From a virus (lineage: Duplodnaviria; Caudoviricetes): a stretch of DNA of 55,177 nucleotides. Location: positions 1 through 55,177 of the IMG/VR virus record IMGVR_UViG_3300023175_000047; one strand, written 5' to 3'. A model generated the notes under the pieces. The model searched no databases, was not told where the DNA came from, and saw only the letters and a list, made by a program, of their open reading frames with translations. The position numbers were made by a program, and so were the translations under genes. Of this stretch, positions 1-55,177 are shown in pieces (the stretch's first letter is position 1; each line of letters begins with the position of its first letter).

Positions 1-63
1 ATTACAATAAACGAGACCCTTGTCAATATATGTTTGAATTTGTTCAAGCATTTTATTCTCCTA

Positions 64-71
64 TATAAATA
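64..71 (+). promoter_or_regulatory. T4-type late promoter TATAAATA
   Basis: Exact match to the gp55-dependent late promoter consensus, just upstream of ORF 95..301. Confidence 0.65.
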
Positions 72-94
72 CATCATACACAATTTCACCGAAA

Positions 95-301
95 ATGTCA
101 AGCGAAAAAACGAATATGAAATACTTTGAAACTTCAATGCAACTAGCAAAAAGTTTGCTATATAACATGCCAAAGGAGCAGTTTGAAAATGAGTTCGACT
201 CAGACGCCGTCGAAGTTCTACAATTTTGTGTTTTCGGAGTTGAGCCTAAAACAGAGGACACTCCAAAGTTAGAGTATAAAGATATAAAATATATTGAGTG
301 A
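95..301 (+). CDS. Small acidic hypothetical protein (start may be the ATG at 116)
   Basis: 68-aa ORF behind a TATAAATA motif; ends 2 nt from the convergent ORF 304..708. Confidence 0.5.
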   Translation: MSSEKTNMKYFETSMQLAKSLLYNMPKEQFENEFDSDAVEVLQFCVFGVEPKTEDTPKLEYKDIKYIE

Positions 302-303
302 GA

Positions 304-708
304 TTATTCTCGGTGTTCGTGGAACCAGCCGAGGGATGCGAAGTCTTTACGAATTTCGTTTGAAACATATCCTTCTGAGATGGGTGTAGGCACACCATCT
401 ATCATCACTGTATCATCGTCCATATAGCAGTAGAAATTTAAATAATCTTCGCCTTTTCCTCTCAAATCAGCCACAACACCACCTGCTTCACGGAACGACC
501 AGGTCGCTTCTTGACTATTCTTTTTCCACACGTTATTGCAAAGTGCCAAATAAAAGTAGTCGGCATATTTCTGATCCTCAAGTTTCTTTGAGATGCTAAC
601 GGAGTTATAAAAATCAACCATAAATTGTCTCTTTGCTCCAGCAGTTTGCGAAGCTTTATAATTTGACACGTCGATACCTGATCCCATGGGACCACCATTT
701 GATGACAT
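304..708 (-). CDS. Conserved hypothetical phage protein
   Basis: AGGAGG Shine-Dalgarno; motifs Y-ALCNN-W, WSFR-AGG-VADLR, DY-NFYC and EG-V-EI-D-LGW recall a family seen in large T4-like phages. Confidence 0.85.
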   Translation of the reverse strand: MSSNGGPMGSGIDVSNYKASQTAGAKRQFMVDFYNSVSISKKLEDQKYADYFYLALCNNVWKKNSQEATWSFREAGGVVADLRGKGEDYLNFYCYMDDDTVMIDGVPTPISEGYVSNEIRKDFASLGWFHEHRE

Positions 709-734
709 AATTCCTCCTTCAAATAATTTTCTTA

Positions 735-742
735 TATTTAGA
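735..742 (-). promoter_or_regulatory. Late-promoter variant TCTAAATA
   Basis: One mismatch to TATAAATA; lies between the terminator hairpin and ORF 304..708. Confidence 0.45.
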
Positions 743-750
743 CTTTAACC

Positions 751-780
751 AGAAACGCCCTGGGATTTCTCCCAAGGCGC
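751..780 (-). terminator. Probable intrinsic terminator
   Basis: Minus strand reads GCGCCTTGGGA-GAAA-TCCCAGGGCGT-TTCT: an 11-bp stem with GAAA tetraloop, whose G-U pairs form only on the minus strand; directly after the stop of ORF 787..1197; short U tract. Confidence 0.7.
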
Positions 781-786
781 ATTCAC

Positions 787-1197
787 TCAGACTTCAACAG
801 AGTCTTCCACCCGCCGATTGATATGAGATGTGTGAAACTCACCACTGTCAAAGCGAACAAGCAACTCAGCCAGAGCATCGTTTGAATTTGAACGAATCTC
901 TTCTAAGGTTGCGTCCAAATCAGCAGCAGCCTTTGAGCGCAGATTGCGAAGATTCGCCTCAAGGTCAGACGATTTCATGGCTTGCTCAGTTGTCTCACCC
1001 GCAGCACGGTTCAGAATCGCATTTCGAAACTTCGTGCGAGCCGCAATGATTTCAACATCAAGAATGTTGCGACTGTCTTGCCGAGCCTCACGAATCTTGT
1101 TGTTCAAGCGAACACGAACAACCTTCAGAATATGGCGCTCAGTGACCTTCTTGACATTCAGGACATCAGCAAGCAATGATTTTGAAACAGATGACAT
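787..1197 (-). CDS. Early hypothetical helical/coiled-coil protein
   Basis: AAGGAG SD, own sigma70-type promoter and terminator; Ala/Arg/Leu/Glu-rich. Confidence 0.8.
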   Translation of the reverse strand: MSSVSKSLLADVLNVKKVTERHILKVVRVRLNNKIREARQDSRNILDVEIIAARTKFRNAILNRAAGETTEQAMKSSDLEANLRNLRSKAAADLDATLEEIRSNSNDALAELLVRFDSGEFHTSHINRRVEDSVEV

Positions 1198-1263
1198 AGT
1201 GTGTCTCCTTTGGAGATTGTTTTCTCATGAGTCGCTGAATTGCTTCTCACTCAACATGATCAG

Positions 1264-1311
1264 ATCATAGCACACTGGTCAGAAATGTCAAGGGTTTTTT
1301 TTATTTTTTTT
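1264..1311 (-). promoter_or_regulatory. Strong sigma70-type early promoter
   Basis: TTGACA (1291-1286), 16-nt spacer, TATGAT (1269-1264) with extended -10 TG, and upstream A-tracts resembling an UP element. Confidence 0.8.
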
Positions 1312-1462
1312 CGAGAATGCTCGACGGTTTTTCGTCTTCGGTCGGTTTTTCCGGCGTCGACGGTTTTTTCGGCGGGGGTCCTGAGACAAATTCACCGCCT
1401 GTCCTCTGCCAAGCATCTGAATTTTCTTGGGGATTTGGTCTTCTTGGGTCTTGTGGTATCAT
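1301..1462 (-). CDS. Small Pro/charged 53-aa ORF not in the supplied track
   Basis: Translates to MIPQDPRRPNPQENSDAWQRTGGEFVSGPPPKKPSTPEKPTEDEKPSSILEKK; fills the gap and explains the 18-bp periodic repeat; no clear SD. Confidence 0.45.
   Translation of the reverse strand: MIPQDPRRPNPQENSDAWQRTGGEFVSGPPPKKPSTPEKPTEDEKPSSILEKK
1321..1374. repeat. Three CGGTTTTT cores at exact 18-bp spacing
   Basis: Cores start at 1325, 1343 and 1361. Confidence 0.8.
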
Positions 1463-1564
1463 AATTCAGCCGATCTAAATTTGATATATATGCATTAACA
1501 AGAACAGAGAATGTTGGTAGCATTCTCCGCCCTCTAAACACAACCTGCTGAAAAGGAGCAAGTC

Positions 1565-2224
1565 ATGTCTGAATGTATTTATCATCGCCACCATATCATC
1601 CCTCGCCACGCTGGCGGAACTGACGATCCCTCAAACATTGTAGAACTAACCATTGAAGAACACGCCGAGGCTCATCGCTTGCTGTATGAGGAACACGGCC
1701 GTTGGCAAGACAAAGTTGCTTGGCGGGCTCTTTCTGGTCAAATTGATAAAGATGAGATTACAGCCGAAGCGAGACGAGAAGCCGGCAAAAAACGAAGAGG
1801 CAAATCAATACACTCGGAAGAATCAAGAGCAAAGATTCGTGCTGCTATGAAAGAAAGATATAAAGATAAAACAGAAAACCCAATGTATGGTAAAACTCAT
1901 TCAGAAGAAACCAAAGCAAAGATTAGTGCGTCAAATAAAGGTAGAGTTAAATCAGAAGAAGAAAGAGCAAATATAAGTGCTGCGATGACGGGAAAGAAAC
2001 TTTCAGAGGAAACTAAAGCAAAGCTTAGTGCTTTCAATAAAGGCAAGAAAAGGGGACCTCGTTCTGAAGAAACGAAAGCAAAGATTAGTGCATCTCGTAA
2101 GGGTAAAAAATTTTCAGACGAACATAAAGCAAATCTAAGTGCGGCGCATAAAGGCAAGAAAAGGGGACCGCGGTCAGAGGAAACTAAAGCAAAGATAAGT
2201 GCGGCCCGTAGGAGTCAACATTAG
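1565..2224 (+). CDS. Free-standing HNH homing endonuclease with NUMOD3 repeats (Mob-like)
   Basis: N-terminal HHIIPRHAGG-DD-SN-V-LT-EEH-AH motif; repeated (H)SEETKAKISA-KGK units; AAGGAG SD; convergent 4-nt overlap with the neck gene. Confidence 0.92.
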   Translation: MSECIYHRHHIIPRHAGGTDDPSNIVELTIEEHAEAHRLLYEEHGRWQDKVAWRALSGQIDKDEITAEARREAGKKRRGKSIHSEESRAKIRAAMKERYKDKTENPMYGKTHSEETKAKISASNKGRVKSEEERANISAAMTGKKLSEETKAKLSAFNKGKKRGPRSEETKAKISASRKGKKFSDEHKANLSAAHKGKKRGPRSEETKAKISAARRSQH

Positions 2225-3135
2225 CCAATGACAAATCCGAGAGGCTCGTAGTAGAAATCGGACAATTCTTGTCTCATCTTCTCCATCTCCATTTGAGCTT
2301 CTTGCTTCATTTCTGAACCATTGAGTTGAACACCACCAGGTAAAGCAAGGACTCCAAACTTGCTGATATTTTGTCCCCATTGATATTTGACTTTTTGAAC
2401 ATAATACTCTTTCAACCAGCGGTCATTATAAATTCCTTTTGCTTCTTCTGGGTCTAGCAGTTTGTAAGCTTCCAAAATAATGAAATCACCGACTCTTGCA
2501 TCAGGTCTTGTTGTCTGATAACCACCATTAAGCTGTGATTCAAACTGAATATTGAAATTTTCTTGGTCATTTGGATCATCATTTTCATTCAACACTTCAC
2601 CATCAGGTAGCTCAGTTAAAATATTTGATTCAAAGAATTCTTTGGGTCCCCAGTTCCAGTCTATGTAGAGCCGATTGCTGTAACGTTTATATCGAATATC
2701 GTGCTTTGTATTTAAAAGCAAGTCAATTGTTGAAGCATATTGCCTAAATAGCACATATGACGTTAAATCTATGGGAGCAAAACCGCCTATGCCTCCATTG
2801 ACACCATTGTTCATCATCATGGTAAATATATCGAAAGGTAATTGGGAAAACGCATCATCTACTCGTCCCATCATTAGATGAGATGCGGGAATCAATTTTT
2901 CAATACCAATGATACGACTACCATCAATTGGAATCCATTGATTGTAGACATCTTCTTCAGTAATTTGATAACGCAAATAGGTTCGTTCATTTGCTTCAAG
3001 ATTAAATTCTTGAAATAATTCTAAAGAATCATCTAAGCGGTCTTCAAGTTGTTCTTCGGTAACATTCACTTGAATCATTGGATGTCCGAGTGCACGAAGA
3101 GACCAGTTTATTAAATCTTCTCTTGATTTGATCAT
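2221..3135 (-). CDS. gp13: T4-like neck protein gp13
   Basis: SREDLI-W-LRALG-P-I-VNVT-EQLEDRLD-L-F N-terminus; YNDRWLKEY-VK-QWGQN-SKF-LPGGV-LNG and EPLGFVIG C-terminus. Confidence 0.93.
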   Translation of the reverse strand: MIKSREDLINWSLRALGHPMIQVNVTEEQLEDRLDDSLELFQEFNLEANERTYLRYQITEEDVYNQWIPIDGSRIIGIEKLIPASHLMMGRVDDAFSQLPFDIFTMMMNNGVNGGIGGFAPIDLTSYVLFRQYASTIDLLLNTKHDIRYKRYSNRLYIDWNWGPKEFFESNILTELPDGEVLNENDDPNDQENFNIQFESQLNGGYQTTRPDARVGDFIILEAYKLLDPEEAKGIYNDRWLKEYYVQKVKYQWGQNISKFGVLALPGGVQLNGSEMKQEAQMEMEKMRQELSDFYYEPLGFVIG

Positions 3136-3176
3136 GGAGCTATTTGTAGTAGAATGTTTTAATCATTTGTTTTCTA

Positions 3177-3184
3177 TATTTATA
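3177..3184 (-). promoter_or_regulatory. T4-type late promoter TATAAATA for gp13
   Basis: Plus strand TATTTATA is the exact consensus on the minus strand, about 40 nt upstream of the gp13 start. Confidence 0.75.
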
Positions 3185-3196
3185 CTAAATTTGTTT

Positions 3197-3204
3197 CATA
3201 AATA
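3197..3204 (+). promoter_or_regulatory. Late-promoter variant CATAAATA for the structural operon
   Basis: One mismatch to consensus; divergent from the gp13 promoter; about 50 nt before 3257. Confidence 0.6.
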
Positions 3205-3256
3205 AAAAGAACCCCCTCATATCCGATTGCTATATTCTGAATAAAGGAACTTTTAG

Positions 3257-6200
3257 ATGGCTAACTATAAAACTTTAGAAAATGAAATTGGGAATAGTCC
3301 TTATTTTATCAAAGATCCAGGACTTGCTTTTTCTCAGATTTTATTCAAACCAGGATATCCTCTTCAGTCCGCAGAACTCATTACTCTTCAAAATATAATC
3401 AATGAACAAATTCGAAGATTTGGTCGGCATATTTTCAAAGAAGGTTCAATTGTTCATTTAGAGAAAGGATTGAGTAGTGAATCTGAATGTTTATTATTTG
3501 AGTTAGATGACCTTGCTCAAGGTATTAAAGTTAAGAATGGGGATCGAATTACTTTTCGTGTTAATGGAACTAATTTATTGAACAGTTTCGGTTCAGCAGA
3601 TTTCACAGCCGTCGAACTCAAAAATTCTTTTATAGATCAAGATGATGGAGGAAATAACATTGTATATCCTAATCTCTTAGCAATTGAAGAAAACGTAGCA
3701 TTTCCTGATCCTGGTCCTGGTGTTACTGTTGAAGTTTATGTAGGGTATGGTGCTGGAACACTGCTTGGAACATTATTACAAAATCAGCCAAAAATAGGAA
3801 GATTCTGTTCAATTGGTAATGGTACTTTTTTTGTAGGTGGTTATTTTACGAACATCGCTGAACAATCAATGATTTATTGGTATGATGACCAACGAGAAAT
3901 CAATTGTGAACTTGGTGTTCAACTCACTTGGGAAATTGCTGATATTTCTCATCCTACTTTTGGTCAATTCTTATTTGATCCAGCAGAAAATGCTTTCAAT
4001 GAAAACTCTCCAGGTGCTGACCGACTAATCTTAAAGTTAGAACTTGCTCGTAAACCCTTGGGTTATAATCAATTAGAAAGCGATTGGAAGTTTATACCAC
4101 TTGTCAAGTATCAAGAAAATAAATTAATTTATCGTATCAAGTATCCAATTTATGCTGAACTTGGAGAAACACTCGCAAGAAGAACCTACGAAATCAATGG
4201 TAACTTTGTTGTTGATGAATTTCGTATGGAAACAGTTGAAGATGCTGCTCTAAAGGGCATACATCAAATATCAAATCGCAATGTGATTACACCAAATGAA
4301 GAAATATATTGGACAATCAATGGTCAAGGAACAAATTACAAAGATAAATTAGAAGTCGGAAACTATTTACTTTTTGGTGATTCAATTCGTTATAATCGTT
4401 TACTTCGAATCGAACAGATTGATGACAATTATAATATGATTGTCAGTGATATACATTATGATGACTATGATGATGAAGTCACGGGCGAACAAACACTTCA
4501 ACAAATGTGGGATTACTCAAATCCTTTTGAAATTTCTTTACGAGATGAAAGCAAACTCAACTACACAATTTTTGAAGGTCTTGCTTATGTCAAAGGTTGG
4601 CGTTATGAGAAAGAGTTTATTACAAAACTTCGTGACAACAAGGCAAGAGAAACTAAAATAGTTCCTGAAACAGTCTCACCAAATCGACACTATTTTGTTC
4701 TCAATTATGATGAGCATGGTTCATTTATACCAAATCAATATATCAATACAGAACATTTTATTGATTTTGAGAGACTCGAAGAAGTCGATTTACACTGTAC
4801 AGAAAATAAAGAATACTACGAACTCGACATCACAGACTTTGGATTTAACAGTTGGCTTCCTGGTTATTATACTGAAGACCATTTAGTTGAAATTGATAAT
4901 GCAGCATTTCGTTGTGTTGAAACTGGCACACACAAATATGAAATTTTAAAATATACAAAAAATGAATTGACTGGTATACCAAAAGATACCAGAGTTCATA
5001 CAATGAAAAGAACTGTAGGTCTAACAAACTATACAGCACAATATGAACTTGACCGTATTGAAAAGACTTTAGAAACACCATACACTATTGATGCGCCTTC
5101 AAATTATATGCCATCAATTAGTTCGACAAATAAAGCGAACACAACATTTGACGTAACAAAATCAATTGTTGAGTTTTCAAGAACAAGTGGTCGCTATGAC
5201 CTTGATTTTGCGAACAATGATTTTGTTGTTATTTCAAATTCAACGTTTTCAACATTTGGTCAAGTTGCAAATACACTTCCATTAACTGCAACAAATATTG
5301 AAATACGTACCTTCCCAGGTCTTTTTGAAGATGGTGGAGATTACCAAATCAAAAAACCAAGTGAAGAAGATTATCATAATTACCAATATAATTCAACAAA
5401 GATTGGAACTATTCGTTCAAACTCTGTAAGTTCAAATCATCCAGATCGATTCTATTTTTCTCATTTCAATTTATTCAAGGGTGATGTTACAAATGCTTTT
5501 GTTTTTAAAGTTGAAAATACAAATGAAGTGACTGTTCTTGACCTTCGCATTTCTTTTGCGAGTGATGTTTATAACAATATGACTTTGACTCATGCTTCAC
5601 AGGAATGGCCAATTACAGATTACAATGGTGATACTCAAACATTCACTCTTGGTAATGTAACTCTTTCAAATCCAATCAACTTTAGTCAAGGTGCTGTGAT
5701 TGGTATACGAGCAGAATTTAAAGATGTTCGCTCAATTGTGAAGACAAGATATCCTGATGGTAAGGAGTTCAAGGCAAATATTCGCCGAGATATGATAGAT
5801 TATCCAATGGTGAAAACACCAAATGGAACACAACAGAAATTCCGTCTATTGCTCAATGAAGGTGAGGGTGAAGTCAAAAGTGTAATGGTAGATTCAAATG
5901 CGTATGATATATTCCGTCAACATCTACTTACAGCAGGCTCACAAACGGATACATTTCATATCAATCTAACAACAGCAAATGTAGCAAATAATAATTTAGG
6001 AACTAAAACTCAAGTATATGCTGCGGATAATATACCTGACCCAGCTAACCTATCGAATATACTATACGCCAAAGGTGAAAATATTCCGATTGATTCTTCT
6101 ATAATCTCGGGTGGAAATCTTACACTTGTACTTAGAAAAGAAATTCCAGTTGGTTCAAAAATTATTGTTCATCTTGAAGTTACAGTCCAACAACCTCAGC

Positions 6201-9200
6201 TTCGTACAAAAGATTTACAAGAAGCATATGAAGATCGTTTTGATGTCGATGTTGATACAGCTACAGGTCTTTTCAGTACATCAAGCCGTAATCAATCGCT
6301 TCGTTCTTTTGAACTTACTCATAGTGACATCTATCGTGTAAGAAAAATTGAAATTGCTGCTGGTAAATCGGTAGTTGGTCTTGGTGCTGGTCAAGCAGTT
6401 GATATGACTCATTACTTTGACCTTGATACAGGTCAGAGAGAAACGCATTATGACCATGGAAGAATTAATCTAAAACCAAATTTAGAACTACCATCAATTG
6501 TTGGTGGAAGTTCAGTATATGGTTTTATTGTTACATATGATTATTTTAAACCTTCTGCTGGTCATTATTTTACTGTAAACAGTTACAAAGATATTCACTA
6601 TCGTAAAATTCCAACCTTCGTTGATCCAACAAATAAAAAGTTTCCTTTAAGAAATGTAATTGATTTCCGTCCTGTGAGACAACCCGCAGGCTCAACCTTT
6701 GAATATGATCAAGAAGTTGATTTCACAAGTGATAGTATTGATTTAGAATATGAATACTATTTGAATGAAGAAAAAATTATTTCAATTGAGGGGAACGGCT
6801 CAACAGAAATTGAAGTACAATTTGCTGACAAGAAAAATCATACTGAATCAGATTATCATATAAAACTTTATGATGTGAAAATACCAGCATACACATTTGA
6901 TTTCAATGATGTTGAATATAAAATGATTGACAATCGTAATTTTGAAATGTCAGATATCGCAAGACTTCAAAAGAGAATTGAAAATCTTGAAGACATTGCT
7001 CAATTGAATTCACTTGAACTTCAAACAATTCAAACAAAGCTTGTGAATTCAAATGGAGATCCAAGATATAAAAATGGCATGATTGTTGATATGTTTGCTG
7101 GATTTAACGTAGCGGATATCGATGAACCTGGGTTTGCTGCTTCAATTGATTTGTATAATATGAAAATGCATCCTAAATTCACATCAACAAATTTTCCATT
7201 GAAACTGGTATCAACTGTTTCATCTGCTTTCCCTACAGTCAATCGAAACATAGCTCACTTACCAATTACATCATTCAAAGAAATTGGCTCTCATGTACAG
7301 ACACATGGCAGTGCAAACCAAATAAAACTGAGTGCTGAATTTTTCTGGTATCGTGATGGTATTCTAACTCTACATCCTTTTTCTGAATCTTGGTACAGCC
7401 AAAACATTCCGGCTCAACCAAATACAAATGATGATAATCAATATAAAAATTGGAATGTACTTCAAGCAGATGCCCATGGTACTCAATGGTCAGAATGGGA
7501 TCATTATATCTTTGGACAAGAAACAGAAGATTCTACAGTCACTGTTCTCAATGCTACACTTTCTCAAAAAACTGGCCTGATGGTCAACAATAAAAATAAC
7601 ATTGAGAAAGTAATCAATCGTCGAAAAATTAACACTACATTGAATTATTATTCAAAAAACATTCGTGTAGGTTATGTCTTTCAAAGAGCATCTTCAGTAA
7701 CATCACAACATCACGCAACAGACATATATCGAATTGAATTAGGACATTCAGATACAGCCATTATACCATCTCAACATGAAGGCATGAGATTGTATTTTAA
7801 ACATTCAGGGACTTTAACTGAAGCAAAATTTAAAGCTCTGTATCAAGGCTTCGCAATTACGCAAACAATTGCTGGAACCGGAATTGCGAATGGTATTATT
7901 CAACACATTATTAAAGATACAACTGTTGCCACAAATCATTATTATCTGTATGTGACAAACATTGATGTTCATAAATTTGTTGCTGGTAGTCTCAATGAAT
8001 TAAATGGATCAATTGATGATGTTCATGATTTTTCAAATCAACTTGTTGATAATGAATTCCATGTTATATGTGGCGATTTTGAAATAGGCGAAAAAGATTA
8101 TCCTCTCAATTCTGTAATTGATGTTCGTATTGTAAATCCAGGAAACAGTACTGTTGAAGGTTCTTCAAAGTTTTATATGAGTGCACTTATTGAAACAATG
8201 ACAAGTCATTGTCAATCAATTCGTCCTGCTGTGAAAAAACTTTACAATCATGATCACGAAAGTAGTTACGCTCCTTATATTGATGATCGAACTTATAAAA
8301 TCAATAGTTCAATTCCAATACCTACAAGGTTACATCAACCTTTTGTAGTTGATCATTCAATGTTCCTTACGAGTGTATTGATACAATGTAAAAATGATTC
8401 GTCTGATATTCAAAGATTCACAGTAGCAATTCAACCAATCGTAAATGATTATGTCTCTCCTTCAATTGTTCTACCATTCAGTGAAGTTCGTGTTGATGTT
8501 CCTGCTAATTTTGATGGTATCAAAGATGTTCGTTTTGATATTCCTGTCTTTGTCACTTCAAACAAAGATTATGCTGTTGTAATTTTTTCAAATACCGGCC
8601 GTAATAGTGATGTTTTAAAGTTTTACACTGAATCAAGTTGGAATAATTCAACAGTATTTTATACCGATTGCTATACAGTTTCAAATACTGGTGTACCTCA
8701 ACAGCAAACTGATACCAAATTATCAATTAAGTTATACCACGCAGTCTTTGACACAACAAAGACTTATGAGATGTTCTTACACATGAAAGACCCAATGACT
8801 GCAGTTCATGCTGATTTGAGCCGATTGAATATGAGTACTTTAAATTTGGCAGATACAGACATTCGTTATTATTGGAAAGCTAGAAATTATGATTCACTTG
8901 TTCAAGATGCAGTTTCTGCTCCTGTATTAGCAAACAAAACAATTATTCATGATAAACGAAAAATCTTCTCTCAATTAGATTATGAAACTGTTGTTCATAT
9001 GAAGTCTTCAAATCCTTACTTCACACCAATGATTGATTTGGAAAGAGCATCAATTCTACCGATTGAACATGAAATCAACAACGGTGCGCTCAAACAAAAA
9101 CTGATATCTGGAAATGGTACAAGAACAGGAGCATTTACTGGAGATTTACGACTGATTGCTACTGAACAACCTCATTCAACATTAACTGATTATGATTATA

Positions 9201-9823
9201 ACACATCAAGACAAGCTTCTTTTCGATTTGACCTAACTGGAACTATTAGCGATATGTACAGTGATCCTAACTTTTTAGTATATAATGACCGTCTCTCTTT
9301 TGAAGTTGAAAAATGGTCTTCAGCAAATGCGATCTTTGAAGCCGATTCAACTGCCACAACAACTTATAATTCAACTTCAGATTCTTATACAATTATTGGT
9401 GATCAATATGAAATAAAAAATCTAAGAGTCATAAATGAATTTGACCATGAAGAAGTTGGTAATCCAGATTATCGTTATTATTCACCAATTGTCACACTTG
9501 CTGATGATTTTGAAGCAATGCAGTTATATGTTCAGATGGATGCGATTCTCAAAAGAAGTGGTGAGATATTTGTTTATTATCGAACTCTTGAAAGTTCATC
9601 TGCTCTTGAAGAATTGAGAAACAAAAGATTCACAAGAATGGAATTTAAAACACACCCTGCGGATAAATATTCAAATAATAATCGTTCAAAAACAATTGAG
9701 TTTGAAACAAATCGAACAGGCCAAAGATTCAAATATTTCCAAGTGAAGGTATGTTTCACAAGTTCAAATTTCATTGAAGTTCCTATTATCGAAAATATTC
9801 GTATTTTAGCATTAGATAACTAA
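3257..9823 (+). CDS. VrlC-like / DUF4815 large virion structural (baseplate-associated) protein
   Basis: Motifs ILFKPGYPLQ-ELI-LQ-I-QI-RFG-HIFKEGS, DPA-N-PGADRL, LARRTYE-NGNF-V, LDTGQR-YDHG, IDFRP, M-DIA-L-KRIENLE, KNG-VD-F and C-terminal VP-I-NIR-LAL. Confidence 0.88.
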   Translation: MANYKTLENEIGNSPYFIKDPGLAFSQILFKPGYPLQSAELITLQNIINEQIRRFGRHIFKEGSIVHLEKGLSSESECLLFELDDLAQGIKVKNGDRITFRVNGTNLLNSFGSADFTAVELKNSFIDQDDGGNNIVYPNLLAIEENVAFPDPGPGVTVEVYVGYGAGTLLGTLLQNQPKIGRFCSIGNGTFFVGGYFTNIAEQSMIYWYDDQREINCELGVQLTWEIADISHPTFGQFLFDPAENAFNENSPGADRLILKLELARKPLGYNQLESDWKFIPLVKYQENKLIYRIKYPIYAELGETLARRTYEINGNFVVDEFRMETVEDAALKGIHQISNRNVITPNEEIYWTINGQGTNYKDKLEVGNYLLFGDSIRYNRLLRIEQIDDNYNMIVSDIHYDDYDDEVTGEQTLQQMWDYSNPFEISLRDESKLNYTIFEGLAYVKGWRYEKEFITKLRDNKARETKIVPETVSPNRHYFVLNYDEHGSFIPNQYINTEHFIDFERLEEVDLHCTENKEYYELDITDFGFNSWLPGYYTEDHLVEIDNAAFRCVETGTHKYEILKYTKNELTGIPKDTRVHTMKRTVGLTNYTAQYELDRIEKTLETPYTIDAPSNYMPSISSTNKANTTFDVTKSIVEFSRTSGRYDLDFANNDFVVISNSTFSTFGQVANTLPLTATNIEIRTFPGLFEDGGDYQIKKPSEEDYHNYQYNSTKIGTIRSNSVSSNHPDRFYFSHFNLFKGDVTNAFVFKVENTNEVTVLDLRISFASDVYNNMTLTHASQEWPITDYNGDTQTFTLGNVTLSNPINFSQGAVIGIRAEFKDVRSIVKTRYPDGKEFKANIRRDMIDYPMVKTPNGTQQKFRLLLNEGEGEVKSVMVDSNAYDIFRQHLLTAGSQTDTFHINLTTANVANNNLGTKTQVYAADNIPDPANLSNILYAKGENIPIDSSIISGGNLTLVLRKEIPVGSKIIVHLEVTVQQPQLRTKDLQEAYEDRFDVDVDTATGLFSTSSRNQSLRSFELTHSDIYRVRKIEIAAGKSVVGLGAGQAVDMTHYFDLDTGQRETHYDHGRINLKPNLELPSIVGGSSVYGFIVTYDYFKPSAGHYFTVNSYKDIHYRKIPTFVDPTNKKFPLRNVIDFRPVRQPAGSTFEYDQEVDFTSDSIDLEYEYYLNEEKIISIEGNGSTEIEVQFADKKNHTESDYHIKLYDVKIPAYTFDFNDVEYKMIDNRNFEMSDIARLQKRIENLEDIAQLNSLELQTIQTKLVNSNGDPRYKNGMIVDMFAGFNVADIDEPGFAASIDLYNMKMHPKFTSTNFPLKLVSTVSSAFPTVNRNIAHLPITSFKEIGSHVQTHGSANQIKLSAEFFWYRDGILTLHPFSESWYSQNIPAQPNTNDDNQYKNWNVLQADAHGTQWSEWDHYIFGQETEDSTVTVLNATLSQKTGLMVNNKNNIEKVINRRKINTTLNYYSKNIRVGYVFQRASSVTSQHHATDIYRIELGHSDTAIIPSQHEGMRLYFKHSGTLTEAKFKALYQGFAITQTIAGTGIANGIIQHIIKDTTVATNHYYLYVTNIDVHKFVAGSLNELNGSIDDVHDFSNQLVDNEFHVICGDFEIGEKDYPLNSVIDVRIVNPGNSTVEGSSKFYMSALIETMTSHCQSIRPAVKKLYNHDHESSYAPYIDDRTYKINSSIPIPTRLHQPFVVDHSMFLTSVLIQCKNDSSDIQRFTVAIQPIVNDYVSPSIVLPFSEVRVDVPANFDGIKDVRFDIPVFVTSNKDYAVVIFSNTGRNSDVLKFYTESSWNNSTVFYTDCYTVSNTGVPQQQTDTKLSIKLYHAVFDTTKTYEMFLHMKDPMTAVHADLSRLNMSTLNLADTDIRYYWKARNYDSLVQDAVSAPVLANKTIIHDKRKIFSQLDYETVVHMKSSNPYFTPMIDLERASILPIEHEINNGALKQKLISGNGTRTGAFTGDLRLIATEQPHSTLTDYDYNTSRQASFRFDLTGTISDMYSDPNFLVYNDRLSFEVEKWSSANAIFEADSTATTTYNSTSDSYTIIGDQYEIKNLRVINEFDHEEVGNPDYRYYSPIVTLADDFEAMQLYVQMDAILKRSGEIFVYYRTLESSSALEELRNKRFTRMEFKTHPADKYSNNNRSKTIEFETNRTGQRFKYFQVKVCFTSSNFIEVPIIENIRILALDN

Positions 9824-9832
9824 GGAGGTATC

Positions 9833-12800
9833 TTGCCCGTACTTAATGTAAAGCCACAAAGTATTGATGTTGGTTCTTGTAAACCACCACAAAGAATTGA
9901 TGTAGGGTTAAGAGACCATCATCAAACATGGCTCGCCAATTACAATGAAATACGAACTGAAGTAAACAAAGCAACCTGTGATGCTGCGCCACGAACCATT
10001 GTCTATCGCAATCATCATGGTTCTATCGGAGCTAATGCAGTTTTTACAAGTGAACTTGTTCTTGGTTCAACAAATCCAAATGTTCCTGGAGTCGTCCCAC
10101 CCATTGTGATGAGTTCAACAGAATTCAAAACAAGCCCTGGTGTTACAACAACAATTCAAGGACCAGCTTTCTTTGGAAACACAACAACCTTTCAAGCAGG
10201 AAGCACAACATATTTTGAAGGTCCTTTATCCGCAAATGACACGGCTAACTTCAACGACCGTGTAAACTTTTATGGATACACGCATTTTCATCCATCAAGT
10301 ATTCTCAAGGTAGATGGTATCAGTTATTTTGATGAAGAGATGTTCATCAATGATAATGTTGATATGACAGGTGACCTAACATTAGTTGGTGACATTGCTC
10401 AAACTGGTAATACTGTAATTGATGGAAACTTAGATGTTGGTGATGACCTAATTGTTCGTGGAAATTTATCTGTTCTCGGTGACCATTCAACATTTGAAGT
10501 GAGTGACCTGAGAGTTGAAGATAAAAACATCATTGTCAATCACGGTGCGGTCAGTGCTGCTACAGATGCTGGTATTTGGTTTCAGCATTTTGTTGACACA
10601 AAAGCTGGTTACATGACAGTTGATGACTGGTCAACAGACTATCTCACATTCAAAGCACCAACTGCCTTTGAGATGAAAGTTGACATACCAGTTAAAGATG
10701 TTCTCTTTCGTTTAGAAGCAGACTTTGCCGCTGATCAAGAACTTCTCACAACATCAGACGTAGCACATCGTTCACTGCTTCTTGACAAATCATACACAAG
10801 ACACTTTGATGTTCCAAGTTACACACAACAACATGATCCGATAGCAAAGGATAAAGGTTGGTTGTCCACACCTTGGGTCTACACAAATGCTGTTGAATCA
10901 AATGATAATTTGACTGATGCGAATACAACTGGTCTTTACATGGGAACAACCTCATTCACAGTGCGTGATGAGGTTGCCTTGTATTCTCATGGTGAACATA
11001 AAATGTTCTTGAATCAGTTTGGTGATATTGGTTTCGGAACAAAGTTTCCAACAGCAGATTTACATTTGTTCAAAGAAGATCCTACCTTCCGTATTTCAAC
11101 AATTGATTATACTTCAAAAGCTACACTTTCATTCACAGACTTTAGTGAACGAATTGACACAGGCAGCATGTACCTTGAGTTTGATTCCTCAACAGGTGAC
11201 GGCTTACTTGAATTGACAACTCAAAGTCCTCTCAATCAATTTGCGATTTCAGTTGGAGGTTATCTAAAACAACCTGAAATCACCATCACAAATTCAACAA
11301 TCACCATTCATGATGATGTTGAAATCTATGGAAATGAATATGTCTCGAATGAATTGATTGTGGATAACACATTGTTTGTTCGTTCTCATTTAGTTGGTGT
11401 CAATCGCATTTCACCTGACGAAGCTTTAGATGTTTCAGGTAATATCAAAGGTGATAGTGATTTGATTCTCAATGGTCTTGAACCATTTGTTTTGATTGGA
11501 CCTTCAATCACTTCTCTTGAAAATATGGGAAGAAGTGGAATCGCAATTGAAGAACAAAGTCCTCTTGTTCAAATGACTGTAACAGAACCAAATTATCGAC
11601 ATGGCTCAATTCTTTATTTCAATGATTCAACTCATGATAAACATTGGGTAATGGGTACAGTCAATAATGGTTCAGCAATTGACTTAGGTAAAGCTCATGG
11701 GTCAACCATAAACACACCTGAATATGGTCTTGATGAATATCATGGTGAAACATTGATGCGAATTGATGAAACAGATCGAGTTCAATGGTATCTTGAATCA
11801 ACAGATTCCGATCCAGCAATGAGACTGAACACAAGAAATAACGGTGTTCATCTCTATCTTGGTGAACAAAATGATCTATTTGCATTAACAACTAATACCA
11901 CGTCCTACACTGCCAATTACTTCAGCTCGAGTGTGCAGTGGCACGGAGATTCTGCTACAGATACAATCGGTGAACTTACATATTTTCCAAATGGAAATGA
12001 TGATGGAGAGTTTGGTTCTTTCCGATTTTCAAGAACAGATGGTACAGTCAATCAAAGTGTTCCTTCTGCTAAAGTTGGTGCTAATCAATTCTTTGCAAAT
12101 GATAAAATTGGGATCTCACAAACAACACCTACCGCAGAACTACACATTACTAAAGACTATGCTGAAACTTTAGTTGAAACAGAAGATAGAGACACATTTG
12201 TTAAAGTTTCTGTAGATGATGCTACAAGTGAAGCAATTGTTCATGGGGAACATACTTCAGGAAGTTCATACTTTAAAATGAAAGCAACTAATCCTGCGAC
12301 TTTGGAATTAGTCTCCGACACTTATTCAATTGAACAATCAGCAGACCATTCCTCTGGAGAGTTAATTCTTAACTTGAGTGAAACTATTACTCCAGCTTCC
12401 TATATTGCAAAATCAGATACAACTGATACTGGTCATTACATAGAACGTCCACGAATGAAGTTAGCATTATCTCTTATGGATAATGCTGGTGCTCCTCAAG
12501 TGTACGAAAAAAGAAATTCAAAAACAACAGATTCTGTATTCGAACAAACAATTACAGACACTACGATCTATGAAGAATATCATGTAGATTTACAGAAAAA
12601 AGTATTAGATTTAAAAAACACATTTACAGCATATGAAGTGCTATCAGCAGGAAGTAATTACATTCAAAATTACATAGACTCTTCTACTCTTTATGCAAAT
12701 TCTACTATAAGCCTAGACAATGGATCAAGTATATCATTTGAGATAAGTGGTAATGATGTACGATGGATTAGTAGTAATCCTTTGAATAAATTTGAAATTC

Positions 12801-13834
12801 ATAATCGACAAGCTGATGGTAAATTAGACGTAGCGTTTAGTAGTGAAAGATATAAACTTGTACACACTAATCCAACAGATGTAGCGATCTATTGTGCTTA
12901 TCGTGATAAGTTTGTCATAAAGCTACCAACAACATTTGAATCACCAGTTTATTTCAATGATAAAGTAGTTGCAAATTCAAGTGTTGACATAGAAGGACCG
13001 CTTACTGTTGAGGGTCCTTCTCAATTCAATGACAGTGTAACTGTAGAAGGACCATTCACAGGAAATGGTGATGCTGTATTCAACAGCAAACTTATATCGA
13101 ATGATGAATTTATTTCAGAAGGAACAGCAGAATTCAATGAAGATGTAACATTTAATGATGAAGTAATATACTCTTCAACGTCAAATACAACATTTGATGG
13201 ACCAATTACATTCAATGAAGAGGTACATTATTCTGAAACGTCAAATACAACGTTTGATGGACCGAGCTATTTTAATGAAGATATTACTATAAATGAAGAT
13301 GCTACATTTACAGTCCATAGTGCAAATTCTAATTTTACAAATACTGTCAATTTTTATAGTAATACTATCTTCGAGGGAGATACTATTCTTGAAGGAGATA
13401 CTTATGTTGGTGGTGGTGGAATATCTTCTAATGACGATCCAGACTTCAAGTTGGCATGGAAAAAAGAAATCAGCAATGCTTCTGGTGTATCAGATGCTAT
13501 ATGCTTTTCTGGGTTCAATGCTAGTGTATTTTCTGTAATGGGTGATGTAGATATTTACATATATGATAAAGACTTTTCAAGTTCTCCATTTGGTGTAAGT
13601 TATCTTAACTTAAAAATAGCCGGTTATAAAATATCAGGACAAACTCTTAACATGACACTTCAAGAAACTCAAACCGCAATTGGTGATGATTACGCAAGTG
13701 CTTATACAAAAGTCCAGGGCAATTGTATTAAATTATACCCAGCAGTAAAAGCAAGTGACCCAACTCAAGATGCTGGAGCTTATGATTATAAAGTGATTTT
13801 TAGAGGAGTTATTAAAAACGGAGATTTGAGTTGA
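9833..13834 (+). CDS. Long tail fibre/spike-like beta-repeat protein
   Basis: TTG start with AAGGAGG SD; GDL-V-GNL-V-G and L-VEDKNI-VN motifs; G-IG-GT-P-LH repeats; F-G-F-periodic beta-helix-like stretches. Confidence 0.75.
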   Translation: MPVLNVKPQSIDVGSCKPPQRIDVGLRDHHQTWLANYNEIRTEVNKATCDAAPRTIVYRNHHGSIGANAVFTSELVLGSTNPNVPGVVPPIVMSSTEFKTSPGVTTTIQGPAFFGNTTTFQAGSTTYFEGPLSANDTANFNDRVNFYGYTHFHPSSILKVDGISYFDEEMFINDNVDMTGDLTLVGDIAQTGNTVIDGNLDVGDDLIVRGNLSVLGDHSTFEVSDLRVEDKNIIVNHGAVSAATDAGIWFQHFVDTKAGYMTVDDWSTDYLTFKAPTAFEMKVDIPVKDVLFRLEADFAADQELLTTSDVAHRSLLLDKSYTRHFDVPSYTQQHDPIAKDKGWLSTPWVYTNAVESNDNLTDANTTGLYMGTTSFTVRDEVALYSHGEHKMFLNQFGDIGFGTKFPTADLHLFKEDPTFRISTIDYTSKATLSFTDFSERIDTGSMYLEFDSSTGDGLLELTTQSPLNQFAISVGGYLKQPEITITNSTITIHDDVEIYGNEYVSNELIVDNTLFVRSHLVGVNRISPDEALDVSGNIKGDSDLILNGLEPFVLIGPSITSLENMGRSGIAIEEQSPLVQMTVTEPNYRHGSILYFNDSTHDKHWVMGTVNNGSAIDLGKAHGSTINTPEYGLDEYHGETLMRIDETDRVQWYLESTDSDPAMRLNTRNNGVHLYLGEQNDLFALTTNTTSYTANYFSSSVQWHGDSATDTIGELTYFPNGNDDGEFGSFRFSRTDGTVNQSVPSAKVGANQFFANDKIGISQTTPTAELHITKDYAETLVETEDRDTFVKVSVDDATSEAIVHGEHTSGSSYFKMKATNPATLELVSDTYSIEQSADHSSGELILNLSETITPASYIAKSDTTDTGHYIERPRMKLALSLMDNAGAPQVYEKRNSKTTDSVFEQTITDTTIYEEYHVDLQKKVLDLKNTFTAYEVLSAGSNYIQNYIDSSTLYANSTISLDNGSSISFEISGNDVRWISSNPLNKFEIHNRQADGKLDVAFSSERYKLVHTNPTDVAIYCAYRDKFVIKLPTTFESPVYFNDKVVANSSVDIEGPLTVEGPSQFNDSVTVEGPFTGNGDAVFNSKLISNDEFISEGTAEFNEDVTFNDEVIYSSTSNTTFDGPITFNEEVHYSETSNTTFDGPSYFNEDITINEDATFTVHSANSNFTNTVNFYSNTIFEGDTILEGDTYVGGGGISSNDDPDFKLAWKKEISNASGVSDAICFSGFNASVFSVMGDVDIYIYDKDFSSSPFGVSYLNLKIAGYKISGQTLNMTLQETQTAIGDDYASAYTKVQGNCIKLYPAVKASDPTQDAGAYDYKVIFRGVIKNGDLS
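13130..13282 (+). repeat. 60-bp (20-aa) tandem duplication within the fibre gene
   Basis: AACGTCAAATACAAC(A/G)TTTGATGGACC recurs 60 nt apart (FNDEVIYSSTSNTTFDGPIT / FNEEVHYSETSNTTFDGPSY). Confidence 0.85.
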
Positions 13835-13886
13835 GAGGAATAAGTAGATGAAATATAAAGTGATTTTTAGAGGAGTTATTAAAAAC
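13787..13886 (+). repeat. Perfect 33-bp direct repeat, period 67
   Basis: TATAAAGTGATTTTTAGAGGAGTTATTAAAAAC at 13787-13819 and 13854-13886. Confidence 0.95.
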
Positions 13887-13901
13887 CGAGAAATGGAGTA
13901 A
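13848..13901 (+). CDS. 17-aa mini-ORF copying the C-terminus of the upstream fibre
   Basis: MKYKVIFRGVIKNREME; GAGAGGA SD upstream; stop 3 nt before the next ATG. Confidence 0.4.
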   Translation: MKYKVIFRGVIKNREME

Positions 13902-13904
13902 ACT

Positions 13905-15536
13905 ATGTTATTTCAAGAAAATATTGTTTCAGATGGAGCTACCACAGTCTATCAATATAAAGATCCGGCGGCAATTGACTCCAATGGTAATCTTAACACT
14001 TCACATCCATCAATACATTTTAATTTAAGTTTTACTATGCGTAATTCTGATGGTATGATGAACAACTTTCAAATAGGGAATCTTATATACATAACAGAAG
14101 CTACATATGGTAGTAATTTCCATTGTATTGATCCTTCGAAATATGAAACAGATCATAGGCGATGGTATAAATTTACATTACTATTTGGTGATAATGGGAT
14201 GCTAGTTGACCCTGATGCAAAATCAAATTATACGTCGGGTGGAGTACCTATTTCGGGTGGTCTGAAGATGGATGGAAATAGCCTCGTTAAGGCCTATTAT
14301 AATACCCCGGGAATATATCCAAGTGCTGCTGAACTTGCCAGCGGACAAATATCGCTTTATGCATCTACACGAAGCGGACTTTTAAGACAGGCCGATGATC
14401 CTGTAGCTGATTGGGTGGCAGGTACGGGCGCTTGTGATTGGACTATTAATTGTATTCATAACTTTACTCTTCCAGACCTAACAGCACCTACAATTACAGG
14501 CCCGAATTATCCTGCTTCTGATATTGTTATAGTAGGCTCAGAAAAGTATGTCAAATCAAATTCGATCACAGTTTCTTATTCAGCAACTGATACCGAATCT
14601 GGTGTTGCTGGAATTTGGATTGATGGAGTTCAAGCAAGTTCATCTGGAAGCGCATCAAAAACATATACAGGACCTACTCCTTTTACAACTGAAGCATACG
14701 CTGAAGACGTTGCGGGAAATCAATCAGCACCAACAAGTTCTGAATCTTTTAAATTTGATAATAATCCACCAACAGTTGCGATACAGGCTCAAAATCCAAA
14801 AGTAATTGGTGGTAAAGATTATTATAACGGTACTGTAGATATTCAAATAGACACGGATGATAATGAATCAGGTTTAGATAATGGTGACTTAATTATTAAT
14901 GGCACAACTACATCATTTACTACAACAACAGGACAGACAACTTATACAAAAACAATTGGTCCTGCTGATGGGATTATCGAAGGTGTAAATGCTGTTGAGT
15001 ATGTATCAAAAGATAAGGTAGGTAATCAAGATTCTGATACTGTAGTTTTTTATGTTGATAAGACTAAACCCGATGGATACATTATATTTTCAGCAGGAAA
15101 TAAAATACGCTCACGGGGTGGAACTTTATATACTAAAGAAACAAATGTTGATGTTGATTTACATTTTGGAGATGCTGGCGCCGATCCATCTGGTGTGACT
15201 AAAGGACTCATTCAAATTAACAACAGTGCTACACCTTCTGTTGGTAGTTTTGCAAGTGGTATAAGTTTATCTTCTTCACCAAAAACTTCACATAATGTCA
15301 CTGGACTTGTAAGTGGTCAAGTAAACACATTAACTTTTTTTGTAATAGATGCTGTTGATAACATATCAACAGGTGATACTATATCAGTAACTGTAGAGCA
15401 AGTAGATCCTTCGGGTTCAATACAAATTTCAAGCGCAGAAACACCGAAAATAACAAAATCAACTACAAATTATATTAACGATGGCGTTGTGGAACTAAAT
15501 GTAACTCATTCAGATTCAGAATCTGATTTATTTTAA
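13905..15536 (+). CDS. Ig-like repeat structural protein ending in a partial Ig domain
   Basis: Repeats D-P...D-ESG(V/L)...D-VGN-S; the last repeat stops at HSDSESDLF. Confidence 0.85.
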   Translation: MLFQENIVSDGATTVYQYKDPAAIDSNGNLNTSHPSIHFNLSFTMRNSDGMMNNFQIGNLIYITEATYGSNFHCIDPSKYETDHRRWYKFTLLFGDNGMLVDPDAKSNYTSGGVPISGGLKMDGNSLVKAYYNTPGIYPSAAELASGQISLYASTRSGLLRQADDPVADWVAGTGACDWTINCIHNFTLPDLTAPTITGPNYPASDIVIVGSEKYVKSNSITVSYSATDTESGVAGIWIDGVQASSSGSASKTYTGPTPFTTEAYAEDVAGNQSAPTSSESFKFDNNPPTVAIQAQNPKVIGGKDYYNGTVDIQIDTDDNESGLDNGDLIINGTTTSFTTTTGQTTYTKTIGPADGIIEGVNAVEYVSKDKVGNQDSDTVVFYVDKTKPDGYIIFSAGNKIRSRGGTLYTKETNVDVDLHFGDAGADPSGVTKGLIQINNSATPSVGSFASGISLSSSPKTSHNVTGLVSGQVNTLTFFVIDAVDNISTGDTISVTVEQVDPSGSIQISSAETPKITKSTTNYINDGVVELNVTHSDSESDLF

Positions 15537-15568
15537 GCTATCTCACACAATTATTTAAGGATTTTTGA

Positions 15569-18500
15569 ATGCCAACCGAAGTTTTACCTGTTGTTTATGG
15601 GGTTAGTAGTTGGTCTGTTAATTATATAACAGGCCATCCAATGTATCCTAAACCTTGGAATGTTATAGTTTGGCTTGAAGGTAATCTAACAGTAATAAAA
15701 GGATTTGATAGTGAAGCAGAGGCGATGGCTGTTACAGAAATTACCAAAGACACTTCATTCTTTCCCACTTTCACTGGGACTAAAGTAACAAGAGGTTCTA
15801 CAGAAATCCCGGCAGAAGCTACTAGTGTAAAAATTTATTCTGTAATTCATGATATGGGTGGAGGTGGAGGTGGATCTTCATGTGGAGATGGAACTCCAGA
15901 ACCACCATCGGGACAGTTAGGCAATAATGGTGTGGATGGTTGGACTAGAACACCAGGAGAGTTTAACAATGCAACAATTCGTGTCCAAGCCATTCATTGT
16001 ACAGGTGGTCCAGGTACAACTGTAGGTTCAGATACTCTTGCTGCAAAAGAATATTGGTTTGACTTTAAAGGGAATGGAACTGCCGGTGACATTAATTTTT
16101 ATGGATATTATATTCCTAAACTTCACGAAGTTGTTGATAATGGTTGGATACCAGATAAGACATGGGTATGGGTATGGACTGGAAATGCTGCGCCAACAGA
16201 AGGTCGTTCGACAGGTGATAGTCAAATCTTGTTACATATGTCCGAAATTGATAATAGGTGGGTACAGGTTTACATTGACAAAACACAAAATATCTTTAAA
16301 GTTTGTGGTGCGGAGTTAAGTTCTGGCGAAACACTGACCACTGGAACAAACTCGGCTCTTGGATTTCATCATGTGACTTTATCTCCTATGGATGGAAGTG
16401 GAGGCGGAGGAGGTGGAGGGGGTGGTGGCTCTACTTGTGCTGGTTGGGATGAATCTCAAGGAGTAACTGATTGGGTTGCTGGTCCGATTCAGGATTTGGA
16501 ATATTATTATCTTGCGGGTGGACCTGCTGAGAATGCTGGTGGAGGGTTTTTTGGACAAGTAGGATTACAACAAGATGGAAATGGATTTTATCATGATGAA
16601 GGAGATCCTGGTCAAGCATTAACAGTATTTAAAAATTCTACTCTAGCAAATATTATTGGTGCGGTCAAGCACATGTGGGCTAAAACTCCAATAACTCATG
16701 ACCCTTATTATGTTCTTACTGAAGGATTGAATGGATTTATAGTCGAAGGTTTTGAATTATCTAAGTTAGCTGATGCAAAAGCTGCCGCTCAGGCTTATTT
16801 TGATAGTGGATGGAGAGTAGTAACTATTGGCTTCTGCGGACCCGCCGGTTCTGATATTATATCTGCAACAGATATAGGAGGAACAAATTCAAGCGGTGAT
16901 GGCGGAGGCGGCGGAGGCGGCGGAGGCGGTGGTGGTGGTGGTGCTGGAAGTGGACCACCATATAGTTATACTTATTATGGTCAATCATCAAGTTGGACTA
17001 AAATTGGTTGTGTATCATTACCAGTTCAAGCCGTGCTTGGTGCTTCTATAAACAATGGTACAACAGATCCTATACCTGCTGGTAATTATTCAAGCGGTGA
17101 TTTTGAAATAATTCTCGATTCAAGTGCGCTAGCCGATTTTAAGAAAATATATCAAAGTTTTAATCCATCTGGAGCTATACCAGATCCTGTGTGGATATTA
17201 GATGCCGCAGGTTATCCAACTCAAACTGCCAATTTCTGGAATTGGTGGTCTGAAGCCGATGGTAAAGAATATTATCCGCCACAAACAATGGGTTCAACTG
17301 GTGGTTATGCTCTTGGGGCAAGAATAAAAGGAGCAAAGCCAGGTCTGATTCAGTGGTATTGGGATCATGCGGGAACAGTATTTGGTTTAACATTAAAAGG
17401 AGATATTCAAGTTGATGTAGACATACCTTATACTGGTTGGAACCTTGATATGTGTCTGCTTAAGTTCAATGCTTTGGCGGGACCTTATCCACCTAGTGGC
17501 GGCGGAGGCGGAGGCGGAGGCGGAGGCGGAGGCGGAGGTGGTGGCGTCCCGACATCCGTTACAGTTGCTCCAATCACACCACCAACTCAACCAAGTTTCG
17601 CAACAAGCGGTGGTTCAATTATATTAAAAACTGGTACAGCACCTTCATTCTCTGTTACACCACCAACATATGCTGAATTTGAAACTAGTGGTATACCAGT
17701 ATCTGGTGCTTCTACCGATCCTCTTTCTTATGCTAGTTTAACATTAAACATACTGAATCGTGTATTTTATTATCTAAGAGACATCGCAGGAAATATAAAA
17801 AGTGTTGGTTCTATTGATGTATATCCCGATACGGATGGACCTGAAATCACTAATGTTAATCTGACATTTAATAAACCACAACCTTATACTGTTGACTTTA
17901 ATGCTCCTGAAGTAGTTACCGCATCTGCGACATTTACGTTAAGAGATGTTGGTGTGGGTATCAAAGAATGGGCTTATGATGTTGGAGATGGTGTTTTACT
18001 ATACAGAACAGACCAAGTAACTAATGCTCCAAATACACCATATAATGTATCTGCGAGTAAAAGCTTTACAATATTTCCATATGTAATCAGTTCAATTAAT
18101 GTACCTTCAATGGTCACACAATCAGATACTAATAGCACAAATGGTTTAGTAGTGCTTCACGATAATATAGTTATTGATTGGTCTGATAATTTGTATGGAT
18201 ATGAATATGCTTTAAAATTTGTATTAGAATATGAATTAGAAGGATTTCAATGGCCGCATCCTTCTGATCCTGCTGGATCAGAGTTCCCATCAATATGTAA
18301 ATTAGATATTACATATAATAATGGAAGTACAACAGATGTTATCTATAGTGACGATTTGCAAAATATCGGACCAGGTCCTGCTCAAAACCCAAGTGCTTTG
18401 ATTAAAGTAGATAATGTAAATCCTAAAGAACTTTATGTTTTTCGAACGCCTTCTGATGAGTTAACAGGAACATTAGATATCATACTTTCACTAAAAGCAG

Positions 18501-19786
18501 GACCTACACATCCAACAACTTCGAAAGCATATGGTTCTTACAAGGCAAGATTTATTGAAAAACAAGTTGCTGTTGATGATAAGTATCCAGTTTTCATACG
18601 TGCTAAAGATGAATTTGATAATTACAGTTTTTATAAAGCAACTATTGATATAGTAAAAGATCCTTTTATATATTTCTTTGATATTACAAGTGTAGAAGTA
18701 AATAATTTAGCAGGTAATTACTATACAAATTTAGTAAATTTAAATGTAAGATTGAGTTATGTATCTGGCTCAAGAATTATTAGAAAACAAATATTATTAG
18801 TTCACAGAACGAGCGGAGTAATACATAGTCTTCATAATGTAAATCCAAATAATTTCTTTATAGGCGAGGAAAATCTAACATTGAATCTTTCTGGAAAAGA
18901 AGGGCCATTTTATCTTAGATTAGAAATTGAAGATTCTGCCGGTAGAAGTTCGAGTAAAGAATTTAATTTAAATAGAAATACAGTAGCTCCATTAATAAAT
19001 CCAGCAGTAGTAAATCCTACAACTCCTAAAAATGGTTCTGGTCAAGTAACTAGTGATTATACCGATGTAAGAGTAACTGTTACAAATGAAGTTACAGCTT
19101 ATTCTCCCTTATGGAAAGCAAGAGCGACTTTATCTTCAACACCTATTACTGCAGCTTCACTAAAAACATCACCAATCGATTTAATATCGAATACAAGTAG
19201 ACCATTTTATACAAACATGGTGTGGTTTGAAGAAAAACCACAGCCTTCAATGCAGGTAATATATATTCATGTGATGGATGTATGTAATAATATCACGACG
19301 TATACTTTGAATGTTATGACTAACTCTACATCATTAGTTCCTCTTGGTGATTTAACATCAACCGCAAGAGTCTATTATAAAAGTTCTACGGATCCAATAG
19401 ACCATCAATTGATGACTAAACCCAAACCAAGATTACTTAATACAGGTGATCCTGGTTTAACAGATAATGGAAGAATATTACAGTTAAATAAGGGTAGCAT
19501 TATTTTAGCACCTTATTTTGGAGGAGTACTTGCTTCACAAGCAGCATATACTCCTGACCCGCCCGCTGTTGTAGGAACAATTGTAAATACACAAGGTATG
19601 AAATTCTATTTCAATCGGAGACCATCGAAAGTTCATGATTATATGGATACAGAATATATTGATTATGATATGTCAGACCCGAATGAAGATGTTGGTGATG
19701 TAGCAAGAATTAAAAATGATGATATTATTTTTGAAGATACTGTATCTGATGGATCTAAAACAATTACTTTGGGAGATATATCATAA
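15569..19786 (+). CDS. Multidomain structural protein: four modules each followed by a poly-Gly linker, then Ig-like repeats
   Basis: Gly runs near 15857, 16400, 16901 and 17498; C-terminal half has LRDIAGN, AKDEFDN, IEDSAGR and VMDVCNN Ig-type strands. Confidence 0.85.
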   Translation: MPTEVLPVVYGVSSWSVNYITGHPMYPKPWNVIVWLEGNLTVIKGFDSEAEAMAVTEITKDTSFFPTFTGTKVTRGSTEIPAEATSVKIYSVIHDMGGGGGGSSCGDGTPEPPSGQLGNNGVDGWTRTPGEFNNATIRVQAIHCTGGPGTTVGSDTLAAKEYWFDFKGNGTAGDINFYGYYIPKLHEVVDNGWIPDKTWVWVWTGNAAPTEGRSTGDSQILLHMSEIDNRWVQVYIDKTQNIFKVCGAELSSGETLTTGTNSALGFHHVTLSPMDGSGGGGGGGGGGSTCAGWDESQGVTDWVAGPIQDLEYYYLAGGPAENAGGGFFGQVGLQQDGNGFYHDEGDPGQALTVFKNSTLANIIGAVKHMWAKTPITHDPYYVLTEGLNGFIVEGFELSKLADAKAAAQAYFDSGWRVVTIGFCGPAGSDIISATDIGGTNSSGDGGGGGGGGGGGGGGAGSGPPYSYTYYGQSSSWTKIGCVSLPVQAVLGASINNGTTDPIPAGNYSSGDFEIILDSSALADFKKIYQSFNPSGAIPDPVWILDAAGYPTQTANFWNWWSEADGKEYYPPQTMGSTGGYALGARIKGAKPGLIQWYWDHAGTVFGLTLKGDIQVDVDIPYTGWNLDMCLLKFNALAGPYPPSGGGGGGGGGGGGGGGGVPTSVTVAPITPPTQPSFATSGGSIILKTGTAPSFSVTPPTYAEFETSGIPVSGASTDPLSYASLTLNILNRVFYYLRDIAGNIKSVGSIDVYPDTDGPEITNVNLTFNKPQPYTVDFNAPEVVTASATFTLRDVGVGIKEWAYDVGDGVLLYRTDQVTNAPNTPYNVSASKSFTIFPYVISSINVPSMVTQSDTNSTNGLVVLHDNIVIDWSDNLYGYEYALKFVLEYELEGFQWPHPSDPAGSEFPSICKLDITYNNGSTTDVIYSDDLQNIGPGPAQNPSALIKVDNVNPKELYVFRTPSDELTGTLDIILSLKAGPTHPTTSKAYGSYKARFIEKQVAVDDKYPVFIRAKDEFDNYSFYKATIDIVKDPFIYFFDITSVEVNNLAGNYYTNLVNLNVRLSYVSGSRIIRKQILLVHRTSGVIHSLHNVNPNNFFIGEENLTLNLSGKEGPFYLRLEIEDSAGRSSSKEFNLNRNTVAPLINPAVVNPTTPKNGSGQVTSDYTDVRVTVTNEVTAYSPLWKARATLSSTPITAASLKTSPIDLISNTSRPFYTNMVWFEEKPQPSMQVIYIHVMDVCNNITTYTLNVMTNSTSLVPLGDLTSTARVYYKSSTDPIDHQLMTKPKPRLLNTGDPGLTDNGRILQLNKGSIILAPYFGGVLASQAAYTPDPPAVVGTIVNTQGMKFYFNRRPSKVHDYMDTEYIDYDMSDPNEDVGDVARIKNDDIIFEDTVSDGSKTITLGDIS
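17498..17545 (+). repeat. (GGCGGA)n microsatellite encoding poly-Gly
   Basis: Seen directly; similar runs at 16400-16429 and 16901-16942. Confidence 0.9.
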
Positions 19787-21297
19787 TGATTATCGGAAAT
19801 GTAACAATCAATTATAATGCTACACACATTACATCGAATCAAAATATAACTTTAGCTCCTGATGTGATCGAAAATGATCCAAAATATTATATTGGTTTTT
19901 ACGAGTACACCGTTCTTAAAAATGGATCTCCAGCATTTAGTGTAGGAAGAATAGCATTTTCAATGAACCCGATTTTATTTAATCAAAGTTCATTTATTAA
20001 TGTTTCTTCTTTAGGTTTATCACCTGGCGATACTGTTCAAGTTAATTTAAAATTTTGGGCAGTTCATAAAACTACTTCGGCTGAACTTTCATATAATTTC
20101 TCAACACAAACTGTAACTTATGATCCAAATATTCAAGCTACTAATTATATTAAAGTATCAAGAAGAAAAAGAAATATTGCTCAACTGCCTTCCGCTTCAG
20201 TTCCAGCCGGTCACCTAGATACAAATCATGGAACATACTCATCCACTAAAGATTCAGACCATGTTATAGCACCAGTTCCTGATATATTAAGAGATGACGG
20301 TTCTGTATTAAGAATTCATAAAGACCATGGACCATATTGGTCAAGAATTATCGGTGGTCTGGATATCAATTATACCTATAGATTATATTATACACATGGT
20401 TATACCTTAGGTGGATATAAAAACAGTTCAGCATTTCGAAGTGTATATAAAACTATTCATAATCAAGGTACAAATAGTGTAACATCATTTGTAGGTAATG
20501 TATTACATCAAGTAAATGCGTATGCTGGTGGTACTTGGGGAGACCGATACGCATATGTTTATAAAGCTAGAACAGATGGCTCTGATGGAGCATTTTATAG
20601 TTCAAATGGTATAACTAAATTTGATATGGCATCGGAAACAAGTGTGAGAGACCCTGCTGGGTTTAGAAGTCTATATACTCATTCAGGTGCTAGTGTAGTC
20701 AATAATTTTGGACTATTTGGTTATATTGCTTCTTCAGGTTCAGGAGGTCAAATTGAGGAACATGATTTAACAACAGATGTATTATCACCTCTTGGTTTAA
20801 CTGTTCCAACTAATGGTGTAAATTGCTCTACAGGAAAAGAAGCTGGTTATTTTTATTCAGGTAGTGGATTAAATAAACTTGTTTTTGCAACTAAAACTGT
20901 TGCTTCCATCGGTGTAGGCGTGGCGGCAGGTGCTGGTTCTAGTTCTTGTATACCTACTAAAAGATACTATCATTATCATGATGTTTCATCATCATCTCTT
21001 ATTAAATTAGATGAGTTAACAGAAACTATAACAGGTGCTGCAAGTAAAACATATGGGTTCTTTGAGGAAAGTTGGCAAATGGGTGAAGATAATGGGTTCT
21101 CAGTTGGAGTGTATGGAAATGGAGGGCAAAATCGTGAAATACATGTCATGAGTTTAGACACTAACACAATGTCACTTAGAGGATCAGCGCCTGGTAACGT
21201 TAGCGGACTGTCAACATCCGCAAATGTTTCTGCAGCTGGTTCTCTTTATGCTAGTCTATTTCCAAATTATTCGTTAACATATTTTGCATTAGTATAA
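19786..21297 (+). CDS. Virion-associated protein with C-terminal Kelch-like beta-propeller
   Basis: About 40-45-aa Gly/Ser/Tyr-rich blades (GY-LGGY, GYIA, AGYFY, KFD-ET, GFSVG); 1-nt overlap with the upstream stop. Confidence 0.7.
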   Translation: MIIGNVTINYNATHITSNQNITLAPDVIENDPKYYIGFYEYTVLKNGSPAFSVGRIAFSMNPILFNQSSFINVSSLGLSPGDTVQVNLKFWAVHKTTSAELSYNFSTQTVTYDPNIQATNYIKVSRRKRNIAQLPSASVPAGHLDTNHGTYSSTKDSDHVIAPVPDILRDDGSVLRIHKDHGPYWSRIIGGLDINYTYRLYYTHGYTLGGYKNSSAFRSVYKTIHNQGTNSVTSFVGNVLHQVNAYAGGTWGDRYAYVYKARTDGSDGAFYSSNGITKFDMASETSVRDPAGFRSLYTHSGASVVNNFGLFGYIASSGSGGQIEEHDLTTDVLSPLGLTVPTNGVNCSTGKEAGYFYSGSGLNKLVFATKTVASIGVGVAAGAGSSSCIPTKRYYHYHDVSSSSLIKLDELTETITGAASKTYGFFEESWQMGEDNGFSVGVYGNGGQNREIHVMSLDTNTMSLRGSAPGNVSGLSTSANVSAAGSLYASLFPNYSLTYFALV

Positions 21298-21307
21298 GGA
21301 TTATTTT

Positions 21308-21994
21308 ATGAAACATGAAGATATATTGAATTATTGCAGGCATAAAGTATTTACTCAAACAGATTATCAAAATAAATCATTTGTTATTAATACACAACTA
21401 ACGCCTCTTCGTAAATTAAAACAATGTATTATGGAAATTTCTTTACGAGAAGAAGGAGTCAGAGAAAAGGAAAGAAGTTTAAGAAAATTAGAATGGAAAA
21501 TGAAAGAACGTGAAGAAGAAATTGAAAATGAAAATTCTATTCCTAAAAAAGAAATGTTGAAAATTGAATTTGAAAAATTTGATTTTGAGCATATCAAATA
21601 TAAACATCAGTATGAAATGGCATTGGAAGATTTGAATAGTTTTGTACAGATTTTCAATGACCTTTTAGCTGAATATGATTTAGATTTAGAAAATCTTGAC
21701 CTAAATGATTTGGAAGAAGATCGAAAATATTGGCTAATTCGTATGGCTAAAAACTGTGCTGTCGATATGATCTGTACTGGTAGAATTACAACAGCCAATC
21801 TAAATGCCATTTTAGATATGAAAGAAGAAGATTACAAAGAAGTATTATTACTTGCCCATAAATATTCTAATTTTATTTCAAAGGAAATTAATAAATCTTC
21901 TGAAATAGCAAATAGTTCCATGAGAAATGAGTTGTTAAATAATGAAACAAATAGTAAAAAATTATTAGATTTTTATGAAGAGAATAATATATAA
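21308..21994 (+). CDS. Coiled-coil protein, possibly a chaperone or adaptor
   Basis: Glu/Lys-rich heptads; motifs YQ-K-FV-N-QLTP-R-LKQ and EE-KYW-RMAK-A-D-GRI-NL-AI-M. Confidence 0.8.
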   Translation: MKHEDILNYCRHKVFTQTDYQNKSFVINTQLTPLRKLKQCIMEISLREEGVREKERSLRKLEWKMKEREEEIENENSIPKKEMLKIEFEKFDFEHIKYKHQYEMALEDLNSFVQIFNDLLAEYDLDLENLDLNDLEEDRKYWLIRMAKNCAVDMICTGRITTANLNAILDMKEEDYKEVLLLAHKYSNFISKEINKSSEIANSSMRNELLNNETNSKKLLDFYEENNI

Positions 21995-22009
21995 TGGAGT
22001 TCTAAAATT

Positions 22010-23695
22010 ATGTTTTCCTTTCCCTTGAATCCAAAACTTTCAGAACAGGAGTTTTCAGAAGTAGTAATTCCTTTCTTAGTAGAACATAAAAATTTAATAA
22101 AAGATTTTTATTTTACATCAAGAATTCCCCCATTTGCGAATGATGCAATGGGAGATTATTTTTTGAATGCTTCAAATTTAGAAGGTTTGTTTAATAATGC
22201 ATTATATGTGCAAGAGAAGACTGGTGTACCAGCATCTGCTACATTTAATAATATACATATCAATCCAAGATTAGAGAATTTAAATAAATTCATCAAAAAT
22301 TTTGAGCCATTTTATGAAGCAGGTGTGCGAATAGCAACCATACCATTTACTTCTTGGGTGATGACAGGTCAGTTGCAATATGAATTTCCTGAGTTAAAAA
22401 TCAAAAATACAATTCTACAATCGATACGCAATTCTCAAGAAGTTTGGCAATTATGTGAAGCTGGTTTTGATTATATCAATCTTGAAAGAACCTTGATGAG
22501 AAATCAAGATGAGTTATTAAGAATTATCAAAGCTAGAAACAAATATTTTAGTGACACAGGAAAATATGTAGAACTTTCTTTATTGGCCAATGAAAATTGT
22601 TTGGGTTGGTGTCCAATTATGGATGAACATTATAATTATAACTCTCAACGTATATTAGAAGATCCACAATTTTTTTATAGTAGCTTGTCGAATGTATCTT
22701 GTTCAAAATGGGATTATGAAATATCTGGTGTCGAACTCAAAAGCGCAAACATACCACCATGGAAAGAAGATTGGGATGAGTTCTTAGAATTTGGCATTGA
22801 TGTTTTTAAACTTCATGGACGTGAAAATAAAGATAAAATGTATCACAGCATGAGCATAATTGAAAATTATGCAAATGATAAAGATATTCTATACAATGAC
22901 TTTGAAAGTTATAGTGAAGATATAAAGAATGTTTTGATCTCCAAATGGAGACAAAAAATAAAAACTTGTAAGAATGAATGTTGGGATTGTGGTTATTGCG
23001 ATGGTATTGGTAAATATGAATCTGAACATAAATCTTATATCAAAAAAATAAATGACAAAATACACAAATCAAATTTATATAATTCAAAATGCAGTGAAAA
23101 AACATTTTCTGTTCCAAGCTTCACATCAGATAAAATAATATGTCTTCTAAATAATTTAGTAGAAGATAGTGACATACATTTAGAAATAGGAACATTATTG
23201 GGAGGCACATTCCGAGCATCATTGGAAAATAATAATGCTGTAGGTATCGCTATTGATAATTGGAAAATTAATGAATTAAAACCCATACAACCTCACAATC
23301 CTATTATATTTTCTGACCGAATGAAGGCAGAATGTGAGATGAACTTAAGTGATTTATCGAATCAATATCATTTATTAGAATTAGATATAAAAGAAATTAC
23401 GAGTAAACATATAACAGACTGTATAGATAATCAAAAGATAACAAGTCTGTTTTATGATGGACCAATGGAATTTAAATATGTAAAGCACATTTTCAGAAAA
23501 CTGCATGATGTGCTATCAGATAAATTACTTTTTATTTTAGATGATGCTAAAAATGAAAAAATGATAAAAGAATTTGAATATTATATTAATATGAATTGGT
23601 ATGTAAATTTCACAAAGCTGATAGTTGGTACAGAAATTGAAGACGCAGAGAGTTGGTGGAATGGAGTTGGAATATATTATTTGACAAAGAGGTAG
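22010..23695 (+). CDS. U32-family-like (RlhA/TrhP/UbiUV-type) Fe-S enzyme fused to a class I SAM methyltransferase-like domain
   Basis: LLANENCLGWC, a later Cys and GIDVFKLHGRE resemble U32 Cys and K-GR motifs; CKNECWDCGYC cluster; C-terminal HLEIGTLLGGT, IAIDNW, LFYDG and FILDD resemble Methyltransf_24. Confidence 0.75.
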   Translation: MFSFPLNPKLSEQEFSEVVIPFLVEHKNLIKDFYFTSRIPPFANDAMGDYFLNASNLEGLFNNALYVQEKTGVPASATFNNIHINPRLENLNKFIKNFEPFYEAGVRIATIPFTSWVMTGQLQYEFPELKIKNTILQSIRNSQEVWQLCEAGFDYINLERTLMRNQDELLRIIKARNKYFSDTGKYVELSLLANENCLGWCPIMDEHYNYNSQRILEDPQFFYSSLSNVSCSKWDYEISGVELKSANIPPWKEDWDEFLEFGIDVFKLHGRENKDKMYHSMSIIENYANDKDILYNDFESYSEDIKNVLISKWRQKIKTCKNECWDCGYCDGIGKYESEHKSYIKKINDKIHKSNLYNSKCSEKTFSVPSFTSDKIICLLNNLVEDSDIHLEIGTLLGGTFRASLENNNAVGIAIDNWKINELKPIQPHNPIIFSDRMKAECEMNLSDLSNQYHLLELDIKEITSKHITDCIDNQKITSLFYDGPMEFKYVKHIFRKLHDVLSDKLLFILDDAKNEKMIKEFEYYINMNWYVNFTKLIVGTEIEDAESWWNGVGIYYLTKR

Positions 23696-23696
23696 A

Positions 23697-24671
23697 ATGA
23701 TTTATATTTTGTTTTTGTTTTTTATATTTTTGAATACAGCAATTATTCGTCAAAATAATATGTTTTTAGGATTTTATGATTTTTTGAAAAAGAATATAAA
23801 ATCCAATAAGTTATTAGTGTTTTTGATTTCCTTGATTTCTGGAGTGCTACCGGTATCTGGAAGAGTAAGTGTGTCTGCTTCAATGCTTGACACATTACAT
23901 CTAAAGAATAAACAGAAGCTTGGAGTTATTGATTATCTATCAACACATCATTACTATCTGTGGAGCCCATTAGAAAAAACTATTCTGATTCCTATGGCGG
24001 TTTTAGGTTTATCATACTTTCAAATAATCGAGATACTGGCACCAGCAATCATATTATACATAGGATTTTTATTATATTATTTTTTATATCAATTGAAACC
24101 GGCAGATGTAGAATTTAAAGTAGAAACTACAGAACAAGAATTTTCATTACTAACTATACTATTTTTCATTGCTCCAATTGTAGCAATGATAGCATTTCCT
24201 GATTTAGAACTCTGGATACCCTTTGCGATAGCATCACCATATTTTTTATATAAACATTATATCGCAAATGGAACTTTAAAGAATATAGAAATCAATTGGC
24301 AATTATTGGTAATCATCGGTGGAATTATAATACTTGGTCAATATGCTGCTGAATATTTTGAGGAAGCTAAAAGTTACATCAGCACAAATGAATTCTCATT
24401 ACCATTAGCAGTCGCCCTTGGATTTTTTGCTAGTTTTGCTATGGGTTCATCTGGTAAATTTGTAGCGTTGTCTACTTTTCTAACAATGATTTATGGAGTA
24501 CAATATTTTCCATTGTTTTTCTTGACAGAGTATGCTGCTTATCTGATTTCACCATCACATAAATGTTTGGCGATCGGGAAGCAATATTTTGATACACCAT
24601 TTAAAATGTATCTGAAACCGATAGGTCAATTAGCAATCATAATGTTTATCCTGGGTATAATATTAAGCTAA
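23697..24671 (+). CDS. Polytopic membrane protein, DUF401-like / ion-transporter superfamily
   Basis: About 9-10 hydrophobic segments; GVLPVSGRVSVSA, THHYYLWSPLE and YLISPSHKCL-YF resemble DUF401 motifs. Confidence 0.7.
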   Translation: MIYILFLFFIFLNTAIIRQNNMFLGFYDFLKKNIKSNKLLVFLISLISGVLPVSGRVSVSASMLDTLHLKNKQKLGVIDYLSTHHYYLWSPLEKTILIPMAVLGLSYFQIIEILAPAIILYIGFLLYYFLYQLKPADVEFKVETTEQEFSLLTILFFIAPIVAMIAFPDLELWIPFAIASPYFLYKHYIANGTLKNIEINWQLLVIIGGIIILGQYAAEYFEEAKSYISTNEFSLPLAVALGFFASFAMGSSGKFVALSTFLTMIYGVQYFPLFFLTEYAAYLISPSHKCLAIGKQYFDTPFKMYLKPIGQLAIIMFILGIILS

Positions 24672-24674
24672 ATA
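24667..24674 (+). promoter_or_regulatory. Possible late promoter GCTAAATA
   Basis: CTAAATA variant about 55 nt before ORF 24728. Confidence 0.4.
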
Positions 24675-24727
24675 TGATTAGAAAATTCTTCACAAATACA
24701 CTAACAAAATATTTTGAATAGACAACC

Positions 24728-27700
24728 ATGGCAATTATTGGCAGTATTTCCCTTCATAGTGCAACACTTTTATCGACTACTCCCCTAGCGTATCAAGTTT
24801 GGATTAATGTAAATGCGGTAAGTGATTCGGAACTCATTCGTATGAGTACTTATTATGATTCTGCATTAGTCAACAATAATATTATACCGACTGCTCCTGT
24901 GCCAAAATATTCATATGGTACTACAGCAGTTCCTTATCTATTAGGAATTAGCTCAACTTCTACAGGATGGCATAATGTAGAAGTTGAATTTGAAAATAAT
25001 GGTGGAGAAGTTGTAAGATACATCACAAGTTTTTATCTTGATTTACAATCACCTACAATTAATAATTTTTCAAAAATAGACATTCGCAAAAATGGAGCTG
25101 GTGATTTTGTTGTATCTTGGGATGTAGACCTACATGATGATGCCGGAATTTCAAAAATCAAATTAGGAAGAGTACAAGATCCCTCATATGATAAGGTGAT
25201 TTCAATTCCTATAGGTATTCAAGATTATCATGAAACTATTCACATTATTGTACCACAAACAATACCAAATAATTCAACACATGATTTCTACATTGAAGTA
25301 ACAGATTATTCAGATAATACAATTACAAGTGCTACAGTTCCTGTTTTCTTCACAACAACACCTCCGGTGATTACAAACTATCGTCTAAATTATATTTCAC
25401 AAACAGCAACTGATTATATTTTAGACATGTATATTGATTGTGTGTTTGCGACTACTCAGAAGATTGTAGGTTACTCTTCAACATTTGCCACACCAGTAGC
25501 GTCATTTAATAATTATTTGGCCACTGGAGGAACGACTTCAATCAACACTCAAGTTGTAATTGATAAGGCTACAAATAACGCAGGAACATATAAGACATAT
25601 GCTCAAGTAAAAGATGATTTTGGAAATCTTTCACCAGTTGAAGAATATCAATTTACACTTGATACATTTGCACCAACTGGTGATTTGAATATGAGCTATG
25701 CTGAGAAAGTAGGAACGCATCCATCTCAGTTCTACTATGCGAATCTACATTTCACGGCAACTGACAGTGGATTAGTCACACACTATGCTTTTAGCGATGT
25801 AGGACCATCACACCTCACAACCTGGAATCCAATCGTTCCACCTTCTACGGTAGTCAACTTTCGACAGACCTATAACTTGGGTCAGTCGGGTTCAAAAACT
25901 GTCTATGCCAAGTATCGTGACTTCTCTGGGAATGAATCTGACGTCTATGCAGAGGCAATGACAATTGATGACTCACCACCTGCGGTAAGCTTGGGTTTTG
26001 TTCAAGGTGAAAAACGAGCAGATGGTGATTACGATGCTCTCTTTGATATCACTGCCATTGATAGTGACGCAATCAAATTCATCAAATTATATGCGGTCAA
26101 TTCAAACACGGGTAATCTTGTCTCAGGTCACACAAACAATTGGATTCAAATCACAGATACAACACATCTAATTGAAAGAAGACCAATTGTAGTCCCTGCT
26201 GCTGAACATGAAGACCTTCTTGATTTTCATTTTCAAGCAAGAGATATCTATGGTAATGAAAGCACAAAGCCTGTAGTAACTGTTCAGTTTGATAAACAAA
26301 AACCAACAATCAATAATTTTGTATTCACTGACACAACAAAAGGTGCTACAGAATATCGCATTCATACAAAATTTAATGCGATTGACAATCATGGTATTGT
26401 AGCTTATCGGTATCGTTTCGATAATGTAACATTAGCACCATGGATTTATACAACAAAAACAACTCATTTAGAAAAAGACATATATCTTGATGTACCAAAT
26501 CCTTCTGATTTAGGTGCTGCTAAGAATTTCCTTGTTCAAGTCAAAGATGCTTTTGGTAATGAAAGTAATGCAAATAGCTTGTTTGTCAAAACAAATGATA
26601 TACCACCTGAAAAAACACCAGGGACAGATGGTCTCAAATTTGCTGGTGGCGCACTCACTCCAACAGATTATGTTCTTTCATTTCAAGTAGATGTAAAAGA
26701 TATCGATCCTACTGATAATGTTTATTTCTATTCACTTGAAGTTGATAATGCTTCAACGATTAATTGGAAACAATTTTCAACACCAAATAACGCAATATCA
26801 GAAATTCTTACAATAAATTTACCTCGTACTACAACAGGTAAACATGATTTTTATCTAAGAGTAGCTGATAAGTATAAAAACATAAGCCCTGTTTATAATC
26901 TTGAATATGACCTTGATGCGATTCAAACAGTTGGTGGACTCACACTGAATAATGTTTCAAAGTCAGCTACAACTTATACAGCAAATGTTGAATTGTTTGC
27001 TGTAGACAATCGTAAAATACAATCATATTTCATTCAGAATAGTGATGGTGGACCAGAAGTTGAAGTCGCAATTGTTCCTCCTGTTCAAGTTTTCAATGAA
27101 TTCTATGAATTCCCAATTGGATTGGCAGCAGGACCAAAGTGGGCAACAGTTCGTTATAAAGATAACTTTGATAACATGTCTGATACGTATCGTATTGATT
27201 TTGATTTAGATACAACAGATCCTTATTTTGAATATTATTTTGCTGGCTCAACATCAAACGCAACGCATATCTTCTTAGATTTTGATTTAGATTTCAAAGA
27301 TAACTATCAATTACAATACTATAAATTCTGGGACAGCACAGTTCTCGAACCATCAGATTGGACTGAAATACCAAGAGCAAATAATGTCAGTGTTTCAAAA
27401 ACAGTTACAATACCAAAAGGTGTTCTAAATCCTACATTTACATGGAAAGTCTTAGACTTTTTTGGAAACGCTAACACAGGTAGCTTTTCAAAATATATAA
27501 CAACATCACCACCAACAACAACTCTTTCATTAAATTCAATTAGTTACTCTGTTGGTGATATCAATGTCGGTGTTGATTATGATATAATGGCTTCAGTTGG
27601 TTCAATGGTAGATAAGTATGAAGTTGATATCAATTCGGGTTCACACAACTATACAGTTGATTTATTTCCAAATCAATTGAATCCTAAAGGAACTTTTTAT

Positions 27701-30700
27701 CATAGCTATCCAATTACAGAAGTTCAATCTGATATCAAAGTTCACGCAACATCAGATTATGGGTACCGTGAATCCGCACCAATGACTTTGACTACTCTTT
27801 TTGATAGTACAGTGCCCATTGTTTCAAATACTACTTTCTTAGGAAGCTATGGTATTGCTGGTGATTATGTTCTTCAGTTCCGAGTAACAGCAACAGATAC
27901 TGGTAGTGGTATAAGAAAAATTATTTTCCGTGACCCAGCTGGTCATATACCAGATGTTGTATCTTTGTCTCCATTAACTCACAGTCTTGACCAAAATATC
28001 AATGTTCGTGTGGATGGTTCATATCCATTAAATTCAATTTCACCAACTATTTTCGTTGAAGACTTATTGGGCAACCGTTCAACTGGTAATACAGTTCCCT
28101 CAATCTATCTTGATAATGCTGGCGCCGCAGTCAACAATGTAATCATCAATTCAAATACAAGATATCCGTCAGTAATTCATACATCACCTGGTGTTGGCGC
28201 AAATACAAATATGATACCTGTTGAATTTGAAGCTCATGATTATTCAGAGATTACACACTATCTTTATTCGCCTCTTTTAAATGTACCTTTTAACCCAGCT
28301 ACTTGGAAAGCAGTTCCTACACCGGCGTTAGATATATCAATTAGCGAAACAATTAATTTAGATACTTTAGGATTTACCGAAGGTCATGGTGCTTTCTTCA
28401 TTCATACAAAAGATCGTTTTGATAATATCAGTGTAGCTGGTGAAGTCTTTGAATATGATAAAACAAAACCAACAGTCAGTATCGCATTTCAAAACCGTAT
28501 TGAACGAGCAAATGTAGCAGGTGTAGATCACTTTGTGGTACCATACACAATGACATATAATGATAATCATGCTGAAGTAATTCATAAAGTTGAAACAACA
28601 CGCATTGGTGGTGTGTGGTCTTCAGCAAATGTGTCAACGATTGTTCCAGAAGCTTTATCTGCGGTCAAAAATGAAGCTTATTATATACCAGTTGGAAATT
28701 ATGGTGACACAAGAATCAATGTAAGTGTAATTGACCGTTTGAAAAATCAATCAGCAAATACTGATTTTGATGTTTGGTTAGAAGACAATCCACCAGTAAT
28801 CAACTATGGTATCATCAATGGTGGTGCTGCTTATACGACAAACAAAAACGTGCTTGTTCGTATTGACATGCTCGATGACCGAGGTGTGACTGATTATCTC
28901 ATTTCAAATACAGCAAATCTTGTTTGGAATAGTCCAGGCTGGGCAACCATTCCTCTTTCGCCCGCAACAGCAATTACATCCACATTCAGCGTTGACTTAG
29001 AGGCGCTTGGTTTTGATCAGGGCACATGTAATGTTCACATGTATATTAAAGACTTCTGTCAAAATGTTTCAAACACTGTGTCAACAATCATTTATGATTA
29101 TGAACCACCTGAAGTTGTTGACTTTAAAATTGATGGTTTTGTCAGAACACCAAGCACATTTGACATCACTCTGAATGCTCATGCTTATGATGTAACATCC
29201 GGTCTTGTTGAATATTATATTTCACAAAGTAATACAGAAACAGTTTATAATCCTGTTCCTGGAACACCTCCACCAATCATCAACGATGGTTCAGCACCAA
29301 CAGAATTCAAGAAAGTAGAACAAGTTTCTGTGCGTGATGCTGGTTGGAAATGGTTCTACTTCTCAGCAATTGATGCCGCAGGTAATGTATCAGAAAAAGC
29401 AAATACAAGAATGTATATTGATTCGATTGCGCCTGTTGGTGTCACATTTGAGTCAGCAAGCCCAATCAATAAGTATTATCTAAATCCAACTCAAACAAAT
29501 TTTGATTATACTGTTACTGATGATTATGCATTATCAGTTCTTGGATATAATTTTGATGGCGGTGCTTCAACACTCTTCCGTTCTTACCCAGCACCTGTAG
29601 GTTTTGCTTTAGGAACTACAGTCGATTCAGGAACATTCAGCGCAACAACGATGGTAGCTCTTCCTGATGGACCACATACAATTTTCTTAGTTGTAAAAGA
29701 TACATTTAATAATACTGTTGAAGTACCTTACGAATTTTATTACGATAGTCAACCTCCTGAGATTACACGATTCGAAGTTTCAGAAATTCGTCCTTGGGTT
29801 GATCCTCCACCATCAACAGATTTCTGGGTAGAGTTTGACTTGGAGGTCAAAGATGCCGCAGGTATTGATCGTTACGAATTGTATGATAATGGTATTCTCA
29901 TGGCAACAGTCCCTGTGAATGATACACATGTTGCACAAACACCTAAGCTTCACACAACACTTTCAACTCTTACTCCACCAACTGGACTTGATATTCAATT
30001 TGTATTGCTTGAAGATATCTTTGGTGTAAGTTCAACAGAAGTGTTTGCTCTTGTGAATGGTTATACAGGAACACCAGCAGAAGATACCGCAATTCTAAAT
30101 GTAGCAAGCGCAAAGGGTAAAGTTTCTGTAAGTGAGTTAAGTCTTGCAGCAAGACCTGAAACAGATATTCGACAATTCCATAAAGGTTCGGCTCCAGCAC
30201 CTCAAACATTGGCTGCTGCGATTCCTACTTTCGACGATACAAATTTGATGCCAGTCGGTTATAAACTCTTCTCATTAGAACAAAGAACAAATCCTGTTTC
30301 AGATTCTCGAATGGTAGATTTCATGAAGAATGAACCAGGGCATTTTGTTTATGCGGATGAAGATATCACAGAATCATCAGTCAATCAATATACAAAAGTA
30401 GCATACACACCCATTTATACAAATGCTTCTGTTGATCGAGAAATTCATGTTTATGAAATTTATGCTTATGACTATGCTGGAAATATGGCAAGTAATACAT
30501 GTATTGAAGCATTTCATGATGGCACCTCGTTAGCGATCTCAAACATGTTAGTTGACGGTGCGGCATCGATTTCACGAACAGGTATTACAAATGAGGTGTT
30601 TACTGCTGATATGGATAGTTTAGTTGAAGTTGAGAAATATGCTCTTACAATTCAACCAACAATTGACTTTTATAATGCTTTCTGGGAAGATATTTCAACA

Positions 30701-38838: not shown

Positions 38839-40416
38839 ATGGCTTTTATTAACAATACGATTACTTCGAAAAAAGGAACTGGAGAGGACCTATTTGTTCG
38901 AACTGGAAGTTTGCTTTCGCCAACTACATTTACTTTGAGTGCGGATGCGGGAAGTACTGTTACGATTGATGGTGTGAGTCCGACTGACTTTTACACAGAC
39001 ATGTCAACAAACAACTACGATCTACTTGATAAACTTCTTGTATTTGATACTGGTCAAGTAAAATGGATTAAAGCTATTGATTCTGATATAACTTCGCTTA
39101 CCTATGGTAAACTTCTGACTGTTGAGCCAAATAATCCTGTCCCTGCTGGAACACAATTTAAAATATATACACCTTCAGTGAGCATCACTGATGATTCAAA
39201 AATGGTTTTCAATCGAGTGACACCTGATTCAATCATGACAGGAGAGCATGGTATTGATTTAGGATATGGTAAGATTCGAAATGCTGCTCTACCTGAACAT
39301 GCTCATGATGTAGCAACAAAACAATATGTGGATAGTTTGAAGATTGGAAACTGGAATCATATTGAAAAATTTGAGGGTGATGGAGCAAATACAGACTTTT
39401 TAGTTTCTGTTCCTATTTCAACATACAACGCAATTGTATCCGTTGGTGGTGTGATTCAGGATCCATTTGATTCATATCTTTTTGAATTCAACAAAAATAC
39501 CACAAAGCTTAAATTCTATGAGCCACCTCCTGAAGAGACAATTGTTACAATTCGTACAACAACTTCAACAAACCTTTCATCATCAACAGCACTTGAAGAA
39601 ATCTTTGTTGCTTCTGTAAAACAAAGCACATTTGTTCTTGAAAACGAAGTTTTTGACAAGTTTGGTTTGATTGTTACTATTGACGGTGTTGTTCAGTCAA
39701 CATTGAACTATGACATTTTGACAACACCTCCTGGTGTTCGTGAAGTTACTCTACCTGATGGAACAAAAAATAAAGTTTATTACGGAAACGAATATAAAAT
39801 TCTAAAGTTTGTTGAAGGTTTGGACTTAGGTGCTACAGTTCGTGTGCTGAATGTTCGTGGACGAGGATTCCACTCTCACAGCGGAACAACAATTCTTCTT
39901 GAAAATGATTCGTTAGTACCGAATACAGAAAGTATTATATCTGGTGATTATCAAAAAGTAATTGAAAATCATCCTTCTGCTCCTCCTCAAGAGTCAGTAT
40001 TTCGAACTTTAGCAAATAATGATTTCACATTTACTGTTACACATGACTTTATTCTAAATCGTGGAGGATTGAATCTTTACGCAAACACTACTTGTAATAA
40101 TCTGTATATCAATCTACCTGAAATGGGTGGTGAATATTCTCCAGACCAAGGTATGGAAGTTAAAGTTTCAACAAGTGTTCAAACCGCAAATGTTTTCATC
40201 AATGCTGACCCTTCAAACTATATGAACTATGAAGGAATTTTTGATGACCCAACAAAGACAGGCGATGGAGTTGTTTATAATCATCAACAGAATGTTCCGA
40301 CAGTAATTCATCTCGAGTGGGAAAGTTTTTATAAAACATGGTATATTAAATATGGTATGGGCCTTTGGAATGTTTATGGTTCAGCAATCAATTATCCAGA
40401 TAGTGAACCATCATAA
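38839..40416 (+). CDS. Baseplate/fibre-associated structural protein
   Basis: KI-N-A-P-DVATKQYVD stalk motif; two F-GDG-T-F...V-GV-Q...Y...LKF repeats. Confidence 0.8.
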   Translation: MAFINNTITSKKGTGEDLFVRTGSLLSPTTFTLSADAGSTVTIDGVSPTDFYTDMSTNNYDLLDKLLVFDTGQVKWIKAIDSDITSLTYGKLLTVEPNNPVPAGTQFKIYTPSVSITDDSKMVFNRVTPDSIMTGEHGIDLGYGKIRNAALPEHAHDVATKQYVDSLKIGNWNHIEKFEGDGANTDFLVSVPISTYNAIVSVGGVIQDPFDSYLFEFNKNTTKLKFYEPPPEETIVTIRTTTSTNLSSSTALEEIFVASVKQSTFVLENEVFDKFGLIVTIDGVVQSTLNYDILTTPPGVREVTLPDGTKNKVYYGNEYKILKFVEGLDLGATVRVLNVRGRGFHSHSGTTILLENDSLVPNTESIISGDYQKVIENHPSAPPQESVFRTLANNDFTFTVTHDFILNRGGLNLYANTTCNNLYINLPEMGGEYSPDQGMEVKVSTSVQTANVFINADPSNYMNYEGIFDDPTKTGDGVVYNHQQNVPTVIHLEWESFYKTWYIKYGMGLWNVYGSAINYPDSEPS

Positions 40417-40757
40417 TGTTTATACATCTTGAAGACCAATTTTTTAATCTAAAAAATTGTTTATATTATGAGTATAAAGATTCAATATTAGAACTTGAAT
40501 TTTCAGGTTCACTATGCTCAAAGATAAGACAAACAACAGAAGAATATAAAGATTTTTCTTTGTTTATTGAGAAAAATATAAAAGACTTAAATATAATGAA
40601 TATTGATCCGAACATTGGTATTAATTTGAATTTAGTCTGTGGACTTTTTTATAAAGAAAAACAATTTACAGTTCATTTTGTTGATGGGTATCTAAAGAAA
40701 TTTACAGTTGAAATTGAAAAAGACATTTTGTTAAAAATTATCGAACAAGGAAAATAA
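40416..40757 (+). CDS. AT-rich hypothetical protein with two internal repeats
   Basis: Stop/start overlap; FFNLKNC-YEYKD and GINLNLV-LFYKE halves. Confidence 0.7.
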   Translation: MFIHLEDQFFNLKNCLYYEYKDSILELEFSGSLCSKIRQTTEEYKDFSLFIEKNIKDLNIMNIDPNIGINLNLVCGLFYKEKQFTVHFVDGYLKKFTVEIEKDILLKIIEQGK

Positions 40758-40958
40758 ATGCCACAGGTTTTTAATTTAAGAGGAGATAATGTTCAGACTC
40801 TAGCTGAACTTCGTGTAGATACAATCAAAAATCAAGACGCAAGTTTTGATATCATTACAGTTGATAATGCTAATCAAAGTGTTACTCTTCACAATGTTGA
40901 AAAGATTTTCACAAGACTTGGACGTGAACTTGATGCCGAGAAAATAAAGGTGATGTAA
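40758..40958 (+). CDS. Small fibre-associated protein
   Basis: SD present; paralogous to 40960..41193 (MPQ-NL-G, N-SV-L-NVEKI-T). Confidence 0.75.
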   Translation: MPQVFNLRGDNVQTLAELRVDTIKNQDASFDIITVDNANQSVTLHNVEKIFTRLGRELDAEKIKVM

Positions 40959-40959
40959 A

Positions 40960-41193
40960 ATGCCACAGATATATAATTTGGGTGGATTCACTCTTCAAAA
41001 AACACATACAATTCGACTAAGCGCATTGAGAAGTCAAGATTTACAGACTCCTTATTTGGAAGTAAACTTTGCGAATAATTCTGTATACCTCTTTAACGTA
41101 GAAAAAATTACGACTAAAAGATCAGATGGAACAGCAGGACCAACAATCACTGCTCAACAAATCGAATTAAGCCCTACTCAAATTTCACCATAA
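40960..41193 (+). CDS. Small fibre-associated protein
   Basis: Paralogue of 40758..40958. Confidence 0.75.
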   Translation: MPQIYNLGGFTLQKTHTIRLSALRSQDLQTPYLEVNFANNSVYLFNVEKITTKRSDGTAGPTITAQQIELSPTQISP

Positions 41194-41205
41194 TACGAGG
41201 TCAGC

Positions 41206-41475
41206 GTGGCGGGAGGCGTTCTCAATTTAGCAGGTATTACAGTCTTCAAAGCAAATAATGGCGTCATTGAAATACCCAATGGGACTCAGATAAAAGGTAT
41301 TACTGATACTTCTGATACTTTTCTTGATACGGCAACATTTGATGTCAGTACAAATATATTACAATTAGTCACTACAGATGGTAATGCGGTCAATGTGGAT
41401 TTAAGTTCTCTTTCAAATAAGCTTATAGGAACAGCATCCCAAGACGCAACGGCACTTGCGATTGCCCTTGGATAA
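41206..41475 (+). CDS. Small structural protein with ATALAIALG C-terminus
   Basis: GTG start with GAGG SD; L-L-DG-V-VDLSSL motif; AIALG terminus common in phage tail clusters. Confidence 0.75.
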   Translation: MAGGVLNLAGITVFKANNGVIEIPNGTQIKGITDTSDTFLDTATFDVSTNILQLVTTDGNAVNVDLSSLSNKLIGTASQDATALAIALG

Positions 41476-41502
41476 TTTCAAACATCAGTTTACAATAAAG
41501 AC

Positions 41503-44500
41503 ATGGCAAAACAAGATTTAGATTTAGGGGTTGTAGCAAATGATAATACTGGTGATACGCTAAGAGCCGGTGGTCAAAAGATCAATCAAAACTTTGTAGA
41601 AATCTATTCAAAGATTGGTGATGGAACTAACATCACTCTTGATGTCAACACAATGGGTTTAAGCACTCTGAATGATGTAGACACAACAGGAGTATCAGTT
41701 GACCAATATCTTCAGTATAATGGAACAAAATGGGTGCCTGTCACTCATGAAGTTGATGGTCGTGTTACAGGTCACTTAATTCCTGACGCAAATGTCACTT
41801 GGGATTTGGGTTCTTCAACACATCGCTTCCGTGATTTGTATCTTTCAAGCAGCACATTACATCTTGGTAACTTAGCAATTTCAGCTGGACCAAATGGCAT
41901 TGAACAAAAAAATGTCTTGGGTGTTTATGATTGTATGGTAGACTACAATCCTATGGGCGGTGTTGTTTATGCAAATAGTTCTATATTAGTGACATCGGCA
42001 ACTCTACCTTCTCAGCCAAATCCTTATAACAGTGGCATTGCTGAGCCAGCTTACCCAGGATTGAATATCAATACAAGAAATCCTATAATTCCTGAGGATG
42101 GTATAAAGTATACAATTAGTTACTTGACAGCAAATGGTGAAGCAAAAACATTTAGCACAATCAAAAGTGATAAAGATTATGTCAGCAATCCACCAAAAGA
42201 TACAGATAAAGCTGATGAAGATTTTATGTCTTTTGGTTCACTTAGTTCATTAGTAGTTTATAATAAAGAACCTTTAACTCATGGTGTTGCTGATGAGTTA
42301 AGAACTGCTTCTCAAGTTGTTCTTACAATTACAAAAGAATTTGTGCCCGCAGAACCTGAACCTGAGATTGAAGAAGTAGAAGCTGAGGATGTTGTTGTCG
42401 ATACAAGTGATATTAGTTTGTTCTTATATTCAGAAACACCTGTTATGACAGCCAATGGCAATTGGGATTTTAATCCTTTAGGTTCATACGAAACAACAGA
42501 AGTAGCAGGTGTAACTAAAGATCATCTTCCCGGTTTAGACACATCTCTTTTCACAGATGCTGAAGATTCAACCACAAACTTCATTGACAATTTTCCTGGG
42601 TTTCAACCTGGTATTGAAGCACAAGTAAAAATTACAAAACCTACAGGTGAGATTGTAACTTATGGTCCAATTCCAGACCATCGAAAAGCTGAGCCAGGTA
42701 TTTCAGGGTTTCAAATTACTAGTTATAAAACAATTATGTTGGTTGGTGATGCTGCTACTGATTATAGCACAGCAACAAGTTTTGCTTTTGAAATCAAACA
42801 AATTTCATTAGACAATCAAGTTACAGGATCTCTCATTCCTACAGCAGATGTTTTATATGACTTAGGATCACCATCAAAAAGATTCCGTGACCTTTACATC
42901 AGCGGTAGTTCAATTCATTTTGGTAAACAAAAGATTTCAGATGAGGGTGGTCAAATTAAGTTCAGCGCACCACTCGCTCCATTTGAAGCTGAAACAGAAG
43001 TTTACTTTACTACAGATCAATTTACAAGTTCACATCCAAGACAAATCACATTCAATGAAGAAATACCAGGAGCAGTTGTTGATGTTCCCAACATGAGAAC
43101 AACTCTTGAGCCTGAGTATGAATATAATTTGAAATTAAATGTTGCGATGGGACCAACGGTACTTCATAATGAAGTTTCAGGAAGGGCTGATGTTCGTCGA
43201 AAATCGGACAGTAATGCTTTACTTCAGGGTGATGAAATTGTTGTTTTGGGTCAACCTCATGGTATTATTGATGGTGTTGTAGCAGTCAATGTAAGAAGTC
43301 CAGAGCATCGTTTTATTGGACTTCGTAAAGGATATTACGCAAATCTAAAGTTGACTCTTTCAACTGGTCCTGATAAATTACAAGCTACAATGGACTCATA
43401 TCAAAATTGGGATATGGTTCAAACGTCAACAAATCCAGAATGCGGTATCGCAATCTTTGACAATGGTTGGCCAGCATATATGAATGGTGCTGCAATTGGT
43501 TCAGACATTTGGCTTAAAAATACAATCAAAACTTACATTCGACGACCGAATGGTGACATTGTAATGTGTCCAGGAAGAAGCGGAAAGTTTTGGGATGTTG
43601 ACACTGACAACTATACAGGAGGTGATTGTTTCTGGCAGGATAACGACTGCGGAAGTGTCTGGGTTTATAACCTTCTCAAAAAATCTGATGGCTCAAAAGT
43701 TCCCGGTAAACAATATTGGGATTATGTAAAAGAAGTTCGTGACGCTGGAATGACTTGGGTTGATAGTAATGGTGTCACACGACCATCAATTTGGGTTGAG
43801 TGGTATGAAATTTCTTCTTCTGAAGATACACTTGTAAATGTTTATCATCCATTCACAAAAGACAAGCCTGTTGAGCAAAGTGATTACTTCCAATTCACTG
43901 GTCAAAATCGTATTAAGCTTGTCAAAGGTACTCGCTCAGATGGTAAAGTTTTTGATTTTCTTGAGCAAGCAAAAAAAGATCCAATCAAAGAACTTACTTT
44001 CGCATTGACAATCAACAGACAAGACCGTCAAGAATATAATCTGACACCAACTGCTCGTTCTTTTGATGCCACAAAGTCAATCAATAATCAATTCAATGAT
44101 AAAATAGGATCAAACACATTTGTAATGGTGAACAACCGTACAATTAATATTATGAATCCTACAATTTGGAATGCTTACAAATCAAGCCGTGGACGAAGAC
44201 CACATATTTGGTTTGATCCTAAGAAAGCTTCTCTTGAGTTTAGTGTTGTCAAGAGAGACAAATCAAAACAAGGTGAAGTTCTTACTACAGAAGGTGAGCA
44301 AAACCTTGAAAATAAAACATTAGGTAAAGAAGGTTCTTCAACATTTATTGACGGAAGCTTTATCCCTAAGTCAGATATAGCTTATGATTTGGGAAGTCCA
44401 GATAAACGCTTCCGTGACCTATATTTGAGCGCAGATTCATTTCACTTAGGATCAACAAAACTTTCAACATCTGGTGGATCTCTCAAGGCACTTGATGTGG

Positions 44501-46869
44501 TATATGATCGAGGGTGGTATAAAAATTCTTCTAAGTATGGTCTTAAGAATGAGATGCAATATGATGGTAAACAAGCTCGAAGATATCAAACTGTTGAAGC
44601 ACCAAATGATCCTGTCATAGGTTTCGGAGCTTTGATTGATGCGCCAGATAGTTTTTATAAACTAGCTCCTGGCTATCAAGCGAAACTGAAAGCAAATATT
44701 CGTGAACAAATTCAAGTAGCAAAAGAATTCCCATCTCTTGAAGGTACTGAAGAACTAGATGAATGGGGAAAAATCGTTCGCAATAGTCCTCAATTTGAAC
44801 AACTCGATTGGGAAAATTCAAGAAACATTGCATCAGGACCTTTGAATGGGCTTGAATGGGCCTATAGTGATTATGGTAATAAGTTTGAAATCAATGTTTA
44901 TGAAGTCGAAGTAGACAGTAGTCAAAATCCAGTGCGTTGGAAAATTGTATATAAATTTATTCAAGAATATCCAGGACAAACATCTGAAACAACCTCTGAA
45001 TGGTTTGTTAAAAAGAGTCCTTCAACAGCCGGTCTTGTATGGGAAGCAACAAAAAATACAAGACTGTTTAATGTCAGCATGTTTGCTCAGTATGATACAT
45101 CAGTAAACTATTATAATATCAATGGAAATGCTGATGAATTTACCTTTGAAGTAAATGTTGATACAGCAAGAGATACTATGTATCTTCAAGGTGAGGGTCA
45201 ACTTCACAACTATTCATTACCTTTAGCAACCATGACACCTCACAGTAACACTGTTCCATTATACGGTGCTACTTTGGGAATGGCTTCACTTTATGCTACG
45301 AATCGTGAATTTGCAACTGGAACAACTCATTACAAATTTAACTTGGAATTAGGTGGAACAATTGCTCCTTATCATCCTGGGTTCCAGTATAATGCAAAGA
45401 AACTTGCGATTGTGATTGAACAGGGACAACGAACATACTTAAGATATTATGCTCTTCCCGCTGTTACTGATCAGTTACAACCGAGCGACTACGTTTCCTC
45501 ATATAGCGGTGATCAAACAAATCCTAATTATGAAGCAATGTCAAGAGTTCGTAATCAATACTACTTGACTGAGTTTGAGATCATAGATTGGGGACAACCG
45601 GGTATGAAACTTGTCGCAAATGAATGGACTCGTCCTATTCACCAACAAGCAGTAGCCTGGGTTGAACAAATTTCATTAAATCAATTTGGTTCCACAAGCT
45701 TTGGAGCAGATGCAACATTGATGCTTGATGTTGGTAAAACAGTTACTGTGAATAGCAAACTCGACCTTGATTGGCATGATGCGATGTATGAGTTCATGAC
45801 AAATAAGTATGGTTATGCACAACTTCAAATACCACCAAATGCTCCAGCTGGTCCGCTCTCAGCTACAACTGTGTTGCAACTCCCAAATATAATTCTATCA
45901 ACTACACAAAAAGTTACAGCAAGTTCAAAAGTAACTGTTGAGCGTTTAGTTGATCCACAAATGTCAACAGCAAACAATTTCTTGTGGCATAAAATTACTG
46001 AAATTCCAAAAATCAATACGGCAATTTATCCATATCAATTACCAGTTGATGGTAAATATGGTATTCGTTTTGATGACCGCTATGAATTTCAAATTCGTTT
46101 ATATAATGACAAAACTGCTTTAGACAATGATAAGCCTAATAAAATTTATCGTCAACTACCAAAAGATTTTTATCATTTTGAAATGACAGGTGCTATTGAG
46201 CATCAACCTAAAGATTATAATATGGAAGGTGTAGTTATTGACGGTATTGGTGGTCTTATACTTAAAGCAAGAGACCTACAAACTGTATTGATTGATTTTG
46301 ATAAAGCTTCTTCAATTCGTTTGGCTCTTGTAGCAAAATCTGGCACCCGTGAATATAAAAATTTCTCTGAAAATTTTCAAGTGGATGCTGATGCGGGTAA
46401 ACCTGTTCTTGCGTTTGAATCATTTGATAGTATTCTTGCTCTCAATGGACAGACACTTGCTGAGAATTGTGATATTGCCACAATTCTGAATAAAGCATAT
46501 AGTTACTCTCTTGAAATTTCAAAAGAAATTGCGGATCCTTCTGTAACAAATGTTCAAACATCTTTGAATGCTACAGCAAACACATTGAATGCTTCCATTG
46601 CGAACACAACAAACAACTTGAATGCTTCCATTGCGAATAGTAATCAAGCAATTGCGAACACTCAAAGTCAACTTTCACAAACAAATGCTACACTTGCGAC
46701 TACACAATCTGAGTTGATGAAGGCATTGAAGATTCAATCTGGTATGAGTGTTCCTACGTCAAACACAGCCGCTGGAACAATGGGAGATATGGTGATCGAT
46801 GGAAATATTGTTTATATTGCTGTAGCAGATGACAAATGGGGAAGAATCAATTTAGACTTTAACTTCTAA
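41503..46869 (+). CDS. Long fibre with gp9/gp10-type baseplate-connector N-terminus
   Basis: G-ANDNTGDTLRAGG-KIN-NF-EIY; three G-IP-D-DLGS-RFRDLY-S joints; C-terminal coil and VP-S-A-G-G-D-YIAVA-D-W-R motif. Confidence 0.85.
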   Translation: MAKQDLDLGVVANDNTGDTLRAGGQKINQNFVEIYSKIGDGTNITLDVNTMGLSTLNDVDTTGVSVDQYLQYNGTKWVPVTHEVDGRVTGHLIPDANVTWDLGSSTHRFRDLYLSSSTLHLGNLAISAGPNGIEQKNVLGVYDCMVDYNPMGGVVYANSSILVTSATLPSQPNPYNSGIAEPAYPGLNINTRNPIIPEDGIKYTISYLTANGEAKTFSTIKSDKDYVSNPPKDTDKADEDFMSFGSLSSLVVYNKEPLTHGVADELRTASQVVLTITKEFVPAEPEPEIEEVEAEDVVVDTSDISLFLYSETPVMTANGNWDFNPLGSYETTEVAGVTKDHLPGLDTSLFTDAEDSTTNFIDNFPGFQPGIEAQVKITKPTGEIVTYGPIPDHRKAEPGISGFQITSYKTIMLVGDAATDYSTATSFAFEIKQISLDNQVTGSLIPTADVLYDLGSPSKRFRDLYISGSSIHFGKQKISDEGGQIKFSAPLAPFEAETEVYFTTDQFTSSHPRQITFNEEIPGAVVDVPNMRTTLEPEYEYNLKLNVAMGPTVLHNEVSGRADVRRKSDSNALLQGDEIVVLGQPHGIIDGVVAVNVRSPEHRFIGLRKGYYANLKLTLSTGPDKLQATMDSYQNWDMVQTSTNPECGIAIFDNGWPAYMNGAAIGSDIWLKNTIKTYIRRPNGDIVMCPGRSGKFWDVDTDNYTGGDCFWQDNDCGSVWVYNLLKKSDGSKVPGKQYWDYVKEVRDAGMTWVDSNGVTRPSIWVEWYEISSSEDTLVNVYHPFTKDKPVEQSDYFQFTGQNRIKLVKGTRSDGKVFDFLEQAKKDPIKELTFALTINRQDRQEYNLTPTARSFDATKSINNQFNDKIGSNTFVMVNNRTINIMNPTIWNAYKSSRGRRPHIWFDPKKASLEFSVVKRDKSKQGEVLTTEGEQNLENKTLGKEGSSTFIDGSFIPKSDIAYDLGSPDKRFRDLYLSADSFHLGSTKLSTSGGSLKALDVVYDRGWYKNSSKYGLKNEMQYDGKQARRYQTVEAPNDPVIGFGALIDAPDSFYKLAPGYQAKLKANIREQIQVAKEFPSLEGTEELDEWGKIVRNSPQFEQLDWENSRNIASGPLNGLEWAYSDYGNKFEINVYEVEVDSSQNPVRWKIVYKFIQEYPGQTSETTSEWFVKKSPSTAGLVWEATKNTRLFNVSMFAQYDTSVNYYNINGNADEFTFEVNVDTARDTMYLQGEGQLHNYSLPLATMTPHSNTVPLYGATLGMASLYATNREFATGTTHYKFNLELGGTIAPYHPGFQYNAKKLAIVIEQGQRTYLRYYALPAVTDQLQPSDYVSSYSGDQTNPNYEAMSRVRNQYYLTEFEIIDWGQPGMKLVANEWTRPIHQQAVAWVEQISLNQFGSTSFGADATLMLDVGKTVTVNSKLDLDWHDAMYEFMTNKYGYAQLQIPPNAPAGPLSATTVLQLPNIILSTTQKVTASSKVTVERLVDPQMSTANNFLWHKITEIPKINTAIYPYQLPVDGKYGIRFDDRYEFQIRLYNDKTALDNDKPNKIYRQLPKDFYHFEMTGAIEHQPKDYNMEGVVIDGIGGLILKARDLQTVLIDFDKASSIRLALVAKSGTREYKNFSENFQVDADAGKPVLAFESFDSILALNGQTLAENCDIATILNKAYSYSLEISKEIADPSVTNVQTSLNATANTLNASIANTTNNLNASIANSNQAIANTQSQLSQTNATLATTQSELMKALKIQSGMSVPTSNTAAGTMGDMVIDGNIVYIAVADDKWGRINLDFNF
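46584..46637 (+). repeat. 33-bp-period repeat encoding an LNASIAN coil
   Basis: TTGAATGCTTCCATTGCGAA occurs twice. Confidence 0.8.
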
Positions 46870-46883
46870 TCAATAAGTAACAA

Positions 46884-48008
46884 ATGGCATTACCAGCAGG
46901 TAAACATGTTATAAACATCGGAGCATTTCCGAATGATAGTACAGGTGATACAATTCGTGACGGTGGTGAAAAAATCAATCACATGTTCAATGAAATCTAC
47001 AGTGCTTTGGGAGATGGCTCAACCATCTCCTTTGTAGGTTCAAGCACATTAGCACAAATCATTGATGTCTCATCCAACTTAGCATCTTATGTAGCAAATA
47101 CAGATATGCTCATGGGTCAGATGGCAAATGTGTATGCTACAATTGGTGATGGAACAAATCTACTTTTCAATGTTCACACATATCTCACTGACACAAATGT
47201 TTTTGAAAATAAAGATATCTCAGCCGCAAACAACAAAATCACAATCAGTATTGATGATCTGAGTGATGTCAATGTAACAGGTGTAACAACAGAACGAGTG
47301 CTGACATATGACCCAATCAACACTGAATGGATTGCAAAAGAACATGAAGTGAATGGTACAGTCACAAGTTCCTTGATACCAGATACAGATGCTGTTTATG
47401 ACCTGGGTTCATTGACAGAAAGATTTCGAAATCTACATCTAAGTGACACAATTCATTTGGGTTCTGAAACAATTGAAATCAATGCAAATGGTGAGATTGA
47501 ATTCAGCGCACCAATTGCTGCCGCATCAATCACATCACAAACGGTGATCACTGAAGTTCTCACTCAAAATACTGAAGCAGTTTATGTCTCAGCAATTGGT
47601 GGTTATGATTCATCAACAACTTTTGATAACAACTTAGGTGTTTGGTTACCATTTCCTTTTGATGTAATTGAATCAGAAAATCCACCAAACAATGATGATG
47701 GATTTTACATCACAAAAGGTTTTGACTTTCGAAACTTTGAATACAATGTTCCCGCAAATGGTGTTTATCGTGTTACATTAAGTATGGTTTCACCTGCAAC
47801 ATTTCCAAATGCTCAGTTTCGATTAGTTTCATCAAAACCACCACACAATAATGCCGATATAACTGAACATTTTCAAGATTGGATTTTCTTGAATGACTCA
47901 GAAAGAACAAGAGAATATTTTATACCATGCACTGTTGGTGATCGAATTTGGTGTGAATACACTAATCGCTTCTATCAAAGAAGTCAAATATCAATTTCAA
48001 GAGTCTAA
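46884..48008 (+). CDS. Short fibre with gp9/gp10-type N-terminus and C1q-like tip
   Basis: INIG-PNDSTGDTIRDGG-KIN-F-EIY; one LIP-D-YDLGS-RFR-L-LS joint; F-VPANGVY C-terminal head. Confidence 0.82.
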   Translation: MALPAGKHVINIGAFPNDSTGDTIRDGGEKINHMFNEIYSALGDGSTISFVGSSTLAQIIDVSSNLASYVANTDMLMGQMANVYATIGDGTNLLFNVHTYLTDTNVFENKDISAANNKITISIDDLSDVNVTGVTTERVLTYDPINTEWIAKEHEVNGTVTSSLIPDTDAVYDLGSLTERFRNLHLSDTIHLGSETIEINANGEIEFSAPIAAASITSQTVITEVLTQNTEAVYVSAIGGYDSSTTFDNNLGVWLPFPFDVIESENPPNNDDGFYITKGFDFRNFEYNVPANGVYRVTLSMVSPATFPNAQFRLVSSKPPHNNADITEHFQDWIFLNDSERTREYFIPCTVGDRIWCEYTNRFYQRSQISISRV

Positions 48009-48014
48009 TAAATC

Positions 48015-48365
48015 ATGGCAAACACTTTCAAGCTTAAAACAAAAGCGAACATTTCGACATCAAACTTTGAAAGCGTTTATGCTGTTCCACCCACCGTGGA
48101 TTCAGCAATTGTTCTTGGATTGATCTTATCAAACAAAGCAAACGCAAGTATATCTGCAAGTGTGAACCTGGAGACAAATACAAGTGATAACACTGAGATA
48201 AATGAAGATGTCACTCTTTTACATAATATCACTGTGCCTGAAGGTAGTACACTTGAGATGTTTGCTGGTCAAAAACTTGTTCTTCAAAAGTATGATTCAT
48301 TATTAGTCAAATGTGATGCTACAAATAGTTTAGACGTTGCTCTTAGTATCCTCGAAGTAGACTAA
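48015..48365 (+). CDS. Small beta-sandwich tail-associated protein (MANTFK type)
   Basis: Y-VP-AIVLG-LSN...VP-GSTLE-G-KLVL-D-L-V...SLDV-LSILE pattern. Confidence 0.82.
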   Translation: MANTFKLKTKANISTSNFESVYAVPPTVDSAIVLGLILSNKANASISASVNLETNTSDNTEINEDVTLLHNITVPEGSTLEMFAGQKLVLQKYDSLLVKCDATNSLDVALSILEVD

Positions 48366-48370
48366 AACAA

Positions 48371-49795
48371 ATGAGTAAAATACTCTCAATCGCCAAACTG
48401 TATACGGATCTCAACCGTAAATATGTTGGTGAAACCTTTCGTGGCCTTTCATTCAACAATTCATATGTGGATGCAGGAATCATCGGTGTCGATGATATCA
48501 CTCATGCAGATACAGTTGTTGATAATACCGCAGTTCGTTTTGGCTTGACAAAAGATGTGACTGAAGGTGACATCTTTATCTACAATCCAGAACAACTTAA
48601 GTTCACAAATAAAAACATTGATGAATATATCAGCACAGAATTTGAAGTTCCCTATGTGCTGACTGACCTTCAGATTTCGGATGCCTCAAACACTGGTCAA
48701 TATCTAACATCTGACGCAAATGGAAACTTCTCCTTTGCTTCTGTTAGTTACTCTTCATTGACCGACCATCCATTCATACCTGACCGCTTGACAGACCTTT
48801 CAGATTTTGAAGATGGAGACACAAGCAACACGGTTCTGCACACAGACGCAAATGGCGTTTTTTCCTTTAAATCTCTCTCATATGAGCATCTGGTTGACCA
48901 GCCGTCAATACCAGCGACCTTGACAGATTTGAGCATTCTGGACAGCACATCCAACACATACCTCACCACGAATGGTGGAGGAGTGTTCAGCTTCGAGACC
49001 ATTGACTACACTCATCTGTCAAATCAACCAAGCATTCCCTCTGTTCTGACTGACTTGAGCATTTCAGATGGGTCTGCGAACATGGTCCTGACAACAGACG
49101 GAGCAGGCTTTTTCTCATTTGAAGAAATTGACTATAATAATCTGACCAACACACCAAACATACCATCTGGTGGTTCTGATACATATGAATTTCTCACAAC
49201 AGACAGTGAAGGAAATTTATTATTAAATTCGATTAATTACAACAACGTTGTTGACACACCTTCGATACCTTCGAGTCTTCTTGATCTTGGAATTGTCGAT
49301 GGAGCAGCAAACACGGTTCTGACAACGGATGCGAATGGTAACTTCAACTTTGTTGACATTCACTTAGGAAATGACTATAATGACTTAGCAAACAAACCTA
49401 CTATACCTGTTGATTTGTTTGACTTAGGTGTTGATGTCAATGTTGTAGCAAACAGTTTTCTTTCAACGGACGGAAATGGTGAATTCTATTTTGCGAATGT
49501 TCAATACAGTCACATTCAAGGTTTACCATTCATACCAACAAAGCTGACAGAACTAAATATAGAAGACGGTGAGACTGCTAATCTTGTGTTGACAACAGAC
49601 GCAAATGGAAGTTTCACATTTAGTTCTGTGAATTATTCCGATCTTCAGAACACACCGGATGAAGAAATTGCCAACACGATTTCAAGCCTAAGTAATTCAA
49701 CAAACACAATGGTCACTTCGCTTGAAACAGATATGAACAACAAGATGGCAATTCTTGAAGAAGAAGCATTTATCAACTCAATTATATTTGGCTAA
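48371..49795 (+). CDS. Repeat-rich fibre shaft protein
   Basis: About 9 repeats of about 38 aa: IP-LTDL-I-DG-N-VLTTDANG-F-F-Y-L-P; ends NSIIFG. Confidence 0.85.
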   Translation: MSKILSIAKLYTDLNRKYVGETFRGLSFNNSYVDAGIIGVDDITHADTVVDNTAVRFGLTKDVTEGDIFIYNPEQLKFTNKNIDEYISTEFEVPYVLTDLQISDASNTGQYLTSDANGNFSFASVSYSSLTDHPFIPDRLTDLSDFEDGDTSNTVLHTDANGVFSFKSLSYEHLVDQPSIPATLTDLSILDSTSNTYLTTNGGGVFSFETIDYTHLSNQPSIPSVLTDLSISDGSANMVLTTDGAGFFSFEEIDYNNLTNTPNIPSGGSDTYEFLTTDSEGNLLLNSINYNNVVDTPSIPSSLLDLGIVDGAANTVLTTDANGNFNFVDIHLGNDYNDLANKPTIPVDLFDLGVDVNVVANSFLSTDGNGEFYFANVQYSHIQGLPFIPTKLTELNIEDGETANLVLTTDANGSFTFSSVNYSDLQNTPDEEIANTISSLSNSTNTMVTSLETDMNNKMAILEEEAFINSIIFG

Positions 49796-49799
49796 TTAA

Positions 49800-50144
49800 A
49801 TGGCGAATAAATTACTTTCAAAAACATATAACGGTGACCTCAATTATTCAGTTGCTCTGGACAAGGCAAACATCTACACTGTTCCAGAAAACACAACTGC
49901 AATTGTTCTTGGCTTCTCGTTGTCAAATCTAACTGATGATATTCTGACCACTTCTGTTCATTACACCGATGATGATGCCGGACAAGAAGTTCATGTTCTG
50001 AAAGATGTTGCAATGGCTGCCGGATCAACACTCGAAATAATGAATGGAAATAAAATGATATTGAATGCGAATGATGTGATTTCTGTCAGTGCTGACACTT
50101 CAAATTCATTCGATGCTATTCTTTCACTCGTAGAACAATCATAG
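49800..50144 (+). CDS. Small tail-associated protein, paralogue of 48015..48365
   Basis: IYTVP-TAIVLG-LSN...GSTLE-GNK-L-D. Confidence 0.82.
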   Translation: MANKLLSKTYNGDLNYSVALDKANIYTVPENTTAIVLGFSLSNLTDDILTTSVHYTDDDAGQEVHVLKDVAMAAGSTLEIMNGNKMILNANDVISVSADTSNSFDAILSLVEQS

Positions 50145-50151
50145 GAAAAAA

Positions 50152-50427
50152 ATGGATTATACTGTTTCACTTACAAACACTGAAGACCAAGCACTTTCTT
50201 TTGTAGCGTTGAGTCAGCAAGATTGGATTGACAATGTAGTTAAAAATCGAGCACGAATTGCAGTTGATGAAATCGTCAAGATTGCTGTTGAAAAATATAT
50301 TGAAGTGGGCGAATCAATGCCTGGCTCAAAGGATGAAATTGTTGCGGCTGCCTTTGAACGAGGCTGGATCAAAACTGCTGCCGTTCGAAACGCTGAAGCA
50401 GAGGCTGCTCGAGAAGAGATGCCATGA
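50152..50427 (+). CDS. Small helical protein typical of T4-like fibre clusters
   Basis: YT-LT-TE-AL-A-Q-WIDN-NRARIA-DEI motif. Confidence 0.8.
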   Translation: MDYTVSLTNTEDQALSFVALSQQDWIDNVVKNRARIAVDEIVKIAVEKYIEVGESMPGSKDEIVAAAFERGWIKTAAVRNAEAEAAREEMP

Positions 50428-50780
50428 GAAGAATCGGCTCTCTTCCAAAAATCTCACCAGTTCAAGTTTCATCTGAAAGAATTTCATTGAGAGGAAGATT
50501 TGCCGACACTTCTGAACCTGAGAACTATATATTCTTTCTCAATCGTTCATACACACCTGGATTTATAAGAGTTTTTGTCAACAAAAAACAATTGACTGAA
50601 GATGAATACATTGCGGCAAATGGAAAAGACATACGAATTCCTCGCACATTTTCACTTCGCAAAAATGACTTGATTGAAATCTATACAGATGGTGTGGAAA
50701 AAATGACAAAGTTTGGAAGATATTCATCGTATCGTGTTGTTGATACAATCAATCGTTTAAGAACAATCACACAATCGTAA
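50424..50780 (+). CDS. Hypothetical structural protein
   Basis: ATGA overlap; YTPG-I-VFVN-L-EY-A-NG-I...D-IEI resembles the loop-repeat domain in 38839 and 53232. Confidence 0.72.
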   Translation: MRRIGSLPKISPVQVSSERISLRGRFADTSEPENYIFFLNRSYTPGFIRVFVNKKQLTEDEYIAANGKDIRIPRTFSLRKNDLIEIYTDGVEKMTKFGRYSSYRVVDTINRLRTITQS

Positions 50781-50783
50781 GCA

Positions 50784-51407
50784 ATGGGAACATTAAGCAT
50801 TGACGGAAAAACATTATTCACAAGTGCGGAGTCAGGCTTACTTCAGCAACACTTTCGAACTACTCATCGACATTTTCGTCTTGAAGGTGTTGACGCACCC
50901 ATTTCAGGTGATGCTGAAAGAGGTCAACTAGCAATCTATGAAGGTGAGAACAATCTGTGGAGCATCACAGATCAGGGTTATGTTTCATCACCCAACATTC
51001 CTGCCTTCTATGTTTATCGGTCTGGTGGCGCAAGTATAACTTCGGGAAACTTTCCTTTTCCTGAAGTGAGATTGAACAACGGTAATCATTATAACACTTC
51101 AAATTATCGATTCAGCGCACCAATCAAAGGCATTTACTGTTTTTTGGCAAGCGCACTTCATCGACAGCATACAACAAATGGTTCAGCAGAAATAACTTTT
51201 TTCAAAAATGATGCGGCAATAAATTCAAGAGGATTTGGTTATTCTTATTTTGGTCAGACATCAGCAAATTATCATGAACAAGTCTTTATAAGTTTAACAA
51301 TTGACCTTGAACCTGGTGACTATATCACCTTTGGTATTCACGCAAATTCAGGCGATTGGTATTATGGTGATAATCTTGGATACTTTTCTGGACATCTCTT
51401 AGGATAA
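50784..51407 (+). CDS. C1q-like fibre tip protein
   Basis: PAF-V...F-V-LNNG-HY-S-RF-AP-G-Y-F...L-L-GDY...FSG-LLG. Confidence 0.82.
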   Translation: MGTLSIDGKTLFTSAESGLLQQHFRTTHRHFRLEGVDAPISGDAERGQLAIYEGENNLWSITDQGYVSSPNIPAFYVYRSGGASITSGNFPFPEVRLNNGNHYNTSNYRFSAPIKGIYCFLASALHRQHTTNGSAEITFFKNDAAINSRGFGYSYFGQTSANYHEQVFISLTIDLEPGDYITFGIHANSGDWYYGDNLGYFSGHLLG

Positions 51408-51409
51408 TT

Positions 51410-51937
51410 ATGGCAAATATTGTATTACATAATAAGACTGTCATATCACAGCAAGGATTTGAAGAGCCAGTCATTACACCAAATGTAATTTTTCCTTCAG
51501 GTCATATTGTTTCAAATATAATGATTCGAAGCAGTGAACAAATATCAATATCTGATTCAAATACAAGAAAGTTATTTGGTGGAAATTTTGAAAAGAAAAG
51601 ACATGATACAGATATTTTTGCAACCTGTACAGTTTTTGGTGCTTATTATTATTCCGGAAACTGCGGTGTAGGACTTTGTTTAAATGATCAATGGGACCAT
51701 GGTGTTGCTTATCAATATGATGGTCAATGGAATCGAGATGACCAGACTACAATTATTGTTGGAAGTTGTCTTTGGTCAAATGTTCAAAAGGGAGATTGTC
51801 GAATTGATTTTGGGTGGAATACATATAACGGTTCTTCAGGTGATAAACCCTTTTTATATCTAAATCCAAATCATGAGCGTGATGCTCGAAATCAACAAAT
51901 GAGTTCAAGTATAATTGTTTATGAGGTAATGCCATGA
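51410..51937 (+). CDS. Small fibre tip / beta-sandwich protein
   Basis: FPSGHIV N-terminal motif and SSI-VYEV terminus; precedes a chaperone-like gene. Confidence 0.72.
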   Translation: MANIVLHNKTVISQQGFEEPVITPNVIFPSGHIVSNIMIRSSEQISISDSNTRKLFGGNFEKKRHDTDIFATCTVFGAYYYSGNCGVGLCLNDQWDHGVAYQYDGQWNRDDQTTIIVGSCLWSNVQKGDCRIDFGWNTYNGSSGDKPFLYLNPNHERDARNQQMSSSIIVYEVMP

Positions 51938-52314
51938 ATCTTACATATACACTTAATGAATTTTATCCTGGCCAATGGTATCCATTTCATTCACCAACAG
52001 ATACAATTGATGACTATTCATACATTCATTGGCGTATTGAAAATCCTCCATCAAAAGAAGAGGTAGAAGAAAAAATCCAAGAGATGAGAGAACAACACGC
52101 ATTTGCTTTATGCCGTGAAAAAAGAAATTCTCTTCTCACAGAAACTGATTGGGAAGTTCAAAGAAATTCTGAGCGAAATATTTCAGACCAGGCTTTGATT
52201 GACTATCGTAATGCTCTTCGTGATTTGTTTCAAGAAATTACTCAGGGTAACATTCCTGCTCCAACACTCAACGAGAAGAATGAATTAGTTTTTGACCACT
52301 GGCCAGAAAGATAG
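51934..52314 (+). CDS. Phage tail fibre assembly chaperone
   Basis: R-KRN-LL-ETDW...YR-ALRDL...WP motif. Confidence 0.82.
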   Translation: MNLTYTLNEFYPGQWYPFHSPTDTIDDYSYIHWRIENPPSKEEVEEKIQEMREQHAFALCREKRNSLLTETDWEVQRNSERNISDQALIDYRNALRDLFQEITQGNIPAPTLNEKNELVFDHWPER

Positions 52315-52321
52315 AACTTCT

Positions 52322-52329
52322 GATAAATA
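52322..52329 (+). promoter_or_regulatory. Late-promoter variant GATAAATA
   Basis: Intergenic, one mismatch to consensus, about 45 nt before 52373. Confidence 0.55.
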
Positions 52330-52372
52330 TATAAGTTACATACATTTTTTACAAGTAAGATTATAAGGATAA

Positions 52373-52594
52373 ATGGCAGTTAGTCAAGCTAAACAGAAAT
52401 CTGTGATCGTTGGAATCAATTCAAAAACATTTTCAAATGATGTGGAAGTTCCGCTCAATTACTCTGCTATTCTCAGTGGTCCTGTTTCTGTGCCAAATGC
52501 TACAATTGAAGGCACACTCAATGTAATTGGTCAACTCGATGTTTCAGCGAATCTTGTGATAGGCGAACACGGTACACTTAACATGACAGGATGA
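52373..52594 (+). CDS. Small tail-associated beta protein
   Basis: AAGGA SD; N-T-D-VP-YSA-GPV motif. Confidence 0.72.
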   Translation: MAVSQAKQKSVIVGINSKTFSNDVEVPLNYSAILSGPVSVPNATIEGTLNVIGQLDVSANLVIGEHGTLNMTG

Positions 52595-52595
52595 A

Positions 52596-53222
52596 ATGGC
52601 AGCAAATCTAACAATCGATGGAACAGAAGTATTTGTAAAAGAGAATGGTGTCATTCGTTATTTGTTTCCTGGTCCTCATCACACTTTCACAGTTCGTGCT
52701 GAACATCATCCAGTTTCTGGCGTCACAAATGCCGATTCGGATAACACAACATCAGATCAATTCACAATTTATGCTGGTGAGAATAAAGTTTGGGGAGTTT
52801 CAGATGAAGGTTATGTCTACAATCGTAGACCAGCCTTTCAAGTCGCAGGAACACAACACTTAGCAAGTGCAAATCTTCGTAACTGGCGAACAGTAATTTG
52901 TAATGATGGCGATCATTTTGATAATAAAAAAGGAATTTTTACAGCACCAATCACAGGAACTTATTACTTTATACTGTCTTTCACAGGTCAAGATAGCACC
53001 GCACCAATTTACCCAAGATTCTATATCAACAATACTGAATACTCACCTAACATGAGTCAAATGCATGTTGATGCGGGTCCAGGAGATGGTGCTGATGTTC
53101 AATCGAACATAACAATCTTCTTACTTAAAAACTTAGATGCGGGAGATTATACTTCAGTGCGAGTGCATAGTAATTCGACATTTTACCCAGATGGTATTAT
53201 TTTCGCAGGATGGTTATTCTAA
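52596..53222 (+). CDS. C1q-like fibre tip protein, paralogue of 50784..51407
   Basis: Shared L-IDG-F and IY-GEN-W-D-GYV N-part; PAF...FTAPITGTYYF...LDAGDY...FAGWL head. Confidence 0.82.
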   Translation: MAANLTIDGTEVFVKENGVIRYLFPGPHHTFTVRAEHHPVSGVTNADSDNTTSDQFTIYAGENKVWGVSDEGYVYNRRPAFQVAGTQHLASANLRNWRTVICNDGDHFDNKKGIFTAPITGTYYFILSFTGQDSTAPIYPRFYINNTEYSPNMSQMHVDAGPGDGADVQSNITIFLLKNLDAGDYTSVRVHSNSTFYPDGIIFAGWLF

Positions 53223-53231
53223 AGGCAAACT

Positions 53232-54674
53232 ATGGCATTTATTGGAGCACCTTCCCCAGCTGAAAGCAAGATTCTCACCACCATCGAACCTAATCGTCGA
53301 CAGTATTTGGGAGATGGTGAGCAAACCGTTTTTGCGGTTGACTATTACGAAAACTTTGTTCTTGTCTTTCAGAATGGTATCAAGCTCACAGAAAATTTAG
53401 ATTACGAAATAGGTCAAGACAGTAAGCACATTCGTTTTATTGTTGCTCCAGAAATGAATGATACAATTGATTTGTATGGAACAATTGATATCGCAAACAC
53501 TGAGAATCGAACCATCTATAGTAATACATCTTTTACTACCTTCACTTCTCTTACAGATGTCGATACTCTTTCAGCTACAGACAATCAAGTTCTAACAACA
53601 GATGCAAATGGCTATTTCTATTTTCGAGATACAACGCTCAATGAATTAACTGATGTCAATTCTACAGCAAACATTGATCAAGTTTTAGTTGCTGGCGCAA
53701 ATAATCATTTTCATTTTCGAGACACAACATTTAGTAAATTGACTGATGTTAATCTTTCAATGTCATCAGCACAATACTTGACAGGCGATGCAAATGGATA
53801 CTTCTTTGCGAACACTGAATTCAAAAATTTAGTTGATGTTAATTCTACAGCAAACAATGGTCAAATTTTAGTTGCGGACGGTTCTGGTAACTTCTTTTTT
53901 GAAGACAAGGTGACAAGTCTTGCTGACTTTGATATGACATCAATGGCAAATAATAGTATTGATGCGAATAAATTAGTCGATGGAAGTTTGACGAATACAA
54001 ATTTTACTGCGAATTCAATTAGCGGTGAAAACATTTCTGATACTTCAATCACTGAAAACAAAATTAGTGGAACAATCTCAGGTGTGAAACTTACAGATGC
54101 TTCCGTTCCATTGTCAAAATTGAGTGAAACCTTTTTATCTAATATATCGTCAATAGAATTTAAAGATGGTGCTAATAGCCCTGTAGGTATAAAAGCTGAT
54201 AATGACACAATGATCTTGAATGCATCTGATACCAATCGAATCATAATGGATCAAAGTGGTAATTTTTATCCTGCCGTAAATGGTGAACCATCATTAGGAC
54301 TTGTAGATAATAAATGGAACAATTTACATGTTAATCACATTTATCCATCGTATGAAAGATTTAATGATAGCTCAGGGAATATATATGCTAATGGTAGTTG
54401 GTACACAATACTAGGAGGATTGAATGGTCATCAAATCTTTGATATATCCGTTTCAGTAGCATATAGTGGTTTACATACTACTGGTGTAATTCGTGTGTCT
54501 GTTACTTATGCTCAAGGAATAATTTTTAAACAAACATCAGGAGCTGGTTGGTCCGGTGATGTTGAAGCAAGAATTACAGGAACAACATACGATTATAATA
54601 TTGAACTAAGACATACTACTAGTCAATCAAATGACAAATACATCTACTGGCGAGCTAAAAGAATAGGAACATAG
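53232..54674 (+). CDS. Tail fibre-like protein
   Basis: MAFIG start; GDGEQT-F...VFQNG-KL-DY domain; L-DV-QVL-DANG-F-F repeats; 10-aa D-SI-KL repeats; P-LG-KW-L joint. Confidence 0.82.
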   Translation: MAFIGAPSPAESKILTTIEPNRRQYLGDGEQTVFAVDYYENFVLVFQNGIKLTENLDYEIGQDSKHIRFIVAPEMNDTIDLYGTIDIANTENRTIYSNTSFTTFTSLTDVDTLSATDNQVLTTDANGYFYFRDTTLNELTDVNSTANIDQVLVAGANNHFHFRDTTFSKLTDVNLSMSSAQYLTGDANGYFFANTEFKNLVDVNSTANNGQILVADGSGNFFFEDKVTSLADFDMTSMANNSIDANKLVDGSLTNTNFTANSISGENISDTSITENKISGTISGVKLTDASVPLSKLSETFLSNISSIEFKDGANSPVGIKADNDTMILNASDTNRIIMDQSGNFYPAVNGEPSLGLVDNKWNNLHVNHIYPSYERFNDSSGNIYANGSWYTILGGLNGHQIFDISVSVAYSGLHTTGVIRVSVTYAQGIIFKQTSGAGWSGDVEARITGTTYDYNIELRHTTSQSNDKYIYWRAKRIGT

Positions 54675-54686
54675 GAGAAATACTTT

Positions 54687-54995
54687 ATGGGATTACAAGT
54701 TACTAAAAAAATAGCAGGGCGAGAACAGAGTCTTTATTTGAAGATTGATGCTTTAGTAGGTAATAAAAATCATACTGAAGTTGTAGCAAACTATTATTGG
54801 GATCGAGATGTATCTGCCTTTATGTCAAATGCTTTATCCAGTGAGAGATTTCCGATGCACTTTGAGCGAAACTCAGAGGGTAATCCTTTTGCCATTGCTT
54901 ATGAAAAATTGAAAGAATACTTAACTGTAATGAATATACCATTTAGTGATATAGATAGTCCAACAGAAGAGCCACTTTCAACACTGTCGGAGTAA
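54687..54995 (+). CDS. Small protein, possibly a fibre chaperone
   Basis: AGGAG SD; MGL...YLKI...N-AYE-LK pattern. Confidence 0.72.
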   Translation: MGLQVTKKIAGREQSLYLKIDALVGNKNHTEVVANYYWDRDVSAFMSNALSSERFPMHFERNSEGNPFAIAYEKLKEYLTVMNIPFSDIDSPTEEPLSTLSE

Positions 54996-54996
54996 A

Positions 54997-55177
54997 ATGG
55001 CAAGTAAAGCTAGAGATTTCGCAAGATTAGCAAGAAGACTGAATGTAGCAGTTGACTTGGCAGATGAACGAGTTTATCTGAGAGATATAAACTTTGATTC
55101 ATCTTCAAGCAATGATACCATTCAAAATATGGTCACAGATAATCTGACTCTTGTGAATCTACAAGATGTCGAACCTG
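54997..55177 (+). CDS. Partial CDS, probably a structural protein, running off the window
   Basis: GGAG SD; MASKARDFARLARRLN... stays open to the window end. Confidence 0.7.
   Translation, partial: MASKARDFARLARRLNVAVDLADERVYLRDINFDSSSSNDTIQNMVTDNLTLVNLQDVEP

What the first reader, a model, noticed from the sequence alone, without database searches (positions are those of the whole stretch)
15400..17830. Split Ig domain 1: begins at the end of ORF 13905 and resumes about 2 kb later inside ORF 15569
Seen: ORF 13905 repeats read ATDTESGVAG-I, TDDNESGLDNGDLIIN and GDAGADPSGVTKGLIQIN...FFVIDAVDNIS. Its last repeat stops at VTHSDSES-DLF. The missing part (FATSGGSIILKTG...FYYLRDIAGNIKS) appears in ORF 15569 right after the last poly-Gly/Pro linker. 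Deleting 15526..17594 joins G+GT and restores DSES-G-F in frame, matching the repeat consensus. Inference: a cassette of stop, RBS, start, four domains and a linker entered an Ig loop, and both halves were retained. The two chains could lock together by beta-strand complementation, giving a branched fibre with a free variable arm. RNA- or DNA-level removal of the insert is the alternative.
Basis: partly seen in the sequence, partly recalled or inferred. Interest (0 to 1): 0.9.

Follow-up and report, generated by a model that had tools for sequence, protein, structure and literature searches.

The report
Ig domain split between two phage genes
Two neighbouring fibre-type genes of an uncultured marine T4-like phage each carry one half of a single Ig-like domain, an arrangement kept in all related phages found, so the two proteins probably snap together into a two-armed fibre, though binding is not yet shown.

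Summary
ORF 13905 (543 aa) has three Ig-like repeats. It then stops about 43 positions into a fourth repeat (…VTHSDSESDLF*). ORF 15569 (1405 aa) has four modules joined by poly-Gly runs, followed by the rest of such a repeat (GGSIILKTG…FYYLRDIAGN…DVYPD).

Profile matches are complementary:
- The tails cover profile positions 1-43.
- The downstream segments cover positions about 53-111.

The truncated end is kept in 11 of 11 homologue clusters, in P0014, and in 12 of 12 metagenome loci. The second half follows a low-complexity linker in 9 of 11 downstream genes; the other two are cut by contig ends.

An AlphaFold2 model of the downstream piece alone gives only three long strands there, not a whole sandwich. 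Complex prediction gave weak support only: 0.34 against a best control of 0.01. No intron-like RNA was found. RNA-library contigs cross both borders unspliced.

The "one inserted cassette" idea is only partly right. The split is old, and the module array between the halves is a recombining mosaic that differs among relatives. One distant relative (P0018) looks unsplit, but its model failed.

Best reading: a naturally split Ig rebuilt in trans, confidence about 0.55. This would be a new variant of strand complementation.

The parts
13905..15536 (+). ORF 13905 (543 aa): variable N-terminal head (aa 1-189), three Ig-like repeats, then a C-terminal half repeat
   Evidence: (Big_12 at 25.1 bits, below the 27-bit cut-off)
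14472..15395 (+). Three complete Ig-like repeats: r1 aa 190-284, r2 aa 285-384, r3 aa 385-497
   Evidence: HMM hits cover the full profile length, with E-values from 4e-34 to 3.8e-47 (by construction for this copy).
15396..15533 (+). First half of the split Ig (aa 498-543, EQVDPSG...THSDSESDLF), presumed strands A-B. It ends in the invariant Leu-Phe.
   Evidence: invariant P502 G504 S510 Y523 T534 S536 D537 S540 L542 F543 in 11 of 11; profile positions 4-42/43
15537..15568 (+). Spacer between the two cistrons, with an AAGGA ribosome-binding-like site at 15557-15561. An in-frame TGA at 15566-15568 closes the ORF 15569 frame upstream of its ATG.
   Evidence: read directly. The spacer and module 1 are 76% identical in DNA to L005.
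15569..19786 (+). ORF 15569 (1405 aa): four N-terminal modules, the second half of the Ig, then a conserved C-terminal body
15569..17488 (+). Variable module array: modules at aa 1-96, 105-275, 290-444 and 465-640
   Evidence: module 1 shared with L005; module 3 shared with L003, L004, P0017 and P0026; modules 2 and 4 unmatched; module 4 absent from P0012 and P0013; no Pfam or PHROG match
15857..15874 (+). Poly-Gly run 1 (GGTGGA x3)
   Evidence: Border of the similarity to L005.
16400..16429 (+). Poly-Gly run 2
   Evidence: Border of the similarity to L004 and L003.
16901..16947 (+). Poly-Gly run 3 (GGCGGAGGC repeats, then GGT repeats)
   Evidence: Border of the similarity to L004 and L003.
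17498..17546 (+). Poly-Gly run 4 (GGCGGA x7.7), the last linker before the second half
17546..17608 (+). Pro-rich lead-in (VPTSVTVAPITPPTQPSFATS), modelled without structure
   Evidence: model residues 1-22, pLDDT below 50
17609..17830 (+). Second half of the split Ig (aa 681-754, GGSIILKTG...FYYLRDIAGN...DVYPD), presumed strands C to G
   Evidence: G, S, P, F, N, D, A, N, D invariant in 13 of 13; profile positions 53/63-105/111; long strands only at aa 683-690, 730-737 and 743-751
17831..19783 (+). Conserved C-terminal body of ORF 15569 (further beta-rich domains), presumed shared stalk and virion attachment
   Evidence: 72-73% identity to P0012 and P0013; P0017 4e-212, P0018 3.5e-40

Best explanation
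A single Ig-like repeat is encoded in two pieces by two adjacent cistrons.

The two proteins:
- The upstream protein has a variable head, three Ig repeats and a 46-residue C-terminal piece. That piece corresponds to the first two or three strands of the repeat and ends in an invariant Leu-Phe.
- The downstream protein starts with a string of one to four unrelated modules on low-complexity linkers. It then supplies the remaining strands (GGS[IV][IL][IL]...D.A.N...) and continues into a conserved body.

Proposed mechanism (inferred, not shown): the upstream tail docks onto the incomplete sandwich of the downstream protein and rebuilds one Ig domain. Two variable arms then sit on one conserved stalk. 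One arm is the head plus Ig stalk of ORF 13905. The other is the module string of ORF 15569.

The close spacing of the two cistrons, with a ribosome-binding-like site, would help make both chains together.

The linker-coding repeats act as recombination joints, so the modules can be exchanged without disturbing the joint.

The gene pair lies in the tail and baseplate block of a T4-like myovirus distantly related to cyanomyoviruses.
For: Shown:
1. The halves are complementary on the repeat profile, and their lengths add up. Tails cover positions 1-43 and segments cover about 53-111. The two pieces sum to 46 + 68-81 aa, against 108-115 aa for the intact third repeat.
2. The truncated end is conserved.
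   - It is present in 11 of 11 homologue clusters down to 35% identity, with ten invariant tail residues including the last two.
   - It is present in P0014.
   - It is present in 12 of 12 metagenome loci.
3. A same-strand gene follows in 11 of 12 loci. In 9 of those 11, the second half sits right after a low-complexity linker. The other two are cut by contig ends. Nine residues are invariant in 13 of 13 aligned segments.
4. Tail type and segment type go together in the 10 pairs seen (types 1, 2 and 3). Between the window and L005, the DNA lying between the two halves is more alike than the halves themselves. The spacer plus module 1 is 76% identical in DNA and 57% in protein, and repeat 1 is 73% in protein. 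The tail is only 44% and the segment 36%.
5. Modelled alone, the downstream piece has only three long strands in the segment (aa 683-690, 730-737, 743-751; block pLDDT 69-89), not a seven-strand sandwich.
6. Complex prediction gave weak support.
   - The score was 0.34 (runs 0.34, 0.00, 0.45), and the best of 3 controls was 0.01.
   - The mark was reached by 58 of 80 solved complexes and 2 of 110 mismatched pairs.
   - At 0.60 or under, it was reached by only 7 of those 80 solved complexes and by both mismatches that passed.
   - The runs agree in at least 9% of contacts, and the partner's pLDDT is at least 31.
7. P0018 (1016 aa, E = 3.5e-40 to ORF 15569 aa 676-1400) has Ig-like repeats running without any linker into the homologous region. 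A weak match of the tail profile ends at its Leu-Phe 253.
Against: - Binding is not shown. The complex score is a weak pass, one of three runs scored 0.00, no contacts were returned, and the partner's own fold was uncertain.
- I could not inspect coordinates. The three strands of the segment may simply pack on the next domain.
- The window's own profile matches are weak: tail 0.046-0.059 and segment 0.47.
- The tail-segment pairing involves adjacent genes in related phages. It is not independent evidence, and the mosaic argument rests on one comparison.
- P0018's first half matches the tail only weakly. BLASTP gives E = 15. The tail HMM gives i-E 0.0021 for a one-sequence search, and the whole-sequence E is 0.17. 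Its AlphaFold2 model failed, with mean pLDDT 42.6 and residues 62-457 under 50.
- No relative has a solved structure.
- The proteins have not been shown to be virion components.
Confidence: 0.55

Rival explanations
1. An old gene fission without trans-assembly of the two halves. The conserved tail of ORF 13905 would be a docking peptide for some other partner, for example a baseplate or fibre protein encoded nearby. The three-strand segment of ORF 15569 would be a small sub-domain that packs on its own next domain.
For: - The complex prediction is only a weak pass, with one failed run.
- The segment is modelled with fair confidence without any partner.
- L010 carries the same tail as L011 and L012 but a different gene start downstream.
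- The window holds many other large fibre and baseplate proteins that could be partners.
Against: - The two pieces are exactly complementary on the repeat profile and add up to one repeat length.
- They are always encoded side by side on the same strand.
- Controls with unrelated partners scored 0.00-0.01.
- The invariant residues of both pieces are the repeat's own motif positions.
Confidence: 0.3
2. The 2-kb stretch is removed or skipped, by an intron, DNA excision or translational bypass, so that one continuous protein with a whole Ig domain is made.
Against: - No intron-like or other relevant RNA family was found in 15300-17800 at E <= 1. The two hits are chance-level: a miRNA model at 23 of 100 bits and an sRNA model at 18.6 of 72 bits.
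- The stretch is an open frame continuous with the downstream protein, and part of it is conserved as protein in relatives.
- Contigs from an RNA library cross both borders unspliced with no mismatch: X15 at 15447-15813 and at 17568-17838.
- No 15525-to-17595 joint was seen in 4 of 4 runs laid. These are contigs, which can miss rare forms, and DNA may be present in RNA libraries.
- No direct repeats flank the borders.
- A 2-kb bypass is far beyond any known hop (recalled: about 50 nt in T4 gene 60).
Confidence: 0.04
3. Assembly artefact: a chimeric contig or a sequencing error creates a false stop and a false insert.
For: The region contains low-complexity GGC/GGA repeats at which assemblers can misjoin. 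Run X12 shows linker-to-linker joints.
Against: - The same arrangement appears in 12 separately assembled metagenome loci with diverged sequence.
- An X12 contig of 1476 nt covers 15455-16930 without a difference, and 15 runs hold half or more of the sampled words. Eleven of those runs may be the source sample.
Confidence: 0.01

Closest known systems
Donor-strand complementation in chaperone-usher pili (Fim, Pap, Caf1 type; recalled from established knowledge; two review or structure papers appeared only in the listing)
   Same: An Ig-like fold is encoded incomplete and is completed by strand(s) from another polypeptide, which joins subunits into a fibre.
   Different: - In pili, one C-terminal strand (G) is missing and is donated by a short N-terminal extension of the next identical-type subunit, after a periplasmic chaperone and an usher.
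- Here the missing part is the N-terminal two or three strands (about 43 of 113 positions).
- Here the donor is the C-terminus of a different protein. No chaperone or usher is involved and the pairing is one-to-one, not a polymer.
- This is not a member of that system. It resembles it only in how it may work.
Bacterial Ig-like domains of the Big_12 / Big_3 type (Pfam PF19078, PF13750), common in phage fibre and decoration proteins
   Same: The repeats carry the same motif pattern (D-x-x-SG in the B-C loop, D-x-A-G-N at the end of strand F). Repeat 2 matches Big_12 over 93 of 102 positions.
   Different: - The match is below Pfam's cut-off (25.1 against 27 bits).
- In known members the domain is contiguous in one chain.
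Modular T4-like and cyanomyovirus tail fibre gene blocks (Kyanoviridae such as S-RIM12)
   Same: - Neighbouring genes match cyanomyovirus structural genes. ORF 22010 is 42% identical over 100% of its length to S-RIM12, and 121 of 126 matching records cover at least 80% of the query.
- The S-RIM12 block also holds large tail fibre genes upstream of these genes.
- T4 gp9/10-type and baseplate-wedge connector matches lie in the window.
   Different: Neither ORF 13905 nor ORF 15569 aa 655-1405 has any tblastn match in 50,697 phage records. The pair is known only from metagenomes.
Glycine-rich motifs of T4 gp38 / S16 gp38 adhesins (polyglycine-II sandwich; seen only as passages and a reference entry in PMC13243795; details recalled)
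   Same: Glycine runs delimit variable host-recognition segments in a T4-like phage protein.
   Different: - In those adhesins, short Gly motifs are structural and the variable segments are short loops.
- Here runs of 6-16 Gly separate whole modules of 96-176 aa.
- In relatives the same places hold GS, SGTP or PPPAS repeats, which fits flexible linkers better.

Membership tests
Bacterial Ig-like domain (Pfam Big_12 PF19078 / Big_3_3 PF13750) | Score at or above Pfam's gathering threshold | tested here: not met
   Big_12 scored 25.1 bits against a cut-off of 27 (aa 285-378), and Big_3_3 scored 13.4 against 27. ORF 15569 matched no family; nothing for aa 655-1030.
Bacterial Ig-like domain (Pfam Big_12 PF19078 / Big_3_3 PF13750) | Repeated units of about 95-115 aa with a beta-sandwich strand pattern | tested here: met
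   26 full-length repeats from the family align over one profile; the domains after the segment are modelled as all-beta. Fold matches to the PDB are only generic beta-sandwiches, with TM 0.1-0.23.
Split (two-chain) Ig domain rebuilt by strand complementation | Two chains each carry a non-overlapping part of one domain profile | tested here: met
   tails cover positions 1-43 and segments cover 53/63-105/111 of 113.
Split (two-chain) Ig domain rebuilt by strand complementation | Neither part forms a closed domain on its own | tested here: inconclusive
   only 3 long strands in aa 681-754, but coordinates could not be inspected. The tail alone was not modelled as a single chain. In one search its pLDDT was 31-61.
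Split (two-chain) Ig domain rebuilt by strand complementation | The two chains bind and form one domain | tested here: inconclusive
   weak support, 0.34 against a best control of 0.01. One of three runs scored 0.00, and no contacts were returned.
Chaperone-usher donor-strand system | Missing C-terminal G strand supplied by an N-terminal extension, with a dedicated chaperone and usher | tested here: not met
   The missing part is N-terminal, and the donor is a C-terminal 46-aa piece. No chaperone or usher families were found among the window proteins scanned. Only 18 of the window's ORFs were scanned.
Intron, intein or bypass-interrupted gene | Structured intron RNA, or a spliced or joined form in reads | tested here: not met
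   no intron family at E <= 1; both borders are crossed unspliced, and no joint was seen in 4 of 4 runs (contigs only).
Intron, intein or bypass-interrupted gene | Intein or homing-endonuclease domains in the insert | tested here: not met
   no Pfam family for ORF 15569 at E <= 1; no PHROG.
T4-like myovirus tail/baseplate gene block | Neighbouring genes with baseplate and fibre family matches | tested here: met
   T4_gp9_10_N at 36.2 bits (cut-off 25) and Peptidase_S74 at 52.4 bits (cut-off 22); baseplate wedge connector phrog_677 at 4e-16; cyanomyovirus homologues.

The most novel reading that the evidence does not exclude
A clade of uncultured marine T4-like phages uses a two-gene split-Ig joint as a standard socket. 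The C-terminal 46 residues of one protein donate two or three strands that complete an Ig domain in the next protein, giving an obligate heterodimer.

This would mount two independently evolving arms on one conserved stalk:
- a head-plus-Ig stalk;
- a string of 1-4 swappable modules on low-complexity linkers, which double as recombination joints.

It would be a natural multi-strand, hetero-protein version of donor-strand complementation in a virus. It would also be a built-in way to combine host-binding modules.
Probability: 0.4. Interest if true: 0.8.

Novelty: new variant of a known kind. Interest (0 to 1): 0.6.

Why it matters
If the two chains do rebuild one Ig domain, three things follow.
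- It would be a natural split-domain joint in a phage fibre. It would show how phages can branch a fibre and double their variable, probably host-binding, surfaces without a dedicated adaptor protein.
- It would be a compact natural pair: a 46-residue tag and a socket of about 75 residues, of the kind protein engineers build artificially.
- The locus gives a clear picture of module shuffling at low-complexity linkers in environmental phages.

Four literature searches found nothing like it for phages (I saw listings and abstract starts only). The library lacks most subscription journals, so absence from print is not proven.

Tried and rejected
**My own alternative.** I proposed that ORF 15569 aa 668-757 is a complete Ig on its own, with PSFSVTPP...AEFETSG as the B strand and motif. 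The model shows coil and a short helix there and only three long strands. Alignment with the third-repeat type places GGSIIL on strand C.

**hhalign.** Comparing the segment with the all-repeat profile gave only the FYYLRDIAGN match (probability 6%). It could not decide between the readings.

**P0018 as a structural stand-in for the unsplit domain.**
- The AlphaFold2 model was unusable: mean pLDDT 42.6, with residues 62-457 under 50.
- Pfam found nothing in P0018.
- The repeat HMMs and hhalign on P0018 aa 195-345 gave only a weak match to the second half.
- Its locus could not be found in viral contigs.

**Combined alignments** of P0018 with both families (A4 and A5) misplaced the upstream family. 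They were not used for folding.

**Fused forms.**
- None was found among 772-2459-aa relatives of ORF 15569 (2 hits).
- None was found among 952-2715-aa relatives of ORF 13905 (3 hits). P0016 was not fetched.
- These searches score only the 8000 candidates that share the most words, so this is weak evidence of absence.

**Searches that found no relatives or nothing useful.**
- Viral-contig scans found no relatives.
- The phage record collection gave no match by DNA or by protein.
- Atlas look-ups of modules 2 and 3 gave no usable hit.
- Foldseek against the PDB gave only generic beta-sandwich hits at TM 0.1-0.23. Staphylococcal ClfA, ClfB and SdrC adhesins were among the hits. I draw nothing from them.
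- PDB sequence searches found nothing.

**Read laying.** Parts of 15000-18000 without RNA-contig cover are not evidence of anything.

**Not done.**
- Supplementary files of papers were not consulted.

Full report
**What is in the sequence**

- ORF 13905..15536 (+, 543 aa) has a head of about 189 residues and three Ig-like repeats (aa 190-284, 285-384, 385-497). A last 46 residues follow, EQVDPSGSIQISS...VVELNVTHSDSESDLF, then TAA.
- After a 32-nt spacer with AAGGA at 15557-15561, ORF 15569..19786 (+, 1405 aa) starts. An in-frame TGA lies directly before its ATG, so the two are separate cistrons in different frames.
- ORF 15569 has four modules (aa 1-96, 105-275, 290-444, 465-640). They are separated by Gly runs at aa 97-102, 278-287, 445-458 and 644-659, encoded by GGTGGA, GGCGGAGGC and GGCGGA repeats.
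- After the last run come a Pro-rich lead-in and then GGSIILKTG...FYYLRDIAGNIKSVGSIDVYPDTDGP.
Because the two ORFs are in different frames, an in-frame junction can always be drawn, so the arithmetic is not evidence.

**Is the split more than chance?**

- I built an HMM from the window's three repeats. It hits every member of the upstream family once more at the very C-terminus, but only over profile positions 1/4 to 41-44 of 104. This holds for 12 of 12 proteins, with E-values from 1.2e-05 to 0.21 (window 0.059).
- An HMM of the third-repeat type (7 sequences) places 11 of 13 tails on positions 1-39/43 of 113. The best are L010-L012 at 2.8e-07 and L013 at 3e-04; the window scores 0.046. The two L005/L006 tails were misplaced at chance-level score.
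- The same HMM places the downstream segments on the other part: positions 53-111 for L005 (4.2e-05) and L007 (3.3e-04), and 62/63-105 for P0028 (0.012), the window (0.47) and L003 (0.34).
- The break lies in the B-C loop (consensus GDsGadPSGvsKG).
- Tail plus segment measure 46 + 68-81 residues. The intact third repeat measures 108-115.
- The window's own scores are weak, so the case rests on the family.

**Conservation**

- The word-indexed search found 11 clusters related to ORF 13905 at 35-100% identity. All 11 end in ...T[HK]SD..S.LF, with ten invariant residues in the tail including the last two. Their N-terminal heads are unrelated.
- The search among longer proteins found P0014 (964 aa) with the same end, plus two generic Ig-repeat proteins. 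No fused form appeared.
- A metagenome scan gave 12 loci. All 12 carry the tail, and 11 of 12 have a same-strand gene starting a few to a few tens of nucleotides later. L013's contig ends there.
- In 9 of those 11 the downstream protein has N-terminal modules, a low-complexity linker (G, GS, SGTP or PPPAS repeats) and then the GGS[IV][IL][IL]... segment. L010 and L012 are cut by contig ends before it could appear.
- A full HMMER scan of 1.84 billion representatives with ORF 15569 aa 640-1405 found 13 proteins. Nine cover the segment.
- An alignment of 13 segments has G, S, P, F, N, D, A, N and D invariant.

**The stretch between the halves**

- It is not one cassette. Downstream proteins carry 1 to 4 modules, which fall into 16 sequence clusters among 24 modules. 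Only module 3 (C..WDESQG...GGTN, 5 proteins) and module 1 (window and L005) recur.
- Module 4 of the window is absent from its closest relatives P0012 and P0013.
- At DNA level the window shares different parts with different relatives:
  - with L005: 15539-15876 (spacer plus module 1, 76%) and 14456-14777 (repeat 1, 81%);
  - with L004: 14765-15541, 16434-16898 and 17568-19786 (74-76%).
- The similarity borders fall on the Gly-run repeats.
- Tail and segment differ together between the window and L005 (44% and 36% identity). The DNA lying between them is more similar (module 1 at 57% protein identity). This is one instance of the two halves staying matched across an exchange.

**A possible unsplit relative**

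- P0018 (1016 aa) matches ORF 15569 aa 676-1400 over its residues 262-1006 (E = 3.5e-40). Its first 253 residues look like Ig repeats and run into the homologous region without any linker (...KIDVTITSPLGNLF-TGSDPTLHWIVTTGGS...).
- The tail profile matches P0018 184-244 weakly (i-E 0.0021 for one sequence; whole-sequence E 0.17). A non-significant BLASTP alignment ends exactly at Leu-Phe 253 (E = 15).
- Its AlphaFold2 model was unusable (mean pLDDT 42.6), and its locus was not found. P0018 is therefore a lead, not a proof.

**Structure and binding**

- AlphaFold2 on ORF 15569 aa 655-1030 with 13 aligned rows gave mean pLDDT 72.8. Within the segment only three long strands form (aa 683-690, 730-737, 743-751), plus short helices at 701-707 and 718-721. 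The lead-in is disordered.
- That is not a complete sandwich. I could not inspect coordinates, so packing of these strands on the next domain is not excluded.
- Complex prediction was run with aa 655-779 of ORF 15569 and aa 498-543 of ORF 13905. It gave weak support:
  - score 0.34 (runs 0.34, 0.00, 0.45), best of 3 controls 0.01;
  - the mark was reached by 58 of 80 solved complexes and 2 of 110 mismatched pairs;
  - at 0.60 or under it was reached by only 7 of those 80 solved complexes and by both mismatches that passed;
  - the runs agree in at least 9% of contacts, and the partner's pLDDT is at least 31.
- No contacts were returned.

**Removal of the insert**

- An Rfam scan of 15300-17800 at E <= 1 gave two chance-level hits and no intron.
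- Twenty runs hold the stretch or a part of it. Six are on record as RNA, and 11 may be the source sample.
- I laid three RNA-library runs and one other run. RNA-library contigs cross both borders without a difference (X15 at 15447-15813 and 17568-17838). A 1476-nt contig of X12 covers 15455-16930. No 15525-to-17595 joint appears in 4 of 4 runs.
- These are contigs, which can miss rare forms, and an RNA library can hold DNA. This is absence of support, not proof of absence.

**Context**

- The window is a fragment (CheckV 31%) of a virus record.
- Its neighbours include T4 gp9/10-type and baseplate-wedge connector proteins, and fibres ending in an S74 chaperone domain.
- ORF 22010 is 42% identical to a conserved gene of Synechococcus cyanomyoviruses. 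In S-RIM12 that gene lies just downstream of large tail fibre genes.
- Neither gene of the pair matches any of 50,697 phage records or any solved structure.

**Reading**

- The split Ig is real, old and conserved. The conserved parts are the C-terminal tail of one protein and the socket plus body of the other. The variable parts are both N-terminal.
- The simplest mechanism is that the tail completes the socket, so that two variable arms share one conserved stalk. This step is inferred, and I put it at about 0.55.
- The main rival, at about 0.3, is a fission whose tail now binds something else.
- Splicing, excision or bypass (0.04) and an assembly artefact (0.01) are unlikely.

**Comparison with what is known**

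- It would work like donor-strand complementation of pilus subunits. It fails that family's defining features: the missing part is N-terminal and multi-strand, the donor is a different protein, and there is no chaperone or usher.
- I therefore rate it a new variant of a known kind.
- Four literature searches found no description in phages (listings and abstract starts only). In PMC13243795 I read only the four passages containing "polyglycine".

Noticed in passing
window 15857-15874, 16400-16429, 16901-16947, 17498-17546: The four Gly-run coding repeats coincide with the borders of DNA similarity to different relatives (L005 against L004 and L003). They look like recombination joints for module exchange.
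   Followed up: partly
window 15874->16925 and 16423->16928 (run X12): Contigs of one run join linker to linker. One joint skips 504 nt (shorter side only 24 nt). The other replaces 15875-16924 with 36 other letters. These are either natural variants lacking modules or misassemblies at the repeats.
   Followed up: no
L010:4386-5417 versus L011:3022-6144 and L012:4709-5098: The last 50 residues of the upstream protein are identical in L010, L011 and L012. The gene that follows starts differently in L010 (MAEINVY...) than in L011 and L012 (MAYNTTP...), so the exchange point can lie right after the stop codon.
   Followed up: no
window 19786: The start of ORF 19786 (503 aa, phrog_1417) shares one base with the stop of ORF 15569. 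The genes at 19786, 21308 and 22010 match PHROGs of unknown function, and ORF 22010 is conserved in cyanomyoviruses.
   Followed up: partly
window 9833-13834 and 15569-19786: ORF 9833 ends ...VIKNGDLS and ORF 15569 ends ...ITLGDIS. The same two endings recur in L002 and L004. This may be a shared C-terminal motif of neighbouring fibre proteins.
   Followed up: no
window 32937-36701 and 36717-38801: Two further large proteins end in an S74 intramolecular-chaperone type domain typical of self-cleaving tail fibres (Peptidase_S74 at 52.4 bits; many tail-fibre PHROGs).
   Followed up: no
window 24728-30949: A 2073-aa protein also shows a sub-threshold Big_3_3 Ig-like match (22 bits against a cut-off of 27). 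Ig-repeat giants are frequent in this block.
   Followed up: no
P0008, P0014 (and L010-L013): Some upstream-family proteins carry an extra region of about 400 aa (…GRGHNGSS…GIRGRGTDRGG…) between Ig repeats. The upstream arm is therefore modular too.
   Followed up: no
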